Origin: Octopus sinensis
Taxonomy: Eukaryota
Assembly (NCBI RefSeq): GCF_006345805.1
Contig: NC_043007.1
Coordinates: forward strand, 25,482,001 to 25,546,000
DNA: 64,000 bases
Direction: 5' to 3'
The notes under the pieces are model-generated. The model was not told the DNA's origin. It did no database searches and saw only the letters and a program-made list of their open reading frames with translations. Shown here in pieces: positions 1-64,000 of the stretch (positions are counted from its first letter, which is position 1; every line of letters begins with the position of its first letter). Made by a program: the position numbers and the translations under genes.

Positions 1-199
1 CTACCTTGAGCAGTGCTTTTATTGAAGCTGCACTTTTGGGTCTGCTCTAAAGGCCCAACTGTGAAGCTGAACTTAGAATATATATATATATACTCTGCAA
101 GCTAAGTATTGAGAATTTTTTTTTTTTTCACTAATAATGCGAATCTTATATACAACTCTTTGCTCATGACAGACGACCTTTCAGTGCTTCCCCAAGTTG

Positions 200-365
200 A
201 TGTTGAGTGGAAGGGCATCTGGCCCTAAACATTCTGGCAAAAATACATGATATACTCAAACAACAAAGATTGGTGGTTTTCTCTTCCATTGTGGCAAGAT
301 ACTGATTGGATACAAAGTTATCTAACCCATGCCAGCATGAAAAAATAGACATAAAATGATGGTGA
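200..365 (+). mobile_element. Degenerate SINE tail module G
   Basis: GGAAGGGCATC ... AACCCATGCCAGCATGAAAAA ... ATGATGGTGAT, homologous to the 3' part of 6488-6917 and to 62455-62740. Confidence 0.5.
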
Positions 366-384
366 TAAACGTATACAAAATGCA

Positions 385-690
385 CCAATCTGTACTCCTC
401 TTTTCTTTTCCTAAACTTACTTCACTGGCATCTGCTCCTCAGAGCTGGTTGCCCTTGCATAACCTGTATACGGGCACTCTGAACTCACTTGTTTCCCCTT
501 CTCATCACCCATATTGTTTACCCAACCCCTTCCCCAAACTTTGCATTAAATCCCCTACATCCTAAAACTTCCTCCCCGGGACATCAGCATTTTCAGATTC
601 CCACCTTGCACACATGAATTTTCTGCAGCCGTCATCTTGCAACTGTTTCAAAAGGAACATTAATTATATTGATCTGACCGGTCTTGGAAG
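385..690 (+). pseudogene. CR1/Jockey-group LINE 3' coding remnant
   Basis: Frameshifted translation gives YFTGICSSELVALA, SHHPYCLP and NFLPGTSA...FKRNINY, resembling the recalled post-RT C-terminus of CR1/Jockey-type LINEs (YFHGxCSxEL...HPY...SFFPRT...FKR). Confidence 0.5.
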
Positions 691-1164
691 GCCATTGAAG
701 GCCGTGGGCAGAATCCCTTCCTCCAGTCCCTACCACAAAAGAATGAATTATAGAAATACCGTGACAAAAATGCGATTCTCCAATCAATTATGTAAAAGCA
801 CATCCAAGACTTTTTGATATTCAAAGGAATGACTGTTCCAGAAAATCATTAAATTCTTGCATCCTGCTGAAACCTGTCTAATTTTCTGAGATTGCCATCC
901 ATTCTTAAGTGTTTGGTGCTGATTTCAAAGTTACTGTGCATTTTGTCAACTTGAAATGAATGACTTTTGTGAATTCATTTGTTTTATTGCTCTAAGTCCG
1001 TTTAACCTTTGTGATGCTGAGATCATTCACCTGTGACAGTCTCTAGCTCTTTGTTACCGAACCATCTGAGATCACCCCTGGGTGGGTGATGCAGAATTCG
1101 TTTTGAAGTGTTTGTCCTTAAATTAAAAGCATCCAATATAATTTTTATCTCTCTTTTTCGTATT

Positions 1165-1540
1165 CTACTTGCTTAAGTAATTGGTCTGTGGCCATGCTGG
1201 GGCACTGCATTGAAGGGATTAGTCAAACAAATCAGCCCCTTTACTTATTTTTAAGTGTGGTACTTATTCTCTCTGTCACTTTTGCTGAACCACTAAGTTA
1301 CGGGGATGTAAACAAACCAACACCTGGTGTCGAGCATTGGTGAGAGACAAACACAAAGACACACATACATATATGCATATAACAGGCTTCCACACATTTT
1401 CCACCTACTGAATTCACTCACAAGGCATCAGTCAACCCAGAGCTATGTTGAAAGCACTTACCCAAAGTATTGCATAGAGGGACTGAACCTGAAACCATGT
1501 GGTTGCAAAACAAGCTTCTTAACCACATGGCCAAGCCTAT
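1165..1540 (-). mobile_element. SINE-A, diverged
   Basis: Colinear with the other SINE-A copies, many substitutions. Confidence 0.75.
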
Positions 1541-1784
1541 AAAAAATATTTTAGTTAAGTTTGAAATGCTAGAATACTCTTGGACAAATTGGTTTTTTCG
1601 CTGAGCCCTTCCAAATTTTTGATTATTTCCCAAATTAATTGACACACATGAACAGTCATAATTGTTTAGAAGCATGGCCATGAATGGATCAAACTTTGAT
1701 TTATATTTTTGATTTTGAATTTTTCTCAAGTAATAAAACTAAGAAATGCATTGTTACCATTTTCATCGCTTTCAGGTAATTAAA

Positions 1785-1945
1785 TGGTGAAGTGGTGGAA
1801 TGGTTAGAATGTTGGATGAAATGACTTGTGGTATTTGTTCTAACTCTCTGCACTCTGAGTTCAGATCTTGCTGAGATCATCTTTCCTTTTAGCATTTCAG
1901 GGTTGATAAATAAAGTACCAATCCAGAGCAGTGGGCTGGTGGAAC
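1785..1945 (+). mobile_element. SINE-B-short, degenerate
   Basis: CTGAGTTCAGATC B-box region followed by GGGTTGATAAATAAAGTACC. Confidence 0.55.
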
Positions 1946-2052
1946 TGTTAGAGCATTGGACAAGATGTTTTGTGGTTACTGTTGTGGCTGTTAGCATTTT
2001 GACAGCAACACCTGTTGTGATACTGGTATCAAACTATATCTGCTAGAATTAC

Positions 2053-2192
2053 CATTATTATGACTGGGTTCCAGCCCAGGCTGCAGCAACAAAGTTCACC
2101 TGCCACATGTCTCAGTCCATCTTCACTGCCTTGATGTCCTGGATACATTCCAGGCCTGTGTCTGCTATCAAGTTGTCGATGTAGGTGTGACA
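2053..2192 (-). pseudogene. RTE-type LINE 3' end (family 3)
   Basis: Minus strand reads TYIDNLIADTGLECIQDIKAVKMD*DMWQVNFV then a short (TAA)n tail; same motif class as the 31905 copy (YxDxxxxDTG...MMDREVW). Confidence 0.6.
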
Positions 2193-2212
2193 ACGTTTTC
2201 CTCATTTTACAT

Positions 2213-2497
2213 CACCATGAAGGCACCATTCAAGCGTGATTGTTACCAGTATCACCTTACTGGCACCTGTGCCGGTGGCATGTGTAAAAGGACTCGAGCG
2301 AGGTCATTGTCAATACCGGTGGCATGTAAAAGCACCCACTACACTCCCGGAGTGGTTGGCGTTAGGAAGGACATCCAGCTGTAGAAACTCTGCCAGATCA
2401 AGATTGGAGCCTGGTGCAGCCATCTGATTTGCCAGCCCTCAATCAAATCGTCCAACCCATGCTAGCATAGAAAGCGGATGTTAAACGATGATGATGA
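2213..2497 (+). mobile_element. Family C element (headless, hairpin array, (GAT)n tail)
   Basis: GGCACC/GTGCCGGTGGCATG units, GGTTGGCGTTAGGAAGGACATCC, tail GCGGATGTTAAACGATGATGATG. Confidence 0.85.
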
Positions 2498-2770
2498 AGT
2501 GGGTTCCACAAGACTAATTTGGATGCTACCTGTTCAGCTGTCTTTACCTGATTTTCTCACTAACTTTCAACAGGTTTCCATAAAGGCTAGAAATATCTCT
2601 TAGAAGAAAGAAAGAAAAATAAAAGATATACAATGGATAATGCAGTTCTAGATATACTTGGTCTGAAAAATAAGAGAAAAACAGGATGATCATTGCAAGA
2701 ATGTCTTTGGTCATTGGCATGCTTGTTTGTTGAGGGCCAGCCATGGAGCTAAGCAACAACAAGTATATGG

Positions 2771-2883
2771 AAGTGCTTTGTAAATATCTTCTCTACAGAC
2801 AGTAAATGACTAAATACTTTAGCTGCATGTGAAATTATGCAGCTGCTGCATGTGCATGTTGAATTATTCATCTGCTGTGCATG
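2771..2883 (+). promoter_or_regulatory. Candidate splicing-regulatory element (TGCATG x4) after a possible 3-nt exon
   Basis: TGCATG at 2824, 2847, 2853 and 2878 in non-microsatellite sequence; TCTTCTCTACAG|ACA|GTAAAT at 2787-2807. Confidence 0.3.
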
Positions 2884-3084
2884 TGCAGTGCAACACATGC
2901 AGCGATTCCCACAAATTAACGAGGAAGGGATATGTTTAAATAAGATCCATCTTTTAATACAATCAGAATGTTGGCTGGTTTGTTTGTTGGTTCGTTGGAA
3001 CGGCTAAATTAATTGATGAAATTTTCAAACATTGAGTTGGAAATTGATAAATAACAAAAATTATTGTGCTCAGGCATAATCAAA

Positions 3085-3121
3085 CTGTGTGTGTGTGTGT
3101 GTGAGCGGGGGAGAGAGAGAG

Positions 3122-3185
<64 letters not shown>
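3085..3185. repeat. (TG)n/(GA)n microsatellite
   Basis: Direct reading. Confidence 0.95.
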
Positions 3186-3587
3186 CACATTCTGAAGGTA
3201 TGCATGGTTAAATGCACAACTGGAAAGCCCAATGATGTTACATTAAGCTACTCATATGTCCTAATGGTTTTGCAGGTCAAATTTACTGGAGAGAGTGGAG
3301 ATTGTAGAAACGTTGTTCTTCGTTAATGAGAGGGAGAGAGGGAGAGAGGGAGAGAAAATAGTGGAAGCTGTGTTCTCAGAATCTTCAGAAGCTGTCATCA
3401 GGATGAAAGCACATAAAGAGCAATTGACTTTATCTGATGCTCGCATTTGGAATGATAGCCGTTCTGTAGAATAATTGGTAATGCAGTGTTCTTTTAAGTT
3501 CTAGACACATGGCTTGAGTACTAGGGTCTGTTTGTCTTCGTTTTCTCAAATTGGTGCTTCTATAATTCAAATATGATTTCATATCTT

Positions 3588-3810
3588 TTATCTTTTACTT
3601 GTTTCTGTCACTGGTCTGCAACCATACCGGGGTACTGCCTTGAAGGGTTCCGTCAAACAAATCCACCCATGTACTTAGTTTTTTAAGTCTGGTACTTATC
3701 CTCTCAGTCTCTCTTGCTAAGTTACTAATTTACAAGGACATAAACAAACCAACATCAGTTGTCATGTGATGGGGAAACGAATGCAACACACATACATACA
3801 CATGTCTGTG
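3588..3810 (-). mobile_element. SINE-A 3' half, diverged
   Basis: TCTTTTACTTGTTTC tail and body homology. Confidence 0.7.
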
Positions 3811-4050
3811 TGTATTTGTGTGTGTGTGTGTTTTAATCAAAGTGTACAGTATTATATATCCATTATGGTTGATCTTACCAGTCAGTTTTGCACTGGATTT
3901 TAAACTGGTTGGTAAGATTGGTTAGATGTTAGATAGCAGCATTGTTGCGTAGTACCACATGCTCATCAGAGCTGGCAGATATGGAAAAGACAAAACAAGA
4001 AACTGCTACCTCTGATGAGCATTCTTAAACAACTCTTTTTCTTTTTTTTT

Positions 4051-4464
4051 ATTCTTTTACTTGTTTCAGTCATGTGACTGTGGCCATGCTGGAGCACCGC
4101 CTTTAGTCGATCGAATCGACCCCAGGACTTATTCTTTGTAAGCCTAGTACTTATTTTATCGGTCTCTTTTTGCCGAACCGCTAAGTTATGGGGGACGTAA
4201 ACACACCAGCATCGGTTGTCAAGTGATGTTGGGGGTACAAACACAGACACACAAACACGCACATACACATATATATATATATATACATATATATATACAT
4301 ATATACGACGAGCTTCTTTCAGTTTCCGTCTACCAAATCCACTCACAAGGCTTTGGTCGGCCCGAGGCTATAGTAGAAGACACTTACCCAAGGTGCCACG
4401 CAGTGGGACTGAACCCGGAACCAAGTGGTTCGTAAGCAAGCTACTTACCACACAGCCACTCCTG
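4051..4464 (-). mobile_element. SINE-A, full length
   Basis: tRNA-like head GCAGGAGTGGCTGTGTGG (A box) ... GGTTCAGTCC (B box), internal (TA)/(TG) microsatellite, tail AAACAAGTAAAAGA; about 20 copies or fragments in the window. Confidence 0.95.
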
Positions 4465-5000
4465 CAACCAGAGAAGGGCCACTTTTTTGATTGGCATTAA
4501 ATAACTATCTGACATGTTCCAACCTCTGAACCATAAGTGTGTTGTCTCCTCTTTGTCATTTAATAATAACCTCTGTTTCTTGGTGGACAGTGATCCACTC
4601 ATTGCTTCCCTTCTTCTCATCACCCTTTTTGCATTCCACCCCCAAACACCACCATACCTATGCCCCAGAACTTTGATTCTCTGGGATCACATCACTACTC
4701 ATGTCTTTTTCCTGCAGGTGTAATGACCTGCTATAGTTTAAATGGAGCATTGATGGTATGAATCTCACTTTTCTCCCCTGTTCTCGACTCCGGACTGTCT
4801 TTTCTGCTTCTCTCTGTTTCCTCAGCCCTGCTTCCTGTTGGATTTTACTGCACTGAGTTGTACCTTTGTACCTTCTGTACCTTTGCTTTTTTTTCTGGGA
4901 TGGGCTGTTTGCCCTAAGCAAATCCATTTTAACATCTGGAAGGTGGTCCATATAAGCTTGGCCTCTAAACTTTGACCTATCCAGCATGGGAGGCCCTACC

Positions 5001-5197
5001 AGGCCCCCATGCTTGAACCCAACCTAGGCCCCCATATCTACAGCATTCACTGCTGGAATAAGGAGTGGTTAGCGATCACGTGGTCGTTAGCGTCAAATCG
5101 CCAGGCCCGGTCGGCGTTTGTGAGAGATGCAGCATTGAGGATGAATGAAGCCAGCTCAACCCACCCCGTGTGAATGCTGTAAGAAGAAGAAGAAGGC
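5001..5197 (+). mobile_element. 5'-truncated RTE-type LINE (family 2) with TSD
   Basis: Frame from 5003: APMLEPNLGPHIYSIHCWNKEWLAITWSLASNRQARSAFVRDAALRMNEASSTHPV*, then (GAA)n tail; 12-bp direct repeat GGAGGCCCTACC at 4989-5000 and 5198-5209. Confidence 0.75.
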
Positions 5198-6021
5198 GGA
5201 GGCCCTACCCGGATCTTGTGTTCTGCTGGCATAGCTCTATGGGTCAGTAGGGCATACAAGCCACAACAATGCAACAAAAACTGGACCTCATGGTGGAAAA
5301 AAAGTTATCACAACTTTTCTTCATTTGTTACTTGGAGGATCTTACAAATTAAGAAACCCTGAGTAGCATTGAAGAGAATCATCAATTTTGAACAAACAGA
5401 TAAACACTGTTACATGTATTTGTTACTCTTTCTCCTGGTTGTAAATCTGTCTATCTCTATGTGTGGATATGTGTGTATATCTCTCTGTCAGTCTGTCTCT
5501 CTCTTGCACACTTGTATGTATGAATGTATGAGGGTAAATGTGTATGTACATATATCATCATCATCATCATATGCATATGTATTTATAGGTGTGTGTGTAT
5601 TTTAATAAATGGTTATCATGACTTTTCTACCATGTAATTGCTTCGTTTTCAACAAACAATCTCCAATCAAGTCACTTGTGAAACTAGTACAACACTCCAA
5701 AATTGGTTTTTAAATGTTTTGTGCGAACATCACCTAATATAAAATATATTTCATTTTATTGCTAATAATGTGTTGTTACGATGAAATTAGTCTATTCTCT
5801 TCACTACGTCCTTCAGAAAGTAATTATTTTGCCACAGCTAACTTCATTGGTCACTTGCCATGTTTTAACAGCAGCAAGCATAACAGTTTTACTTCAATCT
5901 GCGAAATGAAAATTCTGGTTAAACACACACACATAAACATACACTTAACTCAAGAGAATTTCTCTTTCTCTTGTGCAGAAGGAAGGATGTGAGTCTAGTG
6001 TGTGTGTGTGTGTTTGTGTGT

Positions 6022-6320
6022 ATACTCTTTTACTTGATTCAGTCATTTGACTGTGTGGTCATGCTGGAGCACCGCCTTTAGTCGAGGAAATCGACCCCAG
6101 GACTTATTCTTTGTAAGCCTTGTACTTATTCTATCGGTCTCTTTTTGCCGAACTGCTAAGTTACGGGGACATAAACACACCAGCATCGGTTGTCAAGTGA
6201 TGTTGGGGGGAACAAACACAGACACACAAACACACACACATATATATATACATATACATATATATATGACGGGCTTCTTTCAGTTTCCGTCTACCAAATC
6301 CATTCACAAGGCTTTTATCA
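6022..6320 (-). mobile_element. SINE-A lacking head
   Basis: Tail and body match; ends within the post-head region. Confidence 0.9.
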
Positions 6321-6487
6321 ACTTCAGAAAGATGAGAAAAAACACAGCTAATCAGGGTAGGATATGACATCAGTACATAAACGGATGTAACTAAATACAA
6401 GATATTTCATCTAATGGCCCACTCACAAGTCTCATCTGAACTAAGTAAACTTGTAGAAAAGTAAGTGCTAAAATGATGATGATTATG

Positions 6488-6917
6488 AAGCGCTGGGTTA
6501 AGAAACTTGTGTCACAACCATGTGGTTTTGGGTTCATTCCCACTGCATAGCACCTTGGGCAAGTGTCTTCTACTAAAGCTCTGAGCCACCCAGAGCGCTG
6601 TGAGTGGATTTAGTAGATGGGGACAGAAAGCTGCTCATCATGTGTTTGTGTATATGATAGGTGTGTAAGTGTTTGTGTATATCCGTGTCTGGATATCACA
6701 GTGATGGTTGTAAATGAGCATCATTGTCATTCAAGTGAAGTTGTTTGTTTCTAGTCATCCATGAAAAACATGTCTAGCTATTGAAAAATAGTTCCTTTAC
6801 TTGGAAACCAGTGGAGGTTGGTGACAGGAAGGGTATCCAACTATAGAAAATCTGACTCAACAAATTCTGTCTGACCCATGCCAGCATGGAAAACTGGATG
6901 ATAAATGATGATGATGG
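6488..6917 (+). mobile_element. SINE with A-type head and G-type tail
   Basis: A-like head (GGGTTCATTCCCACTGCATAGCACCTTGGGCAAG) then a different body ending GGAAGGGTATCC...CCCATGCCAGCATGGAAAA...(GAT)n. Confidence 0.75.
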
Positions 6918-6937
6918 TGATATATATATATATAACT

Positions 6938-7277
6938 GAGACTCCCTTCGGTCACGACACTGACCATGGGATTGCACCTAGAAAGTTACCGTCCTAGACA
7001 CAAGTCCGGGTAAGGTTGTTTATGGAAGACCAGCCTTCACCCATGCATACTGGCCTCCCCTCTCCACGCCACCGATGTTATCCAAGGGAATGGCAAAGGG
7101 GCCGATACAGCTTGGCACCCGTGACGTCGCAACTCATTTCTACAGCTGAGTGAACTGGAGCAACGTGAAATAAAGTGTCTTGCTCAAGAGCACAACATGC
7201 AGCCCAGTCCAGGATTCGAGCTCACAACCTGACAATCGTAAGCTCGATGCTCTAACCACTGAGCCATGCGCCTTCAC
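6938..7277 (-). mobile_element. SINE D head + tail 2
   Basis: Minus strand head GTGAAGGCGCATGGCTCAGTGGTTAG...GCTCGAATCC, core CTTGAGCAAGACACTTTATTTCACGTTGCTCCAG; second copy at 50764-51080; flanked by (TA)n. Confidence 0.9.
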
Positions 7278-7289
7278 TATATATATATA

Positions 7290-7578
7290 TGATGGGCTCT
7301 CCCATCGAAGATGATGTATGAGTCTTCAGCTTTTTTACCGAACGACCTGCACAAATAATTTGCTTATTGTGTTGTACATTAGCTCACTCTCACCCCATCA
7401 AATCGACATTGTCTGAACAGTGTTCCACACATCAGGTTGAAGTGACCACACATACACACATGTGAGATGCAGTGTTTTGCTTAAGAGCACCACACACCAC
7501 CTGGTCTAGCAATTGATTGAGACCACAATCTCATGATTGTGAGTACAGCACGCTAAACCACCAGGCAATGCCTCCTCA
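7290..7578 (-). mobile_element. SINE D head + a different tail (tail 4), diverged
   Basis: Minus strand GTGAGGAGGCATTGCCTGGTGGTTTAG head, CTCTTAAGCAAAACAC core; 3' part unrelated to tails 1-3. Confidence 0.55.
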
Positions 7579-7579
7579 C

Positions 7580-7627
<48 letters not shown>

Positions 7628-7659
7628 ATATACTTTATTTAAAGCAGCAGAAAATTCAA

Positions 7660-7709
7660 CAAAATCTGTTACTCTGAGTTTCTCGTTGCCGTTCATCAGA
7701 TAGTTTTTG
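7660..7709 (-). ncRNA. Minimal type I hammerhead motif, inverted copy
   Basis: Mirror image of 7714-7763; one stem I change (CTAT instead of CTGT). Confidence 0.7.
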
Positions 7710-7713
7710 CTAG

Positions 7714-7763
7714 CAAAAACTGTCTGATGAACGGCAACGAGAAACTCAGAGTAACAGATTTTG
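7714..7763 (+). ncRNA. Minimal type I hammerhead ribozyme motif
   Basis: Stem I 5' CAAAAACTGT; core CTGATGA 7724-7730; stem II A-CG-GCAA-CG-A; GAAA 7741-7744; palindromic stem III ACTC-A-GAGT; GUA cleavage triplet 7751-7753; stem I 3' ACAGATTTTG. Confidence 0.8.
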
Positions 7764-7860
7764 TTGAATTTTCTGCTGCTTTAAATAAAGCATATTACTC
7801 TACCACTGGTATTTGAGTACTCTTTTTTTCCACCTTGTTTCACATTTATGTGTTTACTCT

Positions 7861-7902
<42 letters not shown>

Positions 7903-8108
7903 ATATATATATATGTGTGTATGTGTATGTGTGTGTCTTCAATATTTCATCTATTCAATAAAACAATCAATACTTCATTTCATTTTACTATATATATATT
8001 ATTTATACTATATATTCTATAATCTACATTAATATTATAAAGAATATAAATAAAACATAAAAAACAGAAAGAGTTGGAATTCCTTTGAATAATATATATA
8101 TATATAAT

Positions 8109-8145
<37 letters not shown>

Positions 8146-8151
8146 GTGTAT

Positions 8152-8456
8152 ATCAAAATCAAATCAAGATCGAAATCAAAATGGAAATAGTAGGTGTGGC
8201 CGATACCAGTGCCGCCTGACTGGCACCAATGCTGATGGTACATAAAAGTGCCCCCTGACTGGATTCCATGCTGGTAGCACATAAAGAGCATCCACTACAC
8301 TCTTGGAGTGGTTGGCATTAGGAAGTGCACCCAGCTGTAGAAACCATGCCAGATCAGACTGGAGCTTGGTGCAGCCTTGTGGCTTGCCAGTCCCCATTCA
8401 AACCATCAAACCTATACCAGCATGGAAAACGGACATTAAACGATGATGATGATGAT
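8152..8456 (+). mobile_element. Family C element
   Basis: Starts ATCAAAATCAAATCAAGATCGAAATCAAAATGGAAAT, ends GGACATTAAACGATGATGATG. Confidence 0.85.
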
Positions 8457-8484
8457 ATCTATATATATATTATATTATATTAAC

Positions 8485-8880
8485 ACTAGCAGTATCGCCC
8501 GGCGTTGCTCGGGTTTGTAAGGGAAATAACTATATAAGCATTTTTAGAGATGTAAAGTATAATAGCCATCTCAATATGGCTAACCACAAAGGGGGGGTGT
8601 AACTGTAGCTTTTTACGTTCTGAGATTTAATAATAAATTTTTAGAGAGTTACTTCCCTTATATATGCCAAAAATGCATTAAAAATGGGAAAAATTGATGG
8701 TAAATTTTTTATAAAATTGTAGACTCATCGTAGACGCGCACTACCCAGAAAGGCTCGATATGAATCACGACTATAAGTTACCCAGTTTTGGTTTAAACTG
8801 CCCCGCAAAATGTGGGAGTAGTTAGGAATCTAAATTGTAGGAGACAGACAGCACACAACCTCACTTTTATATATAAAGAT
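8485..8880 (+). mobile_element. Helentron-associated (HINE/DINE-like) element
   Basis: 5' ACTAGCAGTATCGCCCGGCGTTGCTCGGG and 3' CACTTTTATATATAAAGAT, the end structure recalled for DINE-1-like elements. Confidence 0.7.
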
Positions 8881-9020
8881 TTATCTTGGACAAAACTAAC
8901 TGTGACAGATTTTCTAAGGCTTTGATGCCTTTCCTGTTGCCTGTTTCCAGGTAAGGTCATATATCTTCTAGCCCTTTGAATAATGAACAGCTTCAAGGCC
9001 AGGTATATTTCCATGTTAGT

Positions 9021-9180
9021 TTGTAAACAATGACAGTTCGCACATAGATGGTGACCTTGTTTTCTCATGGTGTGCAAACAACATGCAGTTCAATAGCCGG
9101 GTGTCTTTTCATCACAGATTGTAAACAACAACAATATTTACCTGAACGGTGACCTTGTTTTTACTCAGTGTGCAAACAAT
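9021..9180 (+). promoter_or_regulatory. Duplicated motif cassette, candidate enhancer
   Basis: GTAAACAA (9023, 9121), TGACCTTG (9052, 9150), GCAAACAA (9074, 9172): identical spacing, diverged linkers. Confidence 0.35.
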
Positions 9181-9220
9181 GTCAAGACCGTGGGAAAACA
9201 CTCCTACACACATGCATATT

Positions 9221-9780
9221 GCGCAGGAGCAGCTGTGTGGTAAGTAACTTGCTTACCAACCACGTGGTTCCGGGTTCAGTCCCACAGCATGGCACCTTGG
9301 GCAAGTGTCTTCTACTATAGCCTCAGGCCGACCAAAGCCTTGTGAGTGGATTTGGTAGGCAGAAACTTAAAGGAGCCCGTCGTATATATGTATATATATA
9401 TATATGTATATCTGTATGTATATATATACACACACACACACACACATATATATGTAAAGAAATAATTGAGATTCAGTTGAACTAGGTACTTAAGTTGAAG
9501 CACCAAATCAGTGTGGTGAATAAAATTGAAATCAAAATCCTGTTGCTTATTTTGTTTATATATGTATGTATATGTTTGTGTGCCTATGTTTGTCCTCCCC
9601 CAACCACCATCACTTGACAACCGTTGCTGGTGTGTTTACGTCCCCATAACTTAGCTGTTCGGCAAAAAGTGACTGATAGAATAAGTACTAGGCTGACAAA
9701 GAATATGTCTTGGGGGTCGATTTGTTCGACTAAAGGCCGTGCTCAGTCAAATAAGTGAAGCAAATAAAAGAGTAAAAGAG
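9221..9780 (+). mobile_element. SINE-A with a nested fragment in its microsatellite
   Basis: Full head and tail; 9455-9560 is homologous to 37083-37238. Confidence 0.9.
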
Positions 9781-10047
9781 TGTGTGTGTGTGTGTATGTA
9801 TGTGTGTATGTATGTATGTATGTATATGCATACACACACACACATATATAAATAAATACCTGCATGATTGTGTGGTAAGAAGCTTGCTTCTGAACCACAT
9901 GACTCTGGGTTCATTCCCACTGTGGCACCTTGGGTAGGTACCTGTTAGTATAGACTCAGGCTCTGAGTACAAATGTTTTGTTTTCAGAAGTTTTGAATTA
10001 AAATCTTCCACCAAACCTTAGTCACAATTAATGTACCTACTACTAGC

Positions 10048-10271
10048 TTAACCCTTTTGTTACTAACCCGGCCAAAACCGGCTCTGGCTCTGTGGTAATA
10101 TGTCCTGCTTTCATAAGTTTTGAATTAAAATATTTCACTAAGCCTTAGTCACAATTTATGTTCCAAACACTAGCTTAATGATGACTAAGTTATTTTACAA
10201 AATCCTTTGTTATATCTAAAATAATTGAGAGAAACACTGAACATCTCAACAGAAATACACGAAAGAGTTAA
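10048..10271 (+). mobile_element. piggyBac-like MITE (TTAA-CCCTTT ends); partial older copy at 9946-10047
   Basis: TTAA at both ends, CCCTTTTGTTAC left TIR; reverse-oriented copy at 55278-55505. Confidence 0.7.
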
Positions 10272-10343
10272 AGAATATTGTGAGTTGGAATCAGAGTCTG
10301 TTTCTCCGACTCTTGTTTTACTAACTCCATGACTCTAACTCCA

Positions 10344-10638
10344 CAGCCCGGTGGCATGTTAAAAGCACCATCCGATCGTGGCCCATTGCCAGCCTCACTT
10401 GGCCCCCGTGCCAGTGGCACGTAAAAGGCACCATCTGATCGTGGCCGTTTGCCAGCCTTGTCTGGCATGTAAAAGCACCCACTATACTCACCGAGTGGTT
10501 GGCGTTAGGAAGGGCATCCAGCCATAGAAACATTGCCAGATCAGACTGGGCCTGGTGCAGCCTTCTGGCTTCTCAGACCCCAGTTGAACCGTCCAACCCA
10601 TGCTAGCATGGAAAGCAGATGCTAAATGATGATGATGA
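10344..10638 (+). mobile_element. Family C element
   Basis: Three TGGCA(C/T)GT(T)AAAAG(G)CACC units then conserved 3' domain and (GAT)n. Confidence 0.85.
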
Positions 10639-11394
10639 TATATATATACTGGAGTTGATTTGTTTGGCTAAAACGCCCTTCAAGGTGGTGCCCCAACATA
10701 GCTGCTGTCCAATGAATGAAACAAGTAAAACAGATGACAAGTTCCTGGCTTTAAAGGTATCATGAAAGGCCTGGTTGGAGGCCCAACCTTCTGAGTTCTT
10801 TTATAGGGTTTAGAATAGCTGAAGGGCCGCTGTAATAAGGGTGTGAATCTGAGAGGGGAATGCATTGAATTATATCATAATTAACTGATCCTCCTGTATT
10901 TTCTTTTACCCAAAGCCAGGAACTTTTTCAGCACCCCTTTGTATATGCAACCCCGAGTACATACATACCCTACCATTCACACATGCAAATATACATGCAT
11001 ACTTATGTATATATACTTCCATATTGATATAATTTACAGTTCTAGTTTCTATGGATTGTCTTTTTTTCTCTCTCTCTTTCTTCTTGAACATTTTCTTAAC
11101 TTATGAATTTAATTTAAACTGAACATTCCTGGAATTTGCCAGCCAGACAAAAACGGTCAAAGGTTAACCTTGTTTCAACAATTCAGCTGAGGGAGGTCGC
11201 TCCCCACACCTGCCATCTCTAAGGTTTCACTTCTACCCCCTCTCTCACCCCCTCTGCATGTCTCAGTTTTGATATAGGAGAAATATAACATGCTAAGACA
11301 GGGTAGTGAATGTAATATATTTAGGAGTTAGCATTTGAGAATGTTGTGTTTTATTGGGGAGTATCAGCTTACCTTGACTATAATCCTGCTTATA

Positions 11395-11745
11395 ACCAGA
11401 TTGTACTGGGTTTAGCTCAATGAGGGAACTGTTTCATGACAAATCAGCTTGCTGGAAACAACAGCTAAACCTCCCTCAAACTATACACCCTGCTTACCTT
11501 CACTATGATCCTGTTTGTAATGAGATTGCACTGGGCTTCCCGCAATGAGGGAACCTTTTCATAACTCAGCCTGCTGGAAACAACAGCCAAATCTTCTTCA
11601 AACTACACAAACTACAGTCTTAAAATGGATGGGTAGATAAGTTGTGTACCTGAAATGGGAAAAAACAAAGCAAAATGGTTTATAGTTGAAATGTATGTGA
11701 TGATAGGACTTCTGGATCAAGGCTAACCTGGGGCTAAACATCTCC
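11395..11745 (+). mobile_element. Old abundant repeat family H (representative copy)
   Basis: CTGCTGGAAACAACAGCCAAATCTTCTTCAAA...GATCAAGGCTAACCTGGGGCTAAACA; related fragments near 21985-22200, 23860-24345, 28785-29000, 31310-31560, 32400-32595, 35455-35625, 41800-41940, 45825-46005, 49380-49920. Confidence 0.6.
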
Positions 11746-12093
11746 ATCATCATCATTATTCTCCTAAATTGCATCAGACTGATGACAGAAGACCATTTCT
11801 TTTTTTTAATAGTTTAGTTATAGAAATATGAGTAGGGCCAAGAATTGTTTTTAGGGTTTTCGTAACTACAGCTTGTTTAAATGCAGACAATTTAGCACAG
11901 CTGACTGGACGTTCTACCTGTTTTGGTGAGGGAACTTTTTGCTTTGGGGGCAAACTCTCTCATGTACATGTTTAGAAATATACACATACAAATAGAATGA
12001 GAGAGAGAAAGTGGGGGAAGCATTATATTTTACTAATTGAGCAAATTAACATAAATGCTTTCCCTTTCCTCAAACACATAAACAGATATATAT

Positions 12094-12326
12094 ATTTCTT
12101 TATTGCCCACAAGGGGCTAAACATAGAGGGGACAAACAAGGACAGACAAAGGGATTAAGTCGATTGCATCGACCCCAGTGCGAAACTGGTACTTTATTTA
12201 TCGATCCCGAAAGGATGAAAGGCAAAGTTGACCTCGGTGGAATTTGAACTCAGAACGTAACGACAGACGAAATACCGTTAAGCACTTCGCCCGGCATGCT
12301 AACGATTCTGCCAGCTCGCCACCTTA
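12094..12326 (-). mobile_element. SINE-B-long
   Basis: tRNA-like head GGTGGCGAGCTGGCAGAATCGTTAG, B box GAGTTCAAATTCC, GCCTTTCATCCTTTCGGG..CGATAAA..AGTACCAG domain, tail GTGGGCAATAAAGAAATA. Confidence 0.95.
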
Positions 12327-12668
12327 GCCAGCTCACACAGAGAGAATCAAGGAGAGGGATGGAGAGAGAGAGAGAATGAAAGACACATTAAAAGGTCCAT
12401 TGTCAAATAAGTCAACCTCGAATCAGTATTGCCAAACTAGCAGCAGCGAAACGGCTGTGCCAAAATGTCTCATACCCATCGGGAAACCGGGCCTAAATGC
12501 TTGCAAAAGCACAGAAGACAGAAGGCTGTGGTGGTTGATGCTGGTTGTCATGTTAATCTAGTTTTTGTTTTCCACCCATGAAAAGAAATGGTCCGACCAA
12601 CAGACGGCTTTTTGCACCATTTTCATTTCCCCAATTTTTCTCACAGTGCTTTAGTTAATCTGAAGATA

Positions 12669-13038
12669 GGCGCAGGAGTGGCTGTGTGGTAAGTAGCTTG
12701 CTTACCACCCACATAGTTCCGGGTTCAGTCCCACTGCGTGGCACCTTGGGCAAGTGTCTTATACTATAGCCTCAGGCCGACCAAAGCCTTGTGAGTGGAT
12801 CTGGTAGATGGAAACTGAAAGAAGCCCGTTGTATATATGTGTATGTGTTTGTCCCCCCAACATCGCTTGGCAACCGATGCTGGTGTGTTTACGTCTCCGT
12901 AACTTAGTGGTTCGGCAAAAGAGACCGATAGAATAAGTACTAGGCTTACAAAGGATAAGTCCTGGGGTCGATTTGCTCGACTAAAGGTGGTGCTCCAGCA
13001 TGGCCACAGTCAAATGACTTGAACCAAGTAAAAGAGAG
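12669..13038 (+). mobile_element. SINE-A
   Basis: Full head and tail. Confidence 0.95.
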
Positions 13039-13182
13039 TATATGCTGCCCAATGTGATTGAACCTGAGACCATGTGTTTGTGAAGAAAACTTCTTCGCCT
13101 TCCCATACACAGGCCTTTCCATCTAAATTCACCATCCACCTGGGCTCCTGAGCAAAGAAAATAAATAGTTGTATATAAAATT

Positions 13183-13585
13183 CAGGAGTGGCTGTGTGGT
13201 AAATAGCTTGCTAACCAACCACATGGTTCCGGGTTCAGTCCCACTGCGTGGCATCTTGGGCAAGTGTCTTCTGCTATAGCCCCGGGCCGACCAATGCCTT
13301 GTGAGTGGATTTGGTAGACGGAAACTGAAAGAAGCCTGTCGTATATATGTATATATATATGCGTGTGTATGTTTGTGTGTCTGTGTTTGTCCCCCTAGCA
13401 TTGCTTGACAACCGATGCTGCTGTGTTTACGTCCCCGTCACTTAGTGGTTCGGCAAAAGAGACACCGATAGAATAAGTACTGGGCTTACAAAGAATAAGT
13501 CCTGGGGTCGATTTGCTCGACTAAAGGCGGTGCGCCAGCATGGCCGCAGTCAAATGACTGAAACAAGTAAAAGAGTAAAGAGAGA
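13183..13585 (+). mobile_element. SINE-A
   Basis: Full head and tail. Confidence 0.95.
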
Positions 13586-14084
13586 GTAACGATTGCAAGC
13601 AAACCAATGGACAGAATTAGCTGCATCTTCTTTTCCTGTGTTTGTTGTTCATTATGATTTTACCGGGAATCCAGCAGAGATGACGTCTAAGCTATTCCCT
13701 CTGTAGCTGGAACGCAGTATGAGAGGGTCAAACGACAAAACCACGCTTGCATCCATAGTTTCCGTTTGATCAGGGCACACAAAGAGATAAGTGACGGTAT
13801 AATATTGGGTGTGGTGGTGGTGGTGGTGGTGGTTTAAAGCTGTAACTGAGGGAAACCGGGGTTTAAAACCCCCTGGTCCCTCCCACCATCCTTATCCCTT
13901 CGTAAGCCTGTCTGTCTCTTTTATCTGTGCGGAATTATAAAGTCAGGTTTTATAAATTATTTTCTTTTCTTTTTTTTTTTTTTGCCTTGCTCCTCCCCCA
14001 GGGCACCTGTTGTTTATACATTTCAATTATAATCCAGATCAGATTAAGCTGAGGATTAATCAATTTTCCTCTTCATAATAATCA

Positions 14085-14112
14085 TCATCATCATCATTCT
14101 TTCATTTCTTCT

Positions 14113-14156
<44 letters not shown>

Positions 14157-14222
14157 TCCTTCTTTCCTTCTTTCTTTCTTTCCTTCCTTCCTTCCTTCCT
14201 TCCTTCCTTCCTTCCTTCCTTC

Positions 14223-14265
<43 letters not shown>

Positions 14266-14331
14266 TCCTTCTTTCCTTCTTTCTTTCCTTTTCTTTTCTT
14301 TCTTTCCTTCTTTCCTTTTCTTTCTTCTTCC

Positions 14332-14362
<31 letters not shown>

Positions 14363-14365
14363 CTA
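14085..14365. repeat. (CTTT)n/(CCTT)n and (CAT)n microsatellite
   Basis: Direct reading. Confidence 0.95.
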
Positions 14366-15210
14366 TCATGATCCTTCTCACCCTTTTTTTCCTTTTTTTC
14401 CTTTATTTTTTTTCTCCTTCTCTTTCACCATTCCAGCATGTGGAAATTGTTTTGTCTCTCACTTTGCATTCCTCTTGTCTTTTCAAAGTTTGTGCCTTCC
14501 CCTGCCGGCCTTTGTTCAACTCTCCGCGCCATCAATAGCTGCTTGCACATTTGCATTGATGTGATTCTTGCATCAATATATTGGGTTGCAACAAAAGTGC
14601 ATACTGTTCTTTTCATGTAAAATTCAAAAGCAGCATTTAGATATTGGTACGTGGTTTTATCCAACCACATATGTCCCATTTTGTTGCTCTCCCTTTCACC
14701 ATCTTTGAGCTACTTCATGATCCAACCTTCCCCGAACTTGGCATTTTTCTGGGTCATGAGCTGGTCCAAGTGGCTTTTTATAGTCTTCCAAAGAACTGAA
14801 GGTCTTCCCATTTAGAGAATTTCATATGAATTGAAATAAATGGTAATCTGAAGATGTATTCCAGGTGAATATGGTACATATGGTAGGATATCCCAGTCGA
14901 GCTGTACCAATTTCTGTTAGGTTTGCTTGGAAATATGAGCTCTAAAATTGTTTTGAAGAAAGACTACACTCCTCTGACTGATCCATTCTGGATGTTTTTG
15001 ATTGATTGCCTCCTTTGATTGGTCTAATTAGGAACAATAATTATCTGAATTCAATGTTTGATTTTTTTTTTTTTTGGAAGGAACTCATAATGCACAATAC
15101 CATTTCTAATCCAACCACATATTGAGCATCACCTTCAGATACTGACCAGCTTTTGGAACAATTAAAAACGGTTTATTTCATTTTCTTCAGGACCTTTTTC
15201 ACTCTATATT

Positions 15211-15543
15211 CATCATCATCATCATCATCACCATCATCAACATCATCAACATCATCAACATCTTCTTCTTCTTCTTCTTCTTCTTCTTCTTTTTCTTCTT
15301 TTGCTTCTTCTTCTTATTCTTCTTCTTCTTCTTCTTCTTACTATTATCATCATCATCACCATCATCAACATCATCATCATCATCATCTTCTTCTTCTTTT
15401 TCTTCTTCTTCTCCTCCTCCTCCTTTCTGTGCTGGTATGGGTTAGACTGTTTAACCGAAACTAGTAAGCTGAAAGAGCTACACCAGGTTCCAATCTGATT
15501 TGGCATGGTTTTCTATGACTGGTTGCCCTTCCTAACACCAACC
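15211..15543 (-). mobile_element. Family C 3' fragment with expanded (GAT/GAA)n tail
   Basis: GCCCTTCCTAACACCAACC and CTGATTTGGCATGG domain; tail expanded to about 210 bp; interrupts the mariner. Confidence 0.75.
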
Positions 15544-15750
15544 ATTTTTCATCACTTGGGACCATTCTTTTAAAAATGGGTTTTTATTGTGTTTAAGCAG
15601 AGAATCACAGATGAAGATGCAATCCATTAAGTTTTTCCATTCAATCATGATGCACTCAGACATTATCAGAAATCCATATATCCAAGCATTTTCAAATGCT
15701 TTATAATGTTCATATGAGATATATGAAGTATCTCTATAAAGTCTTGTGTC

Positions 15751-16170
15751 GTGTAGGAGTGGCTGTGTGGTAAGTAGCTTGTTTACCAACCACATGGTTC
15801 CAGGTTTAGCCCCACTGCGTGGCACCTTGGGCAAGTGACTTCTACTATAGCCTCGGGCCGACCAAAGCCTTGTGAGTGGATTTGGTAGACGGAAACTGAA
15901 AGAAGCCCGTCGTATATATGTATATATATATATGTATGTGTGTGCATTTGTGTGTCTGTGTTTGTCCCCCTAGCATTGCTTGACAACCGATGCTGGTGTG
16001 TTTATGTCCCCGTCACTTAGCGGTTCGGCAAAAAGAGACTAATAGAATAAGTACTGGGCTTACAAAGAATAAGTCCTGGGGTCAGAGTTGCTCGATTAAA
16101 GGCGGTGCTCCAGGATGGCCGCAGTCAAATGACTGAAACAAATAAAAGAGAGTAAAAAATAGAAAGAGAG
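15751..16170 (+). mobile_element. SINE-A nested in mariner
   Basis: Full head and tail. Confidence 0.95.
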
Positions 16171-16333
16171 TGTGGACCTGGACCATTCTTGGTTAGTGTG
16201 TTGATTCAGTCATCATCAACAGCTTAGGCCTGCCAGAAGAACGTCTGTGGTCTTCCTTATCAACGTTTCCAGTCCTAATCTGAGCAAACCACTTACAAAC
16301 AGTCCTTTTGGCTATGGCGCAACCTTCATAAAC

Positions 16334-16548
16334 TCTCTCTTTTACTCTTTTACTTGTTTCAGTCATTTGACTGCGGTCATGCTGGAGCACCGCCTTTAGT
16401 CGAGCAACTCGACCCCGGGACTTATTCTTTGTAAGCCCAGTACTTATTCTATCGGTGTCACTTTTGCCGAACCGCTAAGTGACGGGGGACGTAAACACAC
16501 CAGCATTGGTTGTCAAGCAATGCTAGAGGGACAAACACAGACACACAA

Positions 16549-16595
<47 letters not shown>

Positions 16596-16787
16596 CATAT
16601 ATATATATACATATATACGACAGGCTTCTTTCAGTTTCCATCTACCAAATCCACTCACAAGACTTTGGTTGGCCCGAAGCTATAGCAGAAGACACTTACC
16701 CAAGATGCCACGCAGTGGGACTGAACCTGGAACCATGTGGTTGGTTAGCAAGCTACTTACCACACAGCCACTCCTGCCTGTACATAT
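16334..16787 (-). mobile_element. SINE-A nested in mariner
   Basis: Full head and tail, inverted relative to 15751-16170. Confidence 0.95.
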
Positions 16788-17076
16788 CATTTTTTTTTTT
16801 TTTCTGTTTGTACAAAGTTTTCCTTTTCTGAAAAAAAAAAAAAAAATAGCAACAAATGACAAAAGTGTATTTCATTCTCCTCTATTCTTCCTTTTAACAT
16901 TAATCAGTTGAAGTAATCTATCCCCACAGTAATCAATATGGCAAGACCTGTTGAAATGTCACCTTTCGGAAGATATATGTGCATGCCATATGCTTCTGTC
17001 ATGTGATAAATGGAATCCTGTGTTTAAGCACCATCAGTTGAAAGCCAGTATGAACTTTTGTTCCAACGCAATACAT

Positions 17077-17215
17077 TGTGGTAGTAGTGGTGGCGGTGGT
17101 AGTGTTGGTGGTAGTAGTAGTGGTAGTGGTAGTAGTAGTAGTGGTATTAGTAGTAGTAGTAATAGTAGTAGTAGTAGTGGTAGTAGTAGTAGCAGCAGTA
17201 GTAGTAGTAGTAGTT
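17077..17215. repeat. (TAG/TGG)n microsatellite
   Basis: Direct reading. Confidence 0.95.
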
Positions 17216-17257
17216 ACTGGTTAAATGTATTGCTTATTCATTCACATTGTCACATTT

Positions 17258-17463
17258 GTCCCCCAAGATCGCTTGACAACTGATGCTGGTGTGTTTATGT
17301 CCCCGTAACTTAGCGGTTCAGCAAAAGAGACTGGTAGAATAAGTACTAGGCTTACAAAGAATAAGTCCTGGGGTCGATTTCCTCAACTAAAGGCGGTGCT
17401 GCAGCATGGCCAGAACTTTGTGGTTGGTAAGCAAGCTACTTACCACACAGCCACTCCTACGCC
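17258..17463. mobile_element. SINE-A 3' part (+) fused to a SINE-A head (-)
   Basis: ...GGCGGTGCTGCAGCATGGCC joined to AGAACTTTGTGGTTGGTAAGCAAGCTACTTACCACACAGCCACTCCT. Confidence 0.75.
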
Positions 17464-18674
17464 TTGTAAATTTTTTGTTGTGTTGCCGTTTAACCCCTGG
17501 TCATTCTTGATCCTGCAGACTTATAAAAGCAGAGATTTTTTTTCTATCATGATCATACCATGTTTTGTATTTGTTCACTGTGCATCTTGGACTACATTAT
17601 CCAATGTGCATTTTCCATTTTTCTTACAAAAGTAGGGTATGATTTAAAGGAGATTTGGCTGCTATTTCTTGTGGCTTGCGTGCTTGCATAGAAGCTCCTT
17701 TTGAACTCAGTAATAAAATTCTGGGGATAAAATACACAGTAGAAGAAGATAACATAGATAAGAAGTACCAGACAGAATATAGCAGGGGAGGTATGTGTGG
17801 TGCGAAAGCAGATACCCATGGACGCCTGCTGCATCAATAGTAATTTGTAAAGTGTAGTGTGCACTAACATAATGCAGTGAGCCAAAAGATTTTAATTAAT
17901 TTTTTTTTAAAATTACACCCGGAGTGAGAAGATCCAATTATCTTAATGACTGATTCTGGTCAAATGATTGATTCCGATTATTATGAGTGTAAGTTTAATT
18001 AATTAAATTTTCTCAGTTCATTACATTAACTATGCCCAGTGTCCACTTTGCTGTATGTATTATAATAATAGCTTCCTAATTGAGTATAAAGCTTTGTGTG
18101 CTGTAGTTGTGTGTGGGGGTGGGGTGGATGGGGTGGTGGTTTCTTGAATAATGTTATCAACACACATCACACTCTCTTGGTGACTACCCAACCTGTCTGT
18201 ATGTCTGTCTGTGTATCTGTCTGTGTGTGTGTGTGTGTCTCTGTCTGTCTGTCTCTTTAGGTGCCATTAGTATCCTCTTCTCTTAGTGTACCCTGCTGTT
18301 ACTCCTTCAAGCCTTCACTGCTTCTTTCACTTTTACTTCTCGCCTCCCCCCCTCCCGATGCCCTCCCCCACCTCCTCCACCATTGCTCTGCTGTTTTCTT
18401 CATTATACTCTCTCGCTTCTTTCTCCCCCATCACAACCAGTTCATACATTGCATTCATCTTTCTCTTCTCTGCACTATGCTGGTTATATTTCCTTGAATG
18501 AAAGGAGTCGCTGTAGAATACTGAAGACCCCTTTGTTTTGCTAGAGTACTTAGCAACCTCACTAGTGCTGATGCCATCGTAAAATGCACGCAGTACACTC
18601 TGTAAAGGGGTTTGTGAGCTTTGAAGATATGGTTTAAAAATTTGAAACACTATCAACAAATTAAGGCAGAGGGT

Positions 18675-19085
18675 AAGTCGATTATATTGATTTCCAATTT
18701 TGGCACAAGGCCAGCAGTTTTAGGGGAAGAGTATGTCGATTGCATCGCCCCCAATGCTCAACTGGTGCTTATTTTATCGACCCCAAAAGGATGTAAAGCA
18801 AAGTTGACCTCAGCGGAATTTGAACTCAGAACCTAAAGTCAGATGAAATACCTATTTCTTTACTACCCACAAGGGGCTAAACACAGAGAGGACAAACAGG
18901 GACAGACAAACGGATTAAGTCAATTATATCGACCCCAGTGCGTAACTGAAACTTATTTAATCGACCCCGAAAGGATGAAAGGCAAAGTCGATCTCGGCGG
19001 AATTTGAACTCAGAACGTAACGGCATACGAAATACCGGTAAGCATTTTGCCCGGCATGCTAACAATTCTGCCAGCTTGCCGCCTC
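18675..19085 (-). mobile_element. SINE-B-long followed by a headless B copy
   Basis: Junction AGATGAAATACCTATTTCTTTAC at 18841-18863; further degenerate B fragment at 19090-19240. Confidence 0.9.
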
Positions 19086-19853
19086 TACCAGCTCGCTGCC
19101 TTGGTAAGTCAATTACATTGACCCCAATGCTTAGTTTGTACTTATGTTATTGACCCCAAAGCTCAGCTGGTACTTATTTTATTGACCCCACAAGGGTGAA
19201 AGGTAAAGTCAACTTTAGTGGTATTTGAACTTGGAGTCTGAAAATCTAGAAAAAAGGGTCACTAAAGATTTTGTCTGATGTGTGAATGATTCTGCAAGCA
19301 AGCTTGCTGTCTCTCCTATTAAAGATATAACTATCTTTCTAGTGTTGGTATCACAGTCAAATGCATTCTTTACACTCTGTACCATGGTTGGTATTTGGAA
19401 GCACTTCCAGTTGTAGACATCATGCCAAAAACAGAATACGTGAGAAATGATCCTCTGCATTGTCTAAGAATATGGGAGCCCTGGACATGAACTTAGATGG
19501 CGACAACCCTGTCCACTCCATACCAAGGTAGAAAGCAGATGTAAGATGGTAATGATACAATATGTATAGGCATAGGCATGGCTGTGGTTTCAAGAAGCTT
19601 GCTTTGCAACCATTTGGTTTTGGGTTCAGTCCCTCTGCTCTGTACTTAGAGCAAGTGTGCCATGGGCCAACCAATGCCTTGTAAGTAAGTTTGATAAATG
19701 GGTAATGTGTTGAAGCCTGCCACATGTGTGTGTTTGTTCCTTCCCTCATCATCATTTGACAACCAATGTTGGTTTGTTTACATCCCTGTAATGTAGCGAT
19801 TTGGTAGAAGACACTGATAGGCTAAGTACCAGACTTCCTCATGTTATTTTAAT

Positions 19854-20250
19854 TAGTGGCTGTGTGGTAAGTAGCTTGTGTACCAACCACATGGTTCTGG
19901 GTTCAGTCCCACTGCATGGCACCTTGGGCAAGTGTCTTCTAATATAGCCTCGGGTTGACCAAAGCCTAGTAAGTGGATTTGGTAAACAGAAACTGAAAGA
20001 AGCCCATTGTGTATATGTATATATATATATATGTGTGTATGTGTGTGTGTGTGTTTGTGTTTGTTTCCCCCACCATCGCTTGACAATCAATGCTGGTGTG
20101 GTTACGTACCCGTAACTTAGCGATTCGGCAAAAGTGACCGATAGAATAAGTACTAGGCTTACAAAGAATAAGTCCTGGGGTCGATTTGTTCACCGAAAGG
20201 CGGTGCTTCAGCATGGCCACAGTCAAATGACTGAAACAAGTAAAAGAGTA
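19854..20250 (+). mobile_element. SINE-A (older degenerate copy at 19565-19840)
   Basis: Head slightly truncated, full tail. Confidence 0.9.
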
Positions 20251-20346
20251 TAATATTTATTTATTTATAAAAAATCTTTGTAACCGAGGAGATGAGGCAG
20301 GTGAAGTCGTTGTGTTGCTCTACCGCTCTTTTATTCCTTTTCACAG

Positions 20347-20382
20347 CATACTGGAGTGAGCAAGAGTTTATCTTGAAGTCAG
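20347..20382 (+). CDS. Weak candidate 36-nt host exon
   Basis: Strong acceptor CTCTTTTATTCCTTTTCACAG, donor CAG|GTCAGA; only the phase 1-1 frame is open (xYWSEQEFILKS). Confidence 0.25.
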
Positions 20383-20789
20383 GTCAGAGTGTTTGAAGCT
20401 CAAGAGATAAGGCTTAGCTTATATGGAACTCCACTAAAATATGTATGATGAGAATAAAATGCATTCTTTCTTTTCTGAGGCAAAAATATTCTGCTTTTTC
20501 AATTTATAGCTTGCACACCGAATACGTCTCTGAAGTTGTGTATATACCATTATTACTTTTAACCTTTTGAAGATGAGCGTGGCGATAGATCAGCCTTCTG
20601 CCGTTTCTCTGCTAGAAAGAAGTCTGCGTTGATTGATCTCTTCAAGAATCCACACACACACACTTATATATGCAGCTGGTATGATAAGATGCACCTAATA
20701 CAAGTGTGTATATATATACACATATGTATAGTGTGCGTGTGTGTATTCTTGAGGAGCTAAATTGGTGCATATAGATACACGCATGCATG

Positions 20790-20848
<59 letters not shown>

Positions 20849-20894
20849 CAATTATAATGTCCATGTTCCATGCTGGCTTGAGTTGGACTCATAC

Positions 20895-20929
<35 letters not shown>

Positions 20930-21046
20930 TACACGCACGCACGCACGCATGCATGCAGGCTTAGAGTGTGGATTGGAAATTTCAGTGCCTTACAGAGAGG
21001 CATTGATTAGACCTTCCACTTCCCACAATAAATCCTTATTCAACTA

Positions 21047-21092
<46 letters not shown>

Positions 21093-21113
21093 ACAGAGAG
21101 AGAGAGAGAGAAT

Positions 21114-21147
<34 letters not shown>

Positions 21148-21635
21148 TTTGTGCCTTATTTTTTTTTGTCTGTCAAGTTTCAGATATTCATATTACAAAA
21201 TTTTTAATATAACCATCTTTATACCTTTTTTTTCTTTTTTTGAAAATCTCATAAAAATGGTTCTGTTCTGTTCCATGAGGAGGCATGGATAGGATTCATT
21301 CTGTTTGTAAGACCTAGCTTCCCAATATCTGGATCGGTAGTTCATTCTCTACCTTTCTTAGTCTACCCCTATTTCCCCTGCTACATCTGTATTATTGCAC
21401 CGCCAACATATGGTACTTCCACAGTCTTTCTCTGCCACATCTATGTTCCCCATATAACCATATGGTACTTAATCATTACCCAACATATGGTGGTTTGTTT
21501 CTGTTAATACAATGCAAAAAAGAGGCATTGAAAAACAAAGTCTGTTATATGTATTGTGAAAGCATTAGAAAGATAAATTATGGAACCAAGGTATATTTTT
21601 AAACATGTTTACAAAGGAAACTTACCTGTATTGAT

Positions 21636-21961
21636 GTGAGGGCACGTGGCTTAGTGGTTAGGGCATTCGGCTCATGATCGTAAGGTTGTGAGTTTGATTC
21701 CCGGCGACGCGTTGTGTCCTTGAGCAAGACACTTTATTTCACGTTGCTCCAGTCCACTCAGCTGGCAAAAATGAGTTGTACTTGTATTTCAAAGGGTCAG
21801 CCTTGTCACTCTCTGTGTCACGCTGATTATCCCCGAGAACTACGTTAAGGGTACACGTGTCTGTGGAATGCTCAGCCATTTGCACGTTAATTTCACGAGC
21901 GGGCTGTTCCGTTGATCGTATCAGCTGGGACCCTCGTCGTCGTAACCGGCGGAGTCTTTTT
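21636..21961 (+). mobile_element. SINE D head + tail 1, with TSD
   Basis: 14-bp TSD TTACCTGTATTGAT at 21622-21635 and 21962-21975; tail 1 GAACTACGTTAAGGGTACACGTGTC...CGTAACCGGCGGAGTC. Confidence 0.95.
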
Positions 21962-22242
21962 TTACCTGTATTGATCCTAAATAAACTCTGATGCTGGGAG
22001 ACGAAACAGTTGTGAATGAGAAGTAAAGGAGAAATAGTTTAGAAAACACCTTTTGATTAGAGGTCTGTTAGATGAGGTTATGGTTGGAACACCCTTAGTT
22101 AGGTTTAACCTAGCAATATCGTGTGTGATACGAGCTGCTGAGTGAGCATCTATGTGGCTTTTTTGACATGCTAGAAATAGCGATTAAATCCCACTGAAAT
22201 CTTTAAAAGAAACAAATTGAAAAGCAAAACATGCTCGGTGAA

Positions 22243-22585
22243 TCATTATCATCTTCATCGTTTAACGTCCGTTTCCCATGCTAGCATGTGTTGGATGGTT
22301 CAACCAGGGTCTGGAAGGCCAGGAGGCTACACCAGGCTCCAGTCTGATCTGGCAGTGTTTCTACAGCTGGATGCCCTTCCTAATGCCAACCACTCCGTGA
22401 GTGTAGTGGGTGCTTTTTACGTGCCACCGGCAGGCTGGTAAACGGCCATGATCGGTTGGTGCTTTTACGAGTCACCGACATGGACGCCAGTCATGCGGCG
22501 CTGGCATCTGCCATGTTCGGACGGTGCTTTTTACGTGTTATTGGCATGGGTATCTTAACTACAATTTCCATTTGATTTATATTTT
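22243..22585 (-). mobile_element. Family C element
   Basis: CATCGTTTAACGTCCG at one end, ACAATTTCCATTTGATTT at the other. Confidence 0.9.
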
Positions 22586-22780
22586 GAAGTTGGTGTTGAC
22601 GTTGAATGTAGTCCCCAATATACAAGAAGATGGAATGGTCAAGTCTGGAACTCTTTTGATCATAGGTTTATGAGTCAGAGCTGACCCGTAGCTAAACAAT
22701 AACAGTCAAACCTGTAAAGGAATCTGTATGTAGTTATTTTTATCTGCTAGGATTGAAACTAGACCCTTTTTTTTTTTTCA

Positions 22781-23352
22781 CCCTTTAGCATTTAAACCGG
22801 CCCAAATATTCTCCCTGTTTCATGTTGAAATCAACCAGGTCTGACCTCTCACACCTACCCTACCATGTCACTCCAGAAATAAACAATCACATCATTGAAA
22901 TTTCAAAGCATGATTAATTCAAAACAGTATGAATAAATAAGCTTTATATGCTGATGGCACGTTAAAAATACCATTTGAGCGTGATTGTTACCTGCGTCGC
23001 CTTACTAGTACTTGTACTGGTGGCACGTGAAAAAAACATTCGAGCGAGGTCGTTGCCAGTGCCGCTGGACTGGCTCCTGTGCAGGTGGCACATAAAAAGC
23101 ACCATTTGAGCGTGGCTGTTGCCAGTACCACCTGACTGGCCCTCGTGCCGGTGGCACGTAAAAGCACCCACTACACTCTGAGTGGTTGGCGTTAGGAAGG
23201 GCATCCAGCTGTAGAAACTCGGCCAGATCAGACTGGAGTCTGGTGCAGCCATCTGGTTCACCAGCCCTCGGTTAAATCGTCCAACCCATGCTGGCATGGA
23301 AAGCGGACGTTAAATGATGATGATTTGAAACAGTAATCCGAATGCTAAAGGG
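22781..23352. mobile_element. piggyBac-like MITE interrupted by family C
   Basis: TIRs CCCTTTAGCATT / AATGCTAAAGGG followed by TTAA (left flank TTCA). Confidence 0.65.
22954..23324 (+). mobile_element. Family C element with four units
   Basis: TGGCAC at 22955, 23021, 23086, 23152 (periods 66, 65, 66). Confidence 0.9.
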
Positions 23353-24575
23353 TTAAATTACAACCTTATTATTTTAAAAACAACACTGTAGGCATTGGAT
23401 TATGAGGAGGTGGTCATATTTGGAATACTTTTGCTCAATCAGAGATGACTGATTGAACAAGAACAGCAGCAACAACAACAATGACAACAACATATATAAT
23501 ATGGTTGGTTAGATGGTTGATTGCAGGCTGCAAATTAATTAAGGGAATTAATATGATCCTGCTGTCCACTTAAATTATTAAATCTTTAATTTATTTATAA
23601 TCTCTGGAAGTGACAGATTGCTGCTTGATGGTGATGGTTGTGGTGGTGGTGGAGGAGGAGATGCTCCCCAGCCTCCCATCGTCTTAGAGGGTTAGGTTGG
23701 ATAGTCAGCAGTGAACTGTCGTTTTGCTTTATCATATCCAGAATCCATTGTAGCTGTATTCTGCAAAAATAATTAAGAAAATATATAAATATGGAAAAGG
23801 AAAAATTATTTTTGCCTAAATATATTATGAGGATTATGTAATGTCAGAAACAATGCAAGAGAGCCTGTTTGTAGTCAATCAATCTACTAGAAATAACAGT
23901 CAGACCACCTTCAGTTCACATCCTTTTGTCTAAGAGCGGGAGTTCACATTTGAGAAAAAAAAGACCAGATGGCCACAGCTGGAACATTTTTGATCTCAGG
24001 ATTGTCCAATCAGGACTCAGCTGGGGTTAATGTTCAATGCCAGTAGAAGATATCTATATTTATTATCTTTTAAAGCGGGTTAAGTGATTTGATTAGCAAA
24101 ACTGTTCTAAACAATGATTATCAGCACGACTACAATCTGATACAAAATGCCTCTCTGTGCAATCTGCTCAATTTGCTAGAAATAGCAGCTGATTATGCAT
24201 CAAATTACACCCTGTCGTTTTTTGACCAAAAGAGGACTTGTCGGACAGTGTTGTTCAAAAACATGGTATGGTCCTGACTGGAATGTCGTTGATCATAAGT
24301 CTGTTCAATCAGGACCGAATTGGGACTAAACAACACCAAATTTGGTGCATAATACAAGATTTTTGGTTTCTGATCTTAATGCAACATACATTTGTTATAT
24401 TGAATGGAAGGATGAAAGAAGAAATCAAAACGAAGACTTCTTCTCAAGCCACGACATCCTCCTACTTGGCAGATACAGATTTTAAACAAACATACCTTTT
24501 ACTTGTTTCAGTCATTTGGTTGTGACCATGCTGGGGCACCACCTTGAAAGGTTTCACCTATTGAGTCAAGTACAT

Positions 24576-25128
24576 CAAGATCAAAAAATCAAATGGAAAT
24601 TGTAGTCGTGATACCTGTGCCGGTGGCACGTAAAAAGCACTATCCGAACGTGGTCGATGCAAGCGCTACCTTGACTGGCTTCCGTGCCGGTGGCATGTAA
24701 AAAGCACCAACCAATTGTGGGCACCACCTTGAAAGGTTTCACCTATTGAGTCAAGTACATCAAGATCAAAAAATCAAATGGAAATTGTAGTTGTGATACC
24801 TATGCTGGTGGCACGTAAAAAGCACTATCCAAACGTGGTCGATGCAAGCGCTACCTTGACTAGCTTCCGTGCTGGTGGCATGTAAAAAGCACCAACCGAT
24901 CGTGGCTATTACCAGCCTCCCCTGGCACCTGTGCCGGTGGTACGTAGAAAGCACCCACTACACTCATGGAATGGTTGGCGTTAGGAAGGTCATCCAGCTG
25001 TAGAAACACTGCCAGATCAGACTGGAGCCTGGTGCAGCTTCCTGGCTTCCCAGACCCCGGTCGAGCCGTCCAACCCATGCTGGCGTGGAAAACGGATGTT
25101 AAACGATGATGATGATGATGATGATGAC
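24576..25128 (+). mobile_element. Family C element with a 185-bp tandem duplication at its 5' junction
   Basis: GGGCACCACC at 24534 and 24719; full C 3' domain and (GAT)n tail. Confidence 0.9.
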
Positions 25129-25224
25129 ATTCTAATGATGGACCTTTATATCTGTGTTAAAATCCAGCTCCTTCCTTACAGGGAAACTTCAGATAATTAA
25201 CAACAGAAGAGAGCGTGTACGCAT

Positions 25225-25270
<46 letters not shown>

Positions 25271-25798
25271 TATATGAAGAGGTGGAAACAAGAATTAGGA
25301 AAGATAAATCCATTGATGTGATTGCTATTTTATCCAGATTGCATTAGATGTATGATCAAAGACATTCCAGTTGTGGCCATCTTGGATAAATGTCGAAGTA
25401 CTTTGACATCTACTGATTAGAAGCAAGAAACATAAACGAAAATATATTGAATCAGAGGTGAAATAATAAAATTAGGAAACGTCCAGATCTGCCATGGTGT
25501 GTAAATGATATATTGTCAGCCTGTCTGTACTGCAGACGCAGAATTACGGTGCAGAAGATTGCAGCTGGTAAAACTGGTGTTGTATATTATATTAATGGTG
25601 TGTGGTACTGATGAGAAATAACCAATCAGCAAAAGAGATTGTATGTGCTGTGAACCACGTAATTAGTTAAAAAAAAAAAAGAAGTTCAGTGTACATGTGT
25701 GTGTGGTGTGTGTGTGTGTGTGTGTGTGCACTTGCATGTAAAACAATTAGGGGGAGCATAGTAGGTGCTGCTATGTCATCTGTGATTGTGGTAGCCAC

Positions 25799-25834
<36 letters not shown>

Positions 25835-25835
<1 letters not shown>

Positions 25836-26138
25836 TGGAGGCACAATGGCCCAGTGGTTAGGGCAGCGGACTCGCAGTCGTAGGATTGACGTTTTGATTT
25901 CCAGAGCGGGCGTTGTGAGTGTCTATTGAGTAAAAAAACCTAAAAACTCTGCAAGGCTCTGGCAGGGGTGGTGGCGATCCCTGCTGTACTCTTTCGGCAC
26001 AACTTTCTCTCACTCTTTCTTCTGTTGGCCTGCACGATTAGCCAGTGGGGTGGCGTCATTTCGAGGCTAAAACAATGCCAAGCGCATTGTGATGAGCAAT
26101 GTGTAGCAACATCTGATAGCCTGGTCTGTCATGGTGAT
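25835..26138 (+). mobile_element. SINE F head + alternative tail
   Basis: Head GTGGAGGCACAATGGCCCAGTGGTTAGGGC as in 37867, but diverges after CTCACTCTTTCTTC into TGTTGGCCTGC...CATGGTGATA. Confidence 0.85.
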
Positions 26139-26151
26139 ATATATATATATA

Positions 26152-26410
26152 GGTGAAGGTGTGGATGTGAGGTAAGAAGCTTGCTTCCCAACCACATGGT
26201 CAGTTTCAGTCCCATTGCGTGGTACCTTTAGGCAAATGTCTTCTACTATAACCTCAGGCCAACCAAAGCCTTGTGAGTGGATTTGGTAGACGGAAGCTGA
26301 AAGAAGCCTGCTGTATATATATGTATATATTTGTATGTTTGTGTCTGTGTTTGCCCCTCACTTGATAACTGGTGTTGGTGTGTTTACATCACTGTAACAT
26401 AGCAGTTCAG
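26152..26410 (+). mobile_element. SINE-A, 3'-truncated
   Basis: Head and body homology. Confidence 0.85.
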
Positions 26411-27279
26411 CAAAAGAGGCTGAAATAAACATTATTTTACGTCTTACTGTTAAATTTTGTTTCGTTTTTGCAAAATATAAATTTATTTTATGGTTTATTA
26501 TTGCTTATATTTTGAATTAAATTTTTATATGGGAACACCAAAATCTTCTGAGTGCTTTAGGGCCTCTATGGGTCTGAAGCGAGCCCCTGCTTAGATCAAT
26601 GAAAATAAGTAAGCACCAGTTTTGTAAGTCCTGGGCTTGCTACAATTGGCTGTGTCATTAAAAAAGGTGGTATCCCAGCAAGACCAAAGACCTGTGACTG
26701 AAACCACTTAGAAGTTTCTCTCTTGGCTGTCAGCTCTCTCTGTCTTGTAGTGTCTCTGTACTCCTACATGCCTTAGGATCCCCAGAACCTAATCTACTCT
26801 GACTTCTTGCCATTTACACATGCTTTACTTATTAAGCTAAGCTTTTTTGTCAACAAAAAAAGCTGGGGGCTGGTGCGAGCTAAGAACATCCATGTCAATC
26901 TGTGTTATTTTCTTCAACCTTCAGGCAATGCCCCACCACCACCACCGCCATCACCTTCCTTATGTTTTTTTCTTCTTTGTTTTACTTTTCCTTTGAAAAG
27001 TTGTTTTTATTTCTTTGTACGCCCCCCCCCCTTTCTTGTCTTTGCTTATCTCCCTTCCTGCCTTTTTTTCTTTCTTTTGTGTCTTTCTTATTTCTTCTTT
27101 TCTTCCCTCCTCCCCTCCCCCTCTCTCTCTCCTTGTTATCCTTCCAACTCTCTCTCTGGTTGCTGTCAAAAGCATTAAGTGTCTGTCCATTTCCCTCTTT
27201 GTCTCAGAGCTGTTTCCGTATTGTTGTTATTGTTGCCTTATTAACCAGTAATGCTACCCCCACCCCATCATTGGTATTC

Positions 27280-27351
27280 TCTACTACTACCTCCACCACC
27301 ACCACCACCACTACTACTACTACTCTTACTACTACTACTATCACCACCACC

Positions 27352-27386
<35 letters not shown>

Positions 27387-27444
27387 CACCTCCACCACCA
27401 CCACCACCACCACTACTACTACTACCTCCACCACCACCACTGCC

Positions 27445-27477
<33 letters not shown>

Positions 27478-27580
27478 CTCTTACTACTACTACTACTACT
27501 ACTACTACTCTTACTACTACTACTACTACTACTACTTCTGCTGTTGCTACCGCCAACTCCACCACCACCACTACTGGTGC
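27280..27580. repeat. (ACC/ACT)n compound microsatellite
   Basis: Direct reading; source of the long poly-T/P/L ORFs. Confidence 0.95.
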
Positions 27581-27819
27581 TGCTGTTGCTGTCTTACTAA
27601 GGATTTCCCACTGACTGACTGGTTGTCAAGGGGTGATGGTGATGTTGGAGGTGGGTGGTGGGGGTTATCATTCATGGTTTCCTTTGTTCATCTAACAAAG
27701 CAGCTCTTACCTATTATATTACCCCCACCCCACCTTCCTTACATGCCTTCCACCCAACCTTTCTTTTTTTTCTTAACCTTTACCTTGGTAATTTTATTTA
27801 CTTATGTATATCTTTTAGC

Positions 27820-28040
27820 TTTTATTTTATTTGTCTTGTCATTTGACTGTGGCCATTCTGGGGCACTGCCTTGAAGGGTTTTAGTCAAAGAAATCGACCC
27901 CAGGGCTTTTTTTTTTAATCCTGATACTTTTTCTATTGGTCTCTTTTTGCTGAACCGCTAAGTTACTGGGACCGTAAATGCACCAACATTGGTTGTCAGG
28001 CAATGGTGGGGGACAAACACAAACAGATACATACATACAT

Positions 28041-28071
<31 letters not shown>

Positions 28072-28215
28072 CACATACGATGGTCTTCTTTCAGTTTCTG
28101 TCTATCAAATCCACTCACAAGGCTTTGGTCTGCTTGAAGCTATAGTAGAAAACACTTGTTCAAGGTGCCATGCAGTGGGACTGAACCTGAAACCATGTGG
28201 TTTGGAATCAAGCTT
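27820..28215 (-). mobile_element. SINE-A, head partly lost
   Basis: Body and tail homology. Confidence 0.85.
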
Positions 28216-28529
28216 CAATTTGCAAGTTTATAGATAATTTTACCAGGTATTTTTATGGATCTGTGACTGAATTACTGAATCAGCTAGATCAATAGGCATA
28301 TTGAATGTCTTGCAGACAATTACATGCCCTTTACTTTTGGAATTTAAACCCTGCCAAGATCAAATTTGTCTTACATTTTTCTTGGGCTCCCCCAAAATAA
28401 GATATCAGTCAAGTACTTACATATTTTGACATGTCTTAGGGCTCATAATGCCAGAGCCTAACCCAATTTCCCTTATGTATTAGTGGCTGAGATTTCGGTA
28501 CTTCCTAAATGGCATGATGACCCATCAAG

Positions 28530-28700
28530 GGGTTAACTTCCCACCTATTGCTGAAACTTCTTGACAGTTGAATGAAATGGAGCAACTTGAAATGAAATGC
28601 TTTGCTCAAGAGCACAATGCACTCCCTATTCAGGAACTGAAACCCAGATATGATCATGAGTGTTACACCCTAACCACCCCTCAAAATTACTAGCCTTATG
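28530..28700 (-). mobile_element. SINE D-type head/core, degenerate (another at 44525-44680)
   Basis: GGAGCAACTTGAAATGAAATGCTTTGCTCAAGAGCACAA. Confidence 0.6.
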
Positions 28701-29792
28701 CCTCAATGAGAAACCATTATTCTTAATACAAGAAATCCTCATTATGGGGGGCTGTGAATTAAGCTTTCTTTGTGGTACTCAGTTGAGTGAACTAATGAGG
28801 TTCTGCATTGTCATTTGATCTGTGAAAATTAGCTGCCAAATCTCCCTCAAACCACACCGTGTCGTCTTAGAAATGGACTTGGATAATGTGATTCTGTACA
28901 TTGGGAACAGAAAGGGGAAAAAAAAAACGAGTTGGTTTTCACTGGAAATGCTTTTGATCATAGGCCTGCTTAATCAGGGTTAACCTGGGGCTAAACAACT
29001 AGTAAATCATTAATTATGATTCTTTACTTAGAAGTCTTGATTGTTTCATGTGTAATTTTTAGCAAAATTGGAAAGATACAGTTTCCATTATGATGTCGAT
29101 ATGATAATTTATATAAAAAGACTTTAGTAAAGAAATCAAGTTACTGCTTTTTTTTTTATATCTCCTTTCATTGGTATCTGTTCTTCTATAATTAATTATC
29201 TAAACTATATAATTTAAACGAAGCTATTTGCAGCTAATTTACTCTGCAACCGCAGAATATTAACCTGTTTATACCCTCCCACTTCCTTATCTACTTAGCT
29301 ACATACGATGTCTAATATATCATGTAATTATACACAGCTCGGAGACGAAACTATTGACCGTGGTATTTAGCATTCGGTCTCTTTCTAAGAAACAATAATT
29401 CTTCCTGTATTGTTTGAGCGCAAGCGCGACTGTATGATTAAGAAGTTTGCTTGGCAATCTCTTCGATTCAAGTCTGATGCTACTGTAACAGCACTTTGAA
29501 GCTTGTGCCCTCCTCTTCTTGTAGTCTCATGCCAGTCAAATTATGTGAATGAAACTGGGTTGATGAAAACTATGAAGAAGGCTGGGTGGTTGTAGACTTA
29601 ATCTGTTGCCCAGTTTCACACCACCACCTGTCTCTTGGCAGCTTTTGGCAGATTCCACTTTGTTGCTAGTATTCAGGCCAAGTCTCCAGTTTGGAGATAG
29701 CTTCCTTTTTTTCTGCCACCAGTCTAGAATAGTATAAGACAATTGGGCATAGGTGTTTAGATGCTGAAAATTTGTTAAAAAATATATATATT

Positions 29793-30182
29793 AGGTGCAG
29801 GAGAGGCTGTGTGGTAAGTAGCTTGCTTGCCAATCACATGGTTCCGGGTTCAGTCCTGCTGCATGGCACCTTGGGCAAGTGTCTTCTACTATAGCCTTGG
29901 GCCGACCAAAGCCTTGTGAGTGGATTTGGTAGACGGAAACTGAAAGAAGCCTGTTGTGTGTGTGTATATATATATGTATATATGTGTGTCTGTGTTTGTC
30001 CCCCAACATTGCTTAACAACCGATGCTGGTGTGTTTATGTCCCTGTAACTTAGTGGTTCAGCAAAAGAGACTGATAGAATAAATACTAGGCTTACAAAGA
30101 ATAAGTCCTGGGGTCAATTTGCTCAACTAATGGTGGTGCTCTAGCATGGCTGCAGTCAAATAACTGAAACAAATAAAAGAAT
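29793..30182 (+). mobile_element. SINE-A
   Basis: Full head and tail. Confidence 0.95.
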
Positions 30183-30212
30183 TAGGGACAAAGACAGTAT
30201 TAATAGCAAGAA

Positions 30213-30391
30213 GCAATATTTATCCCCACTTCAACACGGCTGTTCTGTTAGAACAAATTATACTGCAGTAGATCCCATGAGAGAACTCTCATATTGGCTT
30301 TTGGTAAAATACGAGAGTTTCTCTCTTGGTCTCTACTGCTGCATAGGTTGTTCTAACAGAACATTCATGTTTAAGTGGGGATAAATATTGC
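30213..30391. mobile_element. 179-bp whole-length fold-back (MITE-like)
   Basis: GCAATATTTATCCCCACTT...GTTCTGTTAGAACAA pairs with TTGTTCTAACAGAAC...AAGTGGGGATAAATATTGC; inner arms also pair. Confidence 0.7.
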
Positions 30392-30517
30392 CTCACTGAA
30401 AATTTGGTGCAACTGGTTGGACATTCAGTTTGTTTCGGCAACTGCATTTTGGTGCTAGAGGCAAACGTGCACATGCGTGTGCAGGCATGCAGAAATATGA
30501 TTATAAAGATTATTTTG

Positions 30518-30755
30518 AAGGCGGTGAGCTGGCAGAAACATTAGCACGCTGGGCGAAATGCTTAGCAGTATTTCATCTGCCGTTATGTTCTGAGTTCAAA
30601 TTCCACCGAGGTCGACTTTGCCTTTCATTCTTTCTGGGTCCATAAATTAAGTACCAGTTATGCACTGGGGTCGATGTATTTGACTTAATCTCCTTGTCTG
30701 TCCTTGTTTGTCCCCTCTATGTTTAGCCCCTTGTGGGCAATAAAGAAATAAGAAA
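30518..30755 (+). mobile_element. SINE-B-long
   Basis: Full head and tail. Confidence 0.95.
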
Positions 30756-31904
30756 TATGATTATAGAGAGAGAAGGGAGAGAAATAAAGAGAGAGAATGA
30801 GAGAGATTACAATTTGTTAAACACAGCTGGCATAAACACTTTTCCTTTCTTCATTTAAAGAGAAATGTGCTTACATACATAAAGAGAGAGAGAGAATGAG
30901 GGAGACAGTAAAATATCCGATGTCAAATAAGCCAATGCCAAATCAGTGGTGCCAAAATGGCTGCGCCAAAATGTCTCATCTACTCCTCTAGGAGTCTCCA
31001 TAAAAGATGGTTCTCTTTAAAATTTAAAATGCCAAATAGCTGCTGCTGTGAAAGAAGGATTCTGACCTTTTGGGGATTGAAGTTTCATGTCTGAAAGAGT
31101 GAAACTAAACCCTCTCCACTTATTTCTCATCCATCTTTCACAGATGAAGGACCAGTCCCAAAATGCCAAAATTTTCTTTGCTCTGCAACCCCCCCCACAC
31201 ACCAGTTTGACAACTTCCTGCTGATACAGACCACCATTAGTTTTCTCACTTTTTAAAAATTTCCAGCCATGACCTTCACATTTTATTTTTCAGACATTGT
31301 ATAACTAAGACTACATTATCTAATATATCCACTTTGTTTTAGATGGATTGCTAATAATTCAAAGGAGATTTAGTTGCTATTTCTAGTAGGTTAAGCAACC
31401 ACATAGAGGCTCCCTTGTGTGGTTTATTTCTATAATGTTTGCCCGGGAGGTAATAATACTAAGAACCCTGAGTGTGCCATTGAGGAAAAGTTAGAGCACA
31501 ACATGTTTGCTTGACCTGCTAGAAATAACAGTCAAATCTTCCTCAAATTGCATCGTGTCGGTTTGGGTAAAGTAATTGTTTAAGGTACACAAAGACTGCA
31601 GGTATGCGGGTATTTTGAAAATATCTCATGGAGTTATGATCATGCCCTGCATAATTATGGGCTGCCCTTTTGGCAGGGCATAGCACCCATTCAGTCACTC
31701 TGCCAGGAATATGGCAAAGTCTTGGGACTGCGGCATGGTGGGTTGTGAAGAGGTAGCAGAAGAGCTCAGCTGAGCCAACAGTGATTCTTACATTGATACT
31801 GAGTGGAGGAATCCTAGAAAATAACTCAATGGTCAAGGTCACCAATCTCTATGAGACGATTAACTGTAACACATCCATTGAGGTGGTGTCTATGGTTGTG
31901 TAAT

Positions 31905-32389
31905 GATATGTATAAGATCTGGTCATCAAATCTAAGTAGAGATTTCAAACTTAAAATCTTCAAAGCCACAGTCGAACCAATTCTACTATATGGCTCAGAA
32001 ACCTGGACGTTATCAAAGAAGCTTGAGAGGCGGTTGGATGGAACCTACACTCGCCTCCATATGAGAGCTCAAAATCTCTCGTGGAAGCGTCATCCAACCA
32101 AAGTACAAATATATGGGAAACTACCACCTGTATCATCTCTTGTGAAAGGTAGAAGAGTCCAGTTTGCTGGACATTGTTGTAGAGCTGAAAACGAGGTTAT
32201 TTCTACTCTTCTCCTCTGGAAGCCATCTGCTCACGATACCAGAGGGCACACACTCTCCTACCCTGATGTAATCTCCAGGGATACAGGCATCCAGCAACAG
32301 GACCGACATAATGCTATGATGGACTGTGAAGTCTGGTGTAACATAGTAAATTCCATTGTCTCGACCACGGTCGAACAATGATGATGATG
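31905..32389 (+). mobile_element. 5'-truncated RTE-type LINE (family 1) with TSD
   Basis: KIFKATVEPILLYGSETWTL...RRVQFAGHC...DTG...MMDCEVW; stop codon is the first unit of the (TGA)n tail; terminal hairpin TCGAC-CACG-GTCGA; 13-bp TSD ATGGTTGTGTAAT at 31892-31904 and 32390-32402. Confidence 0.9.
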
Positions 32390-32789
32390 ATGGTTGTGTA
32401 ATCAGCTGATGAAAGATTTGTTATGACTCAAGATGCTAATTCAAATTCATAATAATGGAATTGGATGGCAACAGAAAATCATGGGAAGCCATGGAAGCAG
32501 TGAAAACAAGAAACCACAAAGACTGGATGGTTGTAGCTGGAAAGGTTTTTATCGTAGGTCTGCTGGATCAGTACTGACCTGGGGCTAAACAACATTAACA
32601 TCCTGTGCCATCCCTCCTCTCTCTCTCTCTCTTTTGTCTTTTTATTTCTTTAAGTTTCAATAACTCTTTCCTCTGATGTCAGGGGTTGATGGGTGGAGGA
32701 GGGAACAGTTCTAATTTCAGTTCATTTCAACTTGTGTGTATGTGTGTGTGTGTGTATGTATGTGTGTGTGTGTGGTGTGTGTGTGTGGT

Positions 32790-33087
32790 GTGTGTGTGTG
32801 CTTATATACACATATAAATAAATACTCAACACACACTGCTACACACGTGTGCATGTCCTCTTACACATACACACACACACACACACGCATGCACACCTGG
32901 ACCAGTCGATGTTTTATTGCCGGCCCGATGGCAATGTGTGTATGTGCATGTGTGTGTGTGTGTGTGCTTATATACACATATAAATAAATACTCAACACAC
33001 ACTGCTACACACGTGTGCATGTCCTCTTACACACATACACACACACACGCAAGCACACCTGGACCAGTCGATGTTTTATTGCCGGCA
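32790..33087. repeat. Tandem duplication, period about 165 bp
   Basis: GCTTATATACACATATAAATAAATACTCAAC...CCTGGACCAGTCGATGTTTTATTGCCGGC occurs twice. Confidence 0.9.
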
Positions 33088-33373
33088 TGGCAACTACAAC
33101 AGGTGTAGATGAAGGGAAATACAGAAGAGGTAAGTTAAGTGAGGTCTGACATAAGAGGGCAAGATCTAAAGACGTGAACGTGTTAGCTGTTAGCATTGGA
33201 GTTCAGCAAAGGGGAATGTGGAGGAGAGAGAAGATTTATATTTTAATTGCGGTGTGTAGTGCTGGGCCAGACAAGCAGGGGAGGTGAGACCAGTCTTAAA
33301 CCAGCTTTCGTTGTTACTAGCTGTTATTGTAATTTGATTCCACTCCATAGACGAATATTGGTGTATTTAATTT

Positions 33374-34582
33374 ATATATACTCTGTGTTTGGAAAGCGGC
33401 GAGCTGGCAGACACATTAGCACACCGAGTGAAATGCTTAGTGGTATTTCGTCTGTCGTTACGTTCTGAGTTCAAATTCTGCCGAGGTCAACTTTGCCTTT
33501 CATCCTTTCAGGGTCGATAAATTAAGTACCAGTTTCGCACTGGGGTCGATATAATCGACTCAGTCCCTTCGTCTGTCCTTGTTTGTCCCCTCTATGTTTA
33601 GCCCCTTGTGGGGAGTAAAGAAATATATACTCTGTGTCTGGAAGGCGGCGAGCTGGCACACATTAGCACGCCGGGCTGGCGAAATGCTTAGTGGTATTTC
33701 GTCTGTCGTTACGTTCTGAGTTCAAATTCTGCCGAGGTCAACTTTGCCTTTCATCCTTTCGGGGGTCGATAAATAAAGTACCAGTTTTGCACTGGGGTCG
33801 ATATAATCGACTCAGTCCCTTCGTCTGTCCTTGTTTGTCCCCTCTGTGTTTAGCCCCTTGTGGGTAATAAAGAAATAGGTATTTCGTCTGTCGTTACGTT
33901 CTGAGTTCAAATTCCGCCGAGGTCAACTTTGCCTTTCATCCTTTCGGGGTCGATAATTAAAGTACCAGTTTCGCACTGGGGTCGATATAATCGACTCAGT
34001 CCCTTCGTCTGTCCTTGTTTGTCCCCTCTATGTTTAGCCCCTTGTGGGCAGTAAAGAAATATATACTCTGTGTCTGGAAGGCGGCGAGCTGGCAGATACA
34101 TTAGCACGCCGGGCGAAATGCTTAGCGGTATTTCGTCTGTCTGTTGTTATGTTCTGAGTTCAAATTCCGCCGAGGTCAACTTTGCCTTTCATCCTTTCGG
34201 GGTCGATAATTAAAGTACCAGTTTCGCACTGGGGTCGATATAATCGACTCAGTCCCTTCGTCTGTCCTTGTTGTCCCCTCTATGTTTAGCCCCTTGTGGG
34301 CAGTAAAGAAATATATACTCTGTGTCTGGAAGGCGGCGAGCTGGCAGATACATTAGCACGCCGGGCGAAATGCTTAGCGGTATTTCGTCTGTCTGTTGTT
34401 ATGTTCTGAGTTCAAATTCCGCCGAGGTCAACTTTGCCTTTCATCCTTTCGGGGTCGATAATTAAAGTACCAGTTTCGCACTGGGGTCGATATAATCGAC
34501 TCAGTCCCTTCGTCTGTCCTTGTTTGTCCCCTCTATGTTTAGCCCCTTGTGGGCAGTAAAGAAATATATACTCTGTGTCTGG
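33374..34582 (+). repeat. Tandem array of SINE-B-long plus flank
   Basis: ATATATACTCTGTGT(C/T)TGG at 33374, 33623, 34059, 34311, 34564 separating SINE copies. Confidence 0.95.
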
Positions 34583-34734
34583 CTAAATTTCAAATGATAA
34601 ACATTCCCTATGTATTTAAGTATTACACAATTAAGTTGGAGGGATTTTATAAATTAACTTTATCATTAATTAATTAAGTCGATGTTTAGAATACAACTTC
34701 AAAGACATGTGCACACACACACACACAGCTTTTA

Positions 34735-35410
34735 GTTGTTTCTGTCATTAGACTAAGGCCATGCTGGGGCACTGCCTTGAATTTTTAGTTGAATGAATTG
34801 ACCCCCAGTACTTATTTTTTTTTTTTTAAGCCAGTTACTGATGTTATCTGTGGAGGTGCATGGCTTAGTGGTTAGGGTGTCAGCATCATGATCGTAAGAT
34901 TGTGGTTTCGATTCCTGGACCGGGCGACGCGTTGTGTTCTTGAGCAAAACACTCCATTTCACGTTGCTCCTGTCCACTCAGCTGGCAGAAATGAGTAATG
35001 CTGCGATGGACTGGCGTCTCGACCAGCTGGGGAACACATACGCCATTGAAACCTGGACACTGGGCCCATGAGCCTGGCTAGGCTTTAAAAGGGCGCATAA
35101 AATAAAAAAAACTGATGTTATCAGACTCTTTTGCCAAACCATTAAGTCATGGAAATGTAAACACACCAACACCGGTTGTCAGGCAGTGGTGGAGACAAAC
35201 ACGGACACAAGACACACACACACACACACACACACACGCAAACATGTATGTATATGATGATCTTCTTTCAGTTTCCGTCTACCAAATCCACTCACAAGGC
35301 TTTGGTCAGCCTGAGGCTATAGCAGAAGACACCTGCCCAAGGTGCCACACAGTGGGACTGAACCTGAAACTATGTGGTTTGGAAGCAAGCTTCTTACCAC
35401 ATAGCCATAT
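34735..35410 (-). mobile_element. SINE-A interrupted by a D-family SINE
   Basis: Tail at 34735-34848, remainder 35111-35410. Confidence 0.85.
34849..35110 (+). mobile_element. SINE D head + tail 3 (A-rich tail), with TSD
   Basis: 12-bp TSD ACTGATGTTATC at 34837-34848 and 35111-35122; degenerate relative at 52785-53010. Confidence 0.9.
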
Positions 35411-36279
35411 ACGATAGTTGTTGTTTGGCTCCATGCAAGACTGCATGAAGGAAGCATTTAGCATGTTCTAGCCATGGCGATCCTGTCTGTTTGTCAGGCG
35501 TAGTTTATCTTCAACTATATTATCCAATCTAATCTGTCCCTCTTTTCTTCAAGGTGACAAGACATAATCTGTGGGTAATTTGGCTGCTATTTCTGGCAGA
35601 TGGTTTGACTTAAGTAGAAGTTCCCTCTGTTGTTGCATTATATTATTTTCTCTTTCTAAGAAGAAAATATTTTTGTTAATTTCTTTTATAGCAAGTTTTT
35701 AGATTTCTAATTCCTCCTGCGTTTTCTTGTTCTTTCCGTTTTCAATGTACCAGCTCAGAATACAAATATGTCATTTTAATGGTTTAGATTTTATATTGAA
35801 GTAGTTTCAAGTATCAAATAGCGCCAGTATTCTACAGTGGAACAGTGAATTAGCTCAGCTAGTATTGCTAGTTCTCTAATGGAAACGTAATAGCTACCAA
35901 TACGAATCCTTAACTGCCAACAACACAGTTGAAAATTCACAGCAATTTCTCCAGCCTTTAAACAGCTACTTTATGTCTTTTTCAATTTACCATCAAATTT
36001 CTCTATTTAACAGACTTTCAGCAGATATGTCTTTTAAATAATCCTTCGAAATGTCTCCCAATGTGTATTTAGTAGAATTTTTTTTTTTTTTTTGCCTTTT
36101 ATGTAATACAGATGGGAGTATTTTGTCTTGTTGTTCAGTAACCACCACCACCGTACTACCAGTCAATACTGTCTGAGCATAGCTATGATCAATACTGTTC
36201 TCTCATTTGTAGGGACAGCTAAGATTATGTTCTTTTATATGTGTGAAAGGACACTATCCTCAATGTCCTTAGAAATGAT

Positions 36280-36358
<79 letters not shown>

Positions 36359-36477
36359 AAATACAAAATGGGACAAGAACGCAAAACATCCGATATATAT
36401 ATATATAGTAAAAATAATGATAATAATCCGCAAATTATTATATATATACATGCAGATATACATATATATATATGTAT

Positions 36478-36705
36478 TCGTGTGTGTATGTGTTTGTGTG
36501 TCTGTGTTTGCCGCCCCCAACATCGCTTGACAACCGATGCTGGTGTGTTTACGTCCCCGTAACCTAGCGGTTCAGCAAAAGAGAACGATAGAATAAGTAC
36601 TAGGCTTACAAAGAATAAGTCTTGGGGTCGATTTGCTCGACTAAAGGTGGTGCTCCAGCATGGCCACAGTCAAATGACTGAAACAGTAAAAGAGAGTAAA
36701 GAGTA
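36478..36705 (+). mobile_element. SINE-A 3' half
   Basis: Starts at the internal microsatellite. Confidence 0.9.
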
Positions 36706-36707
36706 TA

Positions 36708-36738
<31 letters not shown>

Positions 36739-36924
36739 GGCTTATATATATATATATATATATATAGGCTTATATATATATATATATACACATATATGTA
36801 CATACACACAAATATGTATGTACATTATTAATGTCAGCTGAATGAGAAAGAGTGCTCAATGCATGTTGTAGAGAATATAGTTCCTTTTTTTTTCTTCTTT
36901 TTAGTAAAGCTAAAGCTGAGGGTT

Positions 36925-36971
36925 TACCTTGTGACCTGAGTTTCACACCTGTGTGATCATCAGGCAAAACA
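36925..36971 (-). ncRNA. Second minimal type I hammerhead motif (degenerate)
   Basis: Minus strand TGTTTTGC-CTGATGA-T-CAC-ACAG-GTG-T-GAAA-CTCAG-GTC-ACAAGGTA; GUC triplet; stem I starts with a C-A mismatch and has wobbles. Confidence 0.55.
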
Positions 36972-37082
36972 TTTGACCTGATGGCATGAAACTCAAGTTG
37001 CGAGACAAAGCTTCAGTTTTAATAAAAAAAACTCTCTCGCTCTCTCTTTCTGTGTGTGTGTATGTATTTTATATATATATAT

Positions 37083-37238
37083 AGATTCAGTTGAATATGG
37101 TACTTAAGCTAAAGGCACCAGAATTTAGTATGGTATTATCCATATAATTCAAAATGGGGTGATTATGATCAAAATAAGCAACAAGGATATCCAGAGGTAA
37201 TGCATTACCTCTGGATATCCTTGTTGCTTATTTTGATT
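37083..37238. mobile_element. (TA)n-embedded fold-back element
   Basis: Perfect 70-bp palindrome 37168-37237; left part homologous to 9467-9557. Confidence 0.65.
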
Positions 37239-37836
37239 ATATATATATATATAAATCTCTTATATCTTACATGTTTCAATCATTGGGTTGTAGCTATACT
37301 GGGGTACTGGCCTTGAAAACACACACATGCACACACACGCACGCACACACACACACACGGTACCTTAAGCAAGTATCTCCTGATATGACTTCAGGCTAAC
37401 TAATGTCTCTTTGTAAGTGGAATTGGTATATGGAAACTGAGAAGCAGTTTTGGTGTACATGCATGTTTGCCAGTGAGAATATCACATCCATGTCTCCTCA
37501 TTAACCTTTTAACGTCATTAACGTCATTAACCTCATTAATGTGTTTTAACCTCATTAACGTGTTTTTATTTACATCCTCCTGTAAGCAAAAACCCTGCAG
37601 TTTCACAACAGCTTTGTTTTTTTCTTAGTTTTTTTTTTAGGCTGGCATCCAGAAGACCAAAATGCAAATCTTCTAGAATTTTAAAATGCCAGAAGTGTAG
37701 CAGCTTCTGAGAATCTTACGACTCAGTGTGTTAGTTTTCTAACTGACAGTGCATGATTTTAAAATCTGCTGAGCTGATGCAATTTCAGTGACTCTTGGAA
37801 TTTGCAAACCTATTGCACCTACTCTAATGTAAGAGT

Positions 37837-37866
<30 letters not shown>

Positions 37867-37869
<3 letters not shown>

Positions 37870-38247
37870 GAGGCGCAATGGCCCAGTGGTTAGGGCAGCG
37901 GACTCGCGGTCGTAGGATCGCGGTTTCGATTCCCAGACTGGGCGTTGTGAGTGTTTATTGAGCGAAAACACCTAAAGCTCCACGAGGCTCCAGCAGGGGA
38001 TGGTGGTGATCCCTGCTGTACTCTTTCACCACAGCTTTCTCTCACTCTTTCTTCCTGTTTCTGTTGTACCTGTATTTCAAAGGGCCGGCCTTGTCACTCT
38101 GTGTCACGCTGAATATCCCCGAGAACTACGTTAAGGGTACACGTGTCTGTGGAGTGCTCAGCCACTTACACGTTAATTTCACGAGCAGGCTGTTCCGTTG
38201 ATTCGGATCAACCAGAACCCTCATCGTCGTAACCGACGGAGTGCTTC
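37867..38247 (+). mobile_element. SINE F head + tail 1
   Basis: tRNA-like head with D arm GCCC-AGTGGTTA-GGGC and GTTTCGATTCC; tail same type as that of 21636-21961. Confidence 0.95.
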
Positions 38248-38489
38248 CCTGTGTGTGTATGTGTGTGTGTGCATTCACACATGGTAGGAATGCTGGAGAA
38301 TTTGTTTGGTTTCTTTCCTTCGTTTTCTCTTTCCTTTGTGTTTTCATTTCCCCATCCTCTCTTTCCACCTTTCTATCTTTCAGCCTTTCATCATCTTCCT
38401 TTTCTTCCTTTCGTTCTTCCATTCATTCTTTTTTCCCCTTCTTTACTTCCCTATCTTCCCCCTCCGCATTGACATTAGGGATCCATCCA

Positions 38490-38870
38490 TTGATGCATTG
38501 TTTCAATCATTTATGATCTACCACTTAATGATCTTCCACTTAATGTGTTATTCCAATCATTAATCATTAAACCTTTAATGTACTGTCTTAATTATTAATG
38601 ATTAATATGTTGTTTTAACCATTCATGGTACCGATCCAACCTTTATTTAACGTGTTTTAATCATTAATAATCCATCATTTGATGTGTTATTTTAATAAAT
38701 CATTGGTCCTTTGGTGTTTAATCATTAATTATTAATGTCTAGTTTGAATCATTAATCATTGGTCCTTTAATGTGTTTTTTTAATCAGTAATCATTAGTTT
38801 TTTTCAGTATGTGTTGTTTTAATCATTAACAATCAACAGTGTAATGTGTTGTTTTAATAAACGATGTTGA
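38490..38870. repeat. Degenerate AT-rich minisatellite
   Basis: Recurrent core GTGTT(G)TTTTAATCATTAA. Confidence 0.6.
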
Positions 38871-38956
38871 TATTATTTGAATGAAATATTATTGATATAA
38901 CATTAAACTTGTTTATAACTGTCACTTATGCTCTCCATCCTTCTACTTTTAATCAG

Positions 38957-39151
38957 GAAACCTTCACCCAGGTGAACAGCGGGCAAGTTTACCAGATGAG
39001 TTATCACACAGCAATGCAAATCAGAAACATGTCACTCGATATCACTTACGGCGACGAGAAGTTGCGGAAATTACAGTCCCATCGCTGGCCACGCCCCCTG
39101 TTCCGACCAAAAGAAGGAAGCAGACGAAGGTTACGTGTGGGACTGATACAA
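38957..39151 (+). CDS. Candidate 195-nt internal host exon, product unidentified
   Basis: No AG from about 38840 to 38954, pyrimidine tract CTCTCCATCCTTCTACTTTT, acceptor CAG 38954-38956, donor CAA|GTGAGT; unique CpG-containing sequence; two open frames. Confidence 0.55.
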
Positions 39152-39180
39152 GTGAGTGCTATATTTCTCATTGGTTTAAA

Positions 39181-39710
39181 GTGGTGAGCTGGCAGAATTG
39201 TTAGTACACCAAGCAAAATGCTTAGTGACATTTTGTACTTCTTTATGTTCTGAGTTCAAATTCTGACACGATCAACTTTGCCTTTGATCAAGGCGGCGAG
39301 CTGACAGAAACGTTAGCATGCCGGGTGAAATGCTTAGCGGTATTTCGTCTGCCGCTACGTTCTGAGTTCAAATTCCGCCGAGGTCGACTTTGCCTTTCAT
39401 CCTTTCGGGGTCGATTAAATAAGTACCAGTTATGCACTGGGGTCGATATAATCGACTTAATCCATTTGTCTGTCCTTGTTTGTCCTCTTTGTGTTTAGCC
39501 CATTGTGGGTAGTAAAGAAATAGGTATTTTGTCTGCTGTTACATTCTGAGTTCAAATTCTGCCGAGGTCAACTTTGCTTTTCATCCTTTCAGGGTCGATA
39601 AATTAAGTACCAGTTACGCACTGGGTTCGATGTAATCGACTTAATCCCTTTGTCTGTCCTTGGTTGTCCCCTCTATGTTTAGCCCCTTGTGGGTAGTAAA
39701 GAAATAGGTA
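39181..39710 (+). mobile_element. Old B fragment + SINE-B-long + headless B copy
   Basis: Full copy 39290-39524, restart at GGTATTT (39523), second tail ending 39710. Confidence 0.9.
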
Positions 39711-39719
39711 AGTGTATCA

Positions 39720-41321
39720 CTGCTAGTCAATGAGACTGCCATCTTTTGGATGTGTGTTGATCACGTCTCAATGTGTATGTCGACAGCCTTGTCCCAGGTG
39801 TGTGAGGCAGAGGTTTTGGTGTGCTGGTGAGTGTACCATTGTCAGTTTGTTTGCACGTGTGTCTTGCATGTCTGAGTGGGTGTGTATCAGTAATGCTATC
39901 CCAGATTTATAAGTCAGTAATTGTCGAGGTGAAATAGGGCTTAGCCCTCAATCAATCAGTGCATCTTTTGTTCGTGTCTGTTAGTTTTCTTTCGGTTATC
40001 TTAGCCAGTGGGTGTAGTCTATTAGTGAGTGTACCAATGTCAGTTAGTTTGGATACGTGCATGTGTCAGTAACACAGTGTCAGATTTATCACTCAGTGGT
40101 TGTCCAGGTGAAGTAGTGGTTATCCTTCTATTTCTTTACTACCCACAAGGGGCTAAACACAGAGGGGACAAACATGGACAGACAAACAGATTAAGTCGAT
40201 TATATCGACCCCAGTGCGTAACTGGTATTTATTCACTCGATCCCAAAAGGATGAAAGGCAAAGTCGACCTCGGCGGAATTTGAACTCAGAACTTAAAAAC
40301 AGATGAAATACCGCTAAGCATTTCGCCCGGCGTGTTAACATTTCTGCAATCTCGCCACCTTAAAGTAGTGGTTATCCTTCGACCAATCAGATCTTTTGTA
40401 TGTGTCTGTTAGCAGCACTGTCTCAGTTATTTGAGCCAGCGTATATTAGTGTATTTGGTAAATGTATCAATTTCAGTTAATTTGGATGTGTGCATGTATC
40501 GGTAACACAATTTCAGATTTATCAGTCTGTGGTTGTCCAGGTGAAGTATTGGTTATCCTTCGACCAATCAGATCTTTTGTATGTGTCTGTTAGCAACACT
40601 GTCTCATTTATCTGAGCCAGTGTATATTGGTATATTTATTGAATGTATCAATTTTAGTTAATTTGGATGTGTGCATGATCGGTAACACAATTTCAGATTA
40701 TCAGTCTGTGGTTGTCCAGGTGAAGTATTGGTTATCCTTCGACCAATCAGATCTTTTGTATGTGTCTGTTAGCAACACTGTCTCATTTATCTGAGCCAGT
40801 GTATATTGGTATATTTATTGAATGTATCAATTTTAGTTAATTTGGATGTGTGCATGTATCGGTAACACAATTTCAGATTTATCAGTCTGTGGTTGTCCAG
40901 GTGAAATAATGGTTATCCTTCAACCAATCGGATCTTTCGTATGTGTCTATTAGTAATACCGTCTCAGTTATGTAAGCTGGCAGGTGTAGTGTATCTGTAA
41001 GTGTGTCAGTTTGGAAATGTGTTTGTGTGTATCAGTAGATCTGTGATTTAGTGCTTGTTGAAGTGAAGTATCGGCTAGAGCATTTTCCCCTCTGTCTGTA
41101 TCAACAGCATTTGTTCCAGATAATGTGAGTCATTATTGGTTGTGTGTAGTATATTGGTGAGTGTATCACTGCCTGGTAGTGTGCACGGCCTTCAGTGGAT
41201 GTTGTTCTAGGTCATCTGAATGGATATTGATAATGCTGTCCCAGATATGTAGGCCAGTGGTTGTAGGTAGTTGCGATTACCCCTCAGTCAGCCAGAGCAT
41301 CTTTTGGATGTGTGTCTAGGA

Positions 41322-41354
<33 letters not shown>

Positions 41355-41400
41355 CTATCACCAACATTGTCCCAGATATGGGAACCGGTAGGTTGTACTG
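39720..41400. repeat. About 180-bp unit tandem array, homogeneous core and diverged edges
   Basis: GGTTATCCTTC(G/A)ACCAATC at about 40370, 40551, 40730, 40911; older units on both sides. Confidence 0.85.
40129..40362 (-). mobile_element. SINE-B-long with TSD, inserted in the array
   Basis: 18-bp TSD AAGTAGTGGTTATCCTTC at 40111-40128 and 40363-40380. Confidence 0.95.
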
Positions 41401-41518
41401 TGTTAATCACTGCCATTCAGTGAGAGTGTTGTTTGGATAGCTCTTGTAGTTGATAATAGCATTGAATACCACACAGTTGTTGCTTTGTTCTCTGTCTGAG
41501 ATATATACATACATACTT

Positions 41519-41551
<33 letters not shown>

Positions 41552-41563
41552 GATATATAGATA

Positions 41564-41599
<36 letters not shown>

Positions 41600-41629
41600 G
41601 CGAGAGAGAGAGAGAGAGAGAGATGTGTG

Positions 41630-41660
<31 letters not shown>

Positions 41661-41953
41661 GCATGCACACTCATGCATGTGTGAAGAAAGTTGGGTTGTC
41701 ATAGATAACCCAAGACTATCATTTGAGATAACCTATTTTTCTTTAAAACTATTTGAAATGGAATAAACATGAAGTTGACTTGGAATGACATCTATTTCAA
41801 CATGCAGGATAATATAATCAGACGGAGTCACTAAGGGTGTCTTTATATGGTCACTCAGTCTGAGAGAAATAGCAGTCAGGTCTTCCTTAAATTACATTCT
41901 GCTGTCTTAATAAAAAAAAAAGAGGGACATATTGAATGATGTAATAGGGCATC

Positions 41954-42262
41954 ATCAAGGTTAGATGCAGAGGGTTTGCTAACCAGTTCCTCTGCAGGGC
42001 ATACAATATGTTTGGCATCATAGGGGCCTGTTGGTTGAAGGCCATCTGGCTGGCTGTGGAGGCAGCAGAGGCTGCCTCATGATGGCTATGGATCAGGAGG
42101 TGCTTTGGAAAGAGCAGTGCTGTTAGGGGTGGCGCTAACTGGACTCAAGTGTGGACTTGATCAATCCTGGCTGGGTTACCTGGGTTGAGGATGTCTGATG
42201 TTAAATGACCCCAAACAACTAATGACCCCCCCCCCCAGAAGCATTACTGATGATGTGTTAAG
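41954..42262 (+). pseudogene. HERO-like (restriction-like endonuclease) non-LTR retrotransposon 3' remnant
   Basis: IKVRCRGFANQFLCRAYNMFGIIGACWLKAIWLAVEAAEAAS*WLWIRR resembles the recalled HERO C-terminus (IEVGCRGF...AAEKASxWLWxKR); downstream ACTGATGATGTG resembles the recalled 3' UTR. Confidence 0.7.
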
Positions 42263-42914
42263 GTGCATCACAGGATGATGGATGGAAAAACAAGATGTCG
42301 TAGTCGGAATACATTTAATTGGCTACCAGAAAATTCACTGACTGTTGCTTACTTAGCAATAATTCATCAATTAGTAAATACACCTACATGCAATTAACCA
42401 ATTAACATATTAACCAATGGCGAATTATTAATTAATGTCTTGAATTCAATAAAGGAATAAAAAAAAATAGAAAAAGAAATAGTTGTTACACACAAGAATT
42501 ATTCTTAAAGTATGAAAAGTGATACAGCATCGAAAGGCTTTCTAAAATGAGATGTCATAAGTCTCTTAAATATTAAATGATATCATTGTTAGGTTCACAG
42601 TTCACAACAAGTCTGTATATTCTTTCAGCACAGTTGCAATATTTCCATCTCTTCAAAGGATTACGTAGCTGTTAGGAACTATTGGTTGTAAATTGATGTC
42701 AGTAAGTTGCTGTTAGTAAAATTGCTTTTGGCGAATTTTTCTGTAACACACCTTAAACTAATGAGTGAGGTGAACTAGAATCAAGCTCAGGTGAAATAAT
42801 GATAACATCATCATAAGTCATCATCATCATCATCATTGTTATCATTATTGTTGTTTTTGTGTCCATGGTGGCATGGGTTAGATGAAACTTTGACCATGTA
42901 TGTCAAACACATAC

Positions 42915-43145
42915 ATATATATATATATATGTGTGTGTGTGTATGTGCTTGTGTGTCTGTTTGTGCCCCCAACATCGCTTGACAACCAATGGTGGTGTGT
43001 TTACATCCCTGTAACTTAGCGGTTCGGCAAAAGAGACTGATAGAATAAGTACTAGGCTTACAAAGAATAAGCCCTGGGGTCGATTTGCTCAACTGAAAGG
43101 CGGTGCTCCAGCATGGCCATAGTCAAATGATTGAAACAAGTAAAA
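42915..43145 (+). mobile_element. SINE-A 3' half
   Basis: Body and tail homology. Confidence 0.9.
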
Positions 43146-43329
43146 AAAAAAAAAAAGAGTATGTGTTTTTCTTTTCATGAACACTATCTTTTTTTTCCAT
43201 TTGCCTCCAGCTTGACCCCCTCCCCCACTTGTCAAAAGCAGTGAAGCTGTTAAAATTATAAAACTTTCAATTCCTGGTAAATGAGAGACCATTTTTGCTC
43301 AGGCAGTGTTAACTGGAGACTTGTTAAAG

Positions 43330-43515
43330 CAACATTCGATGGCGCTCCATCAGTTAAGACGAGTGTTCCAGTCGATCCAATCAATGGAACAGCTTGCTTG
43401 TGAAATTCATGTGCAAGTGGTTGAGTACTCCACAGACATGCTTACTCTCAACACAGGTTCTCAGGGAGATTCAGCATGACACAGAATATAACAAAGGTCA
43501 TCCCATTAAATTACA
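43330..43515 (-). mobile_element. Degenerate tail-1 fragment
   Basis: GGAACAGCTTGCTTGTGAAATT...CTCCACAGACA homologous to 44190-44250. Confidence 0.65.
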
Positions 43516-44142
43516 GATACAACCCAAGTTTTGCCAGCTGAGTGGACTGGAGTGCATGCACACACACACACACACACAAAACCAGACGGCAGACTTCTTC
43601 CACCAATTCTACTCACAGAGTGTTAGTCAATCCAAGTTTAGAGCAGAAGGCGTTTATCCTAGGTCCCACACAATGAGACTAAATCCAGAAGTGTGTGGTT
43701 ATGAATCAAACTTTGTTGTCACACAGCCCTAATCATACAATTTAACAACCAAATTTCCATGCATTTAAATGAAACAGTAGACTCCTGGGAAACTAGTAGT
43801 AATGGTCTCCATTAGAATACAGTATGTACAAAAACCTCCCTAAGTAGAAATGCTTATTTTGCCATGAAGACAAATCTAATATTTCAGGTTGGACCCTTTG
43901 TTGGAAATAGCTGATATGTTTACTGCTTTAGTCTCTGTATTAAATACATTAATCAGAAACGTTGTGTATTCTGTCTTTGACTTCACAATCACAAGCGAGT
44001 TTGCCCTGGTAGCTTTTACTGTTATCATTATCGTCATTTGATGTCCGTTTTTGATGCTGACATGGTTCAACAGGAGCTGGTGAGCAGGAGGACTCCACCA
44101 AACCCTAGGATCTGCTTTGGAATGGTTTCTTATTTCTTTGTT

Positions 44143-44524
44143 GGAAGCACTCCGTCGGTTACGACAATGAGGGTTCCGGTTGATCCAATAAACGGAACAG
44201 CCTGCTCGTGAAATTAACGTGTAAGTGGCTGAGCACTCCACAGACACGTGTACCCTTAACGTAGTTCTCGGGGATATTCAGCGTGATACAGAGAGTGACA
44301 AGGCCGGCCCTTTGAAATACAGGTACAACAGAAACAGGAAATAAGAGTGAGAGAAAGTTGTGGTGAAAGAGTACAGCAGGGATCACCACCATCCCTGCCG
44401 GAACCTTGTGGAGCTTTAGGTGTTTTTGCTCAATAAACACTCACAACGCCCGGTCTGGGAATCGAAACTGCGATCCTAGGACCGCGAGTCCGCTGCCCTA
44501 ACCACTGGGCCATTGCGCCTCCAC
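44143..44524 (-). mobile_element. SINE F head + tail 1
   Basis: Near-identical reverse complement of 37867-38247. Confidence 0.95.
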
Positions 44525-44729
44525 ATATTTCTTTGTTACCCACTGGAGAAAAAGAAGGTTGTACTCATTTTCAGTTGAGAAAACTGGAGCAATGTGAAAT
44601 GAAGCTCCTTGCTCAAAGATACAATGCACTACCTGGTTCAGGAATTGAACTCATGACATTATGAGTGTGAGCCCCATACCTTATCTGGTAAACAACTTGC
44701 TATTACAATGGTATTATAAAGAACAAAGA

Positions 44730-44940
44730 TGGTGAGTTGGCAAAATTGTTAGTATGCCAGACAAAATGCTTAGTAGCATTTCTTCTGTTCTTTTGGTTCT
44801 TTACATTCTGAGTTCAAATCCTGCCAAGGCCAACTTTGTCCTTCACCCTTTCAAGGCCGATAAAATGAAGTACTAGTCGAGTACAGCAGTCGATGTAATT
44901 GACTTTCCCCTCCCCTCAAAACTGCTTTCTTTGTGCCAAG
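44730..44940 (+). mobile_element. SINE-B-short, diverged
   Basis: GGTGAGTTGGCAAAATTGTTAG head, CTGAGTTCAAATCC. Confidence 0.75.
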
Positions 44941-44945
44941 ACTTA

Positions 44946-45144
44946 CTCTTTTACTCGTTTCAGTCATTTGACTGCAGCCATGCTGGAGCACCACCTTTTT
45001 AGTTGAGCAAATTGACTCCAGGACTTATTCTATTGGCTTCTTTTGCCGAACTGCTAAGTTACGGAGACGTAAACACACCAAGCAATGTTGGGGACAAACA
45101 CAGACACACAAACATATACACACACGCACACATATATATATATA

Positions 45145-45185
<41 letters not shown>

Positions 45186-45353
45186 GTATACGACGGGCTT
45201 CTTTCAGTTTCTGGCCATCAAATCCACTCACAAGGCTTTGGTCGGCCTGAGGCTATAGTAGAAGACACTTGCCCAAGGTGCCACGCAGTGGGAATGAACC
45301 TGGAACCATGTGGTTGGTTTAGCAAGCTACTCACCACACAGCCACTCCTGCGC
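44946..45353 (-). mobile_element. SINE-A with small internal deletions
   Basis: Full head and tail. Confidence 0.95.
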
Positions 45354-45601
45354 TTAGAAAGAATTATTATAAAGAGTAAGATACAAACCATAATTAGAGG
45401 GAACTAATACTGCATGGTGGGAGGGGTTGGGGTGGGGTTGGGGGGAGAAATCAGTAATGTTTTCAAATTTAGTTCAGTTTATTATAGTGCAGTAAAGGAG
45501 ACAAATTTATTTTGAAATGGAAGAATTTTCTTGAAATGTCAAGATTCCTGTTTGACTAGAGTAGACAAATTTATCTAAATTTGTGAACATCACTGTAATT
45601 T

Positions 45602-45638
<37 letters not shown>

Positions 45639-46206
45639 TAAATATATATAATCTGAAAACTTTAAACATTATTTTCAGAAATTAATTAGTTTTAGATAGA
45701 AATTTCTATTTAAACAGTGAAAAAAAAAATGCAAACAAAAAGACGCTATTAATTATGATGTTAATTATGCTGTTAATTAAGTTGTTAATTATTGATTTAT
45801 GGCACATATATGAGTTGTTGTTTAGCTCAAAGCCAGCTCTTGATCAAGTTGACCTATAACGAAAGACACTCCAGCCACGACCATCGAATCTTATTTTTGG
45901 ATACTGTATCTAGGTCGGTATTATCCAATGTACCTTCTTTGTTAAGATGAGCTGTTGCACAAGGGGAATTTTGCTGTGATTTCTAGCAGGTCGAGTGACT
46001 ATGGAAAGTCTAATGAATTTGGAGTTATAAGCTTTGAGATATTTAGTGTTGTTTTTTCATGTTTTGAGTTCATATCCCACTGAGATCAACTTTGTCTTTT
46101 AGCCTTCCAGGGTCAACAAAATAAGTGAACTTGAGTCATTTAAATTGACTCCACTCCAGAAATATGTGGCCTTGTGTTTATTATTATTATTATTGTTGTT
46201 GTTGTT

Positions 46207-46265
<59 letters not shown>

Positions 46266-46266
<1 letters not shown>

Positions 46267-46490
46267 AAGGTGGGTTAACTGGCAGAATTGTTAGCATGCC
46301 AGGCAAAACACTTAACAGCATTTCATCTCTCCTTTCATTCCAAGTTCAAATTCTGCTGAGATCAGCTTTGTCTTTCATCCTTTTAGGGATCTGTAAAATA
46401 AAGCACCATTCAAGTATCAAGGTAGATGTATTCACTAACACTCTCCCCTCCCCCAAATTTGCTGGCCTTGTGCCAAAATTTGAAACAATT
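46266..46490 (+). mobile_element. SINE-B-short (a degenerate copy and trinucleotide linker precede it, 46020-46265)
   Basis: Tail GGCCTTGTGCCAAAATTTGAAACAATTATT. Confidence 0.8.
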
Positions 46491-47844
46491 ATTACCGCCG
46501 CCTTATTGGAAGTGGAGGTATTGTTTTCAGTTGTGTTTGTTTGTCCATGAAGAAGATATCTCAAGAACCACTGGATGTATTCAGATTAAACTTTCAGGGA
46601 TGTTTGGCTTCGTGTCTAGCATGAACTGATTAGATTTTGGGATCAATACAGTATCATACAAGGATTCTGGATTATTTGTTATATTTTTCTTTACGTGATT
46701 ATGATCTTATGTTGACTTTCAAGTCTTTCTCAATTATCTCCCTTTAGGCTGTTTCCAAAGTTTTATTTTGATTTCTCTATTATCAGTTTTACTCACATCT
46801 CTATCTTAGTAGAAACTGATGGATAAAGAAATCAAAGTACATCAATAAACGAAAGCAAAACCATTCAGAAATTAAATAACACTAACATATTTTCATAATA
46901 TATATATTATATTATATATTATACATACATATTAACACTTTACAGTATACTTACATATATACATACATTTATACATCAATCTAAAACAACAGGGATACTA
47001 AAGGAAGGCCGGAATTTAAGAGAAGAGAAAAACCAAAAGGTCTCATGCTATTCATTTAAAAATTCCTCTTTACTCTTACTCTTTTACTCTTTTACTTGTT
47101 TCAGTCATTTGACTGCGGCCATGCTGGAGCACCGCCTTTAGTCGACCAAATCGACCCCGGGACTTATTCTTTGTAAGCCCAGTACTTATTCTATCGGTCT
47201 CTTTTGCCGAACCGCTAAGTGACGGGGACGTAAACACACCAGCATCGGTTGTCAAGCAATGCTAGGGGGACAAACACACACACACATACACACACACATA
47301 TATATATATATACATATATACGACAGGCTTCTTTCAGTTTCTGTCTACCAAATCCACTCACAAGGCATTGGTCAGCCTGAGGCTATAGCAGAAGACACTT
47401 GCCCAAGATGCCACGCAGTGGGACTGAACCCGGAACGATGTGGTTGGTTAGCAAGCTACTTACCACACAGCCACTCCTGCGCCACTCCTGAGTAGAATTT
47501 ATTATTAACTCCACCTTTGAAACTATTTCGAATGGTGAATTTGTTAACTTTGGCTTATATTAGATAAGGTTAAACTATTTATTACCGTTACTAAATTTTC
47601 TACATCCACCTTCACATTCCATGACTACCATTGGTATTGATCAGGTATCGGACAAGGATTCTGGATTATTTTTCCGGTGTTTTTACTTAATTTTTGAGAG
47701 CATTCGGGTTCATTTTTAGCATTCTCATTTGTGAGAGAAGTTGAGTTTATTTCAGATATTCTCATTTTAAAAATCATCTTTGGCTAATCGTTGAGAGGAC
47801 ATTGATGTTGCCTTGGTGGAAGTTTGCGCTCTCTGAGTGCTTTT
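46491..47844 (+). mobile_element. Helentron-associated element type 2 in two pieces (46491-46680, 47639-47844)
   Basis: Both pieces match the reverse complement of 60888-61254; 3' end GCCTTGGTGGAAGTTTGCGCTCTCTGAGTGC. Confidence 0.6.
47066..47490 (-). mobile_element. SINE-A
   Basis: Full head and repeated (TTTTACTC)n tail. Confidence 0.95.
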
Positions 47845-48109
47845 GTTTTTATTAGTATTGGTATTGGTAGTGGTAGAGGCCAGTAAATGTAGTGTTTAGT
47901 GACATTTTTGTTCTGAGTTCAAATCCTTTTGAGGCTAACTTAATCTTTAATCCTTCCAGGTCAATAAAATAAAGTACATATTGAATATTAAGGTCACTGT
48001 AATTGATAATTATCTAAGCCCTTCAATTTGAAGCCTTGTCATTATTTTCTTGTTAATTCTTTTGTTTGATATTGGTTGCTATCACAAATTCTAATTATTA
48101 TTATTGAGT

Positions 48110-48650
48110 GATAGAGCAGTGCATGCCATCAAAGTGACACTGGAGTACAAATGTATGAAGACCAGCATACCCATCATAACTACCCATCTGATAAGGGTAC
48201 ACCAGGTACAGGCATCACAACCATATGTGTGTAACATGGTGATCTCGTATCTAGATAAATAGCTCATGACCTTGCAGGTTGGACCCAGTTAGAATTTTCT
48301 TCAAGTTGAGTACCCAACCATCCTCAAAAGGTCCCTGGATAAAGTTTGTTTTAAGAATGATGAACAAAATACTCATGTTTCCAGAGGTGAATTATTCAAA
48401 CCCCAAATAATTCCTCTCAACACATGGCTATGATGCTTCCCCACTTCTTCTGCTTGTGATCAGAGATGCCACTATGGGACATGCTCAACTGGTTATGGTC
48501 AAACAACTGACAAGCAAATCTGTGGTATTAAGAATAATATTTGCTGTAGCCTGTCTTTTATAACAAGGCAAAACATGTACATGATAACACTTCCAATCAG
48601 TTAAAAACAGAAGCCATGAGAGCCAGTGCCTGGTACTGCATCAGGGCATT
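48110..48650. mobile_element. Unclassified insertion between (ATT)n tracts
   Basis: Sharp boundaries with (ATT)n on both sides; single copy here; resembles a recalled octopus repeat, class unknown. Confidence 0.35.
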
Positions 48651-48671
48651 TTATTATTACTATCATTATTA

Positions 48672-48891
48672 TTAAGGTGACAAGCTGGCAGAATCATTAG
48701 CACACTGGGTGAAATGCTTGGTGGTATTTCGTCTGTCTTTACATTCTGAGTTCAAATTCCACTGATGTCGACTTTGCTTTTCATCCTTTCAGGGTTGATA
48801 AATCAAGTACCAGTTGAGTACTGGGGTTGATCTAATCGACTGCCCCCCCACCTCCCCACAAATTTCAGGCCTCATGCCTATAGTAGAAAGG

Positions 48892-48955
<64 letters not shown>
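48672..48955 (+). mobile_element. SINE-B-short with long (ATT)n tail
   Basis: Tail TCAGGCCTCATGCCTATAGTAGAAAGG(ATT)n. Confidence 0.9.
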
Positions 48956-48968
<13 letters not shown>

Positions 48969-49959
48969 TTTATTTGTTTTCATTTATGTTTAAATGTCAT
49001 CAATTTGCTGTTTCATGTTCTTCTGTTTTGATACACCACTGTGTGACCATGTGATCCTTACAATCTGATTGGATGTCATTTAGACTATGTGGTGAAGGGC
49101 CACCTGTGTTAATTGAATTGATGAGTGCAAGGGTGGGAAAATAATTAACAAGGTTTTTTGTTTATTTATTATGTATTGATTTGAAAAAATTTTTTTAAAA
49201 AAATTATTTTTTCTTTTTGTTTTTTTCTTTTGACATTGGCAGTTTTTGAAGCAAAATTCAATTAAGAAAACTTCCAAGATTACAAATGATAATCAAGTTA
49301 ATTAAGATATTCGCTCTAGGATATAGTAGGAAGACTTTCTACTGCTGCTGGTGGTAATGGATGTGGTGATGGTAACCTCAGGTCAAACCTGATTAAGCAG
49401 ATCTTTGATCAAAAGCTCTTTATCCTTGACCAACCTTTCTTTTTAGTGGTTTCTAGAACTACATTATCCAATGTGGTTTTAGTTGTTTAAAAAACGATGT
49501 GGTTTGATCTGAGGCCAATCTATTTGGCCACTGTTTCTTGCAGGTCAATCCATCACACAGTTATTGATGTTTTTGTGTTCTTGCCTAGCCCAGGCTATCC
49601 CTTTAGGAGTAGATCTATGCTCAAAGACATTCCATATATGATCATTCCACCTGTCTTTCTGAAGTATGGAATTAAGGCCTACATTATCTAAGGTATTTTC
49701 CTTTGTTTTTGAGATAGCAAAGTGCAATTCCAGAAAGATTTGGCTGCTCTTTCAAGTAAATTGGGACATGAAAATTGATATTATTTAGCCCTAGGTCAGT
49801 GCCAATTAATCATATCGATGATCAAAGGCATTCCGTGATCAACCTATTGTGTTTCTGACATATTTTTAGGCAGACATTGTTTTGAAGACAGAAGAGTGTG
49901 ATTTGAGGGAGATTTGGCTATAATTAGAAACCATCATTATTACTGTTACTGTTATTCTT

Positions 49960-50457
49960 CAGGTCCTGAGTTCAAACTCTGCTGAAGCCAACTTTGTTTT
50001 TAATTTTTTTTTTTTTTTTTTGGAGTTGATAAAATGAATACCAGTTGAGCACTTGAGCTGATGTAATTGACTACCCCCCCCATCTCCATAAATTGCTGGC
50101 TTTGTGCCAAAATTTGAAACACTCCTCCTCGTTATCATCGTTGTTGTCATTGTTGTTGTTATTGTTGTTGTTACTGCTGCTGCTACTACTGCTGCTGCTA
50201 CTACTACTACTACTACTACTACTACTAAGGTGGTGAGCTGGCAGAATTGTTAGCACACTGGACAAAATGCTTAGTGGTATTTCACCTGTCACTACATTCT
50301 GTGTTCAAATTCCACCAAGGTTGACTTTGCCTTTCATCCTTTTGAGGTTGATTGAATAAGTACCAGTTATGCACTGGTGTTGATGTAATTGACTTAATCC
50401 CCTCTTCCAAGCTGCACTTGTGGCAAAAATTTGAAATTATTATCATCATCATCATCA

Positions 50458-50498
<41 letters not shown>

Positions 50499-50755
50499 GT
50501 TATTACTACTACTACTACTACTACTATTAAGGTAGTGAGCTAGCAGAATTGTTAGCGCACTGGGTGAAATGTTTAGTGGCATTTCACCCGTTGCTATGTT
50601 CTGAGTTCAAATTCTGCTGAGACCAACTTTGCCTTTCATCCTATTGGGGTTGATAAATTAAGTACCAGTGAAACACTGGGATTGATGTAATTGATTAGTC
50701 CTCCCCCCACACACAAATTTGAGGCATCCTTCCTCCAATAGAAAGGGTTATTACA
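49960..50755 (+). repeat. Head-to-tail chain of three SINE-B-short copies
   Basis: Heads at 50226 and 50528 directly follow the trinucleotide tail of the previous copy. Confidence 0.85.
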
Positions 50756-50763
50756 TTATTGTT

Positions 50764-51080
50764 GGGACCCCCTTCGGTCATGACTGACCGTGGGTTTGCA
50801 CCTAGAAAGTTATCCTCCCAGGCACAAGTCTGGGCAAGATTGTTTATGGAAGACCAGCAGTCGCCCATGCATACCAGGCTCCCCTCTCCATGCCACCAGT
50901 GTTATCCAAGGGAAAGGCAAAGGGGCCGATACAGCTTGGCACCTGTGACGTCGCAACTCATTTCTACAGCTGAGTTAACTGGAGCAACGTGAAATAAAGT
51001 GTCTTGCTCAAGAACACAACACACAGCCCAGTCCGGGATTCGAGCTCACAACCTCACGATCGTAAGCTCGACGCTCTAAC
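50764..51080 (-). mobile_element. SINE D head + tail 2
   Basis: Homologous to 6938-7277, first about 15 bp of head missing. Confidence 0.9.
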
Positions 51081-51504
51081 TATTATCATTATTATTAAGT
51101 GATGGTGGAGAAGGGGATGTTTGAGTGAGTTTATTGAAAGGAGAATAAAAATTGCAAAAAAGGCAAGAGTAGATGATGCAGCTGTGAGTTAGAGAACAGA
51201 AATTGGAGAGGGTTCTTACCTTTGGTGTTCAGAGAGATCTTGGATGGTGGGGTTCCACAATCATCTCTAGGGGTTCTCCTGATTCAGGAGGGTCAGATCA
51301 TCTCCATCCCTTTTTTCCCCTTTTTTAACTGAAATACACTATGTATGTTTTCTTTATATGTTTTATTATTTTCTTTCTGGGTTTTACATTTTTGTTTTTT
51401 AATATCATTTCATTGTATGTAAATCCCCGCGTTGTATGTCTATCGTTTTTTCCCCACCTCATATGTCACCCTGGTGACAAAGAAAAGAAACTATTATTAC
51501 TAAT

Positions 51505-51738
51505 GAGGCAAATTAAGGCATTGAGCTGACAAAATTGTAAGCATGCTGAGGGAAAATGCCCAGTAGCATTTCATATATCTTTACATTCTGAGTTTAAATT
51601 CTATTGAGTTCGACTTCGCCTATCATCCCTTTGAGATTGATGAAATAAGTACCAGTTATATACAAGGGTCAATGTAAATGACTGGCCCCTTTCCCCAAAT
51701 TTCACCCCTTGTGCCTATAGTAGAAAGGATTATCATTC
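51505..51738 (+). mobile_element. SINE-B-short, diverged (another fragment at 52310-52430)
   Basis: Tail GTGCCTATAGTAGAAAGGATTATC. Confidence 0.7.
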
Positions 51739-52533
51739 AGGCGAATGTAATTTGAGGCAAATCTAGCTACTATTTCTAGCAGGTCTTATGGCCATGTAGA
51801 AGCTTACTCATTGACTTGTAACTCTGGGTATTTAATTTTGTAGTGGTGGTGGTGATGGTGGTGATGGTGGTGATGGTGGGGTGGGGAGAGAGAGGAGACA
51901 TTTTTATAGTTTTTGCCTTTTGTGTGTATCAAATTAGATTTTTTTTTTTTCATGCCAGCATCACCATCACCACTGGTAGCAGCAGTGCTGCTTTTAGTAT
52001 ATAATATCGATTATTGAGGTCAGACAAATTGATTTCTTTTATGATTTTGGACTCATTTAAGATAAAAGCAGAAACAAAAATGATTAGATTTGACCAATTT
52101 TTACAATTGGATGAACCTAATCAGCGAATTTTTACTACGTTTTCTCTCTAGGAATGAGACAGACCATGCACGAGCATTTTCAATTGATTCTAGGCCTGTT
52201 GGATTCTATATTAAACTCAGTTGCTAGGCACAATAACAACAACAACAACAACGATAATAATAAATAAAATATAAATTATAGTTGTTGTTGGTGGTGGTGT
52301 TATTGGGAGGGTGGTGAAATGCCAGAATCATAAGCGTGTCGGACAAAATGCCTTGTGGTATTTCATGTATTCTGGGTTCAAATTTCGCCAAGCTCAACTT
52401 CTGTCTTTCTTCTCTTTGGGGTTGATAAAGTACCAATCATCAAAATTACTGACCCTGTATCTTAATTAGAAGCAATTGTTATCAAGACTTTATTGTATGA
52501 TTACAAAAGCTTGCCTTTTTTACAAATTCTATG

Positions 52534-52760
52534 TATTTCTTTACTGCCCACAAGGGGCTAAACATAGAGGGGACAAACAAAGACAGACAAAGGGATTAAG
52601 TTGATTACATCAACCCCAGTGTGTAACTGGTACTTAATTTATCGACCCCGAAAGGATGAAAGGCAAAGTCGACCTTGGCGGAATTTGAACTCAGAACATA
52701 ACGACAGACGAAATACCGCTAAGCATTTCGCCCAGCGCGCTAACGCTTCTGCCAGCTCGC
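52534..52760 (-). mobile_element. SINE-B-long
   Basis: Near full length. Confidence 0.95.
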
Positions 52761-53059
52761 TATGAACAGTAATTTACAGAGTGGTGGTGTATGGGTTAGT
52801 GGTTAGGGTGTTGCATTCAGGATTATAAGATTGTGGGCCTGATCCCTGGATCAGGCGATGCATTTTGCTCTCAAGCAAATCACTTCATTTTACATTGCTC
52901 CAGTCCACTCTGCTGACAAAAAATGAGTCTTCCTGTGACAGACTAGTGTTCCATTTGGGGCTGAGGATATATATGCCACAGAATCTAGGAAACCAGCTTT
53001 TTCAGCCTATAGCTCATCAAGGACTTTTGATCCATTTTTGAGCTATATATATATATTTA

Positions 53060-53298
53060 TATAAATAAGGATAAGATCGGTATTTAAATACCGATCTTAT
53101 CAGGTGGCCAGCATGGGAATAAAAACCTTTCAAAGGTAATAATTATTTAAAATTATAATTTAGGGTACCTAAGAGATACCTCCACGCTGGAAATAGCAGT
53201 CAAAACTTGACTCTAAAACCACATTAAATGTGGTTTTAGAGTCAATTTTTAACTGCTATTTCCAGCATGGTGGTATCTCTTAGATACCCTAAATTATG

Positions 53299-53304
<6 letters not shown>
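53060..53304. mobile_element. (TA)n-embedded double fold-back element
   Basis: Perfect 32-bp palindrome 53070-53101; 78-bp arms 53148-53225/53227-53304 with 6 mismatches. Confidence 0.65.
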
Positions 53305-53346
<42 letters not shown>

Positions 53347-53359
53347 CATACACACGCCA

Positions 53360-53722
53360 GCTCAATTTGATTTCTTCTCAGTCAAAAGACGTCTGTTGTT
53401 ATTTCTTGTTTGTTTTCGTAATTGTGTACCATGTTCTCCGCTTTTTGTTTATTTGTATTTTTGTCTTTGTTACTGTACACATTTGCTAGCTTTCTTACAA
53501 GTGGGTCTTATGCTCTTAGCTTAGACTTTTTTGGGAGCAACCAGATTAAACCATCTCAAGGGTAACTGCCCGAAATGGTCGTGACTTCTGGGACTTGACT
53601 GATGAAAGAAAGCCAAGAATGACCCGTCTTTTTTGCCTGTCCTTCTAATTGTTGTTTCTCTTGTCCGCCTTTGTATCGTCTATCTGTCCGAACATTTTAA
53701 TGCCCTCTACTGCGTTTTTGTT

Positions 53723-53765
<43 letters not shown>

Positions 53766-54068
53766 GAGGGAGATAAATTAATATTAATTTTAATATCAAT
53801 TTAAAACCAGTAGTCCAGCATACAAAAAATCTGAGAAGTCAGAGTAAATTCTAATATATGTGTATATTGGCAGGGCCAGACTGCAAGGTAGTCGGCCAAA
53901 TGCTAGAAATAGATCATCAACGATCAAACTACAAAGGGAATTCTCTAGAGGAAAATTCAGTGAACACCAGAACCAAATTTGGCGGGCAGGACAGATGAAA
54001 AATTTATATAAAAAACAGAATTAAATGCATACCTCAGTTTCGGCCTTTAACAAAAGAATTACCACAAA
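53360..54068. mobile_element. Two further (TA)n-bounded repeat fragments (53360-53730, 53762-54068)
   Basis: Bounded by (TA)n or (TG)n; the 53700-53730 end resembles the reverse complement of 36360-36392; class inferred only. Confidence 0.4.
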
Positions 54069-54097
54069 TGTGTGTGTGTATTATTTATACAGTGTGT

Positions 54098-54760
54098 CAT
54101 CATCATTTAACATCTGTTTTCCATGCTGGCATGGGTTTTGGATGGTTTGACAGGGGTCGGCCAGCTGGAGAGCTGCCTGGGTTCCATGTCTGTTTTAAGT
54201 ATGGTTTCTATAGCTGGATGTCCTTCCTAATGCCAACCACTTTGCTGAGTGTACTGGGTGCCTTCACACAACACTGGCATGGGTGCTTTTATGGGGCACC
54301 AGCACAAGTGCTTTTATGTTGCGCTGGCATGGGTGCTTTTTACACGGCACTGGCGCCCACGAGCCTGCAGGATTAAGATGCTCAGCTGAAGAGGGATACA
54401 GGGAACATGCCTGTGGGCAAGGACGACAAACATATTTACTTAGCTTGATGCTGTTTTTGCAAGCACAGTAAACTGCCAGAAGTCTTGCTCCCTTGTCGTC
54501 CTCTCTGTGAAGCTCAACATGTGTGTGTGTGATTTTTATCAGGCATCATCATCATCATCATCAGTGTTTAACGTCCGCTTTCCATGCTAGCATGGGTTGG
54601 ATGGTTCAACCGGTGGCTGGGAAGCCAGGAGGCTGCACCAGGCTCCAGTCTGATCTGGCAGTGTTTCTACAGCTGGATGCCCTTCCTAACACCAACCACT
54701 CTGTGAATGTCGTGGGTGCTTTTTACGTGCCACCGGCACAGGGGCCAGAGGAAGCTGGCA
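54098..54760 (-). mobile_element. Two family C copies (54098-54520 variant with short units; 54545-54760)
   Basis: CATCATTTAACATCTGTTTTCCATGC and TTTAACGTCCGCTTTCCATGC tails; GGTGCTTTTA units. Confidence 0.8.
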
Positions 54761-55277
54761 AGAACTCAATATACTTATCTTTTAGAGTAAAGCACCAGAA
54801 GAGTACAGGGTGTAATATCAGTTAATGATTGGCACATGAACAGGAATTATATTATCACCTTTGTTAGCTTATTGCTGTTTCTACTTTAAGAAGCAGTGTT
54901 CTCAGAGACGAGCACTTGCACAACATTCTATAGCTTTCTTGGAGACATTAATGCCGAAGTCTTGCATCTGACTGTAGTCAAGGCAAGGCAATGCTGTGCA
55001 TAGGATGTTCAATGAAGCAAAGGCATGGGTTTACAACTGTGTTCTGGTCTTGTTTTTGAAGGGTCTGTTCTTTGTTTGTGGTCTAAGGAAGGGGTTCCTG
55101 CAAATGAAAATTGATTACAGTGAATGAAGTATGCACAGAGCTGTATAAGCTTTTCACGTAGAACAGCTTTCCTCCCAGTGGCTCAACATTGTTTGCGACT
55201 ACCTGAAACTAATGGTCATCATTGTTTGTATCAAATTGTCCTTCCATAGTTCAGTGTTCTAACAAGAAATATAGTTT

Positions 55278-55505
55278 TTAACCCTTTTGTTACCATACTT
55301 CTGTTGAGATGCTCTGTGTTTCTTTCAATTACTTTAAATATAACAAAGAATTTAGTAAAATAACTTGGTTATCATTCATCTAGTTTTAGGAACATAAATT
55401 GTGACTAAGGTTTGGTGGAAGATTTTAATTCAACACTTATGAAAACAAGACATTTGTACTCAAAGCCAGAGCCGGTTTCAGCCGGGTTGGTAATGAAAGG
55501 GTTGA
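55278..55505 (-). mobile_element. piggyBac-like MITE
   Basis: Reverse complement of 10048-10271. Confidence 0.75.
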
Positions 55506-55777
55506 AGTGGTCTCACAGCTTGCTCATTCATTGACTTGTATTTTTCCCTGTCCCCTGTGCACTATTGCTAGCTTATCAGTTACCGTCTTTAAGCTGGAAT
55601 CATCCATCATTTTGACAGGTTTTGTTTTTGTCTTTCTACATTTCTAATATCTCTTCTCACCTGGTCAGCTCAGGGTGGAGGTAGAGCACTGGTTTAATCA
55701 TCAATGATCCAATCATGTAACAAGTTGTACTGAATTGCATGTTACCAGCTGCTCTCAGAATGATCTGATATACATAT

Positions 55778-55975
55778 GGTGTTTTTTACGCACCATCTGC
55801 ACAGGAGCCAATCCAGCGGCACTGGCAATGACCTTGCTCGAATGTTTTTCACGTGTCACTGGCACAAGTGCCAGTAAGGCGACGCTGGTAATGATCACAC
55901 TTGAATGGTGCTTTTTATGTGCCACCAGCACGGAAGCCAGTTTGCTGCTCTGGCAACGATCATGCTCTGATGGTG
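55778..55975 (-). mobile_element. Family C internal unit array only
   Basis: Three units homologous to 22954-23150, no 3' domain. Confidence 0.8.
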
Positions 55976-56309
55976 TTCTTTATTTAAGAATATTTATTGA
56001 ATTTTCCCATCAAAATTTCTTTCAGCTGTGAATATAATAAGCTTTATATAGTTGCTCGGGATGAAAAAGGGAAAGTTATATGCAATCATACGAGGTTTCA
56101 GCTCGTCTGTCGATCTGATATTTATTTTAAAATCAGTGAAAAAGAATATTTGTAGATTTGTAGACAATGTGCTTTAAAATTACAGTTTACAAATTTGCAT
56201 TTATTCTGATAGTTATTGCTGCATTAGTAAATATCCTGGTGGCAGTCATGAAAATGTGGGATTTTGAGGTATAAAAATTGACCACTTTACACTTTGCAAA
56301 TATTGATTC

Positions 56310-56529
56310 TTTTATTTGTTTGTCATTTGCCTGTGGCCATGCTGGAGCACCGCCTTTAGTCGAGCAAATCAACCCCAGGACTTATTCTTTCTAAACCTAG
56401 TACTTATTCTATCGGTCTCTTTTGCTGAACTGTTAAATCACGAGGAACATAAAATCACCAACATTGGTTGTCAAGCGATGGTGGGGGACAAACACAAACA
56501 TATATACATACACAAATACATACATATAT

Positions 56530-56584
<55 letters not shown>

Positions 56585-56624
56585 AATGTGAGCCATATAG
56601 TGACCACTCTCTTATATTTATTTT

Positions 56625-56672
<48 letters not shown>

Positions 56673-56830
56673 GATGGGCTTCTTTCAGCTTCCGTCTACC
56701 AAATCGACTCACAAGGGTTTGGTCAGCCCGAGGCTATAGTAGAAGACACTTGCCCAAGGTGCCACGCAATGGGACTGAATCTGGAACAACGTGGTTCGTA
56801 AGCAAGCTACTTACCACACAGCCACTCCTA
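56310..56830 (-). mobile_element. SINE-A with a short insert in its (TA)n
   Basis: Insert at about 56580-56625. Confidence 0.9.
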
Positions 56831-57640
56831 TGCCTATGGACAAACTTGAGAAAATTCTTGCACATTTTTACTGTGCCATTAATCATTGTTGTCATCATTT
56901 AGCATGGGAAAAAGGGACATTGAATGACAGTGATAAGGATGATGGATAGCACAGTAAAGATATGCAAGAATTTTCTAAAGTTCATTGAAGAACATTTTTA
57001 TTGTTTTGTTATTGAAATTCCAGTGATAGAGCTTTGTTTTGTTATTTGAAACAAGCTTCTTCTTTATACGAAGAATTCAAATAATTTTTTAAAAAAAGAA
57101 ACGTAACACACACACACACACACACATGCAAGCACTGGCATACATTTCCAAAATTCTTTACTCAAAAGATTATTTTTCATTTCTTGCACTAAAAACACCT
57201 TTTCTCTCTCTCTCTCTCTTTCTTCTACTTCAATACTTTGGCAGTAATTCTCAGTACTCAAAGTCCTGAATCTGTTTCCCCTTTGCTTTAAATAACCGCC
57301 CCTTTTTTTTTTTTTTCACTTTATCCCCCAACCCTTCTCATATTTTATTCCCTTGTAAGCTAACACTTACTGACACTTTCTCCAAAGGCTTGTTTGTCCC
57401 TATCTTTTTGTAAAAGTCTTTTGATTTATTTGCATGCGTATATGCACATGCGTGCCTCTGTGTGTGTGTGTTTGTGTGTGTTTCCTCTCCCTTTCTTTAT
57501 GCAATTTATGACCCCAACTCTGCTGTTCACAAGGGCAACACCTCCCTTTACCTACCAGTTTAAAGAAGCTATAGTGAATTGCTGATGCCTGAAAAAGTTT
57601 AATTGCTAGGCTTGGTTTCTGCACATGAAATACAAACTGT

Positions 57641-57649
<9 letters not shown>

Positions 57650-57678
<29 letters not shown>

Positions 57679-57715
57679 TGTGTGTGTGCATGTGTGGTTA
57701 TATATATATATGTGT

Positions 57716-57746
<31 letters not shown>

Positions 57747-57832
57747 CATGTGTGATTTTATATATATATATATATGTAACGTTTCCATGTATGTGTGTAT
57801 ATATATATCTGTGCGTGTGTGTATATCTATCT

Positions 57833-57907
<75 letters not shown>

Positions 57908-57978
57908 TATATATATGTAACGTTTCCATGTATGTGTGTATATATATATCTGTGCGTCTGTGTATATCTATCTATCTA

Positions 57979-58044
<66 letters not shown>

Positions 58045-58070
58045 CATGCATACATGTAATGTATCTGTGT
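57650..58070. repeat. Compound (TA)/(TG)/(TCTA) microsatellite with a 140-bp duplication
   Basis: TATGTAACGTTTCCATGTATG near 57773 and 57913. Confidence 0.9.
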
Positions 58071-58439
58071 GTGTTTGCATGTGTATTACATCAGCAACAC
58101 TGGTAGATCTTACGAAATAGTAGTGTAAGGATGTATTCACTTCAGTGCATACACACACACATATACACACATGCACACATACATATGCATGCACACATAT
58201 GCATGCGCGCATGCTAATAGGGTGATCCTATTATATAACATGCTGCTTTTCACTTTCTGTGGGGATTTTCCATCTGTGATTTATTAGCCTTCCCTTATTT
58301 CCCTGTATTACTGAATAACATACAGCGCACTTGTTTATATATTTCATAGATTTCCTGTTCCTTGATATAGAATTTCTTTTGATTTTATTCCACGTAACAC
58401 ATATGGGTCTCACAGCACTTCATAAACAACTAACCAAAA

Positions 58440-59474
58440 TTTCCGCAAAGGCTGATGTCGCCTTTCATTCTTTTGGGGTTGATGAAATAAGCACCGGTTA
58501 AGTATGAGAGAGGTGGCGGGGGGCTTGCAGAGAGTGATGTAATCGGTTACTCCCTTCCCAGAAATAGCTGGCCTTGTGTCAAAATTTGAAACCGTTATTA
58601 ACGAAGATGGTGAGCTGGTGGAATCGTTAGCATGCCGGACAAAATGCTCACTGCTATTTCGTCTGTCTTTACATTCTGAGTTCAAATTCTGCTGAGGTTG
58701 ACTTTGCCTTTCATCCTTTCGGGGTCGACAAAATAAGTGCCAGTTTAACACTGGGGTGTTATGTAATCAACTTAACCCCTCCCGCAAATCGCTAGCCTTA
58801 TGATAAAATTTGAAACTGTTATTAATAAAAACTGTGAGCTGGCAGAATCGTTAGCACACCGGGATAATTGCTTAGCAGCATTTCATCTGACTTTATGTTC
58901 TGAGTTCAAATCCCTCCAGGGTCGACTTTCTTTCTTCCTTTTGGAGTTGATAAAATAAGTACCAGTTGTGTACTGGTGCCAGTGTAATAGACTATCCCTC
59001 TCCCCCAAATTTCAGGCCTTGTGCCTATAGTAGAAAAAGATTATTATTATTATTATAAGGTGGAGCACTGACAGAATTGTTTGCATACTTGGTAAAATGC
59101 TTAGTGGCATTTCATCTATCTGCACGTTCTGAGTTCAAATTCCGCCGAGGTTGACTTTGTGTTTCGTCCTTTCAGAGTCGATAAATTAAGTACCAGTTGA
59201 GTACTGGGGGGGTCAATGAAATTGATTAGTCCCTTCCCCAAAATTTCAGGCCTTGTGCTTTTAGTAGAAACGATTATTGTTACTATCATTATTATTATCC
59301 TTTTGTCCTCTCAGGGTTGATAAATTGAGTACCAGTGAAATTCTGGGGTCAACGTAATCGACTAGTCTCCTCCTCCAACACTTCAGGCCTTGTGCCTATA
59401 ACAGAAAGGATTATTATTATTATTATTATTATCATCATCATTATTATCATTATTATCATTAATATTATATATTA

Positions 59475-59524
<50 letters not shown>

Positions 59525-59525
59525 G
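58440..59525 (+). repeat. Chain of about five diverged SINE-B-short copies
   Basis: Heads near 58608, 58833, 59058; partial copies at both ends; two tail subtypes; (ATT)n linkers. Confidence 0.85.
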
Positions 59526-60057
59526 GTATCATTCATTTGTTTATGAAACCAAAACTGGTATGCTATACTTTAAAAACATCTCCTACATGCACACGCACAC
59601 ACACACACATGCACAGATATAAATATTTGTGCGTGTGTGTGTGTGTGTGTGTTATGGATCTGCGTGATGCATTGTGTTGATTTCTGTCTGTATTTCCTGC
59701 CAAACACAGTTCCCACCCTCATCAGTTCCCCTTCAATACATCCCTGGCATCTACATAAGAGTCTACAATAACACAGCAATGCGCACCAAACAACACTCGC
59801 AGCACCTACATATCTTACATGCTGACACTGTATCCTGCCTGCCTGCAGGCTTGCCAGTCTACAACAAGCCTGGCAGTCTACAGGCCTGCCCAGCTTTGCA
59901 GGCTTTTTACTATCATTTAAACACACACACAGGTCTCTCTTCATCACAGTTTCCCTTTCTTCCTCTCTCCTGTACTTTGCTTCTTTGTTTTGCTGTGTGA
60001 AGGAAAGACTTTTAATTAAAGCTTGTTTATTTTAACCGGAGATAAATTAATCGTTAA

Positions 60058-60455
60058 CTCTTTTACCCTTTTACTTGTCTCAGTCATTTGACTGTGGCCG
60101 TGCTGGAGCACCGCCTTTTAGTCGAGCAAATCGACCCCCCCCCATCCCCCAGGACTTATTCTTTGTAAGCCTAGTACTTATTCTATCGGTCTCTTTTGCC
60201 AAACCACTAAGTGACAGGGACGTAAACACACCAGCATCGGTTGTCAAGCAATGTTGGCGGGACAAACACAGACACACATACATATATACGATGGGCTTCT
60301 TTCAGTTTTTATCTACCAAATCCACTCACAAGGCTTTGGTTGGCCTGAGGCTATAGTAGAAGACACTTGCCTAAGGTGCCACACAGTGGGACTGAACCCA
60401 GAACCATGTGGTTCGTAAGCAAGCTACAAGCTACTTACCACACAGCCACTCCTGC
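60058..60455 (-). mobile_element. SINE-A
   Basis: Full head and tail; followed by degenerate (CAT)n to 60600. Confidence 0.95.
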
Positions 60456-60887
60456 TCATCATCATTGTCATGATCATCATCATTGTCATCATCGTCGTCG
60501 TCACCATCATCAGTGTCATCATCATTATCATTGTTACCATTATCATCATCGTCATCCCTGTTGTGGTCACCATCGTCATTATCATCATCTTTATCAAAAT
60601 AATTATTTTGCATCCATTTTTCCAGATGGATTTGCATCATCTTGTATGCACTGTAACAAAAAAAAAAAAAAGCGAAAATATATTTAACCAACTTTGGTGT
60701 TAGTATATGTCTTACTGCATTGATTAGGTACATTTTGTCATGCCACTAGCTCTAAACAGGTTGACCTATGTGAAGAGGACTGAAGATTCTATTCCATTCT
60801 ATATTAGTTCTTATTCAGAATTCTTGGATAGGCAGCCCCTGGATAGGTAGCTCTTGGGTAGGTTGCTCTTGAAGTGGTTTACAAAAT

Positions 60888-61254
60888 CTAAAGAGCACTC
60901 AGAGAGTGCAAACCTCTGCCAAGGCAACACCAATGTCCTCTCAACAATTAGCCAGAGATGATTTTTATAATGAGAATATCTGAAATAAAATTGACTGCAC
61001 TCACAAACAAGAATACTAAAAATGAACTCGACTACTCTCAAAAATTATGTAATAAAACTGGAAAAATAATCCAGAATGCTTGTCTGATACCTGATCGATC
61101 CCAAAATCTAGCCAGTTCATGCCAGTGACAAGGCCAAACATTCCTGACATTTTCATGCAAATCCCTCCAGCGGTTCTTGAGATATCTTGTCTGTGGACAA
61201 ACAAACAAACGTGCCTGAAAACAATACCTCTGCCTTCACTAAGGTGGAGGTAAT
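60888..61254 (-). mobile_element. Helentron-associated element type 2, full copy
   Basis: Minus strand starts ATTACCTCCACCTTAG and ends GCCTTGGCAGAGGTTTGCACTCTCTGAGTGCTCTTTAG (subterminal IR plus 3' hairpin). Confidence 0.6.
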
Positions 61255-61329
61255 AATAATAATAATGATAATAACAATAATAGTAATCCTTTTGCTAATA
61301 ATAATCCGAATTTTGGGGGCCTTGTTGAT

Positions 61330-61514
61330 TACCATATTTTAAAATGTATATAGGAACCCTCATATATAAGGAACCTCCTAATTTTGGTGGCTTAAAATTT
61401 GGAAGAAAGGTTTTGTAAGTGATTGTAATACTTTCCATGTATAAGAAACTCCAATATTTTTTTAACCTAATTTTTGACAAAAAAAATGTTCCTTATACAT
61501 GTTAAAATACAGTA
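61330..61514. mobile_element. pogo/Tigger-like MITE
   Basis: Imperfect TIRs TACCATATTTTAAAATGTATA / TATACATGTTAAAATACAGTA with TA ends. Confidence 0.55.
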
Positions 61515-61675
61515 CATTGACCCCAGTACGCAACCAGTACTTATTAAATTAAGCTTGAAAGGGTGAAAGGCAGAGACAACCTAAACGGTATTTGAACTCG
61601 AAACATAAAGACAGACGAAATGCTGCTAATCATTTTCCCACCATGCTAATGATTCTGCCAGCTTACCATCTTAAT

Positions 61676-61885
61676 ACTCTTTTACTCTTTTACTTGTTTC
61701 AGTCATTTGACTGCGGCCATGCTGGAGCACTGCCTTTAGTCGAGCAAATCGACCCCGGGACTTATTCTTTGTAAGCCCAGTACTTATTCTATCGGTCTCT
61801 TTTGCCGAACCGCTAAGTGACGGGGACGTAAACACACCAGCATCGGTTGTCAAGCAATGCTAGGGGGACAAACACAGACACACAA

Positions 61886-61920
<35 letters not shown>

Positions 61921-62090
61921 CATATATACGACAGGCTTCTTTCAGTTTCCGTCTACCAAATCCACTCACAAGGCATTGGTCGGCCCGGGCTATAGCAGAA
62001 GACACTTGCCCAAGATGCCACGCAGTGGGACTGAACCCGGAACCATGTGGTTGGTTAGCAAGCTACTTACCACACAGCCACTCCTGCGCC
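61676..62090 (-). mobile_element. SINE-A, flanked by B-short fragments (61515-61670, 62105-62330, both minus)
   Basis: Full head GGCGCAGGAG and tail. Confidence 0.95.
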
Positions 62091-62454
62091 TATAATAATA
62101 ATAATAATCCTTTCTACTAAAGGCCTGAAATTTGGGGGTAGGTGACTAGTCAATTACATCAACCCCAGTGTTTAACTGGCTCTTAATTTATCAACCCTGA
62201 AAGGATGAAAGGTAAAGTCAACCTCGGCGGAATTTGAACTCAGAATGTGAAGACAGACAAAGTGCTGCTAAGCATTTTGCCCATTATGCTAACGATTCTA
62301 CCATCTCGCCACCTTTAATAATAATATTAATTATGATGATGATGATGATACTTTTTACCATCTGCTACTTCCTTCCACATGTTTGTGAGGGAGTCTTATT
62401 ACTAATTAAACTGCAGCATTCGACTTATTTTCTTCATGCTGGAAATCTGGAAGA

Positions 62455-62740
62455 CTCATCATCATTATCATCATCATCATCATAGTTCTAACCTTCACTT
62501 TTCCATGTTTTGCATGGATCAGACAGAGTTTATTGTGGAAAGCTTTTGACAGCTGGATGTCCTTCCTGTCATTAACCTTCTTCTGTTTCCAAGCAAGAAA
62601 AATATTTCCTCATGGCCAGACATGTTTTTGAAGAACGCTGGAAATGAAGGACATCGCTTGCATGACAATGGCATTCATTTGCAACAACTGCACGATCTCA
62701 AAACAAGGAAACACAAACATATACACCTTTACACATACAT
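62455..62740 (-). mobile_element. SINE tail module G
   Basis: (CAT)n-CTTTTCCATG...CAGCTGGATGTCCTTCCTGTC...CAGACATG, homologous to 6700-6917. Confidence 0.7.
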
Positions 62741-62777
62741 GCAAGCACGCATACATTCATTCATTCATTCATACATT

Positions 62778-63070
62778 GAGCAAGGTCATTGCCAGTGCTG
62801 CTGGACTGACTCCTGTGCAGGTGGCACATAAAAAACACCATTTTCGAACATGACCGCTGCCAGTACCGCCAGACTGGCCCTCGTGCCGGTGGCATTTTAA
62901 AAACACCCACTGCACTCTCGGAGTGGTTGGCGTTAGGAAGAGCATCCAGCTGTAGAAACTCTGCCAGATCAGATTGGAGCCTGGCGCAGCCATCTGGTTC
63001 ACCAGTCCTCAGTCAAATCGTCCAACCCATGCTAGCATGGAAAGCGGACGTCAAATGATGATGATGATGA
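62778..63070 (+). mobile_element. Family C element
   Basis: Two to three units, conserved 3' domain, GCGGACGTCAAATGATGATG. Confidence 0.9.
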
Positions 63071-63089
63071 TACATACATACATACATAC

Positions 63090-63245
63090 ATAAACTTAAT
63101 TCAGCTTCCATCTACCAAATCCACTCACCAGGCTTTGGTTGGCCCAGGGCTATAATAGAAGACACTTTCCCAAAGTGTCACACAATGAGAGTGAACCTGA
63201 AACGCTGTGGTTCATAAGCAAACGTTTTAACCACACAGCCATGCC
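63090..63245 (-). mobile_element. SINE-A 5' half
   Basis: Head homology. Confidence 0.8.
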
Positions 63246-63379
63246 TGTGCAAAATTGATCTTAGCCGTAACATCTGAATATAAAGGAATGTGGCTGAACA
63301 CTGCATAGCATTTTCTCTGTAGCTGCACTGATTCTTTCACTCTGCCACCCATGATATTGATAATGGGTTTTTTTTCTTT

Positions 63380-63412
<33 letters not shown>

Positions 63413-63819
63413 TATAATGGCAAATAGCCATACATTTTCCAGGTGGATACTGTCAATTAAATCCAGTCTGGTGTTTGACTTGTAATTACTTTATCAACCT
63501 GTTGTGGACAACTCTCGGCTCCATCGTTTGTTTTTTTGATCAAATACAACATTAAAAGCCTTGGCACTAATTATTAACAATAAGTGACTGTCATGCTGTT
63601 GTACACAAGTTCAAAAAGCAAAAAAAAAAAAGGAAAAAAAAGAAAAAGAAAATCTAAAATATTTGGTGCATCTGACACGTTGTTATTTCTACCAATCAAA
63701 CAACTCCATTGTATCATGTGTCTCTTATCTGTGGCCACCGTTTTTCAATTAATAGAATGGCTATCGTTTGTGCATCTGTTCCGTTCTTCCAGTTCTTTTG
63801 ACCTTACCTTAATAAATAG

Positions 63820-64000
63820 TCTCTTTACTCTTTTACTTGTTTCAGTCATTTGACTGCGGCCATGCTGGAGCACCGCCTTTAATCGAGCAACTCGACCCCG
63901 GGACTTATTCTTTTGTAAGCCCAGTACTTATTCTATCGGTCTCTTTTGCCGAACCGCTAAGTTATGGGGACGTAAACACACCAGCATCAGTTGTCAAGCA
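63820..64000 (-). mobile_element. SINE-A 3' part, cut by window end
   Basis: Tail and body match. Confidence 0.95.

What the first reader, a model, noticed from the sequence alone, without database searches (positions are those of the whole stretch)
7633..7790. Head-to-head pair of minimal hammerhead ribozymes in a 158-bp palindrome
Seen: a near-perfect palindrome centred at 7711/7712 and set in (TA)n. Each arm reads stem I - CUGAUGA - short stem II with GCAA tetraloop - GAAA - ACUC(A)GAGU - GUA site - stem I (9 of 10 pairs on the + copy). Known: minimal type I hammerheads with a palindromic, sterically unclosable stem III occur in Penelope-like pLTRs and newt satellite 2, and cleave as dimers. 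Inference: a non-autonomous Penelope-like remnant that places one ribozyme on each strand. Any read-through RNA carries a ribozyme plus its antisense, so it can fold as a 79-bp dsRNA (ADAR or Dicer substrate) or as a ribozyme needing a partner in trans. The closing stem II pair is A-A, which may lower activity.
Basis: partly seen in the sequence, partly recalled or inferred. Interest (0 to 1): 0.85.

Follow-up and report, generated by a model that had tools for sequence, protein, structure and literature searches.

The report
Palindromic retroelement stub with hammerhead motifs
A 229-bp insertion in a TA microsatellite holds two head-to-head copies of a short sequence with a hammerhead-ribozyme-like motif; it is most likely a dead, truncated Penelope-like retrotransposon insertion, a known kind of genomic fossil whose ribozyme probably does not work here.

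Summary
Arms 7633-7711 and 7712-7790 form a zero-spacer palindrome with 78 of 79 positions complementary. Each arm carries a full type I hammerhead core: CUGAUGA, GAAA, A15.1-U16.1 and a GUA cleavage site. A motif this complete is expected about 2e-6 times per window by chance.

Helix II is atypical. It has 2 bp plus a GCAA loop and an A-A pair where G10.1-C11.1 is normally conserved. No Rfam hammerhead model matches, although those models also score a canonical-core relative (L001) only weakly.

The insert is wider than reported. It spans 7633-7861, including a one-sided 71-nt tail, and is bracketed by matching G(TA)15T(TA)8 and G(TA)14T(TA)11 tracts that look like a 48-bp target-site duplication.

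This layout is the published signature of Penelope-like element (PLE) integration: two 5'-truncated copies head to head, 3' ends pointing outward, a tail on one side only, an AT-rich target and a long duplication. I found the same layout in a genuine Poseidon_Ac insertion in Anolis (L004).

No PLE ORF lies in the window, and no second copy could be retrieved, so membership is unproven. Read-through RNA folds into a 79-bp hairpin (-128.7 kcal/mol) that hides the ribozyme. Verdict: a probable dead PLE-type stub, of modest interest.

The parts
7585..7632 (.). Left copy of the putative target-site duplication: G(TA)15 T (TA)8
   Evidence: It is 96% identical to 7862-7909 and has the same single-T interruption. 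Only these two of the 27 (TA)n>=8 tracts in the window have this structure.
7633..7711 (-). Inverted 5'-truncated copy without a tail; its 3' end points left into the (TA)n
   Evidence: It is identical to the reverse complement of 7712-7790 except A7701 against G7722.
7658..7711 (-). Hammerhead-like motif on the - strand: stem I 7711-7700 and 7669-7658, CUGAUGA 7699-7693, helix II 7692-7683, GAAA 7682-7679, helix III 7678-7672, U7671, A7670 (predicted cut between 7670 and 7669)
   Evidence: One search gives an exact 32-nt match at 7699-7668 on the - strand. Stem I has an extra C-A mismatch at 7701, and the copy fails the descriptor.
7712..7790 (+). Direct 5'-truncated copy (right arm)
7712..7765 (+). 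Hammerhead-like motif on the + strand: stem I 7712-7723 and 7754-7765 (11 of 12 pairs), CUGAUGA 7724-7730, helix II A-CG-GCAA-CG-A 7731-7740, GAAA 7741-7744, helix III CUCAGAG 7745-7751, U7752, A7753 (predicted cut after 7753)
   Evidence: It is the only descriptor hit in the window.
7791..7861 (+). One-sided 71-nt 3' extension ('tail') of the right copy; it lies inside the TSD and is absent from the left copy
   Evidence: It has no significant fold (z = -1.05) and no other copy in the window. The analogue is the one-sided 36-nt tail of Poseidon_Ac in L004.
7862..7913 (.). Right copy of the putative target-site duplication: G(TA)14 T (TA)11

Best explanation
Window 7633-7861 is a single 229-bp retroelement insertion into a (TA)n microsatellite. 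It was most likely made by the reverse transcriptase and GIY-YIG endonuclease of a Penelope-like element (PLE).

Proposed mechanism (inferred):
1. The enzyme cut both strands of the AT-rich target about 48 nt apart. This later gave the G(TA)~15T(TA)~8 duplication.
2. It primed reverse transcription from both nicks on RNA carrying the element's hammerhead region.
3. On one strand, synthesis began at an internal start site (the equivalent of 7790). On the other it began 71 nt further downstream (7861), which gives a tail on one side only.
4. Both cDNAs stopped or were joined at the base of hammerhead stem I (7711/7712). The product is two head-to-head 79-bp copies.

The result is a dead-on-arrival stub with no ORF and no promoter-bearing pLTR.

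Each strand carries a minimal type I hammerhead-like motif inherited from the source element. Its catalytic core is complete. Its helix III is weak and self-complementary, the kind that works as a double hammerhead. Its helix II is degenerate: 2 bp, with A-A in place of G10.1-C11.1.

At this locus the ribozyme is very probably silent. Any RNA crossing the palindrome has the perfect antisense transcribed first and zips into a 79-bp hairpin.

Shown: the anatomy, the motif, the TSD-like flanks, and the fold energies. Inferred: the PLE machinery, the twin priming, and the inactivity.
For: - Palindrome with zero spacer and 78/79 complementary positions.
- Complete hammerhead core, cleavage triplet and 11/12 stem I. 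It is the only descriptor hit in the window, with about 1.7e-6 expected per window at this quality.
- The same core, helix III and proximal stem I (ACUGU-CUGAUGA...GAAACUCAGAGUAACA) occur with a canonical 4-bp helix II (GUGC-AUAA-GCAC, giving G10.1-C11.1) in the eukaryote-like metagenome contig L001. There the motif sits about 95-118 nt upstream of a microsatellite. The same pattern has 0 hits in 596 Gb of prokaryotic genomes and 0 in IMG/VR.
- The flanks G(TA)15T(TA)8 and G(TA)14T(TA)11 match each other and no other tract in the window.
- Published PLE traits:
  - Heavy 5' truncation, an inverted 5'-truncated copy adjoining head to head, a tail at one end only, (TA)n or AT-rich targets, and a variable-length TSD (PMC8557442).
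  - The Poseidon_Ac (PAc) protein cleaves and extends both DNA strands and starts reverse transcription at two internal sites downstream of the hammerhead (PMC11167929).
- Positive control in Anolis locus L004. An inverted copy ends at ORF+82 with no tail. The opposite-end copy ends at ORF+118 with a 36-nt tail. There is a head-to-head junction at 1900/1903, and the unit is bracketed by the direct repeat GTTACAAAG.
- Two 3' ends lie 37 and 108 nt after the predicted cut here, against 53 and 89 nt in PAc.
- PLE min-HHRs typically carry an extra nucleotide after A9, a palindromic helix III and a type I topology (PMC4209133). All three are present here.
Against: - No RT or GIY-YIG coding remnant anywhere in the 64 kb.
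- No second copy in the window. No homologue of the 29-codon ORF that opens at the AUG of CUGAUGA.
- The parent family could not be retrieved. The PAc protein search listed reptile, insect and unnamed metagenome PLEs but none named as mollusc.
- The G10.1-C11.1 pair and the 6-8 bp helix II reported for PLE min-HHRs are absent. Stem I (12 positions) is longer than the 4-5 bp typical of them.
- No Rfam hammerhead hit. The hammerhead domain and the tail are no more stable than shuffled sequence (z about -1).
- The tail is 71 nt, against 30-40 nt in described PLEs.
- Identical truncation points in both copies (zero spacer) are not what two independent primings predict. L004 has a 562-bp spacer between its arms.
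- TSDs inside microsatellites are inherently ambiguous.
- The source organism is unverified.
Confidence: 0.55

Rival explanations
1. A hammerhead-bearing retroelement fragment (7712-7861) inserted once into the (TA)n. It could be a retrozyme-like, SINE-like or PLE-derived fragment. The left arm was added later, or during repair, by a DNA-level fold-back or template-switch inverted duplication that used TA-type microhomology. It would not come from twin priming by a PLE enzyme.
For: - Both arms stop at exactly the same nucleotide (zero spacer). A snap-back or template switch predicts this; two independent primings do not.
- The palindrome continues for 4-5 nt of ATAT microhomology beyond the mismatch at 7632/7791.
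- (TA)n is self-complementary and prone to secondary structure.
- The hammerhead evidence and the TSD evidence fit this model equally well.
Against: - It needs two events where the PLE model needs one.
- The tail-less outer end of the left arm is just what PLE units show at one end (PMC8557442).
- The metazoan retrozyme hallmark, head-to-tail tandem repeats, is absent.
Confidence: 0.2
2. A palindromic MITE or foldback-type DNA transposon (7633-7790) inserted at a TA dinucleotide. The hammerhead-like motif is a coincidence, and 7791-7861 is ordinary target DNA.
For: - Near-perfect 158-bp palindromes are typical of some MITEs.
- The left flank is TA.
- At sub-threshold level the hairpin resembles MITE-derived plant miRNA precursor models such as MIR1120/1122.
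- (TA)n tracts are very common here: 27 with n>=8 in 64 kb.
- No PLE ORF lies nearby.
Against: - The right flank is CA, not TA.
- It leaves unexplained the matched interrupted (TA)n tracts that bracket the palindrome plus the 71 nt.
- The full hammerhead core, correctly placed inside a 12-position stem, is expected about 0.03 times per Gb.
- There is no second copy in the window.
Confidence: 0.1
3. The palindrome is a functional hairpin-RNA gene, a source of endo-siRNA or miRNA-like RNAs or an ADAR substrate. It would be maintained for its dsRNA, and the hammerhead motif would be incidental.
For: - A 79-bp perfect hairpin at -128.7 kcal/mol.
- Generic sub-threshold matches to many miRNA precursor models.
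- Only 1 mismatch in 79 between the arms.
Against: - All miRNA hits are below gathering score and hit unrelated families on both strands, as any long hairpin would.
- No conservation or expression data are available.
- Near-identity of the arms is explained equally well by a young insertion.
Confidence: 0.05
4. An assembly or sequencing artefact, such as a chimeric fold-back read.
For: PLE-type tandem and inverted structures are noted to cause assembly problems (PMC8557442).
Against: - The palindrome is short and has distinct unique flanks on both sides.
- It has an internal mismatch and an asymmetric tail.
- Fold-back read artefacts normally run to the end of the read.
Confidence: 0.03

Closest known systems
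Minimal type I hammerheads of metazoan Penelope-like elements (Cervera & de la Pena 2014, PMC4209133; Lunse et al. 2017, not readable here)
   Same: - Type I topology with no loop-loop tertiary contacts.
- Weak, self-complementary helix III that implies dimeric action.
- An extra nucleotide after A9.
- Occurrence as dispersed, truncated copies.
- Dual motifs on opposite strands close together were reported in Schistosoma.
   Different: - Helix II is 2 bp plus a GCAA loop instead of 6-8 bp.
- A-A replaces the conserved G10.1-C11.1 pair. Alternatively it reads as C-G with a bulged A on each side.
- Stem I is long (11/12) instead of 4-5 bp.
- The two motifs are fused with no spacer.
Poseidon_Ac (PAc) complex insertions in Anolis carolinensis (Frangieh et al. 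2024, PMC11167929; locus L004 examined here)
   Same: - Head-to-head inverted 5'-truncated copies with 3' ends outward.
- A tail at one end only.
- Two alternative 3' ends tens of nt downstream of the hammerhead cut site.
- An AT-rich target and flanking direct repeats.
- An AUG at or within the hammerhead core.
   Different: - PAc units contain the RT-EN ORF and pLTRs; this stub has neither.
- The tail is 36 nt there and 71 nt here.
- The TSD is about 9 bp there and about 48 bp here.
- The inverted arms in L004 are separated by a 562-bp spacer; here by none.
- There is no sequence similarity.
ASBVd(-) hammerhead and the 'double hammerhead' of Forster et al. 1988
   Same: - Identical GAAACUCAGAGU helix III segment.
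- A helix III too weak for efficient monomeric cleavage, with activity through a dimer. This point is established knowledge; see the reviews PMC6765202 and PMC7761336.
   Different: - ASBVd is a viroid RNA with a type III topology.
- Its H17 is C.
- It has no DNA stage.
- The resemblance is convergent.
Metazoan non-LTR retrozymes and newt satellite 2 (tandem hammerhead repeats that yield circRNAs)
   Same: A type I hammerhead in a short non-coding unit of about 150-300 nt, possibly mobilised by PLE enzymes (bioRxiv 10.64898/2026.07.22.740005).
   Different: - Those are head-to-tail tandem arrays, so that cleavage at two sites releases a unit.
- Here the copies are head to head, and a transcript contains only one sense ribozyme.
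L1 'twin priming' inversions (own knowledge; not checked here)
   Same: Two cDNAs primed from both strands of one target give inverted 5'-truncated segments within one TSD.
   Different: - L1 inversions join different parts of the element rather than the same 3' segment twice.
- A different enzyme family is involved.

Membership tests
Hammerhead ribozyme (type I, minimal) | Conserved core C3-U4-G5-A6-N7-G8-A9 and G12-A13-A14 | tested here: met
   CUGAUGA at 7724-7730 and GAA at 7741-7743 on the + strand, with an exact mirror copy on the - strand.
Hammerhead ribozyme (type I, minimal) | A15.1-U16.1 pair followed by H17 (any base but G) at the cleavage site | tested here: met
   A7744, U7752 and A7753 form a GUA triplet.
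Hammerhead ribozyme (type I, minimal) | Helix II closed by the highly conserved G10.1-C11.1 pair | tested here: not met
   A7731 and A7740 flank a 2-bp CG/CG stem with a GCAA loop. The relative L001 does have G10.1-C11.1.
Hammerhead ribozyme (type I, minimal) | Helix I formed by the 5' and 3' flanks (open-ended stem I) | tested here: met
   7712-7723 pairs with 7754-7765 at 11 of 12 positions on the + copy. The - copy has a further C-A mismatch at the second pair.
Hammerhead ribozyme (type I, minimal) | Match to a curated covariance model (Rfam Hammerhead_1, _3, _II, HH9, HH10) | tested here: not met
   No hit at gathering score, nor at E<=10 on 321 nt or 70 nt. Caveat: the canonical-core min-HHR in L001 scores only 17.4 bits against a cut-off of 48.5, so these models barely see minimal variants.
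Hammerhead ribozyme (type I, minimal) | Covariation that supports the helices across copies | tested here: inconclusive
   Only one relative was found (L001). Its helix II differs completely yet still pairs, but the search pattern fixed the conserved parts.
Hammerhead ribozyme (type I, minimal) | Site-specific self-cleavage | not testable with these tools
   It needs in vitro transcription of monomer and dimer constructs. The predicted cut is after 7753.
Penelope-like element (PLE) insertion | Single ORF with a telomerase-like RT and a GIY-YIG endonuclease | tested here: not met
   tblastn with Poseidon_Ac finds nothing better than E = 1.1. A motif regex on the six-frame translation is empty. 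Such an ORF is not expected in a 5'-truncated stub, but no link to one is shown.
Penelope-like element (PLE) insertion | Inverted 5'-truncated copy adjoining head to head, 3' ends outward | tested here: met
   Arms 7633-7711 (-) and 7712-7790 (+). Described in PMC8557442 and seen in L004.
Penelope-like element (PLE) insertion | Optional 3' 'tail' present at only one end of the unit | tested here: met
   7791-7861 extends only the right copy and lies inside the TSD. Its length is 71 nt, against the 30-40 nt described and the 36 nt seen in L004.
Penelope-like element (PLE) insertion | AT-rich or (TA)n target with a variable-length TSD | tested here: met
   The insert lies in (TA)n. The matched tracts G(TA)15T(TA)8 and G(TA)14T(TA)11 bracket it. 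Caveat: a TSD inside a microsatellite is ambiguous.
Penelope-like element (PLE) insertion | Direct pseudo-LTRs or a partial tandem arrangement | tested here: not met
   The element has no direct repeat in the window apart from the (TA)n flanks.
Penelope-like element (PLE) insertion | Sequence continuity with full-length PLE copies in the same genome | not testable with these tools
   The source genome is not searchable here. The attempts gave no conspecific copies.
Metazoan non-LTR retrozyme or satellite with hammerheads | Head-to-tail tandem repeats, each with a hammerhead | tested here: not met
   There are only two copies, in inverted orientation.
MITE (Tc1/mariner-type) | Terminal inverted repeats flanked by a TA/TA duplication, in many copies | tested here: not met
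   The left flank is TA and the right flank is CA. There is no second copy in the window. Genome-wide copy number is unknown.

The most novel reading that the evidence does not exclude
The zero-spacer fusion of a ribozyme with its own antisense is not a mere fossil but a working hairpin-RNA locus. Read-through transcripts would form a perfect 79-bp dsRNA. That dsRNA would be diced into siRNAs, or hyper-edited by ADAR, against the hammerhead/pLTR region of the parent retroelement family. The integration machinery would thus occasionally create its own silencing trigger. A related reading: a helix II as small as 2 bp with an A-A closing pair may still support protein-assisted cleavage, as reported for the PAc hammerhead, which would widen the accepted hammerhead consensus.
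Probability: 0.07. Interest if true: 0.6.

Novelty: new member of a known kind. Interest (0 to 1): 0.3.

Why it matters
If the reading is right, this locus is a compact 229-bp record of Penelope-like integration. It preserves both-strand priming, two alternative reverse-transcription start sites and a long staggered cut in a microsatellite. It may help annotate similar stubs that repeat libraries and Rfam models miss.

It also shows two practical points. Curated hammerhead models do not detect minimal PLE-type motifs. Small perfect palindromes in invertebrate genomes can be by-products of retroelement integration rather than MITEs or miRNA genes.

It does not open a new mechanism. Hammerheads in PLEs, their dimeric mode and their inverted insertion structures are all published.

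Tried and rejected
- **Rfam.** I ran it on the whole window, on 321 nt and on one arm. There was no hammerhead hit. The many sub-threshold miRNA-precursor hits are generic long-hairpin matches and I disregarded them.
- **Other copies in the window.** BLASTN of 7712-7861 against the window at word size 7 found none.
- **PLE coding remnants.** Regex and tblastn searches of the window found none.
- **Supplements of Craig et al. 2021.** None are held as text.
- **Full-text search for the motif strings.** The only relevant hit was ASBVd(-).
- **Pattern scans of sequence collections.** JGI metagenomes gave 1 hit (L001). IMG/VR gave 0 (two patterns). Prokaryotic genomes gave 0 and serve as a control. 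The flanks of L001 are not significantly similar to ours (p = 0.36 and 0.81). L001 is therefore a hammerhead relative or convergent example, not the same repeat family.
- **ORF at the AUG of CUGAUGA.** By analogy with PAc, I asked whether it is the N-terminus of a parent PLE ORF. It has no database homologue and no similarity to 120 PLE proteins. I dropped the idea.
- **Parent family.** The PAc protein search, meant to reach the parent family, gave named hits from reptiles, insects and other non-mollusc animals plus unnamed metagenome proteins.
- **Organism and conspecific DNA.** A LINE ORF search returned only unnamed ENA metagenome proteins. Two fetched contigs (L002, L003) share no repeats with the window. 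A paper search for a SINE string found nothing. The organism therefore stays unverified. The SINE-like repeats resemble, from my memory only, abundant octopus repeats.
- **Thermodynamic signal.** The tail and the hammerhead domain fold no better than shuffled sequence (z about -1). I make no claim of a structured RT-initiation hairpin.
- **tRNA genes.** ARAGORN finds none in the window.
- **Lunse et al. 2017.** The paper could not be read.
Full report
**Observation**

The sequence at 7633-7790 is a zero-spacer palindrome. The repeat finder gives arms 7628-7711 and 7712-7795, 84 nt, 98% complementary. The outer 5 nt are TA-type microhomology beyond a mismatch, so the real arms are 79 nt. They differ at one position, G7722 against A7701.

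- stem I 5' strand, 7712-7723
- CUGAUGA, 7724-7730
- A-CG-GCAA-CG-A, 7731-7740
- GAAA, 7741-7744
- CUC-A-GAG, 7745-7751
- U7752 and A7753
- stem I 3' strand, 7754-7765

Stem I has 11 of 12 pairs on the + copy. The - copy has an extra C-A mismatch next to the cleavage site.

**Is the motif more than chance?**

I wrote a deliberately relaxed descriptor for minimal type I hammerheads. It requires:
- the core boxes;
- at least 2 bp in helix II, with optional bulges;
- a self-complementary helix III;
- a UH cleavage site;
- at least 4 bp in stem I.

It finds only this site in the window. With the window's base composition it expects 0.005 hits per 64 kb, about 77 per Gb. At the quality seen here (helix III of at least 3 bp, stem I of at least 11/12) it expects about 1.7e-6 per window, about 0.03 per Gb. 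The descriptor was shaped after seeing the example, so the numbers are rough. Even so, a chance origin of the whole motif is unlikely.

Against a working hammerhead:
- No Rfam hammerhead model matches, even at E<=10 on a 70-nt arm.
- The hammerhead domain is no more stable than shuffled sequence (z = -1.09).
- The monomer's minimum-energy fold pairs UCUGA of the core with UCAGA of helix III.

The Rfam negative is weak evidence. A canonical-core minimal hammerhead in L001 reaches only 17.4 bits against a gathering score of 48.5.

**A relative**

I scanned JGI metagenome contigs for CTGATGA-N(8-12)-GAAACTCAGAGTAAC. There was one hit, L001. It reads ACUGU-CUGAUGA-GUGC-AUAA-GCAC-GAAA-CUCAGAG-UA-ACA.

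Beyond the bases the pattern imposed, L001 shares the five bases before the core. It also has a textbook 4-bp helix II with G10.1-C11.1. The same pattern has no hit in 596 Gb of prokaryotic genomes or in IMG/VR. In L001 the motif sits about 95-118 nt upstream of a (TTA)n(CA)n(TA)n junction.

The flanks of L001 are not significantly similar to ours. I therefore treat it as another hammerhead of the same design, not the same repeat family. The segment GAAACUCAGAGU is also the helix III of the ASBVd(-) hammerhead, the classic double-hammerhead case. This shows that helix III can close as 3 bp plus a CAG triloop, so 'sterically unclosable' overstates it.

**Surroundings: the unit is larger than reported**

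The palindrome is followed by 71 unpaired nt (7791-7861). The whole 229 bp is bracketed by G(TA)15T(TA)8 (7585-7632) and G(TA)14T(TA)11 (7862-7913). Of the 27 (TA)n>=8 tracts in the window, only these two share the leading G and the single-T interruption after 14-15 units. I read them as a target-site duplication of about 48 bp.

So the layout is: TSD, inverted 79-bp copy, direct 79-bp copy, 71-nt tail, TSD.

Upstream (about 7462-7571) lies a sequence with one weak repeat elsewhere in the window. From about 8200 downstream there is a multi-copy repeat. There is no other copy of the element in the window. There is also no RT or GIY-YIG coding remnant.

**What known biology predicts this layout**

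Craig et al. 2021 (PMC8557442) describe PLE insertions as:
- heavily 5'-truncated;
- often with an inverted 5'-truncated copy adjoining head to head;
- carrying a 30-40-bp tail, often at one end only;
- preferring (TA)n or other microsatellite targets;
- having variable-length TSDs.

Frangieh et al. 2024 (PMC11167929) studied the Poseidon_Ac (PAc) protein. They show that:
- it cleaves and extends both strands of an AT-rich target;
- it starts reverse transcription at two internal sites, and the tail is the segment between them;
- the hammerhead lies at the pLTR-ORF junction, with the cut 26 nt after the start codon;
- hammerhead cleavage needs the protein and is dispensable for insertion.

Cervera & de la Pena 2014 (PMC4209133) list the traits of PLE min-HHRs:
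- type I topology;
- a conserved G10.1-C11.1 pair;
- a long helix II;
- a palindromic helix III;
- low activity, and only as dimers.

They also note dual motifs on opposite strands 100-700 bp apart in Schistosoma.

**Positive control**

I fetched a genuine PAc locus from Anolis (L004) and mapped the published consensus onto it:
- The left end of the unit is an inverted copy that stops at ORF+82, with no tail.
- The right end is a direct copy that stops at ORF+118, with a 36-nt tail.
- A head-to-head junction lies at 1900/1903.
- The unit is bracketed by the direct repeat GTTACAAAG.

One caveat: about 7 kb in the middle of this unit (roughly 2434-9610) does not map to PAc. That the whole stretch is a single insertion unit rests on the flanking direct repeat.

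This is the same architecture as 7585-7913 in the window, at full size. The two 3' ends lie 53 and 89 nt after the hammerhead cut in PAc, and 37 and 108 nt after it here.

**Mechanism I consider most likely (confidence about 0.55)**

1. A PLE enzyme nicked both strands of a (TA)n tract about 48 nt apart.
2. It primed cDNA synthesis from both nicks on RNA containing the hammerhead region, using two different internal start sites.
3. The two short cDNAs were joined at the base of stem I.

The product is a dead-on-arrival stub.

The zero spacer is the weakest point. It suggests a snap-back or a template switch between the two cDNAs rather than two independent truncations. A purely DNA-level inverted duplication of a single inserted fragment is the main rival (0.2).

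A palindromic MITE with a coincidental hammerhead (0.1) fails on three counts: the CA right flank, the matched (TA)n tracts, and the improbability of the motif. A functional hairpin-RNA gene (0.05) and an assembly artefact (0.03) are not excluded.

**Function at this locus**

A transcript across the palindrome folds into a 79-bp hairpin: -128.7 kcal/mol for the + strand RNA and -124.4 for the - strand RNA. The antisense arm is transcribed first, so the ribozyme fold (-5.3 kcal/mol when imposed) cannot compete.

Only an RNA that starts at or after 7712 could form the ribozyme. Even then it would probably act only as a dimer: cofolding gives a double hammerhead with an 8-bp intermolecular helix III containing a central A-A, at -24.0 against 2 x -10.9 kcal/mol.

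With a 2-bp helix II and A-A in place of G10.1-C11.1, I expect little or no activity. This is inference, not a measurement. Both arms carry the same helix II, so the source RNA already had it.

**Membership and novelty**

The locus works like, and is built like, a PLE-derived min-HHR insertion. Membership is not established, for two reasons. The link to a PLE ORF could not be tested, because the source genome is not searchable with these tools. And one conserved hammerhead feature, G10.1-C11.1, is not met.

I could not verify the organism. From memory, the SINE-like repeats resemble abundant octopus repeats. Cephalopod genomes are reported to contain Penelope elements and Rfam Hammerhead_1 hits (PMC6962438).

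Hammerheads in PLEs, their dimeric mode, inverted PLE insertions and opposite-strand motif pairs are all published. I therefore rate this as a new member of a known kind, with interest 0.3.

Noticed in passing
L001:1364-1397 (- strand): The metagenome contig Ga0215180_1091083 carries a clean minimal type I hammerhead: CUGAUGA-GUGC-AUAA-GCAC-GAAA-CUCAGAG-UA. It lies about 95-118 nt upstream of a (TTA)n(CA)n(TA)n junction. Rfam scores it only 17.4 bits, so curated models miss this class.
   Followed up: partly
L004:348-12756: A genuine Poseidon_Ac complex insertion in Anolis. An inverted 5'-truncated copy ends at ORF+82. A direct copy ends at ORF+118. An internal head-to-head junction lies at 1900/1903, with a 562-bp spacer between the arms. 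The unit is flanked by the direct repeat GTTACAAAG. About 7 kb in the middle (roughly 2434-9610) does not map to PAc and was not examined.
   Followed up: partly
window 7727-7816: The AUG inside CUGAUGA opens a 29-codon ORF (MNGNEKLRVTDFVEFSAALNKAYYSTTGI) that runs through the end of the arm into the tail. This recalls PAc, whose ORF starts at the hammerhead. No homologue was found.
   Followed up: yes
window 33374-34582, 39339-39710, 59162-59436: Tandem or partly tandem arrays (periods of 137, 184, 252 and 436 nt) of a SINE-like unit containing GAGTTCAAATTCCGCCGAGGTCAAC. ARAGORN calls no tRNA genes in the window. From memory, the unit resembles abundant octopus repeats; this is unverified.
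   Followed up: no
window 31851-32381 (+): A 176-aa ORF that looks like the C-terminal part of a non-LTR (LINE) reverse transcriptase. It has 218 homologues, nearly all unnamed proteins from ENA metagenome assemblies at up to 89% identity. This suggests host DNA of related animals in those assemblies.
   Followed up: partly
window 40363-40971: A 181-bp unit repeated 3.4 times in tandem at 94% identity. Its nature is unknown.
   Followed up: no
window 26900-27900 (27281-27536): (CTA)n of about 86 units, flanked by long C/T-rich low-complexity sequence. This creates spurious poly-Thr, poly-Leu and poly-Pro ORFs.
   Followed up: no
window, whole: The window is very rich in microsatellites: 27 (TA)n tracts with n>=8 in 64 kb, plus (TTCT)56 at 14097-14326, (GA)38 at 3111-3185 and (ATT)n at 48892 and 59410. 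Being 'set in (TA)n' is therefore not remarkable on its own; the matched interruption pattern of the two flanking tracts is.
   Followed up: yes
window 7462-7571 and 8197-8400: The insertion lies between two other repeats. An upstream element has one 72%-identical copy at 34858-34962. A downstream family has at least 9 further copies in the window.
   Followed up: partly
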